Positions 1-48,364 of a stretch of DNA of 48,364 bases are shown piece by piece. Source of the stretch: Elusimicrobiota bacterium (lineage in GTDB: Bacteria; Elusimicrobiota; Elusimicrobia; Elusimicrobiales; UBA9959). The notes beneath the pieces were generated by a model. It made no database searches. It worked only from the letters and a program-made list of their open reading frames with translations, and had not been told where the DNA came from. The stretch is from contig DAIENX010000087.1 in assembly GCA_027340875.1 (NCBI GenBank), forward strand, positions 1 through 48,364. The letters run 5' to 3'. Position numbers and translations under genes: made by a program. The number at the start of each line of letters is the position of its first letter. Positions within the stretch are counted from its first letter, which is position 1.

Positions 1-213
1 ATACTCGCGATGCGCTGGAACGTGGTGATAGGCGGGCAGTTCTTCTCCAAGAGCTTCCTGGGCTTCACCACCTACAAGATGGAGCTGGCCGGCCGCGAGG
101 GCCTGTTCAGCGCCATAACGCTCGAGATCCTTCCGTTCATCATACTCGCCGGCCTCCTGTACCTCCTCCCCCCGTGGGAGAAAGAGGAGCGCGGGACGGC
201 GGCGAACGGCTAG
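1..213 (+). CDS. C-terminal fragment of NrfD/PsrC/HybB-family membrane anchor subunit (5' end outside window)
   Basis: Frame open from base 1; RWNVVIGGQ motif followed by a hydrophobic TM segment resembles NrfD-family C-termini; followed by tat genes. Confidence 0.6.
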   Translation: MLAMRWNVVIGGQFFSKSFLGFTTYKMELAGREGLFSAITLEILPFIILAGLLYLLPPWEKEERGTAANG

Positions 214-235
214 GGACAGGGAGTCGGGAGGGAAT

Positions 236-421
236 ATGAGGATATTCGGAATGGGCACGCCGGAGCTGCTGGTGATAGGCATCATCTGCCTGGTGCTCTT
301 CGGCACCAAGAGGCTGCCGGAGCTGGGCAAGACCGTGGGCGTCACGATCAAGGAGCTGAAGAAGGGCCTTAAGGAAGGCCTGGCCGACGAGCCGGCGCCC
401 GGGACCAAGGAACAGAAGTAG
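236..421 (+). CDS. tatA: Twin-arginine translocase subunit TatA/TatE
   Basis: 61 aa, GMGTPELLVI..LVLFGTKRLPELGK signature; GGGAGG RBS. Confidence 0.95.
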   Translation: MRIFGMGTPELLVIGIICLVLFGTKRLPELGKTVGVTIKELKKGLKEGLADEPAPGTKEQK

Positions 422-481
422 GCCAAGTCCGCGGCGGGCTGACGGGCAGGCCCATGCCGCCCGGCGCCCCGCCATGCCGCG

Positions 482-1201
482 ATGGACCAGGAAAGGCCGC
501 TCACCGCGCATCTGGACGAGCTGAGGAAGAGACTGATCTCTTCCTCCGTCTTTTTCGCCGTCGCGGCGGGCGTTTCCTTCAACTACTCTTCGTATTTCTT
601 CCGGCTGCTGCGCAAACCCCTGGAAGGCAGCGTCCAGAAGCTGGTCTTCTTCTCCCCCACCGAGGCGCTCGCCATCTACCTGAACATCTCCTTCGCGGCC
701 GGTCTCGCGCTGTCCATGCCTTTCCTGCTGTATCAGGCCTGGAAGTTCGTGGAGCCGGCCATGACCGGCCGCCTCCGGAGGGGCCCGGTGCTGTTCGTGG
801 CCGCGGTGACCGCCTCGTTCGCGGCCGGCGTGCTGTTCTCGTTCTTCGTGCTGATACCCCCGGCGCTCAAGTTCCTGCTGGGCTTCGCCGGGCCGGACCT
901 GCAGCCGATGATCTCGGCGCAGAGCTATATCTCGTTCGTGGTCTGGACGGCCCTGGGCTGCGGCCTCGTCTTCGAGATGCCGGTGCTCAGCTACGTGCTG
1001 ACCAGGCTGGGGGTGCTGGACCACCGTTTCCTGCGCGGCAAGTACCGCTACGCGATAGTCGCCATCATGATCACGGCCGCCGTGATCACCCCGACCTCCG
1101 ACATCTTCAACATGCTGATGTTCGCGGCCCCGATGCTGGTCCTCTACGAGCTCAGCATCTGGGTCTCCCTGCTGGCCGGCGGGCCCGGCCGCTCCGACTA
1201 A
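482..1201 (+). CDS. tatC: Twin-arginine translocase subunit TatC
   Basis: PLTAHLDELRKRL, YQAWKFVEP, FEMPV, AVITPTSD, LYELSI motifs; about 6 TM helices. Confidence 0.95.
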   Translation: MDQERPLTAHLDELRKRLISSSVFFAVAAGVSFNYSSYFFRLLRKPLEGSVQKLVFFSPTEALAIYLNISFAAGLALSMPFLLYQAWKFVEPAMTGRLRRGPVLFVAAVTASFAAGVLFSFFVLIPPALKFLLGFAGPDLQPMISAQSYISFVVWTALGCGLVFEMPVLSYVLTRLGVLDHRFLRGKYRYAIVAIMITAAVITPTSDIFNMLMFAAPMLVLYELSIWVSLLAGGPGRSD

Positions 1202-1232
1202 AAAAGAGCGGGCCCGGCTGAACCGGGCCCGC
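1201..1232. terminator. Intrinsic terminator hairpin between convergent tatC and cytochrome gene
   Basis: GCGGGCCCGG-ctgaa-CCGGGCCCGC stem with A-tract on the left (U-tract for the minus strand). Confidence 0.75.
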
Positions 1233-1257
1233 GTTCCCCGCGCGTTGTCCGCAGCTC

Positions 1258-2973
1258 TCAACTGTGACAGCCGGAGCAGGTATCCTTTCCGACGTTCTTG
1301 CGCAGCGGGACCTTCTTGTGCGCGCCGATGTCGTGACAGCTGACGCAGCCCATCATCTCGGTGTGCTGCTTGTGCGGCATGGTCTTGCCGGCGATGGCGG
1401 CGATACCCATGGAAGCCGGAGGCCGCACGGTCTCGGGCGGCACCTTCACCCCGACCCGTCCGTGACACAGGGTGGCGCAGTAGCTCCCGGAGATCAGCGG
1501 CTGCGCCGACAGGTCCTTGAGCGAGGCGCCGGTCTTCTTCCCGACCTCGTTCATGGCCCTGTTGGCCAGGCGCAGCGCCTCCGAGGCCAGGTAGATGTTG
1601 TGCTCGCCGCGGCCGTAGCGCACGAAGCGCAGCTGATGCTCGGCGGAAGCCAGCTTCTCCGCAGCTTCTTTCTGGTCGGCGCCTTTTAACCCGGCCTTGG
1701 CCAGCGCGTCCTTGGCGGCCTCGAGCTTCGGCTGCAGCTCCGCGAGCGCCTTGGTCAGCTCGTCCCTGGTCTCCTCCCAGACGCCGTTGAATTTTTCGCC
1801 GTGGCACTTCACGCAGGCTCCGGAGGAGGCCTTCTCGGTGGTGCCGGAGAACTCGGCCGTGCCCGGGGCGGAATCCTTGTAGTGGCAGCCGACGCAGGCC
1901 ACCTTGGCCAGGTACATCGGGCTGGGCATGTCGGGCATTCCCAGGCCCTTTGCCTTTCCGCGGAACATCTCCTGCTGGCCGGCATGCTTGCCGCTGTGGC
2001 AGTCCGCGCAGTTGAGGGAGCCCGTTTCGGGATGGCCCTGCGGGGCAGCTTCGGCGGCCGGCGTCTCCTTGCTTTCGAGGAAGCCGTGTTTTATCTCGTC
2101 GTGGCAGTGGAAGCAGGCCACGTGGTGCTTAGTCACGTGGTTCTCGTGGATGAACGGGATGTCGCCGAAGCGCTCGAGCTTCTCGGGCTGGTTGTGGCAG
2201 GTAAAGCAGCGGTCCTTCCTCGCGTCGCCGTTGCCGCGGACCACGTCAAGGTGGCAGTTATAGCAGCTCACCTTCTGCTTCGTGACGAAGTCCTTGTGAT
2301 TATAGGTCATGTTGCCTATCTTGAAGTTCTGCGCCGGCAGGTCGTGGCAGGCGAGGCAGCCGCCAATGGGCTTCAGGTCCTTGCCGAAGCCCATGCCCTT
2401 GAAGTGGCACAGGAAGCAGGTGTCGAAAGTGACCTCCATATGCTTGCCCACCATGATCTGGGAGTGGCAGGAGGTGCAGCGCAGCTGGCGGCCGCGGCGC
2501 TTCTCCGTCAGGTGCGGGGTGTGGTCGAACTTTACGTTCTTCTCCTTGTCGTACACCTTGCCCTGCAGCAGACGGGTCGAATGGCAGCCGTTGTTGAGGC
2601 AGGCCGCGTCCTCGACCTCGGCGTAGGGCTTGGAGGAATAGGTGCGGGTGACGTACTTGACCACCTGCGACAGGGCCTGGAACTTCTGCCACATGTGGGT
2701 TTTCAGCGTGGAAGGCGGGTAGTGGCACTTCACGCAGGCTATCTTGTTGTGCTTGGAGCCGTTCCAGGCGTCGTAGTACGGCTTCATGATGTGGCAGGAA
2801 TTGCAGAAATTGGGGGTCTCGGAGTAGTGCATCATCGAGGCCGTGAGAATTAACATCAGTACCGCCCCGGCCATGACGGAAATCTTGAAGCGTGGTGAGA
2901 AATGTATATGCCACCCGTTGTCTTTGGACAAATGGATGCCGAGATGTTCGAGGAAACGGGCGAGTTTTTTCAT
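1258..2973 (-). CDS. Membrane-anchored multiheme cytochrome c with N-terminal NapC/NirT-like domain (13 CxxCH + CX4CH + CX3CH)
   Basis: N-terminal TM then YSETPNFCNSCHIMKPYY (NapC/NirT-like); heme motifs counted in the translation. Confidence 0.85.
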   Translation of the reverse strand: MKKLARFLEHLGIHLSKDNGWHIHFSPRFKISVMAGAVLMLILTASMMHYSETPNFCNSCHIMKPYYDAWNGSKHNKIACVKCHYPPSTLKTHMWQKFQALSQVVKYVTRTYSSKPYAEVEDAACLNNGCHSTRLLQGKVYDKEKNVKFDHTPHLTEKRRGRQLRCTSCHSQIMVGKHMEVTFDTCFLCHFKGMGFGKDLKPIGGCLACHDLPAQNFKIGNMTYNHKDFVTKQKVSCYNCHLDVVRGNGDARKDRCFTCHNQPEKLERFGDIPFIHENHVTKHHVACFHCHDEIKHGFLESKETPAAEAAPQGHPETGSLNCADCHSGKHAGQQEMFRGKAKGLGMPDMPSPMYLAKVACVGCHYKDSAPGTAEFSGTTEKASSGACVKCHGEKFNGVWEETRDELTKALAELQPKLEAAKDALAKAGLKGADQKEAAEKLASAEHQLRFVRYGRGEHNIYLASEALRLANRAMNEVGKKTGASLKDLSAQPLISGSYCATLCHGRVGVKVPPETVRPPASMGIAAIAGKTMPHKQHTEMMGCVSCHDIGAHKKVPLRKNVGKDTCSGCHS

Positions 2974-3006
2974 AGGATAACTAAATTATATTTAAATTTT
3001 AAGCCC

Positions 3007-3044
3007 AAAAAAAGGGAACGCCGGCCTTTACGGCCGGCGTTCCC
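3007..3044 (-). terminator. Intrinsic terminator after CbcL-like pair
   Basis: 13-bp stem GGGAACGCCGGCC/GGCCGGCGTTCCC with 7-nt A-tract (U-tract on minus). Confidence 0.85.
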
Positions 3045-3068
3045 GGTGGCCGGGCGGCCCTCCCCGGG

Positions 3069-4919
3069 CTAGTTCTCTTCCTTCTCCGCGCGCGGCGGGG
3101 CCACTTTCCCGGTCAGCCAGGCCCAGTTCATCGGGTAGACGGCCGGGTCGAAGACGGACCAGTAGAAGTGCCACACTATTATGGCCAGGCAGGCCAGTAT
3201 GGCCTCCATGAAGTGTATCAGCAGGGCAAGATCTATGACCCACTTGGGCAGGTAGGCGAGCGTCCACTCGCGGAACCAGACCACGCAGCCGGTCACTATC
3301 ATCACGAAGCTGCCCCAGACCAGCGCCCAGTACTCCATCTTCTCCATGTAGCTGTAATGCTTGAAGTGCGGAGGTTCCCCGGTCTTGAAGAGGTTGTACC
3401 TGATCAGCTGTATCATGTCGCGCAGGTCGTCGAGCGCGGGCAGCAGCGCCATCAGCCGGCCGCGGCCGTGCTTCAGCAGCACCAGCCAGCCGGCGTGGTA
3501 GACGGCCAGGCCCATGAACAGGCCGGCGAAGACGCGGTGCAGCAGCGCCCGCAGCTCGGCGCCGGCGGCGCCGCGGAAGAATAAGCTGTTGAACAGCGCG
3601 TCGGGGTAGCGGTGACCGAAGCCGGTGTAGGCCAGGCCTATGAACGCCAGGGCCAGCAGCGCGTGCTGCCAGCGCTCGTTCACGGTCATCCTGTCCTCGT
3701 CAGGGTGCGCGCGCCAGCCGCTGACGGCCTTGCGGTAGAGGTCTATCAGGTTATGCGGGAGCATGAAGCCGATGGTCAGCACGATCAGGAGGATATAGAC
3801 CTCCTTGACCATCTTCAGCAGCCACTCGTAGCTGCCCTTGTCCTGCATGACGGACAGGTCGGCGTGGATCCTGCCCTTGGCCACCAGCTCGCCCGCCTTC
3901 TTGTGGCAGGCGCCGCAGGTATTCTGCAGGTTGGCCGGGTTGACCGAGGAGTCCGGGTCCGACGGGGCCAGGATGTCGTGGTAGCGGTGGCAGGAGGCGC
4001 AGTTGGCCACGGTCAGGTTGCCGGCGCGGAAGGCCACGCCGTGGTAGCTGTCCATATAGCTCTTGACCGGGCTGATAGGCAGGCCGAACTGGGCCGTTAT
4101 CTTTTCGGAATTGTGGCAGTTGCTGCAGGTCTTGACGATGGAGCCGGAGTAGACGCTCGAGCCGGACTCTCCGTGCGCGACTATGTTGTGCTCGCCGTGG
4201 CACGACGTGCAGACCGGCGCCTCCTTGTGACCCCGGGCCAGCTGCCGGCCGTGCACCGACCTGGAGTACAGCTCCACCTGCTTCTTATGGCAGCGGCCGC
4301 AGGTCTGCGGCACGTTCACCCTGTTGATGCGGCTCTTGGAGTTGGCGGGGAAGTTGATGTCGTGGTCGCCGTGGCAGTCCGTGCAGATGGCCACCCTGGC
4401 GTCCTTGTTCTTCAGGAACGCGCGCCCGTGCACCGTCTTGTCGTAGGTCATCCTGGGTTCGAACAGCAGCTTGCCTGCCGCGAACAGCTCCTTGTGGCAG
4501 GTATCGCAGGTGTTCGGGATGTTGGAGCGGTGCAGCGGCGAGGCCGGATCCTCGGGGCGGCGGACGTTGTGCGGCGAGCCGTGGCAGGAGAGGCAGATGG
4601 CGAAGCCGGACTTGGTCTTGGCTATCGCCTTGCCGTGGTCGGAACCGGACAGGCGCTCGGCCACGTCGCTGTGGCAGCCGCCGCAGAAGACCGGCTTCGG
4701 CTTCGGGTCCGGGTGCGGGTAGGAGTCTATGCCCATGTGGCAGGAGTCGCAGGACACCTGCGCGTGGGTGGAGGCCGCCATCAATTTGGGGTCCACGTAT
4801 GGCGCACCTGAATCCTTCTGGCCGTGGCACATCAGGCAGGGGCTTTCCTCGGCGCGGGCCGCGGAAGCGGCGCCGCAGATCAGCACGGCAAGGGAGAGAT
4901 AAAGTAAGTTTTTCTTCAT
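3069..4919 (-). CDS. CbcL-like fusion: 11-heme periplasmic cytochrome c + cytochrome b (FdnI-like) membrane domain
   Basis: Signal peptide from MKKNLLY (start 4919, not 5069); 11 CxxCH; C-terminal TM domain with His ligands and YSYMEKMEYWALVWG motif. Confidence 0.85.
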   Translation of the reverse strand: MKKNLLYLSLAVLICGAASAARAEESPCLMCHGQKDSGAPYVDPKLMAASTHAQVSCDSCHMGIDSYPHPDPKPKPVFCGGCHSDVAERLSGSDHGKAIAKTKSGFAICLSCHGSPHNVRRPEDPASPLHRSNIPNTCDTCHKELFAAGKLLFEPRMTYDKTVHGRAFLKNKDARVAICTDCHGDHDINFPANSKSRINRVNVPQTCGRCHKKQVELYSRSVHGRQLARGHKEAPVCTSCHGEHNIVAHGESGSSVYSGSIVKTCSNCHNSEKITAQFGLPISPVKSYMDSYHGVAFRAGNLTVANCASCHRYHDILAPSDPDSSVNPANLQNTCGACHKKAGELVAKGRIHADLSVMQDKGSYEWLLKMVKEVYILLIVLTIGFMLPHNLIDLYRKAVSGWRAHPDEDRMTVNERWQHALLALAFIGLAYTGFGHRYPDALFNSLFFRGAAGAELRALLHRVFAGLFMGLAVYHAGWLVLLKHGRGRLMALLPALDDLRDMIQLIRYNLFKTGEPPHFKHYSYMEKMEYWALVWGSFVMIVTGCVVWFREWTLAYLPKWVIDLALLIHFMEAILACLAIIVWHFYWSVFDPAVYPMNWAWLTGKVAPPRAEKEEN

Positions 4920-4966
4920 GTTGTTCACCGGGACCGCTGCCCGGCCCGCCGTCACCGGCGGGCCTT

Positions 4967-6994
4967 TTACAGGTGCTGCGACACCAGGGCTATGATTATC
5001 AGGATGACGGTCACCACGCCTATCGTCAGCGCGGTGAAGCCTATCGCCCTCGCGAAATTCCACAGCCACTCGGGGGTGGGCTCGGTCTTAAGCTTCTCCA
5101 GCTCCCCGCTGGCCACGAGCCGGTCGTACTCCTCGGGCCGCTCTTCCTTCAGCTCCTCCAGCGAGATGCGGCCGGTGAAGATGACGTCGTCCATCGGGAA
5201 CTTGCCGGGACGCAGGTGCGTGTGGAAGAAGTGTATCGTGAAGATGAAGCCGGTGGCCAGCAGGGCCTCGTCGCTGTGGATGATGGTGGCGACGTTGAAC
5301 ACCCAGCCGGGCAGCACGGCGGCGAAGAACTCCGGGAACCAGAGCACGAGGCCGGAGGAGCCGATGATGCTGACGCCCCAGAAGACCGCCCAGTAGTCGA
5401 ACTTCTCCCAGTAGGTCCAGCGGTCGAAGCGCGGGCGCGTGCCCTTGCCGAGGAACCACCGGATCTGGCCTATGAAGTCCCGCACGTCCTTCCAGCGGGG
5501 TATCATCGAGTCCGGACCGAACACCCGGAAGTCGCGGTGCGAGATGATGTAACGGGCCGCATAGGCCAGGTGCAGGCCGAAGTAGGTGAAGGTCAGCAGC
5601 GCAAAGAAGCGGTGCAGCAGGCCCATGATCTCGAAGCCGCCGAACAGATGGGCGAGGAACGAGGCCCACCACATATGTGAGAACTTCATCGGCATGCCGG
5701 TCAGCACCAGTCCCAGGAAGCTGGTTATGATGATGCCGTGCAGGATGCGGTGGTACAGCCGGAAGCGGAAGTAGTACTGCCCGGACTTGTGCTTCTCCGC
5801 CTCCTCCTCGCGCCGCTTCTTGAAGTCGCCGACCAGGCGGGCCATCCAGAGCAGCGTGTGCGCGCCGAAGAAGGCGAAAGTTCCTATCAGCAGCGCCGAC
5901 ATCAGCAGCACGGTCCAGAACATCACGCGGAACTGCACCTGTTTGCCTTTCGTGGAGTGCGCAATGTACTTCACGAAGTTGTCGTTGGCGTCGGGATGGC
6001 ACTTCCGGCAGGTCTCCTTCTTGTTCTCCGGGGACAGCGAGGAGAGCGGGTCCGAGACCTTCCGTATGTTGTGCGCGGTGTGGCAGTCGGAGCAGCGGGC
6101 CACCTTGGTGTAGCCCAGCCGTGTGATCTTGCCGTGGTAGGTGTCGCGGTAGGTGGCCAGGTAGTCGGCGTGGCAGTCGCCGCATTCCTTGATGATCAGC
6201 AGCTTGTAGCCCTGCGCGTCGGTGCGCTCTATCCTGTGCGCGCTGTGGCAGGTGGTGCAGACCGGGGCGAGCGCGCTGCCTTCGGCCAGCTTCTGGCCGT
6301 GGATGCTCTTCCTGAAGGTCTCGGCTATGCCGGCGTGGCATTTACCGCAGGTCTCCACCACGTGCCCGCGGCTGATCGTGGACGCCGGGTTGCTGCGCTT
6401 CTGTATCGCGTGGGAGCCGTGGCAGGAGGTGCAGACCGCCGTGACCAGCAGGCCGCTGCGCACCAGAGCGCGGCCGTGGATAGTGCCGTAGTATTCCTTC
6501 AGCACATCGGGCGGAAAATTGTACTTCTGCGCCAGCGCAGGATCGGCGTGGCAGCGCGAGCAGGTCTCCGGCACCCGGAACGGGTAGACGGAGGATTCCG
6601 GGCTGGTCTTGCTCATTATCCGGTGGCCCGGCGTGTGGCAGTCCTGACAGGACGCGGCCTCGGCCTCGCCCTTGGCCCTGGCCTGCGCGTGTATCGTGTT
6701 GTCGTACTGCGCGGCCTGCTTCTTGTGGCAGTCGCGGCAGGATATCTTCGCCGGCTTCACCTTGTGCGGGCCTGGAGTGGCGTCGGAATGGCAGGAGACG
6801 CAGGTCTCTTTCGCGTGGCGCGAGGCGGCGAGGTCGGCGGTCTTTACCTGCGGCGCGCTCTCGTAGCCCGCTTTCTTATGCGCGTGACAGTCCAGGCAGA
6901 CCTGGTTCTGGGCGGGCGCGGCCGAGACCGCGAAGGGAAAAGCTGCTGCAATGAGGGCGGCCAGAGCGGCCGCGGACGCGGTTTTTCCGTACAT
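4967..6994 (-). CDS. CbcL-like fusion: 11-heme cytochrome c + cytochrome b membrane domain
   Basis: Signal peptide; 11 CxxCH; RWTYWEKFDYWAVFWG, IHSDEALLA, HFFHTHLRP motifs as in Geobacter CbcL-type proteins. Confidence 0.88.
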   Translation of the reverse strand: MYGKTASAAALAALIAAAFPFAVSAAPAQNQVCLDCHAHKKAGYESAPQVKTADLAASRHAKETCVSCHSDATPGPHKVKPAKISCRDCHKKQAAQYDNTIHAQARAKGEAEAASCQDCHTPGHRIMSKTSPESSVYPFRVPETCSRCHADPALAQKYNFPPDVLKEYYGTIHGRALVRSGLLVTAVCTSCHGSHAIQKRSNPASTISRGHVVETCGKCHAGIAETFRKSIHGQKLAEGSALAPVCTTCHSAHRIERTDAQGYKLLIIKECGDCHADYLATYRDTYHGKITRLGYTKVARCSDCHTAHNIRKVSDPLSSLSPENKKETCRKCHPDANDNFVKYIAHSTKGKQVQFRVMFWTVLLMSALLIGTFAFFGAHTLLWMARLVGDFKKRREEEAEKHKSGQYYFRFRLYHRILHGIIITSFLGLVLTGMPMKFSHMWWASFLAHLFGGFEIMGLLHRFFALLTFTYFGLHLAYAARYIISHRDFRVFGPDSMIPRWKDVRDFIGQIRWFLGKGTRPRFDRWTYWEKFDYWAVFWGVSIIGSSGLVLWFPEFFAAVLPGWVFNVATIIHSDEALLATGFIFTIHFFHTHLRPGKFPMDDVIFTGRISLEELKEERPEEYDRLVASGELEKLKTEPTPEWLWNFARAIGFTALTIGVVTVILIIIALVSQHL

Positions 6995-7096
6995 GGTCAG
7001 TACAGCATATTAAATAAAGACAATGAACTCTATTACCAAAGACAACCGGCCGGTTGATTTTAGTAATAGCGCTGCGCGGCCGCCGCCTTCCCGGAC

Positions 7097-8521
7097 CTAT
7101 CTGGCCGGGCCGGACGACAGGGTTACGCTGTAGAGATGGCCTTTGAACCACTCTTTCTCAGCCCTGTCCCTCTTCAGGAACCGCTCGGTCTCCACTTCCA
7201 TCACCTTCTTCTCCCCTCCGGCGTTGGCCAACTCCTCCGCCACCATGTTCCGGTCCCCGGAGTAGACGGCGTAGTTCCACAGCAGCGCGCGCCCGCCCTG
7301 CTTAAGCAGGTCCGGCAGCGCCTTGGCGAAACGCGCCAGGATGGAGCCGCCCACGTCCATATCCCAGAAATCCATCATGGAAGGAAAGTGTCCCTCCGGG
7401 TACGTCCTCTCCGTCACGGAAGGCATGTTCCAGAACACCGCGTCGAACTTCCTTCCCGGCAGGCGGAGCCGTCCCTCCCCGTCAGCGACGTTGTCGCCCA
7501 CTACAGCGTTTACTTTGAATCCGGCCGCCTTGGCCGAGGCCCTGGTATTGGCCACTTCGAGCGGGTTAATGCCTATCACGTCAACCGGCCTGCTGGTCCT
7601 GAAGGACGCCACCCAGGCGTCAACGCCAGTCCCCGGCCCCACGACCAGTATCTCGGCGTCCTTCGGCAGCCCGTATCTGGAATAGACCTCCCGCTGGTAT
7701 GCCAGCTCGTCCGGGGAGAACGTGGTCAGCTCATAGACCGTAGGGAATGCCGGCAGCACCGCCCGGTGCGCGCCGGTAGAGGTATCCGAGAACACGGACA
7801 GGAATTCGTCGCGCGGCATATCCGCGTACATCTCGTCCTCTCCGTGTTCCTTGCTGAAGATCAGCGGGTCGAAATCGTGCGCGTCCCAGCCGCCGGTAAC
7901 CGCGTCCACGGAATGCAGCCTGTAACCCCAGCGGTGGCGCAGGAAGCCCGGATAGAGGTCTATTATACCCGGGTACTTCTCGCGGGCGTACTTCTCAATG
8001 GCCCGTCTGTCGCTGAAGAGCGCCGCCGAGAACTCGGACCACCTGGCCGAGGCCCCCGGAGCGTCAGGAGCAGGCACAGCGATATAGAACGGGCTGATGT
8101 CTAAATAGGCCGGGACAGCGTCCTCCCAGTCCTTCGCGCTCCTCGCGGAGCCGTCCTGCTTGGGCGGGAAGACCGGGAAAACCGCCAGGAGACGGCCGTC
8201 CGCGCCGTAGAGGAGGTCGAAGTCGTGCAGGGACATTGAGTTGATGTTGGCCAGCTCCAGCTGCAGTATCTGCCGGCCCCTGGCGGCGAAAGGGCCCTTC
8301 GGGGGCGCTTCCGGCACATGCAGCCTGACCGCGAAGCTGCCGTCCGGGCGGACAGCCGCGGGCGCTTTTCCCTCCGGCAGACCGGCGGAGCCGGGCAGCA
8401 GGTCCAGCGCTTCGAGCAGCTCGTAGGCTGGAGTCCTCTCCAGCGGCGCCGCCGGCGAGGCCGGAGGTGCGGCGGCCAGCAGCGCCGCAGCGATACCAAA
8501 TAACATTCCCGTGGTTCTCAT
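7097..8521 (-). CDS. Hypothetical protein with signal peptide and C-terminal class I SAM-methyltransferase-like domain
   Basis: N-terminal hydrophobic/Ala-rich leader; ILVVGPGTGVD (motif I) and FDAVFWNMP (motif IV-like); start uncertain. Confidence 0.6.
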   Translation of the reverse strand: MRTTGMLFGIAAALLAAAPPASPAAPLERTPAYELLEALDLLPGSAGLPEGKAPAAVRPDGSFAVRLHVPEAPPKGPFAARGRQILQLELANINSMSLHDFDLLYGADGRLLAVFPVFPPKQDGSARSAKDWEDAVPAYLDISPFYIAVPAPDAPGASARWSEFSAALFSDRRAIEKYAREKYPGIIDLYPGFLRHRWGYRLHSVDAVTGGWDAHDFDPLIFSKEHGEDEMYADMPRDEFLSVFSDTSTGAHRAVLPAFPTVYELTTFSPDELAYQREVYSRYGLPKDAEILVVGPGTGVDAWVASFRTSRPVDVIGINPLEVANTRASAKAAGFKVNAVVGDNVADGEGRLRLPGRKFDAVFWNMPSVTERTYPEGHFPSMMDFWDMDVGGSILARFAKALPDLLKQGGRALLWNYAVYSGDRNMVAEELANAGGEKKVMEVETERFLKRDRAEKEWFKGHLYSVTLSSGPAR

Positions 8522-8551
8522 GCTCAACCCTGGAACGGCCGAAGGGCCGCT

Positions 8552-8591
8552 AAAGAAAAGGCCCGGACCCATAAGGGCCCGGGCCTGTTTT
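8552..8591 (-). terminator. Intrinsic terminator after porin gene
   Basis: AGGCCCGGACCC-ataa-GGGCCCGGGCCT hairpin with A-tract left and T-tract right. Confidence 0.75.
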
Positions 8592-8609
8592 CCCGTTTAA
8601 GGGAGCGGG

Positions 8610-10565
8610 TTAGAACTTCGTGGACAGGGAGAGAGAGGCCGAGTTGACCCAGCCGCTGTTCTCGCTGTTCAGCTTGTCGTTCCACTGGGCCCGGCGCACG
8701 CCGAGGTCAGCGGAAAGGTTCTTGCCCTTGGGGCTGTACTTCAGGTTCAGCCCGCTATTCACCATGCGGATGTCCGAAGGCTCCGTGTCGGTCACGTAGC
8801 CGTCGGCGAAGTTGATCAGCACCGGCGACTTCGCCAGCGAGCGGGTGTAGGAGCTGTCGCCCATCAGCACGCACTCGCTGCCCAGCTTGGCGCTGGCGTG
8901 CAGGCCGATGGTGTCGTTCTTGTACTGGTACAGCTCGCCCAGAACGCGGACCGGCGGGTTGGTGACCACATACGCGGCGCCCCACGGGGAGTAGCCGGCG
9001 TAATAAGCGTCGCTGTGGCTGGAGGTCTGGTCGAAGGCGTAGTTAGCCCCGGCGTTGTACTTCTCGTTGTTCCACTCGAGACCGGCCAGGTAGCTGTTCT
9101 GGTGGTCGTTGCTGTTGGTGTGGTTGGACTTCTCGTTCTTGCCGTTCATCGCCATAGCGGAGCCGATGAAGCTCAGGCTGCCCTTTATGGGCATATAGAA
9201 GTCAGCGTTGTACTCGTCGGAGGTGGTCGGCAGGGACTCGAACATGGCCTTGTTGGCCCTGACGGCTTTGTAGCCCAGGCCCAGCTCGGCGTCCATAGGC
9301 AGGCGGATGTTCGCGCCGGCGGTATAGATGTTCTTGGTGCTCTTCCTGGCGAACTCGTTATACTGGGTGTTCGCGGCCACATAGCCGCCGTCGATGTAGG
9401 TCTGCGAGGCCGTGAAGATCTCGGTGCCCGCATGGCGGTTGTAGTTGTGGTCCAGCTTGTAGCCCAGGCTGAAGCCCAGCTTGTCGGAGAGGTCGTACTT
9501 CGCCATGAACTCGCCGGTGAAGTTGGTCTTGTCGGGCTGGGAGGTCTCGCCCTGCTTGGTGGAGGACGGGATGCTGTTCTTGACCGAGTTCATGAACCAG
9601 AAGTTGTCGTTCTCGGTGATGGTCTCGGTGCGGCCGTAGCCCTTCACGGTGACGGCGAGCTTCTCGCCGAAGCGGTGAGCGGCGCCGAGGGTGGCGGTGT
9701 AGGAACCCATCTTATAACCGCTGACCAGGGCCTCGCGGGTGCGGGACATCACGCTGCCGGTCACGCTGTAGCCCTTGAGGGGCTGCGAGCGGAAAGCCAG
9801 GCCGTGCATATCCATCCTGAAGGCGGGGGCCTTGGCCTTCTGCCAGTAGAAGGAGGCGGTGGTGGAGATCAGAACCCCGGCAGCATCGTCGGAGAAGCTG
9901 CCCTGGGTGTAATCATAGGCCACGGCGCCGTGGTCGCCCAGCTTCGCGTCGAAGCCGAGGTCCAGCAGCTTGTGGGAGCGGTCCACGTAGGTCTGCATGA
10001 CCTTGCCGGAGGACTTGGTGGCGGCGTCGCCGTTCTCCTTCTCCTCCCACTGGCCGACATGCATGGAATAGTCGCCGGTCTTGGGGCAGGTGTAGCTGAC
10101 CGACATGTCGCTCTCGGTGCGCTTGAACGACTCGTCCATCACGTTGGCGGTGTTGTACTTGCCGTTGTTCCAGCGGTCGTCGGTGATCTTCTCGTTGGTG
10201 TTGATGTAGAAGGTGCCGTTGGCGATCATCCCGGTCTTTATGTAAGGCTGCCGGTGGTACATGGTGTTCTCCGAGGCCTTTATGGCCAGGGTGCCCATGT
10301 TCAGGGAGAGCTCGCCGCTCTCCTCGCCGCTGCCGAGCCCGGCAGCGGACACGTTCAGGTAGGTCTTAGCGCCGGTGGCGGCGGCGTTGAAGCCGACCGA
10401 GCCGACCTTGAAGGTGCCGTCCTGCTTGGTGTACTCCTGGACGAGGCCCTGGTTGCCGTCGGTCTGTTTTACGAGGGCGTTCAGGGTCGCGTCCGCGCTG
10501 AGGTCCTGCGCCATCAGCGGGGAGGCCGTCGCGGCCATCATAAGCATCGCTATTAAAATACGCAT
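8610..10565 (-). CDS. MtrB/PioB-like outer-membrane beta-barrel porin
   Basis: Signal peptide, alternating beta-strand pattern, C-terminal Phe (SLSLSTKF), 651 aa, directly downstream of decaheme MtrA-like gene. Confidence 0.8.
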   Translation of the reverse strand: MRILIAMLMMAATASPLMAQDLSADATLNALVKQTDGNQGLVQEYTKQDGTFKVGSVGFNAAATGAKTYLNVSAAGLGSGEESGELSLNMGTLAIKASENTMYHRQPYIKTGMIANGTFYINTNEKITDDRWNNGKYNTANVMDESFKRTESDMSVSYTCPKTGDYSMHVGQWEEKENGDAATKSSGKVMQTYVDRSHKLLDLGFDAKLGDHGAVAYDYTQGSFSDDAAGVLISTTASFYWQKAKAPAFRMDMHGLAFRSQPLKGYSVTGSVMSRTREALVSGYKMGSYTATLGAAHRFGEKLAVTVKGYGRTETITENDNFWFMNSVKNSIPSSTKQGETSQPDKTNFTGEFMAKYDLSDKLGFSLGYKLDHNYNRHAGTEIFTASQTYIDGGYVAANTQYNEFARKSTKNIYTAGANIRLPMDAELGLGYKAVRANKAMFESLPTTSDEYNADFYMPIKGSLSFIGSAMAMNGKNEKSNHTNSNDHQNSYLAGLEWNNEKYNAGANYAFDQTSSHSDAYYAGYSPWGAAYVVTNPPVRVLGELYQYKNDTIGLHASAKLGSECVLMGDSSYTRSLAKSPVLINFADGYVTDTEPSDIRMVNSGLNLKYSPKGKNLSADLGVRRAQWNDKLNSENSGWVNSASLSLSTKF

Positions 10566-10594
10566 TATTTATTCTCCTCTATGTTAAGATCCGA

Positions 10595-11497
10595 TTAATG
10601 ACCGAACCCTGCGCTGGAATCGGAGCCGTGTATGTCCTTGTGGCAGTCGTAGCAGTTGCGCTTCACGAGGTCCAGGACCTTGTTGCTGAAGCCGCTGCGG
10701 CTGCTGGGCATCACGGGGACGCTGTGCTCGCTCTTGTGGCAGCGCAGGCAGAGGTACGGCTGGGCCTGCTTGAGCAGGTTCTGGTTGGCGGAGCCGTGCG
10801 GCTTGTGGCAGTTGCCGCAGTTCTCGGCCACGGGAGCGTGCTCGTGGGCGTACGGACCGGCCTTGTCGGAATGGCACTTGTAGCAGGTCTCGTTGACGGT
10901 CTCGCCGTTCAGGTTGCCCAGGGCGCCGCCGTGCGGGTTATGGCAGCCGGTGCAGGTCATCTTGCCTTCCTGCAGCGGGTGGTGGGAGGGGAGGGACATC
11001 TCGGCCTTCTTGCCCTTGTGGCAGTCGTAGCAGAGGGCGTTGACGTCCTTCTTCAGGTTCTTGGAGCCGTTGCCGTTGTGCACGCTGTGGCAGGTGTTGC
11101 AGGTCAGGCCCTTGGCGGCGTGAGTGCCGGTGTCCCACAGCATGACCTTCTTCTGGTTATGGCAGGTGAAGCAGACCGCGGAGGCATCGGAGCCCTTCTG
11201 CTTCGCCGGGTTCTTGATGGTGGCGAAGCCGGGGTTGGTCTTGTCGCCGGCGGCGGCGGCATGCAGGGAACCCGCGCCGTGGCAGGTCTCGCAGGCCTTG
11301 TCGGCGGCGATCTTCTTCACGAGCGGGATCGTCTTGCCGTGCAGCGACTTGTTGTAAGCGGCCGCCTGTTCCGAGTGGCAGGCCACGCAGGTGTCAGACC
11401 CGACGTAAGTCGCGGCCTGCTGCGCCGAGGCCGCCCCGGCGCAGACAACGAGCGCCGCCAGGGCCGCCACTATGCAGTCAAAGTTCTTAAGTTTCAT
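10595..11497 (-). CDS. MtrA/DmsE/PioA-family periplasmic decaheme cytochrome c
   Basis: Signal peptide; exactly 10 CxxCH; CETCHGAGSLH, PSHHPLQEGKM, GPYAHEHAPV, HGSD signatures. Confidence 0.93.
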   Translation of the reverse strand: MKLKNFDCIVAALAALVVCAGAASAQQAATYVGSDTCVACHSEQAAAYNKSLHGKTIPLVKKIAADKACETCHGAGSLHAAAAGDKTNPGFATIKNPAKQKGSDASAVCFTCHNQKKVMLWDTGTHAAKGLTCNTCHSVHNGNGSKNLKKDVNALCYDCHKGKKAEMSLPSHHPLQEGKMTCTGCHNPHGGALGNLNGETVNETCYKCHSDKAGPYAHEHAPVAENCGNCHKPHGSANQNLLKQAQPYLCLRCHKSEHSVPVMPSSRSGFSNKVLDLVKRNCYDCHKDIHGSDSSAGFGH

Positions 11498-11630
11498 TCC
11501 CTTAACCTCCGTAGATTCCGGCCTTCAAGCCGGGAACAACATGGCGCTTCTACTGTCCGCCCGCACGGGAGTGCCTTGCCCGAACAGGCTACTTCCATAA
11601 GATTATGACAAAAATATGACATATCTATGA

Positions 11631-11690
11631 TTGACATATTTCAAGATAAAAATTGATTTAAAGCAATGAATATGTTTTGAGATATATCAA
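11631..11690. promoter_or_regulatory. Three FNR/CRP-like boxes upstream of decaheme-porin operon
   Basis: TTGAC-ATAT-TTCAA (11631-44), TTGAT-TTAA-AGCAA (11653-66), TTGAG-ATAT-ATCAA (11677-90) vs consensus TTGAT-N4-ATCAA. Confidence 0.7.
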
Positions 11691-11748
11691 AAAAGGACGC
11701 CACGGGACACCGTGGCGGCCCTCCTCTCCTTTTAAGTATCGGGGAGGC

Positions 11749-12471
11749 TCAGCGGCGCGAAACCTGCTCCATCCTGGCGCGGTCCTTTATCGTGATGCTG
11801 CGGCCGGAAACCGTTATCCAGGCCTTGCGGCGGAACTCCGCGAGCAGGCGGCACAGGACTTCCGGCGAGGTGCCGAGTATCTTGGCCAGGTCGCCGCGGC
11901 TGGAAGGCAGCTCGATAGCGGCGCTGCCGGCATGGGTAGACTCCTCGAGCAGGTGCTTGGCCAGGCGGCCCTTCACCGTCTTGAAGCCGAGGTCCAGCAG
12001 GTGCTCCTCGGCCTTGCCCAATTCCGCCGACATCTCGGCCAGCATGGCGCGGCAGACCTTGGGGTCCTCCAGGAAGAGCTTCTCGAAATAAGCGGTGTCC
12101 AAGAAACAGATCCGGCAGTCCTCCATGGCCTCGCCGGTGCCGCGGTACGCCTCGTTGGCCAGGAAGGCGCGCTCGCCCAGCAGGCACGGCGCCTCCTTGA
12201 CCCGGGGTATGCTGGAGTGCAGGCCCGAGTCCGTGCGGACTATCTTGACCCGGCCTTTGCAGAGGAAGTACATGCCGAACGGCCTGTTCCCCTCGTAGAA
12301 GATGATGTTGCCCTTGCGGTAGTCGTTGCTGATGCGCTTCTTGAAGAAGTTGTCCCAGGCGGCCTCCGGCACACCCGAGAAGATGGAAAGCTTCATTATC
12401 GGACAGCGGGACTTGCCCGCCTTGTAACAATCGCAGCTGCATTTAGGTCCGATCAGTTTCATATCTCTCAC
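11749..12471 (-). CDS. Crp/Fnr-family transcriptional regulator, FNR-like with N-terminal Cys cluster
   Basis: cNMP-binding fold (KGNIIFYEG, GRVKI, LLGE), C-terminal HTH SRGDLAKILGTSPEVLCR; N-terminal CSCDC..C plus central DCRIC. Confidence 0.9.
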   Translation of the reverse strand: MRDMKLIGPKCSCDCYKAGKSRCPIMKLSIFSGVPEAAWDNFFKKRISNDYRKGNIIFYEGNRPFGMYFLCKGRVKIVRTDSGLHSSIPRVKEAPCLLGERAFLANEAYRGTGEAMEDCRICFLDTAYFEKLFLEDPKVCRAMLAEMSAELGKAEEHLLDLGFKTVKGRLAKHLLEESTHAGSAAIELPSSRGDLAKILGTSPEVLCRLLAEFRRKAWITVSGRSITIKDRARMEQVSRR

Positions 12472-12552
12472 CCCGGCCGCGCACGGCCAATCTCTGTAGC
12501 ATTTCCTCGTAGTCCGGGCGCCCCTTCGTCCGGTGCCGCCCCGGCCGGGACG

Positions 12553-12595
12553 AAAAGGGGGGCGCGCCGTCCGCGGCGCCGTCCCCCCCTGTTTT
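12553..12595 (-). terminator. Probable terminator after tetraheme cytochrome
   Basis: G-run/C-run imperfect GC hairpin flanked by AAAA and TTTT. Confidence 0.55.
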
Positions 12596-12629
12596 CATCC
12601 CGCCGCCGGGCGGGTAAACCCCGAAGGAC

Positions 12630-13079
12630 TCAGGCCTTGGCTTCGGCCTTCTTCCTGTCCACGTCGATGTGGGGGCTGTGGCAGTCGCGGCAGTCGCGGC
12701 CCTTGCCGTTGATGGTCTTCTTCTTGTCGGCCATCGGGGCTTTCATATGGTTGCTGCCGGGACCGTGGCAGGCCTCGCACTGCACGTTGGCGAGGTCGGG
12801 GGTCTTCTCCATGGACTCGAAGCCGCCGGGTTCGCCGTAGCCGGTGACGTGGCACTTCACGCACTCGGGCTTCTTCTGCTCCTCGGCGGACAGGGAGCTG
12901 ATCGCGCCGGAATGCTTCATCTTCATCCAGGTAGCGTGCTGCTTGGAATGGCACATCTTGCACTTGGCCGCGCCGAGGTACGTGGCCGCGGCGGGCTTGT
13001 CGGCGGGGGCATCCTGGGAGACGGCCAGACCGGCCAGACCCAGCATAGCCACGCTCAACAACAATGACAGTTTTTTCAT
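12630..13079 (-). CDS. Periplasmic tetraheme cytochrome c, c554 family
   Basis: AGGAGG RBS, signal peptide MKKLSLLL, YLGAAKCKMCH, CVKCHVTG, VQCEACHGPG, CRDCH. Confidence 0.88.
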   Translation of the reverse strand: MKKLSLLLSVAMLGLAGLAVSQDAPADKPAAATYLGAAKCKMCHSKQHATWMKMKHSGAISSLSAEEQKKPECVKCHVTGYGEPGGFESMEKTPDLANVQCEACHGPGSNHMKAPMADKKKTINGKGRDCRDCHSPHIDVDRKKAEAKA

Positions 13080-13146
13080 TTTTCCTCCTGAAGGATACGG
13101 CCCCGGAAACCCCACGACTTGCCGGGCTTACTGGGCACGATAATGA

Positions 13147-14616
13147 TTATACACTTTTTTCGGGAATAGTCACGCTGGCGCGCGAAGCCACGGCGCGCTT
13201 CCGGATCTCCAGCGCGAGGCCGCGGAACATCCACACGTGCGCCGGGTAGAGCGAGTACCAGTAGACGTTGCCCAGCAGGCCGCGCGGCTCGAAATAGGCG
13301 GTCAGCCGGAACTCCGAACCTCCGCCCGACGGCACCGCCTCGAACTGCAGCCAGCCCTTGCCCGGCAGGCGCATCTCCGCCCGCAGCAGCAGCATGCTGT
13401 CCGGTATCACGCGCTCTATCCGCCAGCAGTCGAGGGCCTCGCCCTGCCTGATCCGGTCCGGATCGCGCCGCCCGCGGCGCATGCCTATGCCGCCGACGAG
13501 CCGGTCCTGCATGGCCTTAAGGTCCCAGAGCCAGTCGCCGTAGAACCAGCCGCGCGCGCCGCCGATGCCGGAGAATACCCGGTACACGGCCTCAGGCGGC
13601 GCCTCGACGTGGATCACGTGCGCGTGGCGTATCAGCCCCTCGCTGTCCTTGAAGGTGTACGGCTTAGCGTAGGAAGGCGTGAAAGCTGAGGTCCAGGAGG
13701 TCTCCACGGCGTTCTCGCTGAGGCGCACCAACGCGTACTTGACGGCCGTGGAATAGTCTAGCGGTTTTATCTCCGGGAACAGCTCCGCCGCGTCCCCCTC
13801 CACGCAGGTTACATCGCAGGCCAGGCTCTCTATCAGCGGCTTGGCCAGCACCCTGGGCACCGGGGTTATCAGCCCGACCATCGCGCTGCAGAGCCCCGTG
13901 CTCCAGCCCTTCAGGTCTATGAACCGGCGCTTCAGGCCGCGTATCTCGGCGTAGATGCGCAGCAGCTCCTCGTAGGTATGCTCGGTGGCGCCGCCGATCT
14001 CTATGACGCGCCCGGCGGTCTCCGGCTTAGACAGACAGCTCACCAGGTAGTTCAGCGCGTAGCGCACGGCTATGGGCTGGCAGCGCGCGCCGAGGAAGCA
14101 CGTGCTCGGGATGACGGGGAGCCGCTCGACGAGGTAGCGTATCATCTCGAACGAGACGCTGCCGGAGCCGACTATGATGGCGGCGCGGAACTCGGTGACA
14201 GGGACGCCGCAGGAACGCAGCACCTCCCCGACGCGGTGCCGGGAGCTCAGGTGCCTGGAGAGGCGCGGCCCCTCGCCGCCGAGGCCGCCCAGATAGACGA
14301 TCCTTTTACAGCCGGCCTCAGCCGCGGCTTTCGCGAAGTTAAGGGCCGAGACCTCTTCCATCCTCTCGTAGCCGGGGACGTCGGCCATCGAATGGACAAG
14401 GTAGTACGCGGCGTCGGCGCCGGCCAGGGCCTCCGCAAGCCCCTCGTTCTTATAGACGTCGCCGCGGAAGATCCGAACGCGTGAGGCCCATGCCCTGCCG
14501 TCCAGCCTCTCGGGATGCCTGGCCAGGCAACGCACGTCATAGCCCCTGTCCAGCAGGCGCAGTATCAGCCTGCCGCCGATATAGCCGGTGGGGCCGGTCA
14601 CCAGTATAGTCTTCAT
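13147..14616 (-). CDS. Atypical SDR/NAD(P)-binding oxidoreductase with C-terminal DUF2867 (YbjT-like)
   Basis: ILVTGPTGYIGG, AYYLVHSM, RAAIIVGSGS, LLRAEMRLPGKGWLQF. Confidence 0.88.
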   Translation of the reverse strand: MKTILVTGPTGYIGGRLILRLLDRGYDVRCLARHPERLDGRAWASRVRIFRGDVYKNEGLAEALAGADAAYYLVHSMADVPGYERMEEVSALNFAKAAAEAGCKRIVYLGGLGGEGPRLSRHLSSRHRVGEVLRSCGVPVTEFRAAIIVGSGSVSFEMIRYLVERLPVIPSTCFLGARCQPIAVRYALNYLVSCLSKPETAGRVIEIGGATEHTYEELLRIYAEIRGLKRRFIDLKGWSTGLCSAMVGLITPVPRVLAKPLIESLACDVTCVEGDAAELFPEIKPLDYSTAVKYALVRLSENAVETSWTSAFTPSYAKPYTFKDSEGLIRHAHVIHVEAPPEAVYRVFSGIGGARGWFYGDWLWDLKAMQDRLVGGIGMRRGRRDPDRIRQGEALDCWRIERVIPDSMLLLRAEMRLPGKGWLQFEAVPSGGGSEFRLTAYFEPRGLLGNVYWYSLYPAHVWMFRGLALEIRKRAVASRASVTIPEKSV

Positions 14617-14686
14617 ACGCGGCGCCCGGCGCTGGCCTGCGGCGCTAGCCTATGGTACAAAAAATCCCGCAGCGTAAGGTCTGTCC

Positions 14687-15202
14687 TTAGCCTCCCGCCT
14701 TCCTCCTGGCCGCCAGCTCCGCCATGATGGCCGGCAGCGCGGCGCGCAGGAACTGCAGCAGCACTGCGCCGGCTGCGCTCCCGACGGCAAAGGTGTCGTC
14801 CACCGGCCCGGGCAGGTTCAGCGGCAGCATCTCGTAAAGGAAGACGAGGGCCGGCAGCAGCAGCCACTTGAGCCCGGTGGCGTAGCGCTTGGCCAGCGCC
14901 ATGCAGGCTCCGAGCATCAACCCGGCCGCGATGAAAGCGGGGGCTGAGAACAGGCTGACGCCTATGCTGAACGGGGCAAGGACCAGCGACCAGATGACCG
15001 CGAAGGCCGGCGGAAGAGCCGCGTCAGCGTAGGTGAACTTCCTCACCAGGAGCAGGCTGACCGCGGCGGCGGCGAAGAAAATGGTGAACACTACGGCCCC
15101 GGCCAGCAGGCCGGCGCGTAGGTCCCTGGCCGCCCAGCCTATGACGAAGGCCAGCAGCGAGAAAGGGAAAGAAAGCGTGGCTATCGCGATGCTGCGCCAC
15201 AT
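14687..15202 (-). CDS. Hypothetical integral membrane protein
   Basis: GGAGG RBS before ATG at 15202; 5-6 hydrophobic segments; C-terminal LPGPVDD resembles DUF1232-type loops. Confidence 0.7.
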   Translation of the reverse strand: MWRSIAIATLSFPFSLLAFVIGWAARDLRAGLLAGAVVFTIFFAAAAVSLLLVRKFTYADAALPPAFAVIWSLVLAPFSIGVSLFSAPAFIAAGLMLGACMALAKRYATGLKWLLLPALVFLYEMLPLNLPGPVDDTFAVGSAAGAVLLQFLRAALPAIMAELAARRKAGG

Positions 15203-15230
15203 GCCGAAGACCTCCGGAGGCGGTCTCCTG

Positions 15231-15264
15231 AAAAGCGAGAGCCCCCGCAAAACGGGGGCTCTTC
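15231..15264 (-). terminator. Intrinsic terminator/attenuator closing the A-less unit
   Basis: AGAGCCCCCG-UUUUG-CGGGGGCUCU stem followed by CGCUUUUC. Confidence 0.7.
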
Positions 15265-15544
15265 ACCTGGCCAGAAGGCCAGCACCGCGTAAGGGGCGAC
15301 CGGGGGACCGCCGGGGCACGAAACGCCGCCGAAGGGCCGGAGCACCCGCCCGGGCCGGGGCGACCGCGCCGCGGACCGGGGACCCCGGGGGAGCCGCGTC
15401 GCCAAGCGAGCCAGCGGACCGGGGACACGCGCCGGGACCGGGAGACCCCCGACCCAACCGACCGCACCGGGCCCCCCGACGCAGCGACCAGACCGAACCG
15501 CGGGACCCGAACCACAACCGGCGCAAGGAAAAGAGCGGTACTGC
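15231..15544 (-). ncRNA. Candidate novel adenosine-depleted, GGU-repeat non-coding RNA (or long leader)
   Basis: Only one T on + strand in 15291-15538; promoter upstream; terminator-like hairpin at the 3' end; 5' CAGUACCGC pairs with GCGGUGCUG near the 3' end. Confidence 0.65.
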
Positions 15545-15550
15545 AAATCT

Positions 15551-15579
15551 AATATAACAGATGCCGCTTGACTTGTCAA
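15551..15579 (-). promoter_or_regulatory. Near-consensus sigma70 promoter
   Basis: Minus strand TTGACA (15579-74), 17-nt spacer ending TGT, TATATT (15556-51); extended -10 TG; predicted TSS about 15544. Confidence 0.8.
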
Positions 15580-15613
15580 GGGGTATACTTAAAATTCCAG
15601 ACCACTCCTGATA

Positions 15614-15755
15614 TGCGTGGGTTCTGTCTTCGGATTGTCGCGTCAGGCACGCTATCGGCCACACCGTGGCCGCGCTCCCGCTCGGGCTCGTCGCTTACGC
15701 AAGCCTCGCCCTGCGCGAGGGCCTTTCTCGCCAATCCGAAGACAGGACCTGCGCA
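15614..15755. repeat. Palindromic MITE/REP-like element
   Basis: 24-bp terminal inverted repeats (21/24); internal CCACACCGTGG and GCAAGCCTCGCCCT modules shared with 35184-35355. Confidence 0.7.
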
Positions 15756-15758
15756 CAC

Positions 15759-15789
15759 AAAAAAGAGCCCCCGCCGTTTAGCGGGGGCT
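15759..15789 (-). terminator. Intrinsic terminator (likely ends icd-containing transcript)
   Basis: AGCCCCCGC-cgttta-GCGGGGGCT with AAAAAA on left; stem nearly identical to that at 15238-15262. Confidence 0.7.
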
Positions 15790-15803
15790 GGCTTGCGAGC
15801 GCT

Positions 15804-15996
15804 GGCGCACCCGGCTTGCCGAAACGGGCCGTCACGGACCGAGCCGCTTGCATAGCGCGGCGAAGGGGATGGAGCAAAGCGACAGGTCTGCGTGGCGAGC
15901 TCTGCACGGTGGCCGCCTGATGAGCATAGCTCCTGATGCGGCACGGCCATTGGCCAGTGCGCGACCGCGTGCCCGGAGCGGTAAGCCGGGTGTGCC
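15804..15996. repeat. Palindromic MITE/REP-like element
   Basis: TIR GGCGCACCCGGCTTGCCG / CGGTAAGCCGGGTGTGCC (16/18); internal 15867-15975 closely matches 35512-35622. Confidence 0.75.
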
Positions 15997-16040
15997 TGCG
16001 TGGCTGCGGCGCGGCCGTCAGGCCCTGGCTTCCTGCGCCA

Positions 16041-19606
<3,566 letters not shown>

Positions 19607-19610
<4 letters not shown>

Positions 19611-20524
19611 TTCTTCAGCTTCTCCGTGAGCGCGGCCACGAACGGCATCACATCGGCGATGACCATCACGTCCGCGACCTCGGAGATCGGGGCGTCCTTG
19701 TCGGTATTTATGGCGACGATGAACTCGGAGTTCCTCATACCGGTGAGGTGCTGTATGGCGCCCGAGATCGCGCAGGCCACGTAAAGCTTCGGGGAGACTA
19801 TCTGCCCCGTGGCGCCCACCTGCCTGTTGTGGTCCACCCAGCCGGCGTCCACCACCGGGCGGCTGGCCCCCATCTCGCCGTTGAGGCTCTTGGCCAGCGC
19901 GGCGATGACCGGCACGTTGTCCTTCTTGCCTATGCCGCGGCCGGCGCTGACGATGACCTCGGCCTTGCCCAGGTCCACTTCCTTCTTCTCCGCCTCCTCG
20001 TAACCGGCGAACTCCAGGCCCGCCGCGGAGCCGGACGGCGCCAGCTTCTCCACCGCCGGAGTGCCGGACGGCGTCCCGCTGACTGGGAAAGAGCCTTCCT
20101 GCAACGTCAGCACCGCGACCTTCGTGGCGGGTTCGACCAGGCGGCGCATCTTGCCGTTGCAGCAGGCGGCCTCGAACTTGCCGTCCACGACGCCGGTGAC
20201 GTCCGATATCTGCGCGGCCTTGAGCTTCCCGGCCACCCGCGGCGCCAGGTCCCAGCCGTAGGAGGACTGCAGGAAAACTATCAGGTCCGGCGATTCCTTC
20301 TGCGCGGCCTGCAGGACGATCTCCGCGTGCCGGCCGGGATCGTACTCTCCCAGCGCGGCGATGTCGCCGAGGTAGAGCTTGCCGCCGAAGGCCGGCAGGC
20401 CCGCCTCTGAGCCAACGAGCACGCCGGCGCTCTCGCCGCCGGCGGCGGCCGCGAAACCCAGCAGCTCCTGGTTGGCCTCGGACAGCTTGCCGCGGCGGTA
20501 TTCGAATACGAGAAGGGTTTTCAT
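19607..20524 (-). CDS. etfA: Electron transfer flavoprotein alpha subunit
   Basis: VSAGRG, GASRPVVDAGW, QVGATG, ISGAIQH, VAINTDKDAPI. Confidence 0.95.
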
Positions 20525-20557
20525 GACATTTCTCCTGTTTCCTTGTTCCGGGCCGGG

Positions 20558-21337
20558 TCAGCCCCTGAGCACAGTGGTCTTCTCTTTGAGCACGTCTATC
20601 AGTTTGCCCGCCAGCGACGCGGCGTCCCCGCCCTCTAGCACCAGGCCGGTGCCTTTCTTTACCGGCGCGTAGAACTTTTCCGCGGCCGACAGCGCCGCTT
20701 CCGCGGACAGCTCCTCGGCCTTGAACGCCGCGATCTCCTTCTTCTTGGCCTTCATGATGTTCGGCAGCGTGGGGTAGCGCGGCGTGTTCAGGCCCAGCTG
20801 ACATGTGATGACCGCCGGCAGGGCGGCCTTCACGATGCCTTTCGCGCCGCCCTCGAGCTCGCGCCTGACCGTCGCCGTCCTTCCCTCCAGGGAGAAGCCG
20901 ATGACCGTGGTAACGCAGGAAAAACCCAGCATGCCGGCAAGAAGCGGACCTATCTGGGCCGAGCCGCGGTCCTGCGACTGCATGCCGGTGAAGACTATGT
21001 CGAAATTCTCTTTCTTCGCGTAGGCCGCTATCAGGGAGGCTATCTGCCAGGGGTCCTTACGGAAGACGTTATCGTCCTGCACGTGCACCGCGCGGTCGCA
21101 GCCCATGGCCAGCGCCTTCTTCAGCGCCTCCACCACGCGGGCCGGGCCGACGGAGAGCACCACCAGCTCCGAAGCCGGGTCCTTCTCCCGCAGCTTGACG
21201 GCCTCCTCCACCGCGTACTCGTCGTACTCGTTCATCCTGAAGGCCAGGTCCGCCTCGTTGAACCAGGTGCCGTCGGCGTTCGGCTTGAACTTCGACGCCA
21301 TGTCGGGTATCTGTTTAACGCACACGAGTATTTTCAT
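20558..21337 (-). CDS. etfB: Electron transfer flavoprotein beta subunit
   Basis: MKILVCVKQIPD, MNEYDEYAVEEA, ALAMGCD, NTPRYPTLPNIMKAKKK. Confidence 0.95.
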   Translation of the reverse strand: MKILVCVKQIPDMASKFKPNADGTWFNEADLAFRMNEYDEYAVEEAVKLREKDPASELVVLSVGPARVVEALKKALAMGCDRAVHVQDDNVFRKDPWQIASLIAAYAKKENFDIVFTGMQSQDRGSAQIGPLLAGMLGFSCVTTVIGFSLEGRTATVRRELEGGAKGIVKAALPAVITCQLGLNTPRYPTLPNIMKAKKKEIAAFKAEELSAEAALSAAEKFYAPVKKGTGLVLEGGDAASLAGKLIDVLKEKTTVLRG

Positions 21338-21379
21338 AAGCTCTCCAGTTCTACTCCCAAGTTTACCGCGGGGCCGGCG

Positions 21380-23359
21380 CTAAGCCAGCCTTTCCGCCAC
21401 CACTTCCGCGAGGTCGCGCGCCTTCAGGGCGGTCTCGCAGTCGGCGGTCTTTATGCCGTCCTCGAGCATCGTGAGGCAGAACGGGCAATTGGACACCACC
21501 ACCGGCCTGCCGGTGGCGCGGGCCATCTTCACGCGCTCGACGCTGATCTTCGTGCCTTCCTTCTCCTCCAGCAGGGCCCGCCCGCCCCCGCCGCCGCAGC
21601 AGAAGTTCCTGTCGCCGTGCCTCTCCATCTCGGCCAGGCTGCCGCCAGCGGCCGCGAGCACGGCGCGGGGCTCCTCCGTTATGCCGGAGTAGCGGGACAT
21701 GTAGCAGGAATCGTGGTAAGTGAACTCGAACGGCTCGGCCTTGAGCTTAAGCTTGCCGGAGTCTATCAGCTCCTTGATGAAAACCGTGTAATGGACGACA
21801 TTGCCCTCGAAGCCGAGGTCGCGGTAGTGCACGCCGAGAGTGTGGCGGCAGTGCGGACAGGCGGTCACGATCTTTTTCACGCCGTACTTGGCGAAGGCCT
21901 TGATGTTCTCCCCCGCCAGCTCCTGGTAAAGGTACTCGTTGCCCAGCTTGCGCGCCGGCTCTCCGCAGCACTGCTCTTCCTTGCCGAGCAGGCCCGCCTT
22001 GACGCCGGCCTTCGCGCAGATCTCCATGAACTTCGCGGCCACGGCCTTGTTGCGCCTGTCGAAGGAGGCGTAGCAGCCGGCGAAATAAAGGATGTCGGCC
22101 GACGGGTCCTCCGAGAGAGGTTTCACGCCCAGCCCTGCGGCCCAGTCCGCGCGCGAGGCGTTGGGCAGGCCGAACGGGTTCTTGTTCACCTCGAGGCTGC
22201 TGACCGCGGCGCGTCCTTCCTCTCCGGCGAACTCGCCCTTCATCAGCGTCAGGTTCCGGCGCATCTCTATGATCTTGGGCACGTGCTCGACCGCGGCGGG
22301 GCAGGTGGTCTGGCAGGACCTGCAGGTCGTGCAGGCCCAGAGGGCCTTGTCAGTGACGGCCGCTATGATATCGGTCTCGGGACCGGCGAAAGCGCTGCCG
22401 CGCAGGTCCTGTATGACCTTCATCGGCGAGAGAGTCTTGCCGGTGGCATAGGCGGGGCATTCGTCCTGGCAGCGCTTGCAGGAGACGCAGGCATCGGAGT
22501 CATAGATGTCCTTCCAGGACAGCTCGTTCACCTTCTCCGCGCCGAAGGTCTGCGCGCTCTCGTCGGCCAGGTCTATGGTCTTCAGCCCGCCGAGCGGGCC
22601 GGTATCGGAGAAGAAGTAGTTCACCGGTATCAGGAACAGGTGGCGCAGCTTGCTGAAGGGTATCATCGCGATGAAGCCGAAAGCCGCGAACATGTGCGTC
22701 CACCACAGCGTCTTATGCAGCCCTTCGAGGGCCGACGGGTCCCCCGGCAGCAGGCCGGCCACGAGCAGGCCCACCGGTGAGAACCGGGCCAGCTCCGGGT
22801 TGGCGTGCAGCTCGGTGACGGCCATGCGGGCGCCCTCTATCACGAAGCCTGTGACCAGTATGAAGAAAAGCAGCGCGTGGGCGAGGCAGTCATCGGCGGC
22901 GGTATCCAGGCCCTTGGGCCTGTAGAGGAAGCGCCGCACGAAGAAGACGAGCAGCGCGACGATAGCGGCGAGGCCGGCGATGTCCAGGACGAAGGAGAAG
23001 CCGCGGTAGAAATCCCCCTGCAGGAAGCGGAGGCCGAAGAGCCGGGCGGTGAAATCCTCCTGCGCCATGATAAGCGTAGTGCCGGCCGTCAGCAACAGGA
23101 AGCCCCAGAAGAAGCCCGCGTGGAACAGCCCGGGGAACGGGTTGCGCAGAACCTTCAGCTGCGCCAGCGCCCAGGAAACGGCCCGGGCCAGCCGGTCCGC
23201 CGGCCCGGAAACCCTGTCCAGCGCCTTGCCGGACCTGTAGACGGCGAGCTTTTTATAGAACCCGTAGGCCATGGCGCCCGCCGCCGCGGCGAAAAAGCCG
23301 TACATCGGCAGTATCACGCCGTGACCGACGTTCCAGTATATCTCCCGGGTGGCTTCCAT
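21380..23359 (-). CDS. Membrane-bound Fe-S oxidoreductase (FadF/HdrD-like; probable ETF:quinone oxidoreductase)
   Basis: N-terminal TM cytochrome-b-like domain (PFSKLRH), two CxxCxxCxxxCP motifs, two CCG domains; adjacent to etfBA. Confidence 0.88.
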   Translation of the reverse strand: MEATREIYWNVGHGVILPMYGFFAAAAGAMAYGFYKKLAVYRSGKALDRVSGPADRLARAVSWALAQLKVLRNPFPGLFHAGFFWGFLLLTAGTTLIMAQEDFTARLFGLRFLQGDFYRGFSFVLDIAGLAAIVALLVFFVRRFLYRPKGLDTAADDCLAHALLFFILVTGFVIEGARMAVTELHANPELARFSPVGLLVAGLLPGDPSALEGLHKTLWWTHMFAAFGFIAMIPFSKLRHLFLIPVNYFFSDTGPLGGLKTIDLADESAQTFGAEKVNELSWKDIYDSDACVSCKRCQDECPAYATGKTLSPMKVIQDLRGSAFAGPETDIIAAVTDKALWACTTCRSCQTTCPAAVEHVPKIIEMRRNLTLMKGEFAGEEGRAAVSSLEVNKNPFGLPNASRADWAAGLGVKPLSEDPSADILYFAGCYASFDRRNKAVAAKFMEICAKAGVKAGLLGKEEQCCGEPARKLGNEYLYQELAGENIKAFAKYGVKKIVTACPHCRHTLGVHYRDLGFEGNVVHYTVFIKELIDSGKLKLKAEPFEFTYHDSCYMSRYSGITEEPRAVLAAAGGSLAEMERHGDRNFCCGGGGGRALLEEKEGTKISVERVKMARATGRPVVVSNCPFCLTMLEDGIKTADCETALKARDLAEVVAERLA

Positions 23360-23381
23360 TCTTCCTCCGTGCGGGAACGCG

Positions 23382-24521
23382 CTAGGAGACCAGCGCCTTC
23401 GAGATCACTATGCGCTGCATCTCGTTGGTACCCTCGTAGATCTCCGTTATCTTGGCGTCGCGGAACATCCTCTCCACCTCGTAATCCGCGATGTAGCCGT
23501 AGCCGCCGTGTATCTGCACGGCCTCTTTGGTGACGTAGGTAGCCGCCTCAGAGGCGCACATCTTGCACATGGCCGACTCGGTGGAATAATTCACGTGGGC
23601 GTCCTTCATCCAGGCCGCCTTGTAGACGAGCAGCTTGGCCTGCTCTATGCGCGCGTACATCTCGGCCAGCTTGAACTGGACCGACTGGAAGGCGCAGAGC
23701 GGCTTGCCGAACTGCTTGCGCTGCTTGGAATATTCCAGCGCGCGGGCGAAGGCCCCGCCGGCAATCCCCAGCGCCTGCGCGGCGATGCCGATGCGGCCGC
23801 CGTTCAGCGTCTCCATGGCGATCTTGAAACCTTTCCCTTCCTCGCCGAGCAGGTTCTCCGCCGGCACCTTGAGGTTGTCGAAGGCGAACGCGGCGGTGGA
23901 GGTGCCGCGTATGCCCATCTTGTTCTCTTCCTTCATGACGGTGACACCGGGGGAGGACAGGTCCACGATGAAGGCCGACAGGCCCTTGTGGCCGAGTGAT
24001 CTGTCCTTCGTGGCGAACAGGACGCCGGTGCCGCGGCAGCCGCCGTTGGTGATGAACATCTTGGTGCCGTTGACGACGAATTGGTCGCCGTCGCGCTTAT
24101 AGTTGGTGGCTATCGAGGCCACGTCGCTGCCGGCGTCGGACTCGGTCAGCAGTATGCAGCCTATCTTCTTGCCGGAGGTCAGGTCGGGCAGCCACTTCAT
24201 TTTCTGCTCCTCGGTGCCGAAGTTCAGCAGCGGGTCGCAGCAGAGCGAGGTATGGGCCGAGATGTAGACGCCGTTGGAGGCGCAGGCCTTGGAGACCTCC
24301 TCCACCAGCAGCGCGTAGGACATCGCGTCGAGCCCTGCGCCGCCGTACTTCTCCGGGATATAGCTGCCGAAGAAGCCCATCTCCGCCATCTTCGCGGTCA
24401 GCTCCTGCGGTATCCTGTGCTCCTCGTCTATCTTGGCCGCTATCGGCTTTATCTCCTTCTCTACGAAGTCGCGCACGCTGTCCCTGAGTATCTTCTGGTC
24501 CTGCGTCAGTTCGAAATTCAT
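23382..24521 (-). CDS. Short-chain (butyryl-CoA-type) acyl-CoA dehydrogenase
   Basis: LTESDAGSD, GTKMFITNG, GGRIGIAAQ, GGYGY, ITEIYEGTNEMQR. Confidence 0.93.
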   Translation of the reverse strand: MNFELTQDQKILRDSVRDFVEKEIKPIAAKIDEEHRIPQELTAKMAEMGFFGSYIPEKYGGAGLDAMSYALLVEEVSKACASNGVYISAHTSLCCDPLLNFGTEEQKMKWLPDLTSGKKIGCILLTESDAGSDVASIATNYKRDGDQFVVNGTKMFITNGGCRGTGVLFATKDRSLGHKGLSAFIVDLSSPGVTVMKEENKMGIRGTSTAAFAFDNLKVPAENLLGEEGKGFKIAMETLNGGRIGIAAQALGIAGGAFARALEYSKQRKQFGKPLCAFQSVQFKLAEMYARIEQAKLLVYKAAWMKDAHVNYSTESAMCKMCASEAATYVTKEAVQIHGGYGYIADYEVERMFRDAKITEIYEGTNEMQRIVISKALVS

Positions 24522-24538
24522 TCTTCCGTCCTCCCTGC

Positions 24539-25309
24539 TTACTTGCCTTTGAACTCCGCCTTCCTCTTTTCCGTGAAGGCCTTCATGCCCTCGCGCTGGT
24601 CCGCCGTCGCGAAGAGCAGCGAGAACAGCGCCGGCTCGTACTCCGGGTTCCCGGCGCCGTTGTCCACCGCGTCCTTGGCGGCGGCCACGGCCAGCGGGCC
24701 GTTGGCGGCTATCTTCCCGGCGGCGGCGGAAGCGGCTTTCAGCAGCTCCGCCTGCGGGAACACCTCGTTGACGAGGCCGCAGGCCGCGGCTTTCGCCGCG
24801 TCCAGCGGGCGGCCGGTGAAGATCATCTCGCGCGCGCGGGCCGCGCCGCAGCGGGCGGCCAGCCGGCGGGTGCCGCCGAAACCGGGGATCACGCCCAGCG
24901 TGGTCTCGGGCAGGCCGAGCCTAGCGTTGTCGGAGGCGTAGATAAAGTCGCAAGCGAGCGCCAGCTCAAGCCCGCCGCCCAGCGCGTAGCCGTTCACGGC
25001 GGCTATCACCGGCTTCCTCAGCTCCTCAATAGAGCGGAAAACCCCGCTGCCCAGCCGCGAGAACTCGCGGGCGGCGGCGGGGGACATTTCGGCCATCTCA
25101 GAGATATCGGCGCCGGCCACGAAGGCCTTCTCGCCGGAACCTGTCAGCACCACGGCCCTCACGGCCGCGTCGGCGGCCAGCTCGCTGAGCGCCTGGTCCA
25201 GCTCTTTCAGCACGGCCGTGTTCAGCGCGTTGAGGCTCTTCGGGCGGTTCACGGTCAGCACCGCTACGCCGGCTTCCGTCTTTTCCAGCAGCAGGTTCTC
25301 GTAGGCCAT
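24539..25309 (-). CDS. crt: Enoyl-CoA hydratase (crotonase)
   Basis: AFVAGADI, AVNGYALGGGLELALACD, GLPETTLGVIPGFGGT. Confidence 0.9.
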   Translation of the reverse strand: MAYENLLLEKTEAGVAVLTVNRPKSLNALNTAVLKELDQALSELAADAAVRAVVLTGSGEKAFVAGADISEMAEMSPAAAREFSRLGSGVFRSIEELRKPVIAAVNGYALGGGLELALACDFIYASDNARLGLPETTLGVIPGFGGTRRLAARCGAARAREMIFTGRPLDAAKAAACGLVNEVFPQAELLKAASAAAGKIAANGPLAVAAAKDAVDNGAGNPEYEPALFSLLFATADQREGMKAFTEKRKAEFKGK

Positions 25310-25310
25310 G

Positions 25311-26165
25311 TTATTTCGCCGCCGTGTAGTCGTAGAAACCGCGGCCGGACTTGCGGCCCAGGTAGCCGGCGTTGACCATCTTTACCAGCAGCGGGCACGG
25401 GCGGTACTTCGGGTCCTTGAAGCCCTCGTACAGCACGTTCGCGATGGCGAGCACGGTGTCGAGGCCGATGAAGTCGGCCAGCGTCAGCGGGCCCATCGGC
25501 TGGTTGGTGCCCAGCTTCATGCCCTTGTCTATGTCCTCGGCGGAGGCTATGCCCTCGTACAGCGCGAAGACGGCCTCGTTGAGCATCGGGATCAGTATGC
25601 GGTTGATGATGAAGCCGGGGTAGTCCTGCGACACCGCGGTCTCCTTGCCGAGCGCCTTGGCCAGCTCGGCTACCTCCCTGAACGTCTCGTCGCTGGTAGC
25701 GTGGCCCTTGATCAGCTCTACGAGCGTCATCACCGGCACCGGGTTCATGAAGTGCATCCCCATCACGCGCTCGGGGCGGGAGGTGGCGGAGGCTATCTTC
25801 GTTATCGGTATGGAGGAGGTGTTGGAGGCGAGTATCGCGCCCTTCTTCACGGCGGCGTCGAGCTGCCTGAACAGGTCCAGCTTCAGCGACTCCTTCTCCG
25901 TCACGGCCTCTATCACTATGTCGCAGTCGGCCAGCGCGGGGATCTCCTTGGCCGTCTTTATGCGGGCGGCTATCTCCTTGATATCCCCGGTGATCAGCCC
26001 CTTCTTGGCCTGGCGCTCCAGGTTCTTATCGATTGTCGCCACGGCCTTCTGCAGCTGCGCCTCGGAATTGTCGCACAGCACCACGTCGTATTTGGCCAGC
26101 GCCAGCACGTGGGCAATACCGTTGCCCATCTGCCCGGCACCAAGAACTCCGGCTTTCTTTATCAT
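25311..26165 (-). CDS. hbd: 3-hydroxybutyryl-CoA dehydrogenase
   Basis: GAGQMGNGIA, LASNTSS, GMHFMNP, PGFIINR, PMGPLTLADFIGLD. Confidence 0.95.
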   Translation of the reverse strand: MIKKAGVLGAGQMGNGIAHVLALAKYDVVLCDNSEAQLQKAVATIDKNLERQAKKGLITGDIKEIAARIKTAKEIPALADCDIVIEAVTEKESLKLDLFRQLDAAVKKGAILASNTSSIPITKIASATSRPERVMGMHFMNPVPVMTLVELIKGHATSDETFREVAELAKALGKETAVSQDYPGFIINRILIPMLNEAVFALYEGIASAEDIDKGMKLGTNQPMGPLTLADFIGLDTVLAIANVLYEGFKDPKYRPCPLLVKMVNAGYLGRKSGRGFYDYTAAK

Positions 26166-26186
26166 ATCGTCTCCCGTCCCGTTAGT

Positions 26187-27365
26187 TTAAACCCGCTCGA
26201 AAATGACGGCTACCGCTTCTCCGCCGCCGATGCACAGCGTGGCCAGGCCGTACTTGGCGCCCCGCTTGTGCAGCTCCCTTATCACCGTGCCGGCCAGCCT
26301 GGCGCCGCTGGCGCCTATCGGGTGGCCGATGGCGGCGGCGCCGCCGTTCACGTTGACCTTCTCCTCCGGCAGGCCGAGCTCCTTGATGGCTATCATCGTC
26401 ACCGTGCAGAAGGCCTCGTTTATCTCGAAGAGGTCTATGTCTGAGGTCTTCAGGCCCGCTTTGGCGCAGGCCTTCTTTATGGCTTCCACCGGCGCGTCCG
26501 GGAAATTCTCCGGCGCGAGGCTCGCGGTGGCGCAGGCCTTTATCTTCGCCTTAGGCTTGAGGCCGTACTTCTTCACCGCCTCAGCGCCGGCCAGCAGCAG
26601 CAGCGCGGCGCCGTCGTTGATCGTGGAGGCGTTCGCGGCGGTTATCGTGCCGTCCTTCCTGAACACCGGCTTCAGCTTGCCGATCTTCTCGAAGTCCACC
26701 TTGAACGGCTCCTCGTCGTCGGCTACCGTGACGGGGCCCTTGCGGGATTCCTTCACCACCGGCACTATCTCGTCCTTGAAGATGCCGGACTTCACGGCTT
26801 CCTGCGCGAGCTTGTAGGAGCGGGTGGCGAACTTGTCCTGCGCCTCGCGGGTGAGGGCGTGCTTGGACGCGCTCTCCTCGCCTATCTCTCCCATGTGGCG
26901 GCCGGTGTACGGGTCGCTCAGGCCGTCGTGTATCATCAGGTCCACCAGCTTGCCATTGCCCATCCGGTAGCCGTAGCGGGCCTTATCGAGGATATACGGC
27001 GCGAGCGACATGTTCTCCATGCCGCCCGCTATCGCGGTCTCGGAGTCGCCGAGGGCTATGGAGCCGGCCGCGAGCATCACGGCCTTCAGGCCGCTGCCGC
27101 AGACCTTGTTTATCGTCATCGCCGGGACCGACGGAGGGAGGCCGGCGTAGATCATCGCCTGGCGCGCAGGGGCCTGGCCCACTCCGCCAGCCAGCACCTC
27201 GCCGATAATGACCTCGCCGACGGCCTCGGCCGGCAGCTTGGTCTTCTCGAGCAGGCCCTTTATCACTCCCGCGGCCAGCTTCGGCGCCGGCACCTCGGAC
27301 AGCGCCCCGCCCAGCGAGCAGAACGGCGTGCGCAGGGCCTCCACCACGAAAATATCCTTTTCCAT
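26187..27365 (-). CDS. Acetyl-CoA C-acyltransferase (thiolase)
   Basis: TINKVCGSG, NEAF, GHPIGASG, LCIGGG. Confidence 0.95.
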   Translation of the reverse strand: MEKDIFVVEALRTPFCSLGGALSEVPAPKLAAGVIKGLLEKTKLPAEAVGEVIIGEVLAGGVGQAPARQAMIYAGLPPSVPAMTINKVCGSGLKAVMLAAGSIALGDSETAIAGGMENMSLAPYILDKARYGYRMGNGKLVDLMIHDGLSDPYTGRHMGEIGEESASKHALTREAQDKFATRSYKLAQEAVKSGIFKDEIVPVVKESRKGPVTVADDEEPFKVDFEKIGKLKPVFRKDGTITAANASTINDGAALLLLAGAEAVKKYGLKPKAKIKACATASLAPENFPDAPVEAIKKACAKAGLKTSDIDLFEINEAFCTVTMIAIKELGLPEEKVNVNGGAAAIGHPIGASGARLAGTVIRELHKRGAKYGLATLCIGGGEAVAVIFERV

Positions 27366-27407
27366 GTCCTATTCCTCCCTGTTTGTCGTACCCCGTATGC
27401 GCGGGGC

Positions 27408-28565
27408 TTACAGATGAACTATCCCGGTATCCTTGCCGGTTATATTCTCCGGCCCGGAAGGTCCGACGACGAAGGTGTTCTCCACCCCCACCGCGCCCAG
27501 CCCGGGGAAAATGAACTTCGGCTCCAGCGCCACCACGCTGCCGGCCTCCAGCGGCGCCTTCGCGCCCATGCAGAGCACCGGCATCTCGTCGAGCTCCAGG
27601 CCCACGCCGTGGCCCACGAACTTCGCCTGCTCCCCCGGCACGCCCATGAAATTCTCCGCGAGGCCGGCCTTTTCCGCCATGGAAAGGGTCTTCAGATAAA
27701 GCTCCTCTCCTACGGCTCCTGCTTTCAGCCCGGCCGAGATCTCGTCGTGTATCTCCACCGACACCTCATAGGCCTTCGCCAGCTTCTCCGGCAGCCTGCC
27801 GAAGACGAACAGCCGGGTCATGTCGGTGATGTAGCCGGCGTGCATGAAGGTGTAGTCCAGGAACAGCGGCGCGTCGCGCCCCACGCGCGCCAGCGACGCG
27901 CCCACGGGGGAGGCGCTGGACAGGCCGGGGCCGGTCACGGCTCCGTCGAAATAGCCTGGGATGGCGCCGCTGGCGCCCGCGACGGCGACGCCGATGAAGT
28001 TCTCGCCTATCGGCGCTCGCATGCGGCAGCCCTCGTTGCCGGCCAGACGCGAATGATATTCGAAGGCCGCGGCGGCCTCCAGCTCGCTCATCTCCGGCTT
28101 CAGGAAGGACGGGGCGGCGGCGAAAACTCCGCCCAGCCGCCTCCCGCTCTCGCGGACCAGCTCCAGTTCGGCCGGGGATTTCACTGCGCGCAGGTCGCGC
28201 ACCGCTGCGGAGATATCCGCGAACTCCGCGCCCTTCATAAGACCGGAATAGAACCTGAACAGCTGGGCGCTCAGGCCGTTGAAGACCAGCCCCGCTTTCA
28301 GGTGGCCTGCTGGAACGGCCTCCAGGAACGACGCCTTGCCGGCGAACGGCCGCACCTCCACACCCTCGGACTCCGCCTTCGCCTTCGCAAGGCTTTTCCT
28401 GACGAGCAGCACCGCCCGGCCGGAGACGGGCACCCAGAGCACGCTGTTCTGCCTGGTGCCGGAGAAATAGAAGATGTCGGTGAAATGGGTGATAAGGGCG
28501 CCGCCCAGGCCCTGCCCGGCCAGCTTTCCCTGGAGTTTCACAAGCCTGTTGGCGTGCTCGCTCAT
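27408..28565 (-). CDS. M24-family (Xaa-Pro) peptidase-like protein
   Basis: Creatinase-like N-domain, VKSPAE, D..GYITDMTR, GHGVGLE, EPK, GVENT metal ligands. Confidence 0.85.
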   Translation of the reverse strand: MSEHANRLVKLQGKLAGQGLGGALITHFTDIFYFSGTRQNSVLWVPVSGRAVLLVRKSLAKAKAESEGVEVRPFAGKASFLEAVPAGHLKAGLVFNGLSAQLFRFYSGLMKGAEFADISAAVRDLRAVKSPAELELVRESGRRLGGVFAAAPSFLKPEMSELEAAAAFEYHSRLAGNEGCRMRAPIGENFIGVAVAGASGAIPGYFDGAVTGPGLSSASPVGASLARVGRDAPLFLDYTFMHAGYITDMTRLFVFGRLPEKLAKAYEVSVEIHDEISAGLKAGAVGEELYLKTLSMAEKAGLAENFMGVPGEQAKFVGHGVGLELDEMPVLCMGAKAPLEAGSVVALEPKFIFPGLGAVGVENTFVVGPSGPENITGKDTGIVHL

Positions 28566-29101
28566 TTTTTCTCCGCGCCTCCCCACTCTTCGAAATGGAC
28601 CAGCTCGGAAAGCTCCTTGCGCGGGCGCGGGGAGCTCTCCTTCTCCGGGTAGCCGAGCGGCGTCAGCGCGACGATGCGCGTGCGGTCCGGGATGCCGAAG
28701 GCCTTCTTCAGGTCGGCTTCGCCGAAGACCCCTACCCAGCAGGTGCCGAGGCCCAGCGCCGCGGCCGCCAGGAAAAGGTGCTCGAAAGCTATGCCGGCGT
28801 CCACCAGGAAGTAATCCAGCCCGCCGCGGGAACCGGAATCCGCGGGGTCAGCGCAGAGCAGTATGACCGCCGGCGCCGCGCGCAGCGCCTTCTTCGCCGG
28901 GTTCCCCTCCGGCACGGCGTCGAACACGGCTTTCCTCTTTTCTGGTGCCGTGACCACGAGGAAACGGGCGCACTGCAGGTTCTCCCACGACGGCGCCCTG
29001 CGGGCGGCCTTCAGCACGCGCAGGAGGTCCTCCCGGCTCACCGGGTCCGGCCTGTATCTGCGCACGCTGACGCGCTTCTCCACGGCCTCGAAGAATTCCA
29101 T
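28562..29101 (-). CDS. Nitroreductase-family flavoprotein
   Basis: RVSVRRY, APSWENLQ, DAGIA, LGLGTCWVG, LGYP; TGATG overlap with icmF stop. Confidence 0.9.
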   Translation of the reverse strand: MEFFEAVEKRVSVRRYRPDPVSREDLLRVLKAARRAPSWENLQCARFLVVTAPEKRKAVFDAVPEGNPAKKALRAAPAVILLCADPADSGSRGGLDYFLVDAGIAFEHLFLAAAALGLGTCWVGVFGEADLKKAFGIPDRTRIVALTPLGYPEKESSPRPRKELSELVHFEEWGGAEKK

Positions 29102-32100
29102 CACATATTGCGGCGGTAGCGCCCGCCTATCTCGTAAAGGGCTCCGGTTATCTCGCCCAGAGAAGCGTACCTCACGGTCTCCATCAGCTCGGCGAAGATG
29201 TTGCCGCCTGTCTGGGCCGCGCGCTGCAGCTTCTTCAGCGCGGCGGGGGCCTTGGCCTTGTTGCGGCGCCTGAAAGCCTCGAGGTTCTTTATCTGGCCTT
29301 CCTTCTCGGCCTTCGACGCGCGGGTGATGACCTCGGGCGCCTTGTACTCCCCTGCATGGGGGTTAAGGAACGTGTTCACGCCGATGATCGGCAGCGTGCC
29401 GTCGTGCTTGCCTTCCTCGTAGAGCATCGACTCGTCCTGGATCTTGCCGCGCTGGTACTGAGTCTCCATCGCCCCCAGCACGCCGCCGCGGGCGTCCAGG
29501 TTCTCGAGCTCGGAGAGCACCGCCTCTTCCACCAGGTCGGTCAGCTCCTCCATGATGAAGGAACCCTGCAGCGTGTTCTCGTTCTTGGCGAGGCCCAGCT
29601 CCTTGGTGATGATCAGCTGTATCGCCACCGCGCGGCGCACCGACTCCTCGGTGGGCGTGGTGACGGCCTCGTCGTAGGCGTTCGTGTGCAGCGAGTTGCA
29701 GTTGTCGTAGATGGCCATCAGCGCCTGCAGCGTGGAGCGGATGTCGTTGAAGTCCATCTCCTGCGCGTGCAGCGAGCGGCCCGAGGTCTGGATGTGGTAC
29801 TTCAGCTTCTGGCTGCGCTCGGAGGCGCCGTAGCGCTCGCGCATCACCACGGACCAGATGCGGCGCGCGACGCGGCCTATCACCGAGTACTCGGCGTCCA
29901 GGCCGTTGCTGAAGAAGAAGGACAGGTTGTGCGCGAAGTCGTCTATCCGCATGCCGCGGGCCAGGTAGTACTCCACGTACGTGAAGCCGTTGGCCAGCGT
30001 GAAGGCCAGCTGGCTGATCGGGTTGGCGCCGGCCTCGGCTATGTGGTAGCCGCTGATGCTGACGGAATAATAGTTGCGTATCCTGTGCTCGATGAAGTAC
30101 TGCTGCATGTCGCCCATCATCTTCAGCGCGAAGGCGGTGGAGAAGATGCAGGTGTTCTGGCCCTGGTCCTCCTTGAGGATGTCGGCCTGCACGGTGCCGC
30201 GCACGGTCTGCAGCGTGCACTCCTTCAGCGCCTCGTATTCCTTCGCGCCGGGGAGGCGCTTCTTCTCTTTTTTGAACTTCTCGACCTCGCCCTCTATGGC
30301 AGCGTTGAAGAACATGGCCAGCATGACCGGCGCCGGGCCGTTGATGGTCATCGAGACGCTGGTGTTCGGGGCGCAGAGGTCGAAGCCGGCGTAGAGTTTC
30401 TTGATGTCGTCGAGCGTGCAGATGCTGACGCCGCTCTCGCCCACCTTGCCGAAGATGTCCGGCGAGCGGCCCGGGTCGGAGCCGTAGAGCGTGACGCTGT
30501 CGAAGGCGGTGCTGAGGCGCTTGGCCTGCTCTCCGTCGCAGAGCAGGTGGAAGCGCTTGTTGGTGCGCACGGGAGAGCCCTCGCCGGCGAACTGCCGTTT
30601 CGGGTCCTCTTCCACGCGCTTGAACGGGAACACGCCGGCGGTGTAAGGGAAATGCCCCGGGAAGTTCTCCTGACGGCACCAGCGCACTATCTCGCCCCAG
30701 TCCTCGAAGTCCGGCACGCTGACCTTGGGGACCTTGGTGCCGGAGAGCGTAGAGGTATAAAGTTTCGTGCGTATCTCGCGGTCGCGGACCTTCGTGACCA
30801 GCTCGTCGCCGCTGTAGAGCTCGCGCAGGCGGCGGAAATCCTTCAGCAGGGCCTCGGTCTCGGGTTTCAGGCGGGCCTTCAGGTCCTCCTTCAGCGAATC
30901 AACGGCGGCCAGCGCCTCTTTCGCCGCGCCGGCCTTCTTCAGCAGCTCCGCGGTCCCCTCGGCCTTGTAGAGGTCGCGCGCGGCGGAAGCCTGGTCCATG
31001 GTGCCCTTGCGGTAAGCGCGGGCGGTCCTGGCTATCTCGCCCAGGTAATGCACCTGCGACTGCGGCAGCACCTCCCCGGCCGAGCTGTCCGACGGGGCGT
31101 TGTCCTTCCTTATCTTCCAGCCGAGCTTCTTCTTCTTGTCGAGCGCTTCTATCAGCGCCTCGTACAGGTCGTTGGTGCCGGGATCGTTGAAGAGGCTCGC
31201 CACGGTGCCGAACACCGGCACCTTCCTGCCGGAGTCTCGGGTGAGGCCGTGGTTGACGGCGTACTGGCGGCAGACGCCGCGGTAGGCGTCCTGCGCGTTG
31301 CCGCGGTCGAACTTGTTGAGCGCGACGATGTCGGCGAAGTCCAGCATGTTTATCTTCTCGAGCTGGCTCAGCGCGCCGAACTCCGCGGTCATCACGTAGA
31401 GCGAGACGTCGCCCAGCTCCACTATGCCGGCGCTGCCCTGGCCTATGCCGCTGGTCTCCACTATCACCAGGTCGAAGCCCGCGGCCTTCGCGGCGAGTAC
31501 GGCGTCCCCGATGCTGGGAGAGAGCTCGGTGCCGGAGTCGCGCGACGAGAACGAGCGCATGTAGACGCGCGGCGAGTTGATGTAGTTCATCCGTATGCGG
31601 TCGCCCAGCAGCGCGCCGCCGCTGCGGCGGCGGGAGGGGTCCACCGCGAGGATGGCCACGGTCTTGTCGGAGAAGTCGCGCAGGAAGCGGCAGATCAGGT
31701 CGTCTATCAGCGAGCTCTTGCCGGCGCCGCCTGTGCCGGTGATACCTATGACCGGCGGGTCGTTCGGGCTCTTCTTCAGGCCGGCGCGCAGTTCGGCGAG
31801 GCCGTCGACTTTTTCGCCTGCCGCGGAGCGTTCGAAAGCGGTGATGACGGCGTTGAGGGCGGCGGTGTCGCCCGGAGCGAGACGGGCGGCGGCCTTCTTC
31901 AAGTCCGTCTTCAGCTCGAAGTCGCAGGACTTCATCATTATGTCTATCATGCCCTGCAGGCCCAGCTTGCGGCCGTCCTCGGGCGAGAAGATGCGGCTGA
32001 CGCCGTACTTGTGCAGCTCGGAGATCTCCTTCGGGATGATGACGCCGCCGCCGCCGCCGAACACCTTGATGTGGCCTGCCTTGCGCTTCTTCAGCAGGTC

Positions 32101-32355
32101 CACGAGGTACCTGAAGAACTCTATGTGGCCGCCCTGGTAGCAGCTCACCGCTATGCCCTGCACGTCCTCCTGCACGGCCGCGTTGACGATCTCCTCCACC
32201 GAGCGGTTGTGGCCCAGGTGGATCACCTCGGCGCCGGAGGCGAGCAAAATGCGGCGGATGATGTTGATGGCGGCGTCGTGGCCGTCGTAGAGGCTGGTGG
32301 CGGTGACGAAGCGGACCTTGTTGGCTGGCTGGTAGGGCTTTAGCTCCTGCTGCAT
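29101..32355 (-). CDS. icmF: Fused isobutyryl-CoA mutase / MeaI GTPase chaperone
   Basis: N-terminal B12-binding DGHDAAIN, P-loop GTGGAGKSS, C-terminal mutase with RQFAGEG (Phe specificity residue), HIQTSGRSLH. Confidence 0.95.
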   Translation of the reverse strand: MQQELKPYQPANKVRFVTATSLYDGHDAAINIIRRILLASGAEVIHLGHNRSVEEIVNAAVQEDVQGIAVSCYQGGHIEFFRYLVDLLKKRKAGHIKVFGGGGGVIIPKEISELHKYGVSRIFSPEDGRKLGLQGMIDIMMKSCDFELKTDLKKAAARLAPGDTAALNAVITAFERSAAGEKVDGLAELRAGLKKSPNDPPVIGITGTGGAGKSSLIDDLICRFLRDFSDKTVAILAVDPSRRRSGGALLGDRIRMNYINSPRVYMRSFSSRDSGTELSPSIGDAVLAAKAAGFDLVIVETSGIGQGSAGIVELGDVSLYVMTAEFGALSQLEKINMLDFADIVALNKFDRGNAQDAYRGVCRQYAVNHGLTRDSGRKVPVFGTVASLFNDPGTNDLYEALIEALDKKKKLGWKIRKDNAPSDSSAGEVLPQSQVHYLGEIARTARAYRKGTMDQASAARDLYKAEGTAELLKKAGAAKEALAAVDSLKEDLKARLKPETEALLKDFRRLRELYSGDELVTKVRDREIRTKLYTSTLSGTKVPKVSVPDFEDWGEIVRWCRQENFPGHFPYTAGVFPFKRVEEDPKRQFAGEGSPVRTNKRFHLLCDGEQAKRLSTAFDSVTLYGSDPGRSPDIFGKVGESGVSICTLDDIKKLYAGFDLCAPNTSVSMTINGPAPVMLAMFFNAAIEGEVEKFKKEKKRLPGAKEYEALKECTLQTVRGTVQADILKEDQGQNTCIFSTAFALKMMGDMQQYFIEHRIRNYYSVSISGYHIAEAGANPISQLAFTLANGFTYVEYYLARGMRIDDFAHNLSFFFSNGLDAEYSVIGRVARRIWSVVMRERYGASERSQKLKYHIQTSGRSLHAQEMDFNDIRSTLQALMAIYDNCNSLHTNAYDEAVTTPTEESVRRAVAIQLIITKELGLAKNENTLQGSFIMEELTDLVEEAVLSELENLDARGGVLGAMETQYQRGKIQDESMLYEEGKHDGTLPIIGVNTFLNPHAGEYKAPEVITRASKAEKEGQIKNLEAFRRRNKAKAPAALKKLQRAAQTGGNIFAELMETVRYASLGEITGALYEIGGRYRRNM

Positions 32356-32362
32356 ATGGCTC

Positions 32363-32911
32363 CTAGTCCTTCAGGATGAATTCCCAGCCGCACCAGGAAT
32401 CCTCCGGGTGCGCGTCGGGCGGGCAGGCGAGGCAGCGCGTCTCTATGCGGGGGTCCACCGCGCGCGCGAACTCCGCGTATTCCACGATGCCGACGGACTT
32501 GCACGGAAAATCCGGCAGGCCCTTTCGCTTGCGGGCGGACTGCACGCGGCAGTCCAGCATGCGGAAGACGGCCTTCTTCTCCCCGGCCATCTCGAACTTC
32601 TGGTCGTTGAGCCTCGCGTAGAAACGCTGCTTCAGGCAGCGCCCCAGCGCCTCCAGGCCGCCGCCGGGCTTTATGCCCAGGCGCTCCATGATGCGGCGCG
32701 CCTCTATGACGGTGAACTTCCCCCAGGCCTCGGTGTCGGCCTTGATAGCGGCGTCCATGCCGTGCTCTTTCTCCACGGCCTGGAACCAGAGCCCGTCGTG
32801 GGCGAGCCAGTTCTTGGCGTCGTCCACGATGATGCTTATGAGTTCTTCTTTGCTGAGCGATTCCAACGTCCCTATGCAGTCGTCGCCCCGCCTGGCAGTA
32901 CCTGAAGGCAT
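32363..32911 (-). CDS. DUF6125-like conserved protein
   Basis: KNWLAHDGLWFQAVE, CRVQSARKRKGL, PC, C..CPPD..C.WEF pattern; GGAGG RBS. Confidence 0.75.
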   Translation of the reverse strand: MPSGTARRGDDCIGTLESLSKEELISIIVDDAKNWLAHDGLWFQAVEKEHGMDAAIKADTEAWGKFTVIEARRIMERLGIKPGGGLEALGRCLKQRFYARLNDQKFEMAGEKKAVFRMLDCRVQSARKRKGLPDFPCKSVGIVEYAEFARAVDPRIETRCLACPPDAHPEDSWCGWEFILKD

Positions 32912-32973
32912 CCCACCTCCGCTCCCCTTTAGAGTTTGTGACTTCGGCCGGGCGATAGATTCAATAAAATGAA

Positions 32974-32991
32974 GTCAATGATATCATTGAC
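32974..32991. promoter_or_regulatory. Perfect 18-bp palindromic operator candidate
   Basis: GTCAATGAT/ATCATTGAC in AT-rich region upstream of the DUF6125-icmF-beta-oxidation gene run. Confidence 0.65.
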
Positions 32992-33082
32992 GGATGGCAA
33001 TAAAAACGCGCTGCCGGCGCTAAAAATTATACACAAAAAGCGCCGGCCCTGACCATGCGGCCGCGGTCAGCTCGCCGCTTAA

Positions 33083-34108
33083 TTACAAAGTAAGGGGCGA
33101 ACCGCGGCCGGTCGGGGTTTTGGGCACCCTGCCGGAGTGTACCGTTTCCGACCGGAGGCGGCGGCCGACGATGCGCTCTACAGTCCGGCCGGTCTCCAAT
33201 ACGCGGTCCAGACTCAGGCCCGTGTCTATGCCCATCTCGTCCATCATTACCGCCATGTCCTCGGTAGAGACCAGCCCGACTATCCCGGGGTCCGCGTAGT
33301 AATGCTTGCCTGTCCCGGCCACCGGGACGCCGTCCACGAAGTCGGCGGGCTGGCCGCCTATGCCGCCCAGAGTGCCCTCGAAATGGGTGATGCCAGCCTG
33401 CAGCGCGGCCAGGACGTTGGCCAGGCCCCAGCCCCGGGTCACATGGAAATGGGCCACGTGCCGCGCAGGGTCCGGCATATCCTTAAGCACCATGGAAAAG
33501 TAGTCGAAGACCTTGTCCGGGGAGGCGGAACCGTCGTGGTCGGCGTGTTCGATGTCGTCGGCCCCGATGTCCAGGAAGCGCCTGGTGAACTCCACGGCGT
33601 GCCTGAGCTCCGTCGGTCCCGCGATGGGGCAGCCCCAGATGGTGGAAACTGTGCCGCAGACCTTTATCCCGTTCTGGTGCGCCTTCTTGATGTAGGTCTC
33701 GCACATCTTCCAGTACTCGTCCAGGGACAGTCCTGAATTCTTCTTGTGATGGGCTTCGCTGGTGGAGACCATGAACAGGATGCGGTCGGGACCCCAGCCC
33801 TTCTGGCGGGCGTCGAAGGCCCTCTCGGCCGCCTTTTCCCGGATGGTCACGGCCGTGAGCTCGACGTCCTTCAGCTTGTCCTTTATCAATTTGCTGCCGT
33901 GTATGGCCTGCAGCAACTGGTCGGCGTCGGCGAACTGCGGCATACCCGTCGGGTTGCCGAGGTTGGTCACTTCTATGCGCCTGAAGCCGGCCAGGACCAG
34001 CTGCTCCACGCACCAGAGCTTGGCCCGCGTCGGGATGGTCCTCTCCTCGTGCTGGAAGCCGTCGCGCACGGTAATGTCGCCCAATACGACTTTTTTCGGA
34101 TATTTCAT
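33083..34108 (-). CDS. HMG-CoA lyase-like (DRE-TIM metallolyase) protein, divergent
   Basis: VRDGFQHE, HFH, GGIGGQP (Cys of GGCP replaced), STED. Confidence 0.85.
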   Translation of the reverse strand: MKYPKKVVLGDITVRDGFQHEERTIPTRAKLWCVEQLVLAGFRRIEVTNLGNPTGMPQFADADQLLQAIHGSKLIKDKLKDVELTAVTIREKAAERAFDARQKGWGPDRILFMVSTSEAHHKKNSGLSLDEYWKMCETYIKKAHQNGIKVCGTVSTIWGCPIAGPTELRHAVEFTRRFLDIGADDIEHADHDGSASPDKVFDYFSMVLKDMPDPARHVAHFHVTRGWGLANVLAALQAGITHFEGTLGGIGGQPADFVDGVPVAGTGKHYYADPGIVGLVSTEDMAVMMDEMGIDTGLSLDRVLETGRTVERIVGRRLRSETVHSGRVPKTPTGRGSPLTL

Positions 34109-34247
34109 AGGAAGTCCTCCCCGAACCGGCTTTTTACAATTATAGATAAATCGGGCGGCCCCGGGCAGTTCCTTGTTCCCGCCTGGCCCGTTAATTTATT
34201 AGAATCCGGTTGGACCGCGGCCGTTCCGGCCGCTTTCCGGAGGAAGC

Positions 34248-35168
34248 ATGACCGCGGTTAAAAAGATCCATCTGCAGGAAGTCGGGCTGAGGGACGGCAT
34301 ACAGCACGAGGAAAAACTCGTGCCCGCGGGGACAAAGATCCGGTGGGCGGAGCGCATGCTGGCCGCGGGGCTGGACCTGGTGCAGCTGGGCTCCTTTGTC
34401 CGCGCCGACAAGGTGCCGCAGATGGCCGACACCGGGGAGCTTTTTAAGCATTTTCTGGGCAGGGACCCTAAGCTGGCTTCCAGGCTAAGCGCGCTGGCGC
34501 TCAACGAAAAGGGCCTGGAGCGCGGCATGAAATGCGGCGTGCAGGTGTTCTGCGTGGGCTCTTCCGCGAGCGAGACGCACAGCCGAGAGAACACCGGCAT
34601 GGGAACCGAAGAAGCGGCGCTGCGCGTGGCCGCGATGGCCCGCGAGGCGCTTAACGCCGGAAAAACGGTTCACGCCTCGGTCCATTCCTCCTTCGGCTGC
34701 GGCTACGAGGGTCCGGTGCCGGCGGAGAAGGTGCTTTCGGTGGTAAAGACCTATCTGGAAGCGGGCGTCGGCAGTATAGGCCTTTCGGACACGGCGGGGC
34801 ACGCCAATCCGCCGCAGGTGAAGGAATTGTTCTCCGCCGTGGCCCGGCTGGCCCCGGGGCTGCCGCTGTCCTGCCACTTCCACAACGCCTACGGCACGGG
34901 CATGGCCAACTGTTTCGCCGCGCTGGAGACCGGTGTGACCTGGTTCGACACTTCGGCGGGCGGGCTGGGGGGCTGCCCGTTCATCAAGCTGCCGTCGGGC
35001 AACGTCTGCACCGAAGACTTCGTCCACACCCTGCAGAGGATGGGGCTGCGGAAGGACGTGGACCTGGAGGAGCTGATCTCGGTGGCCCGCGCCGCCTCGG
35101 CGTTCTTCGGGCGCGAGCTGCCGGGCGCGGTGATGAAGACCGGGCCGATCCCCGGCTTCGGGAAATAA
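34248..35168 (+). CDS. Hydroxymethylglutaryl-CoA lyase
   Basis: EVGLRDGIQHE, VPQMAD, HFHN, GGLGGCPF, GNVCTED. Confidence 0.9.
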   Translation: MTAVKKIHLQEVGLRDGIQHEEKLVPAGTKIRWAERMLAAGLDLVQLGSFVRADKVPQMADTGELFKHFLGRDPKLASRLSALALNEKGLERGMKCGVQVFCVGSSASETHSRENTGMGTEEAALRVAAMAREALNAGKTVHASVHSSFGCGYEGPVPAEKVLSVVKTYLEAGVGSIGLSDTAGHANPPQVKELFSAVARLAPGLPLSCHFHNAYGTGMANCFAALETGVTWFDTSAGGLGGCPFIKLPSGNVCTEDFVHTLQRMGLRKDVDLEELISVARAASAFFGRELPGAVMKTGPIPGFGK

Positions 35169-35183
35169 TTTTCAGGAATTACA

Positions 35184-35355
35184 GGGTGCCACGAGGACCG
35201 GAACGCAAAACGCGCGGGGACCTGTCGCTTCGCTCCATCCGTCCACACCGTGGCCTCGCTCATCATTCAGGCAAGAAAGTGTCGCTTCGCTCCACGCGGC
35301 GCTGTGCAAGCCTCGCCCTCACGAAGGTTTTGCTAACCCGGTCCTCGCGTCACCC
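35184..35355. repeat. Palindromic MITE/REP-like element
   Basis: TIR GGGTGCCACGAGGACCGG / CCGGTCCTCGCGTCACCC (16/18); two GTCGCTTCGCTCCA modules. Confidence 0.7.
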
Positions 35356-35398
35356 CAGAGGATATCCAAATAATGCCCCAAAAGAGCCGGCCTGCATT

Positions 35399-35648
35399 AG
35401 CTGGTGGCGGAGGATTTGGAGCTGAGGGCCGTCGCGCAGGGAGGAGCTTGCGAAGGCCGTCTGACGCGCATAGCGCCTGATACGGCACGGCCATAGGCCA
35501 GCGCGACGACCGGATGGAGCGAAGCGACAGGTCTGCGTGCCGAGCGGCGAGCACGGTGGCCGCCTGCTGAGCATAGCTCCTGATGCGGCACGGGCATAGC
35601 CCAGTGCGAGACCGCGTGCCCGAAGATTCAAATCATCCGACACCCGCT
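35399..35648. repeat. Palindromic MITE/REP-like element
   Basis: 22-bp imperfect TIR (18/22); internal duplicated GCATAGC..CCTGAT..GGCACGG module; shares about 110 bp with 15867-15975. Confidence 0.72.
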
Positions 35649-35667
35649 CAGAGCGGAGTAGAATTGA

Positions 35668-36819
35668 TCAAATCCCCAGGTGGCGGGAGATGACGAGGCG
35701 CTGTATCTCCGAAGTTCCTTCGCCTATCTGCAGCAGCCGCTGGTCGCGGTAGAACCGCTCCACGTCGTAGCCTTTCAGCAGGCCGTAACCGCCGTGTATC
35801 TGCACGGCCTCATCGGCCACTTCCTTCGCCACTTCGGAGCAGTAAAGCTTCGCCATCGCCGCTTCCCTGGCGAAAGGCTTCTTGTTGTCGCGCAGCCAGC
35901 AGGCGTTGTAGAGCAGGTTGCGGGCGGCCTCTATCTTCACCGCCATGTCCGCGAGCTTGAACGCTATCACCTGGAAATTGCCGATGGGCTTGCCGAACTG
36001 CTTGCGCTCCTTGGAATAGGCCAGCGCCGCCTCGAACGCGCCCTGCGCGCAGCCCAGCCCCATCGCGCCGATGGCGAGGCGCCCGCTGTCAAGCGCCGTA
36101 AGCATCACCTTGGCCCCGTCGCCGCGGTGGCCCAGCAGGTTCTCCGCCGGCACGCGGCAGTTGTCGAAGAAGAGCTCCGACGTGTTGGAGCCGCGCCACA
36201 TCAGCTTGCCTTTCATCGTCCTGGCGGTGAAGCCCGGGGTCCCGGCTTCCACGAGTATGGTCGAGAATTCCTTCTTGCCGTCGCCGCGCACGCCGCTGAC
36301 CGCCTTCACCGTAACGCCAGCGGTTATCTCCGCGGAACCGTTGGTTATGAAGGTCTTGGAGCCGTTGATGACCCAGAAGCCGTCCTTCAGCTCCGCGGTG
36401 GTGCGGGTGGCCTGCGAATCCGAGCCGGCGTCCGGCTCGGTGAGCCCGAAGGCCCAGAGCGCCTTGCCGGTGCAGAGCTTCGGCAGGTACTTTTCCTTCT
36501 GCGCCTTGCTGCCGAAATAGAATATCGGGCCGGTGCCGAGCGAGTTGTGCGCCGCCACCGTGGCGGCCTGCGAGCCGTCCACGCGGGCCAGCTCCTCCAC
36601 GGCGATTATGTAGGAAAGGTAGTCCAGGCCGTGGCCGCCGAATTCCTCGGCCACCGTAGTGCCGAAAAGGCCGAGTTCGCCCATCTTGGCGGTCAGCTCC
36701 GCCGAGAACTCCTCGTTCTCGTCGAGCTTGCCGGCGACCGGTCTTATCTCCTTCTCCGCGAAGGCCCGGATGCTCTCCCTGATTATATTGTGCTCTTCCT
36801 TAAGGTTCATCTGGTTCAT
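35668..36819 (-). CDS. Acyl-CoA dehydrogenase (probable isovaleryl-CoA dehydrogenase by context)
   Basis: FGLTEPDAGSD, NGSKTFITN, GGYG, IGEGTSEIQR; downstream of liuB/liuC-like genes. Confidence 0.9.
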   Translation of the reverse strand: MNQMNLKEEHNIIRESIRAFAEKEIRPVAGKLDENEEFSAELTAKMGELGLFGTTVAEEFGGHGLDYLSYIIAVEELARVDGSQAATVAAHNSLGTGPIFYFGSKAQKEKYLPKLCTGKALWAFGLTEPDAGSDSQATRTTAELKDGFWVINGSKTFITNGSAEITAGVTVKAVSGVRGDGKKEFSTILVEAGTPGFTARTMKGKLMWRGSNTSELFFDNCRVPAENLLGHRGDGAKVMLTALDSGRLAIGAMGLGCAQGAFEAALAYSKERKQFGKPIGNFQVIAFKLADMAVKIEAARNLLYNACWLRDNKKPFAREAAMAKLYCSEVAKEVADEAVQIHGGYGLLKGYDVERFYRDQRLLQIGEGTSEIQRLVISRHLGI

Positions 36820-36843
36820 CCCGTCCCCTTTTCCGCCCCCCGG

Positions 36844-37635
36844 CTATTCCGCCCACTTCGGCTTTCTTTTCTCCAGGAAAGCGGCCATCCCCTCCTGCGC
36901 CTCCGGCGTGACCCGTATATCGGCTATCGCGTTGGCCGTGTACTCGACGGCCTCCTCAAAATCCAGCCTGTTGGTTACGTCGTAGATCAGTTTCTTGCAT
37001 TGCCCTATGGCCACCGGGCCGCTGCTCTTCAGCGCGGCCGTCAGGCCGTCCAGGTGCGCGTCGAGCGCAGCCAGGTCCGGGAAGGAGGCGTTGACGAGCC
37101 CGCAGGCCTGCGCCTCGCGGCCGCTTATCCGGCGTCCGGTCAGCATCAGGTCCCGCGCGCGGCATTCTCCGACGCGCTTTATCACGTAGGGAGAGATGCA
37201 GGCCGGTACCACTCCTATTTTCACCTCGCTCAGGGAGAAGACGGCGTCGTCCGTACAGTAGGCGAAATCGCACGCGGCCGCCAGGCCGTTGGCCCCGCCT
37301 ATCGAGGCGCCGTGCACGGCGCAGACCGTCGGCTTGGGGGAGGTGTAGATGGCCTTGAAGCACCTGGCCAGTCTTATGCTCTCGTCGTAGTTCTGCTCGC
37401 GCGTGTATCTGGCCGCGGCCCCGAGCCAGTTCAGGTCCGCCCCGGCGCAGAAGGCTTTGCCGCGGCCGCGCAGCACTATCACGCGCACCTCCTGGTGGAC
37501 CGAAAGGTCCAGGAAGGCCGCCGTGATGTCGGCCACCATGCGTTCGTTGAAGGCGTTGCGCAGCTCGGGCCTGGCCAGCCAGACGGTGGCCGCCTGGCCG
37601 GAGATCTCGGTCTCTATGGTCTCGTATTTTTTCAT
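36844..37635 (-). CDS. Methylglutaconyl-CoA hydratase-like crotonase (LiuC-like)
   Basis: Start MKKYET at 37635; RPELRNAFN, FCAGADLNW, GGANGL, SEVKIGVVPACISPYV. Confidence 0.88.
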   Translation of the reverse strand: MKKYETIETEISGQAATVWLARPELRNAFNERMVADITAAFLDLSVHQEVRVIVLRGRGKAFCAGADLNWLGAAARYTREQNYDESIRLARCFKAIYTSPKPTVCAVHGASIGGANGLAAACDFAYCTDDAVFSLSEVKIGVVPACISPYVIKRVGECRARDLMLTGRRISGREAQACGLVNASFPDLAALDAHLDGLTAALKSSGPVAIGQCKKLIYDVTNRLDFEEAVEYTANAIADIRVTPEAQEGMAAFLEKRKPKWAE

Positions 37636-37643
37636 CCGTCCCC

Positions 37644-39293
37644 CTACATGCGATAGACCGGGGTGCGCCCGGCCCCTATCATAGGCTGCGGGGAAAGCGC
37701 GGCCATCTCCAGAGCCCAGCCCACCACCTTCCGCGTGTCCGCTGGCTCTATGATGCCGTCGTCCCAGAGGCGGCTGGTGGCGTAATAAGGGTGGCTCTCG
37801 CGCTCGTACTGCTCCAGTATCGGCTTCTTTATCTCCGCCTCTTCCTCGGCCGTGAGCGGGCGGCCAAGCTTGGCCTGCTTGATCGTTACCATCACGCCGG
37901 CCGCCTGCGCGGCCCCCATCACGGAGACCCGCGAATTGGGCCAGGCGAACAGGAAACGCGCGCCGTAGGCCCGGCCGCACATCGCGTAGTTGCCGGCGCC
38001 GTTGGAGGCGCCCACTATCACGGTTATCTTCGGCACCGGCACCGTGGAGACGGCCTGCACCAGCTTCGCACCGTGCTTGATGATGCCGCCCTGCTCGAAC
38101 TTCTTGCCCACCATGAAACCGGTGATGTTCTGCAGGAAGACCAGCGGGATGCCGCGCTGGCCGCAGAGTTCTATGAAATGCGCGCCCTTCTGGGCCGACT
38201 CGGAGAAGAGTATGCCCTGGTTGCCGATGATGCCTACGGGCCTGCCCGTCCAGGAGGCGAAGCCGCAGACCAGGGTTTTCCCGTAGCCGGCCTTGAACTC
38301 GTGGAAACGGCTTCCGTCCACCAGCCTCGCTATCACCTGCTTGATGTCGGCGGGCCTGCGCAGGTCCCGGTTGACTATGCCGTACAGCTCTTCGGCCGGG
38401 TAGAGCGGCTCGTCGAAGCCCGCCGAAGTCTCCGACTTCGGCGTGTTGAGGTTCTCGACTATGCTGCGCACTATATGTATGGCGTGCTCGTCCGATTTCG
38501 CCAGGTGGTCCATGACGCCCGAGATATGCGAATGCATCTCCCCGCCGCCCAGCTCCTCCTCCGTGGAGTCCTCACCAGTGGCCGCCTTCACCAGCGGCGG
38601 GCCGCCGAGGTACACCGTGCCGGTACCGCGTACTATCACGTTCTCGTCCGACATCGCCGGCAGGTAGGCGCCGCCGGCCGTGCACATGCCCATCACCGCC
38701 GAGACCTGCGGTATGTCCAGGGAGGACATCACGGCCTGGTTGTAGAAGATGCGGCCGAAATCCCCCTTGTCGGCGAAGACCTCGGCCTGCTTGGGCAGGA
38801 AGATGCCGCCGGAGTCGGCCAGATAGATCGTGGGCAGGCGGTTCTCGAGGGCTATCTCCTGCGCGCGCAGATGCTTCTTGATGGTCTCCGGGTAGTAAGT
38901 GCCGCCCTTCACGGTGGCGTCGTTGGCCACTATGACGCACCAGCGCCCGCCGATGCGCGCGGCGCCGGTCACTATGCCGGCGCCAGGCACCTCGTCGCCG
39001 TACATGCCGGCCGCGGCCATCGGGGAGAATTCCAGCCAGGGCTCGCCCGGGCCCAGCAGCCTGCTTATCCTCTCGCGCACCGTCAGCTTCTTGCGTTTGC
39101 GGTGCAGCTCCACCGCCTTCTCGCTGCCGCCTTTGTAGACGGTGCCCAGCCTGCCGCGCAGGTCGTCTATCAGCTCCCCGTGGTACCTGCTGTTCGCGGC
39201 GGCTTCCGGCGAGGAAGCACTGTAGGTGCTGGGTATTTCGGGGGTGTCCGGCGTCGGCCGGCCCCTGTCCTGCTTGTTTTCACGCTGGGCCAT
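37644..39293 (-). CDS. Methylcrotonyl-CoA carboxylase beta (carboxyltransferase) subunit (LiuB-like)
   Basis: [61 protein letters not shown]. Confidence 0.92.
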
Positions 39294-39495
39294 AGTTCTT
39301 CCCGTTGGGCCGGCGGCGGCGCCGGCATAATATGATGGGGCGGGTAAAGGCACAGCCTTCCCCCCCCGCCCCTTGGCGATATATCCTACAAAAACTGCGC
39401 ATGAATTAAAACCGGCCGCGGGCTGACGGAAAGCGGCGGGGATAATAATGTAGAATTTAAACTTTCAAAAATCCGGTCCATACAGGGGAGCTGCC

Positions 39496-40407
39496 ATGCA
39501 GAACGACGAAACCAAACGCAAGCGCCTGCGCGCCCTGGTGCGCGGCCAGGGAGCGGTCCTGCCCGGGGCCTTCAACGCGCTCACCGCGAGGCTGGTCCAG
39601 AAAGCCGGGTTCAGGGGCGTCTACATCTCCGGCGCGGGGCTTAACAACGGCGCCGGTTACCCGGACATCGGCCTCCTGACGCTGAGCGAATTCGCTACGA
39701 TGGCGCGCTATATCACGCGGGCCGTGGACCTGCCCTGCGTCTGCGACGCCGACACCGGCTTCGGGGAGGCCGTCAACGTCTCGCGCTGCGTGCAGGAGTT
39801 CGAGCAGGCCGGCCTCGCGGCCATGCATATAGAGGACCAGGTCTTTCCGAAGCGCTGCGGCCACCTCTCCGGCAAGCAGTTGATCCCCTCGGAACAGATG
39901 GAGAGAAAGATAAAGACCGCGGCGCTCACCCGCCGCGACCCCGACTTCCTGATAATCGCCAGGACCGACGCCCGCGCGGTGGAGAGCTTCGGAGCGGCGG
40001 TAAAGCGGGCCAAAGCCTACCTGAAGGCCGGCGCCGACATGATCTTCCCCGAGGCGCTGAAGACCCGGGAGGAGTTCGCCGCCTTCGCGAAGGCCGTGAA
40101 AGCTCCTCTGTTGGCGAACATGACGGAGTTCGGAGTCTCGCCGCTGCTCAACTCGAAGGACCTGCTCGGCCTGGGCTACAAGCTGGTCATCTACCCGATG
40201 GGCGCTTTCCGCATCACGATGAAGGCCTGCGGCGAGTTCTATTCCGAGATAGCCCGCAACGGTACGCAGGAGGGGCTGCTGCCGAAGATGCAGACCCGCA
40301 AGGAACTTTACGAGCTGCTCGACTACGACAGCTACGCCCGGCTGGACGAAAAAGCTTACGGCGGCTTCATGGGCGGAAAAAACCTGAAGGAGAAAAAAAG
40401 GAAATGA
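39496..40407 (+). CDS. prpB: 2-methylisocitrate lyase
   Basis: [41 protein letters not shown]. Confidence 0.93.
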
Positions 40408-41864
40408 GCCATATATCCAACGAGCGTCCTCCCACGGACGAGGTCATTGCCAAAATAGCCGGCTACGCGCACGACTTCGAGATAAAGAGCGCGGAAGCCT
40501 ACGAGACCGCCCGCTACTGCCTGATGGACAGCCTCGGCTGCGGCCTGCTGGCGCTGAAGTTCCCCGCCTGCGCCAAGCTGCTGGGGCCGGTGGTTCCCGG
40601 CACCATTGTGCCGGGCGGCGTGCGCGTGCCAGGCACCGACTACGTACTCGACCCGGTGCAGGGCGCCTTCAATATCGGCGCGATGATACGCTGGCTGGAC
40701 TACAACGACACCTGGCTCGCGGCGGAGTGGGGCCACCCGTCCGACAACCTCGGCTCCATCCTCGCCGTGGCGGACTATATTTCGCAGAAGCGCCGCGCCG
40801 AGGGCGGAAAGCCGCTGACGATGCGCGACGTGTTGACCTCGATGATAAAGACCCACGAGATCCAGGGCGTGCTGGCGCTGGAGAACAGCTTCAACCGCGT
40901 GGGCCTCGACCACGTGGTGCTCGTGAAGGTAGCCTCCGCCGCGCTGGCGGTCAAGCTGCTGGGCGGGACGAAGGAGCAGATAGCCGACGCCGTCTCCCAG
41001 GCCTGGGTGGACGGCCAGAGCCTGCGCGCCTACCGCCACGCGCCGAACACGGGATCGCGCAAGTCCTGGGCTGCCGGAGACGCCTGCAGCCGCGCCGTGA
41101 AGCTCGCGCTGATGACGCTGCAGGGCGAGATGGGCTACCCGTCGGTGCTGACCGCGAGGACCTGGGGCTTCTACGACGTGCTGTTCAAGGGGAAGCCTTT
41201 CTCGCTGCCGCAGCCGTTCGGCTCCTACGTGATGGAGAACGTGCTGTTCAAGATCTCCTTCCCGGCCGAGTTCCACGCGCAGACGGCGGTGGAATGCGCG
41301 ATAAAGCTGCACCCGTTGGTGAAGGACCGCCTCGCGGACATCAAGGAAGTGCGCCTGACCACGCACGAGTCCGCGCTGCGCATCATCGACAAGAAAGGCC
41401 CGCTGCACAACCCGGCCGACCGCGACCACTGCATACAGTACATGTCAGCTATAGGACTGATCTTCGGGGAGCTGAAGGCGGAGCACTACGAGGACTCCGC
41501 GGCGAAGGACCCGCGCATAGACGCGCTGCGCGACAAGTTCGTGCTGACCGAGGAGCCACGCTACACGAAGGAGTACCTCGAGGCGGACAAGCGCTCCATC
41601 GCCAACGCGCTGCAGATAGTCTTCAAGGACGGCAGCGCCACAGAGAAGGTCGTGGTGGAATACCCGATAGGCCACCGCCGCCGCCGCAAGGAGGGCATAC
41701 CGGAGCTGCTTAAGAAGTTCGACGCTAACCTGAAGACGCGCTTCACGGACTCGGAGGCCGCCGCGATCAAGGACTCTTTCGCCGACCCCGCGCGCTTCGA
41801 GGCGCTGCCGGTGGACGAGTGGATGGCGCTGCTGTCCCGCGCCCCGCAAACCGCCCGTCGTTGA
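40404..41864 (+). CDS. prpD: 2-methylcitrate dehydratase
   Basis: [47 protein letters not shown]. Confidence 0.96.
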
Positions 41865-41940
41865 GCGGGTACGGCGCGGCGGGCTTTCCATCGCGCCGAT
41901 TTTGTTATAATTGGGCTTATATTAGGCTTCCGGAGGTAGG

Positions 41941-42612
41941 ATGAAACCCATAAAGACCCCGCAGCAGGCGGTGGAGGACATAAAGGACGGAGCGTCCATC
42001 ATGATAGGCGGCTTTATTTCCTGCGGCCGCCCCATGGACGTGCTAGAGGCCGTCTATCAGAAAGGCGTCAAGGACCTGACGATAATATCCAACGACACCC
42101 CGAAGGGAGAGGACGGCATAGTGAAGCTGGTCCTCGCGGGACGCGTGAAGAAATTCATCGGCTCGTTCATCGGCATGAACAGGATCATGGGCGAGAAGAT
42201 GAAGAGCGGCGAGCTGGCGATAGAGCTGGTGCCGCAGGGCACCTTCGTGGAGCGCATCCGCGCCGCCGGCGCCGGCCTCGGCGGGGTGCTTACCCCCACC
42301 GGCCTCGGCACCGCTATAGAGAAGGGCAAGCAGGTGCTGGAGGTGGACGGCCGCAAGTTCCTGCTCGAGAAGCCGCTGCGCGCCGATTTCGCCATAGTTA
42401 AGGCGAACCGGGCCGACAAGTACGGCAACGGCTTCGCGGCCGGCTCGTCCAAGAACTTCAACGTGGCTATGGCCATGGCCGCAGACCACGTGATCCTGGA
42501 GGCGGAGGAGATAGTCGAGCCGGGCCAGATGGACCCGGAGAAGATCACCTACCCCAGCGTCTTCATCAACGCCCTCGTCAAGGTGGCCAAGCCCGCCAAA
42601 GGAGTCAACTAA
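41941..42612 (+). CDS. 3-oxoacid/short-chain CoA-transferase subunit A
   Basis: IMIGGF, ISND, PQGTFVERIRAAGAG, TPTGLGT; TGTTATAAT extended -10 and GGAGG upstream. Confidence 0.92.
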   Translation: MKPIKTPQQAVEDIKDGASIMIGGFISCGRPMDVLEAVYQKGVKDLTIISNDTPKGEDGIVKLVLAGRVKKFIGSFIGMNRIMGEKMKSGELAIELVPQGTFVERIRAAGAGLGGVLTPTGLGTAIEKGKQVLEVDGRKFLLEKPLRADFAIVKANRADKYGNGFAAGSSKNFNVAMAMAADHVILEAEEIVEPGQMDPEKITYPSVFINALVKVAKPAKGVN

Positions 42613-43268
42613 TGAGCGAAGAAGAATCCAGGCTCCGCATAGCCCGCAGGATAGCTAAAGAACTCCCTGATAACGCCGTGGTCAACCTCGGCATCGGCAT
42701 ACCGACGCTGGTGTCCAGCTTCCTGCCGGAAGGCAAGGGAATACTGCTGCATTCCGAGAACGGCTATATCGGCCTCGGCGCCCCGCCCCCGGCCGGCCAG
42801 GAGGACCCGGACCTCGTCAACGCGGGCGGCCAGGCCGCCACGCTGGTCCCCGGCTCGTCCTGTTTCGATTCGTCCATGTCGTTCGCGATAGTGCGCGGCA
42901 AGCACCTCGACTACACGATACTGGGGGCCCTTGAAGTAGACGAAGAGGGCAACCTCGCCAACTACATGATACCGGGCAAGTTCGTCCCCGGCATCGGCGG
43001 CGCCATGGACCTGTCCGTAGGCGCGAAGAACGTCGTGATAGCGATGGAGCACGTCAACAAGCACGGCGAGCCGAAGATCGTGCCTAAGTGCACGCTGCCG
43101 CTTACCGCCGCCAAAGAGGTGAACCTGATAGTCACCGACCTGGCCTTCATCCGCATCACCCCGAAGGGCCTGGTGCTCGAGGAGATAGCCGAGGACACCA
43201 CGCTGGAAGAGGTGATCAAGAAGACCTCCGCTAAGCTGATAGTGTCGGAGAAGCTCGGCCGCTTCTAG
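42612..43268 (+). CDS. 3-oxoacid/short-chain CoA-transferase subunit B
   Basis: VNLGIGIPT, catalytic HSENG, GGAMDL, CTLPLT. Confidence 0.93.
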   Translation: MSEEESRLRIARRIAKELPDNAVVNLGIGIPTLVSSFLPEGKGILLHSENGYIGLGAPPPAGQEDPDLVNAGGQAATLVPGSSCFDSSMSFAIVRGKHLDYTILGALEVDEEGNLANYMIPGKFVPGIGGAMDLSVGAKNVVIAMEHVNKHGEPKIVPKCTLPLTAAKEVNLIVTDLAFIRITPKGLVLEEIAEDTTLEEVIKKTSAKLIVSEKLGRF

Positions 43269-43286
43269 CGCCGTCCGGGCATAAAG

Positions 43287-43321
43287 AAAAGACCGCCGGG
43301 CAAACCCGGCGGTCTTTTTTT
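43287..43321. terminator. Bidirectional intrinsic terminator
   Basis: AAAAGACCGCCGGG-caaa-CCCGGCGGTCTTTTTT between convergent genes. Confidence 0.9.
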
Positions 43322-43333
43322 GCGCCCAGGCGG

Positions 43334-44254
43334 TCAGTACTGAGCGAGCGCGGCCTTGTAATGCTTCCACAGGCTGGCTGTCGAATGAGTGGGCTGGCCG
43401 TACGGGCTGCCAGGCAGGGAGGCCCAAGTGGTGTTGAGCCTGGAAAGGGCGGCGGTGAAATTCTCGTAGACCCCGGACCCGCTGACCAGCCTGTAGGCCC
43501 CGGCGCGGCGGATTATCTCGAGCGCGGCCTTTTCCTGGTTCGGAGGAGTAAAGTCGGAAAGCCCGAGCGCCGGCGCGAGCCCGTCCCAGGTCTTGGAGAG
43601 GAACTGGTAACGGCCGGCGGCGTTCGAGCACAGTTTGCCGGAGCACTTCCTTGTCCGCGGGTGGTCGGCATAACTGCTGAAGGTGGCGAAAGTGAAGATG
43701 TAATTGTAGCGCTCATTGGTCCCCTCGGCGAAGGCCAGCGTGTCCAGGAAGGCGCGCACGCTCTTCGGCAGCTCCCAGGCCCCTCCGGCGGAACTGGAGG
43801 AAACGTCGGCCATATAGACGTACCCTTCCGTCATCTGGCAGTTCGGCAGCGGCCGGGCCAGCTTGACGGTCATGTACTCCCCGGTAAAGCCGGGCTTGAG
43901 CGTGGCCCCATAAAGGGTCCTGGCCTCCAGCACGCACTTCTCCGTGCCGTCCTGCAGCTCTCCGGACTGCGCCGGGCGGGACTTAAGGAAGGTCCGCGTA
44001 TCGCCGATATAGAAGAACTGGTCCTGGGTGCGGGTGTAGTCCGGCCATTCGAAGCCGGGCTCGCCGTTATCGGGCGGGAGGTACTGCTCGAGCTCCTGTT
44101 CCTCCGCGCTCTGCAGAGGAGCGGCCATCGGCACGTCCGCGGCCGGGGCGGGGATGCTCGTCCCTCCTGAGAAAGAGGAAAGCTCGCCGAAGGCCTGGGC
44201 GCCGGCGTAAGCCGGGACGGCGGCGAGGAGGAGGCTTAGGAGGGCCCGCTTCAT
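43334..44254 (-). CDS. Secreted GH104 / lambda-R-like lysozyme with extra N-terminal domain
   Basis: Signal peptide MKRALLSLL..AYA; RAFLDTLAFAEGT, AAGRYQF, DFTPPNQ, WASLPGSPYGQ. Confidence 0.85.
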   Translation of the reverse strand: MKRALLSLLLAAVPAYAGAQAFGELSSFSGGTSIPAPAADVPMAAPLQSAEEQELEQYLPPDNGEPGFEWPDYTRTQDQFFYIGDTRTFLKSRPAQSGELQDGTEKCVLEARTLYGATLKPGFTGEYMTVKLARPLPNCQMTEGYVYMADVSSSSAGGAWELPKSVRAFLDTLAFAEGTNERYNYIFTFATFSSYADHPRTRKCSGKLCSNAAGRYQFLSKTWDGLAPALGLSDFTPPNQEKAALEIIRRAGAYRLVSGSGVYENFTAALSRLNTTWASLPGSPYGQPTHSTASLWKHYKAALAQY

Positions 44255-44333
44255 AAGGATATTCTCGCAGGCCGGAGCGGAATGGTTAAGGGCCCCGGGA
44301 CCCAGGGCCGGCTGGGCCATATGGCCCAGGGGC

Positions 44334-44933
44334 TCAGGAGGCCAGGAACCTCTTTATGCCGGTCATTACCATCTGCACGGATATGGTAACGAGTATCATG
44401 CCCATCAGCTTTTCCATGGCCAGCAGGCCGCGTTGTCCCAGCAGCCGCGACAGCCAGCCGGACAGGCCGGCCAGGATCACGGCGTTTATCAGCCAGGCGG
44501 CGCCCACCACTCCCAGCCACATCGGCACCTTGCCCGGGTCCTGCAGCGAGAAGAGCAGCACGGTGGTGAGCGTGGAAGGACCGGCTATCAGCGGGATCGC
44601 CAGCGGAACGATGAACGGTTCCCCCTCCGGCCCCTCCGCAAAGGCCGAGTGGTGGGAGGGGAATATCATCTGCAGGGCTATAAGGAACAGCACTATGCCG
44701 CCGGCCACGGCCATCGCGGTAAGGTCCAGCGCCAGGGCTGAGACTATGTACTTGCCGAACAGCAGGAAGAACAGCATTATGCCGAGCGCGAAGAAAAGTT
44801 CGCGGATGATCACCGCGCGGCGGCGTTCCTCCGCCACGTTCTTCAGCGCGGACATGAACATCGGGATGTTGCCGAGCGGGTCCATGACCAGCGTCAGCGT
44901 GAACAGCGTGGAGAGGAAAAGCTTCAGGTCCAT
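44334..44933 (-). CDS. MarC-family membrane protein
   Basis: MDPLGNIP, AGGIVLF, PFIVPLAIPLIAGP, EKLMGMIL. Confidence 0.93.
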   Translation of the reverse strand: MDLKLFLSTLFTLTLVMDPLGNIPMFMSALKNVAEERRRAVIIRELFFALGIMLFFLLFGKYIVSALALDLTAMAVAGGIVLFLIALQMIFPSHHSAFAEGPEGEPFIVPLAIPLIAGPSTLTTVLLFSLQDPGKVPMWLGVVGAAWLINAVILAGLSGWLSRLLGQRGLLAMEKLMGMILVTISVQMVMTGIKRFLAS

Positions 44934-44947
44934 AGCACAATTCTAGC

Positions 44948-44992
44948 AAAAGAGAACGGCCGGGGAGGTAATCCTCACCCGGCCGTTCCTTT
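44948..44992. terminator. Intrinsic terminator after gyrA
   Basis: GAACGGCCGGG..CCCGGCCGTTC hairpin with flanking A/T tracts. Confidence 0.7.
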
Positions 44993-45004
44993 AGGTCCGA
45001 CCGC

Positions 45005-47512
<2,508 letters not shown>

Positions 47513-47530
47513 TGAAATCGCTCCTTAAAC

Positions 47531-47556
47531 TGGATCCCGGCTTCCGCCGGAATGAC
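47531..47556. repeat. REP-type small palindrome (GTCATTCCGGC..GCCGGGATCCA class)
   Basis: Minus strand GTCATTCCGGCGGAAGCCGGGATCCA in the gyrB-gyrA spacer. Confidence 0.7.
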
Positions 47557-47561
47557 GATCC

Positions 47562-48364
47562 TTATATGTCCAGGTTCTTGGCGGCTAGCGCGTTCTGTTC
47601 TATGAACACGCGGCGCGGCTCGACCTTGTCGCCCATAAGGGTCGTGAACATCTTCTCGGCCTCGGCCGGGTCCTCGAGCGAGACCTTCAGCAGCTTGCGC
47701 CGCATCGGGTCCATCGTGGTTTCCCAGAGCTGTTCCGGGTTCATTTCGCCCAGACCCTTGTAGCGCTGTATATGCGCTCCGGAAGAACCAATCTTCATGG
47801 CCGTGTCCAGCAGGCCCTTCAGGTCCTTCGCGGCGGTCAGCGTCTTCTCGTTGGAGATCTCGAAGACGTCGGCCTTCTTGGGGTCCTCGTTGTGGAAGTC
47901 GGCGATAGCCCAGCCGAGCGGCTTGAGCTTGGCCGTGATGTTGTTGAGCCTGGTGAACTCGCCGAGCGGCTGGAACTCGGGGCCCAGCTCCTCGGTGTCG
48001 ATCTCGGCCTCCGGCACGCCTTCCTTGGCGAGAGCGTCCTTGTGCTTCTGGATATACTCGTTCTCGTAGTCCTGCCATTCCTTCTCGGTGAAGAAGTACT
48101 TGTAGGTCTCGGGCCCTGTCTCGATGCGGTACAGCGGCACCGCGCCGTCGGCCTGGAACTTGACGTAATCCTTCAGCGTCAGGTTCTTGGTCTCGAGCTT
48201 GCGGGAGGTGTTGTCTATCGCGACGATGAGGTCGAGCAGTTCGTTGAGCTCCTTGCCCTCGAGCTTCTTGCCCTTCGCCTTCACGGCGATGCCGCTGACG
48301 GCCTCCTTCATCTGCCACTTCTGCAGCCTCTCCTCGTTCTCGAAGTAGGCCTCGAACTTGCCTT
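47562..48364 (-). CDS. gyrB: DNA gyrase subunit B, C-terminal part (5' end outside window)
   Basis: [34 protein letters not shown]; includes the long C-terminal insert. Confidence 0.96.

Follow-up and report, generated by a model that had tools for sequence, protein, structure and literature searches.

An adenosine-poor RNA with a boxA-like leader in Elusimicrobia, a probable member of a multi-copy non-coding RNA family

We found that the minus strand at 15544..15231 of the window, the whole stretch of 48,364 nt of Elusimicrobiota DNA analyzed here, represents an independent gene for a non-coding, highly G+C-rich and adenosine-poor structured RNA, which belongs to a previously undescribed multi-copy family. 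That this is a real non-coding RNA family is very probable. The predicted RNA comprises 314 nt, with its 5′ end (G15544) placed from the position of the -10 element and its 3′ end (15231) from the terminator. Structured RNAs normally need adenosine for loops and tertiary contacts. A conserved multi-copy family in whose members the A content of the body falls to 0.4-5% would thus be a natural, nearly three-letter functional RNA, and it poses the question of what selects against one nucleotide.

Transcription unit and base composition

The RNA gene is framed by a promoter and a terminator of its own (Table 1). In the promoter scan, the sigma-70-type promoter reached 11/12 consensus matches with a TG ahead of the -10 hexamer, in full agreement with the TTGACA-17-TATATT promoter with extended -10 that had been proposed in the first-pass annotation, and two promoter-like sites were counted in the region compared to 0.0 ± 0.2 in shuffled sequences. 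The -35 hexamer lies within the palindrome TTGACAAGTCAA, and the pattern CTTGACAAGTCAA-N7-CTGYTATAYT is kept in 15/15 orthologous loci. The likewise proposed terminator, a GC hairpin followed by a U-tract, can be read in the sequence, and its core C-G pairs are retained in 61-63 of 63 aligned family members, although a strict scan requiring at least five Ts did not call it. Its helix (helix 13) is 97.8% paired in the alignment of 15 orthologues, and 12/16 of the pairs are invariant. The isocitrate dehydrogenase gene is set apart from the RNA unit by a second intrinsic terminator on the same strand, which lies downstream of that gene and upstream of the RNA promoter. The neighbours at the locus are metabolic genes, and no reverse transcriptase is found among them. 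Together with the indel pattern of the orthologues (see below), the promoter scan corroborates the initial reading of a stand-alone, non-coding minus-strand unit that extends from promoter to terminator.

An assembly artefact, for which a check had been advised, was ruled out by identical contigs from other samples: DNA contigs assembled from two further runs of this study span 15000-15272, 15243-15374, and 15345-15670 without a single difference. The DNA occurs in runs X1-X4; runs with small word shares were set aside. Additionally, contigs from RNA libraries of two studies are confined to the interior of the RNA (15283-15533), including one of 249 nt on 15300-15533 (X7) and seven on 15300-15468 (X12); these contigs stem from relatives at ~94% identity, their strand and level are not readable, and such libraries can contain DNA. 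Parts of the window that lack cover by RNA-library contigs were not read as silent.

Table 1 Features of the RNA locus; positions refer to the window, and RNA nt are counted from G15544.
Feature	Positions	Strand	Description
Intrinsic terminator	15757..15789	-	10-bp stem, tail CTTTTTTGTG; upstream of the RNA promoter, downstream of the isocitrate dehydrogenase gene
Sigma-70-type promoter	15551..15579	-	-35 TTGACA 15579-15574; 17-nt spacer; TG-extended -10 TATATT 15556-15551
boxA-like leader element	15525..15538	-	RNA nt 7-20, CCGCUCUUUUCCUU
Long-range helix P0, 5′ strand (predicted)	15518..15524	-	GCGCCGG, RNA nt 21-27
Variable G/U-rich arm	15436..15517	-	RNA nt 28-109, inside P0; 12/21 GGU, mostly consecutive YGGU pentamers
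Long-range helix P0, 3′ strand (predicted)	15429..15435	-	CCGGCGC, RNA nt 110-116
Domain P1	15383..15424	-	CCCCGG / CCGGGG, encloses hairpin Pa (15415-15393); helices 9-11
Hairpin Pc	15355..15374	-	Hairpin (≥4 bp) in 42/42 members, 40 distinct sequences
Most conserved core motif	15337..15354	-	CCCGGGCGGGUGCUCCGG; family consensus CCCGGGYGGGUGUUCCGG
3′ hairpin	15267..15282	-	CUGGCC-UUCU-GGCCAG; helix 12
Terminator module	15231..15266	-	GUGAAGAGCCCCCG-UUUU-GCGGGGGCUCUCGCUUUU; hairpin and UUUU readable in the sequence

The plus strand from 15291 to 15538 (248 nt) contains 99 C, 97 G, 51 A, and a single T at 15399, and the next Ts on either side are at 15290 and 15539. The base count thereby confirmed both figures given before, namely one T in 248 nt and two in 270 nt. 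The stretches without T at 15400-15538 (139 nt) and 15291-15398 (108 nt) rank second and fourth in length in the genome of 2,805,542 bases, of which 18.2% are T. Other long A- or T-free stretches of this genome resemble coding low-complexity DNA, with the exception of a paralogue of the RNA on contig C69. The composition of the 314-nt RNA is 2.5% A, 36.9% C, 38.9% G, and 21.7% U, while in this genome the RNase P RNA has 22.2% A and the tmRNA 20.7%. As had been expected, relatives share the depletion. The A content ranges from 2.5 to 8.8% in the 15 orthologues, and its median in 66 family members is 6.9% for the whole RNA and 4.8% for the body, compared to a mean of 20.4% in the flanking DNA. 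In a relative with 55% GC, 3, 3, and 11 A per 100 nt were counted inside the RNA versus 20-35 outside. The depletion ends sharply at the promoter and the terminator, and conserved As persist at fixed positions among orthologues.

Family members, leader, and predicted structure

The first-pass annotation had treated the RNA as a single one, a view that did not hold. BLAST gave a match in 24/24 genomes of the same genus that were searched, and the promoter pattern had 110 matches in public genomes, almost always in records titled Elusimicrobia; ~95 of these matches lead into a family-like RNA. From this set, 66 full-length members of 231-595 nt were extracted; the orthologue set comprises 15 sequences of 306-396 nt. 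Between zero and six promoter-and-leader matches are present per genome, the source genome having two copies, and paralogues occupy other genomic contexts. Among the genomes searched, with 15 other families sampled, the RNA was seen only in one family of Elusimicrobiales. A search of 401 genomes of the phylum with the core motif, allowing two mismatches, was unspecific, as reversed-pattern controls match similarly; a match that recurred in 40/77 genomes of a single gut genus proved to lie in ordinary coding-like DNA without A-depletion. As predicted at the outset, cmscan against Rfam 15 gave 0 matches at gathering thresholds over the whole window, and the best sub-threshold matches between 14000 and 17000 (E ≥ 0.35) lie on terminator hairpins. 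Among the literature matches listed, and to the extent of their excerpts, nothing relevant was found on noncoding RNA or RNA motifs of Elusimicrobia or on adenosine-free or adenine-depleted RNA.

We infer that RNA nt 7-20 form a boxA-type element like those in the rRNA and tmRNA leaders of the lineage, and a boxA function of this leader appears probable from its sequence. The motif G[ACU]UCU[CU]U[UCA], which we take to resemble the E. coli boxA consensus, is located within the first 30 nt in 56/66 members, and at +9 in 50/66, against a background of 0.0065 per 30-nt window across the genome. It also occurs two to four times in 5/5 16S rRNA leaders of the genus as well as ~200 nt upstream of tmRNA, and genes for NusB and Rho are present in the genome. 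In excerpts of the published work, boxA is described as recruiting NusB:S10 and blocking Rho, and as being located also ahead of suhB and CRISPR operons (PMC13753749). Most members carry As after the boxA core; the window copy has UCCUU there in place of UAA, which suggests that binding of NusB-S10 may be weaker there.

The counts of 21 GGU and 13 GGUC reported earlier were reproduced, and GGU is enriched beyond what the composition explains (expectation 12.5 ± 2.2; 0/500 dinucleotide shuffles reach 21). CGGU is present 13 times compared to 4.8 ± 2.0 in shuffles, none of 500 reaching 13, and is enriched throughout the family, with a median z of 4.16 and z above 2 in 95% of the members. CCCGG occurs 10 times (3.5 ± 1.6 in shuffles). 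GGA has 0 occurrences in the 314-nt RNA and is among the most depleted trinucleotides family-wide, at 0.4 of expectation. The G/U-rich arm, the 3′ end of which is a GGGG/CCC hairpin (15451-15439), changes in length by 10-31 nt between orthologues of close species. Part of it is missing in three orthologues, suggesting that the arm may be dispensable.

Compensatory changes support a layout in which P0 would close off the length-variable YGGU arm and a conserved core would follow downstream, made up of short G-C hairpins whose loops are rich in U. In P0, these changes are of three kinds in seven sequences, namely GCGUCG/CGACGC (4), GCACCG/CGGUGC (2), and GCUCCG/CGGAGC (1). Helices 9-11 of the P1 domain are 85-90% paired, with both sides changed in three pairs, and the Pa segment folds into a hairpin with four or more base pairs in 42/42 members, which represent 33 distinct sequences. 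For helix 12, two pairs are changed on both sides and 75% of cells pair in the 15-orthologue alignment; its stem variants, identified by eye, are CUGGCC/GGCCAG, UCCGG/CCGGA, and UCUGG/CCAGA. The hairpin loops are U-rich (UUCG-like), and the core consensus includes conserved CUCCC-containing segments. Substitutions between close orthologues are mostly exchanges of C and U (10/16 and 12/16), an excess that fits the interchange of G-C and G-U pairs.

The minimum free energy of -178.1 kcal/mol (z = -1.18 versus dinucleotide shuffles) is no better than that of shuffles and is uninformative at such a composition. Pairing over the whole structure amounts to 81.5% of cells in the 15 orthologues versus 80.9% in shuffles, with a modest covariation signal, and RNAalifold retained 14 pairs only in the core alignment of 63 sequences. 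At least six CC(C)GG(G) segments are mutually pairable, so that column scans for helices are ambiguous and fix no unique secondary structure; the helices reported here are P0, P1/Pa, Pc, the 3′ hairpin, and the terminator only. A 9-bp helix closing the molecule had also been put forward. Its pairing exists in the window copy and appears in the minimum free energy fold, but it is not conserved, as 65% of cells pair in the 15 orthologues, with failures at pairs 3/384 (unpaired in 12/15), 6/380 (11/13), and 10/376 (7/13). The 5′ strand of this helix overlaps the conserved boxA-like leader.

Possible function and alternative explanations

The overall best explanation, which we hold to be evenly balanced between right and wrong, is that of an adenosine-poor, Nus-antiterminated stable RNA that serves as a multivalent binding platform. 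The nascent RNA would recruit NusB-S10 through boxA, so that an antitermination complex of the rRNA type, resistant to Rho, would transcribe the gene and would not stop before the terminator hairpin, which is G+C-rich, invariant, and unusually long. As an abundant and long-lived molecule, the RNA would then present many G/U-rich single-stranded YGGU sites, together with the conserved core, to a protein partner, and its role would be that of a sponge or scaffold. Exclusion of A would remove AUG, stop, and GGAGG/GGA signals as well as sites of A-dependent nucleases. The sponge or scaffold mechanism, read from the motifs, is tentative, a possibility rather than a probability. Distinctly more doubtful is its most specific version, in which a three-letter G/C/U stable RNA under direct selection against A would be made by rRNA-type antitermination, its expandable YGGU arm binding an oligomeric RNA-binding protein (e.g. 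one of three RRM proteins) in the manner of a multivalent sponge or scaffold, and in which the lack of A would allow the RNA to persist under attack by A-dependent ribonucleases or its synthesis to continue when little ATP is available. The source genome has three RRM-domain genes, on contigs C80 and C101, and their link to the RNA is conjecture. Neither Hfq nor CsrA (PF02599) was found in this genome, which is 92.45% complete.

It is unlikely, yet worth weighing, that the RNA is a trans-acting base-pairing regulator, the C-rich stretches (UCCCC, CUCCC) of which would face G-rich ribosome-binding sites of mRNAs, or the GGU of which would face the tRNA 3′ RCC. Precedents are the C-rich loops of some Gram-positive small RNAs, which pair with G-rich ribosome-binding sites, and the contacts with the tRNA 3′ RCC that RNase P RNA makes through a GGU motif and the T-box through UGGN. 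The excess of CCCGG (10 versus 3.5 ± 1.6) and GGU (21 versus 12.5) and the CUCCC segments of the core consensus would suit such a regulator, and since Hfq was not found, its pairing would need to be Hfq-independent. However, most C-rich and G-rich segments are complementary within the RNA, so that few may be free, and the three-base GGU-RCC contacts are too weak alone. Moreover, a conserved multi-hairpin core of ~200 nt exceeds the needs of a simple antisense RNA.

We consider it somewhat less likely again that the RNA binds the transcription machinery, either as a 6S- or Ms1-like RNA polymerase-binding RNA or as a boxA decoy that titrates NusB-S10. The strong promoter, the boxA-like leader, and the several paralogues would be in line with this idea, and 6S paralogues occur in some bacteria. 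The Rfam 6S model (RF00013) found no 6S RNA in the source genome, a silence that says little given that the model matches in only 5/14 control genomes. Against such a role, the RNA has no similarity to 6S or other Rfam models, its predicted folds are multi-branched with short hairpins instead of one rod with a central bubble, and the family lengths of 231-595 nt exceed the typical length of 6S RNA.

A purely mutational origin of the A-depletion is improbable, be it the end state of adenine-specific mutagenesis as in diversity-generating retroelements (DGR) or the result of heavy transcription, with damage biased to one strand of the gene. If 18% A were spread evenly over the other bases, ~38% G, 38% C, and 24% U would be expected, compared to the observed 38.9, 36.9, and 21.7%. 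However, no reverse transcriptase domain (RVT_1) was found in the 92%-complete genome or among the neighbours, and the differences between close orthologues are mostly C/U exchanges not centred on A. RNase P RNA and tmRNA, also non-coding and from the same genome, keep 21-22% A, and the sharp borders at promoter and terminator and the conserved As at fixed places likewise speak against a by-product of mutation. A repeat of a diversity-generating retroelement or a retron RNA was rejected as a candidate, given that the search of the genome found no RVT_1, that the neighbours are metabolic genes, and that C/U substitutions predominate.

Very little speaks for a cis-acting leader or attenuator of the downstream gene, which encodes a small membrane protein (from 15202 downwards in the window). 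A gene starting with MWR follows ~30-50 nt past the terminator in the window and in 3/14 other orthologous loci (G002, G012, G013), but the downstream sequence differs in 11/15 orthologous loci, the gene being common to 4/15 only, and the closest relative (95% identity) has an NmrA-like gene next instead. The paralogues in other contexts and the absence of an Rfam riboswitch match also disagree with a leader. Least credible of all is that the tract encodes a protein, which would be a peptide rich in Arg, Gly, and Pro if read from the minus strand and a hydrophilic, disordered protein if read from the plus strand. All six reading frames stay open because the tract lacks T on one strand and A on the other and each stop codon needs both, whereas only 4/46 indel runs among the orthologues have a length divisible by three (42/46 do not), orthologues of 344, 355, and 375 nt are set apart by steps of 11 and 20 nt, the ORFs 15263-15664(-), 15033-15557(+), and 15576-16067(-) are without Pfam match, and ATG is impossible on the minus strand inside the tract.

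Returning to the antiterminated, adenosine-poor binding platform, its boxA-like leader, if functional, would add a stand-alone non-coding RNA, from a phylum that has received little study, to the rRNA and CRISPR arrays as targets of Nus-factor antitermination. In addition, the module of promoter, leader, and terminator provides a marker for finding other stable RNAs in Elusimicrobia.

Comparison with known systems

With 6S RNA and Ms1, the RNA shares a strong promoter, paralogues, and a probably high abundance, in a source genome in which no canonical 6S was found, whereas it matches no model and differs in predicted architecture. Like OLE, GOLLD, ROOL, and raiA, it is a lineage-restricted non-coding RNA with conserved multiple helices. 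All of these are in Rfam, and their tertiary motifs (GNRA loops, A-minor contacts) need A; in contrast, the RNA described here gave no cmscan match and combines near-zero A with U-rich loops. The antitermination units with boxA, i.e. rRNA operons, CRISPR arrays, and suhB, have in common with it a long transcript that is not translated and has a boxA-like sequence close to its start, and the motif matches the 16S leaders of the genus. Here, however, the element is a putative boxA, known from sequence alone, and belongs to a short (~0.3-0.6 kb) stand-alone RNA with an intrinsic terminator.

Similar to CsrB and RsmZ, the RNA stands alone between a strong promoter and a terminator, carries many short G-rich motifs in variable copy number, and has several paralogues per genome. 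It differs in its motif, (Y)GGU with 0 GGA, in the lack of a detected CsrA gene and of an Rfam Csr/Rsm match, and in its large conserved core and boxA-like leader; we know of no Csr/Rsm RNA with these two features. The analogy with CsrB is one of logic only. Finally, the TRAP sites of the Bacillus trp leader are (G/U)AG triplets with spacers of 2-3 nt. The repeats found here use another triplet and are part of a stand-alone RNA instead of an mRNA leader, but they share runs of G-containing triplets, here with a period of 5-6 nt (GCGGU-UCGGU-CUGGU), a layout that a ring-shaped or oligomeric binder could read.

A non-coding transcription unit nearly free of adenosine

On the plus strand at 15291-15538, we counted 99 C, 97 G, 51 A and a single T at 15399 (base count; both strands of window 14900-15900 were read), the next Ts lying outside at 15290 and 15539. 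The minus-strand RNA is thus nearly devoid of A over these 248 nt, as the first-pass annotation had stated, and that annotation, which proposed an adenosine-free, GGU-repeat non-coding RNA, was correct in the main. The T-free runs of 139 and 108 nt are the second and fourth longest in the 2.8-Mb genome, in which T makes up 18.2% of bases. Logan contigs from two further DNA runs of the same study are identical to the window at 15000-15272, 15243-15374 and 15345-15670 (0 differences), which excludes an assembly artefact. When the genome was scanned for 150-nt windows containing no more than three A or T, 10 regions emerged, among which, besides the window locus, only C69:6331-6555 combines a promoter, an A-poor body and a terminator; the remainder is low-complexity coding DNA by appearance. 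Other long T-free or A-free runs of this genome (C11:27943-28104, C112:5625-5752, C81:8640-8776 and C1:22483-22586) appear to be coding DNA rich in Lys/Glu/Asp/Gln or Ala/Pro/Gly codons and lack a promoter or terminator arrangement resembling that of the RNA.

Transcription signals at and next to the RNA gene
Feature	Position	Strand	Details
Promoter	15579..15551	minus	TTGACA, 17 nt, TATATT; 11/12 matches, TG present
RNA terminator hairpin + UUUU	15266-15231	minus	visible in sequence
Intrinsic terminator	15789..15766	minus	strict scan; downstream of monomeric isocitrate dehydrogenase gene

The extended -10 promoter annotated previously was recovered by the scan, and a shuffled region yields 0.0 ± 0.2 such sites. 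The annotated terminator stood as a hairpin with a U-tract, which the strict scan did not list because it has only four U. The terminator of the isocitrate dehydrogenase gene makes the RNA a separate unit, and the adjoining genes are ordinary metabolic genes. With its own promoter, its terminator hairpin and non-triplet indels, the RNA is the stand-alone non-coding unit first proposed; a cis leader is one rival reading. Lack of A and T leaves all six frames of the tract open; a coding gene is ruled out by the lengths of the indel runs between orthologues (42 of 46 are not divisible by three) and by the absence of Pfam matches for the overlapping ORFs.

No known RNA core had been recognized earlier, in agreement with cmscan against Rfam 15, which gave no match in the whole window at gathering thresholds and, with permissive thresholds around the RNA site, only chance-level matches on terminator hairpins. 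RNase P RNA and tmRNA genes lie elsewhere in the 92%-complete genome, in which 6S and small-SRP models and a reverse transcriptase domain were not found. Rfam 15 and the excerpted literature on Elusimicrobia non-coding RNA and adenosine-depleted RNA yielded no description of the family.

Contigs of relatives were found in two RNA libraries from other habitats. In run X7, a 249-nt contig covers 15300-15533 over 232 nt with 12 differences and 4 gaps; in X12, seven contigs (33-214 nt) lie on 15300-15468 and one on 15641-15681. Neither run gave a contig on the flanking genes. Several loose-end contig parts running off the window sequence are likewise nearly T-free. The contigs are consistent with discrete transcripts, although they are blind to strand, ends and level, and DNA may be present in libraries of this kind.

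The region upstream of the RNA has features of its own. The interval from the isocitrate dehydrogenase terminator to the RNA promoter (15600-15760) contains a long inverted repeat (tgtcttcggattg ... caatccgaagaca). This repeat region is faced by a divergent plus-strand promoter-like site (TTGACT-16-TAAAAT, 10/12) in the palindromic -35 region TTGACAAGTCAA (15568-15595, plus strand). The TTGACAAGTCAA promoter core recurs at three more sites of the genome, C65:128465(-), C21:40633(+) and C81:24895(-), where unrelated sequences follow; two of them appear to precede protein genes. In DNA runs X2 and X3, read depth reaches 340-1033 at 15646-15713 and 15918-15951, compared to ~8-15 nearby, with many loose ends. 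The high-depth stretches near 15646-15713 and 15884-15985 probably represent short repeats present in many copies in the community.

An A-depleted RNA family of one Elusimicrobiales family

To the earlier description, the present analysis adds a family of such RNAs, its restriction to one family among the sampled genomes, the long-range helix P0 with further hairpins, and an rRNA-type boxA-like leader. BLAST of 15200-15620 against 41 genomes matched 24 of 24 genomes of the same genus and none of the 16 taken from two further families in the order. At each of the 15 best loci, the promoter CTTGACAAGTCAA-N7-CTGYTATAYT is present together with the terminator module, and the RNAs there measure 306-396 nt with 2.5-8.8% A. 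Two family copies were detected in the window's genome by nhmmer (C13 and C69). An exact promoter scan of one genome per species returned 110 stretches, nearly all from MAGs titled Elusimicrobia, Elusimicrobiales or Elusimicrobiota; 95 continue with an A-poor G-Y-A-G-U... start, 14 are of ordinary composition downstream and one was too short for judging. We extracted 66 distinct full-length members (231-595 nt) falling into several subfamilies, including two tandem core dimers of ~590 nt (L064, L093). Copy pairs 0.6-4.4 kb apart were also seen in three relatives (G017:C9:63333/64161, G015:C7:49841/54221 and G020:C2:393839/394435).

Base composition of family members and their flanks
Measure	Median	Range	Sample
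A, whole RNA	6.9%	2.5-11.3%	66 members
A, body	4.8%	0.4-10.2%	66 members
U	23.8%	16.0-30.7%	66 members
Mean of A and T, flanking DNA	20.4%	15.1-30.0%	66 members

The homologues thus keep the A-depletion relative to their flanks, the window copy being the extreme case. At the 55% G+C locus of one relative, the counts of A per 100 nt are 3, 3 and 11 within the RNA versus 20-35 outside. Since flanks, RNase P RNA (22.2% A) and tmRNA (20.7% A) are A-richer, avoidance of A is a property of the family and not of the genome or its structured RNAs; a rival reading as a mutational by-product has to be weighed against this.

Distribution was searched with the -10 plus leader as pattern, alongside control searches. 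With at most one mismatch, it matched 3 of the 151 class genomes sampled, each of them in the Elusimicrobiales family that holds the window's genus, and none of the 144 genomes from 15 further families (control hits: one). Within that family, 49 of 60 genomes matched with up to two mismatches, and matches with 0-1 mismatch occur in five genera. Controls matched in 12 genomes, none of the window's genus, so that two-mismatch matches outside this genus are unreliable. Genomes of the genus have 0 to 6 matches. By this pattern, the RNA family appears restricted to one Elusimicrobiales family among the genomes sampled. Chromosomal place is constant for each paralogue type: 15 of 21 loci of the window's type follow the isocitrate dehydrogenase gene, and two other types follow a polysaccharide-deacetylase-like ORF (14 loci).

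Among the 14 stretches of ordinary composition, L025 has a c-di-GMP-I riboswitch close to the promoter match. The same promoter also precedes two or more further conserved sequences whose composition is ordinary (L062/L082/L102, and L074/L098 downstream of 730), one of which shares ...GAAGCGAAAACCCGCC... Neither matched Rfam at gathering thresholds, and they may represent further RNAs of Elusimicrobia new to Rfam.

Conserved helices and CGGU repeats

At -178.1 kcal/mol, the minimum-free-energy fold does not surpass those of shuffles (z = -1.18), so fold energy is uninformative for such a composition. The 9-bp closing helix proposed earlier occurs in this fold of the window copy and was rejected because pairing fails across the 15 orthologues, which pair in 65% of cells, with three of eight pairs mostly unpaired. 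P0 pairs GCGCCG(G) (RNA nt 21-27) with CGGCGC (nt 110-116), and covaries as GCGUCG/CGACGC (four sequences), GCACCG/CGGUGC (two) and GCUCCG/CGGAGC (one), with the G-U intermediate GCGUCG/CGGCGC in six. These changes support P0, in place of the closing helix, as a long-range helix enclosing a variable G/U-rich arm. It is followed 3' by P1 (CCCCGG/CCGGGG), which surrounds hairpin Pa, and then by hairpin Pc; in each of the 42 aligned members, the Pa and Pc segments form hairpins of 4 bp or more, with 33 and 40 distinct sequences. In the 15-orthologue pairing test, helices 9-11 are 85-90% paired, with both-side changes in three pairs. U-rich loops, for example UUCG and CUUCG, prevail. Most differences between close orthologues are C<->U (10/16 and 12/16), the pattern expected as G-C and G-U pairs interchange. 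One full structure could not be fixed because CC(C)GG(G) segments, six or more in number, are complementary to each other and whole-fold covariation is modest (15 close sequences).

The counts of 21 GGU and 13 GGUC given previously are correct and exceed dinucleotide shuffles (12.5 ± 2.2 and 5.1 ± 1.8, respectively; 0/500 reach either count). The enriched unit is CGGU (13 versus 4.8 ± 2.0; family median z 4.16). Within the arm, CGGU runs have a 5-6 nt period, and arm length shifts by 10-31 nt between close species. The sequence data establish the gene, its family, the non-coding character, part of the fold and the leader motif. As to function, we infer from the repeat pattern that the runs may behave as a multivalent binding platform. 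The GGU sponge stays a hypothesis; its rivals are a base-pairing regulator and a binder of polymerase or Nus factors. Hfq and CsrA were not found in the 92%-complete genome, which encodes three RRM_1-domain genes (C80:18904-20131 and C101:42495-42704; L150-L152), two of them ~0.8 kb apart on C80. A reasonable though unproven partner would be an RRM-type protein or another oligomeric binder. An RNA without A has no AUG and no stop codon, lacks GGAGG and GGA sites along with targets of A-dependent ribonucleases, and can be elongated almost independently of ATP; we make no choice as to which of these effects, if any, is selected.

A boxA-like leader

The most conserved part of the family is the 5' end, A-G-U-C-Y-U-G-(A/C/U)-U-C-U-Y-U-U. 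Its core G[ACU]UCU[CU]U[UCA] occurs within the first 30 nt of 56 of the 66 members (at +9 in 50), compared to 0.0065 per 30-nt window across the window's genome. We take the motif to resemble the boxA consensus known from rRNA leaders of E. coli and B. subtilis. In all five same-genus genomes with an assembled 16S gene, it occurs 2-4 times, as UGAUCUUUUAAA and UUGCUCUCUAAAAAA, in the 16S leader. These leaders (L137-L141, covering the 700 nt upstream of 16S rRNA) have two or three tandem TTGACA-type promoters with a boxA-like element after each. A TATAAT-N6-GUAGUCCCGUUCUUUGAGAA leader, of the type seen at the family's 5' end, also lies ~200 nt upstream of tmRNA (C81, L018 1270-1300; tmRNA 1501-1852), and tmRNA may likewise be transcribed with such a boxA-like leader. 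The window copy has other bases in place of the As that follow the boxA core (…CUCUUUUCCUU).

According to excerpts of PMC13753749, boxA recruits NusB:S10 and is by itself enough to form the rrn antitermination complex. The same excerpts state that boxA blocks Rho and hampers intrinsic termination, and place it ahead of suhB and CRISPR operons as well. NusB and Rho genes are present in the window's genome. The long, C-rich, untranslated family RNAs would then be shielded from Rho as rRNA is, and the invariant 13-14-bp G+C terminator stem may halt the antitermination complex. This complex has a known role in rRNA folding and may aid folding of the low-complexity RNA. In its boxA-like 5' leader, known here from sequence, the RNA family is like the boxA-headed units, namely rRNA, suhB and CRISPR operons.
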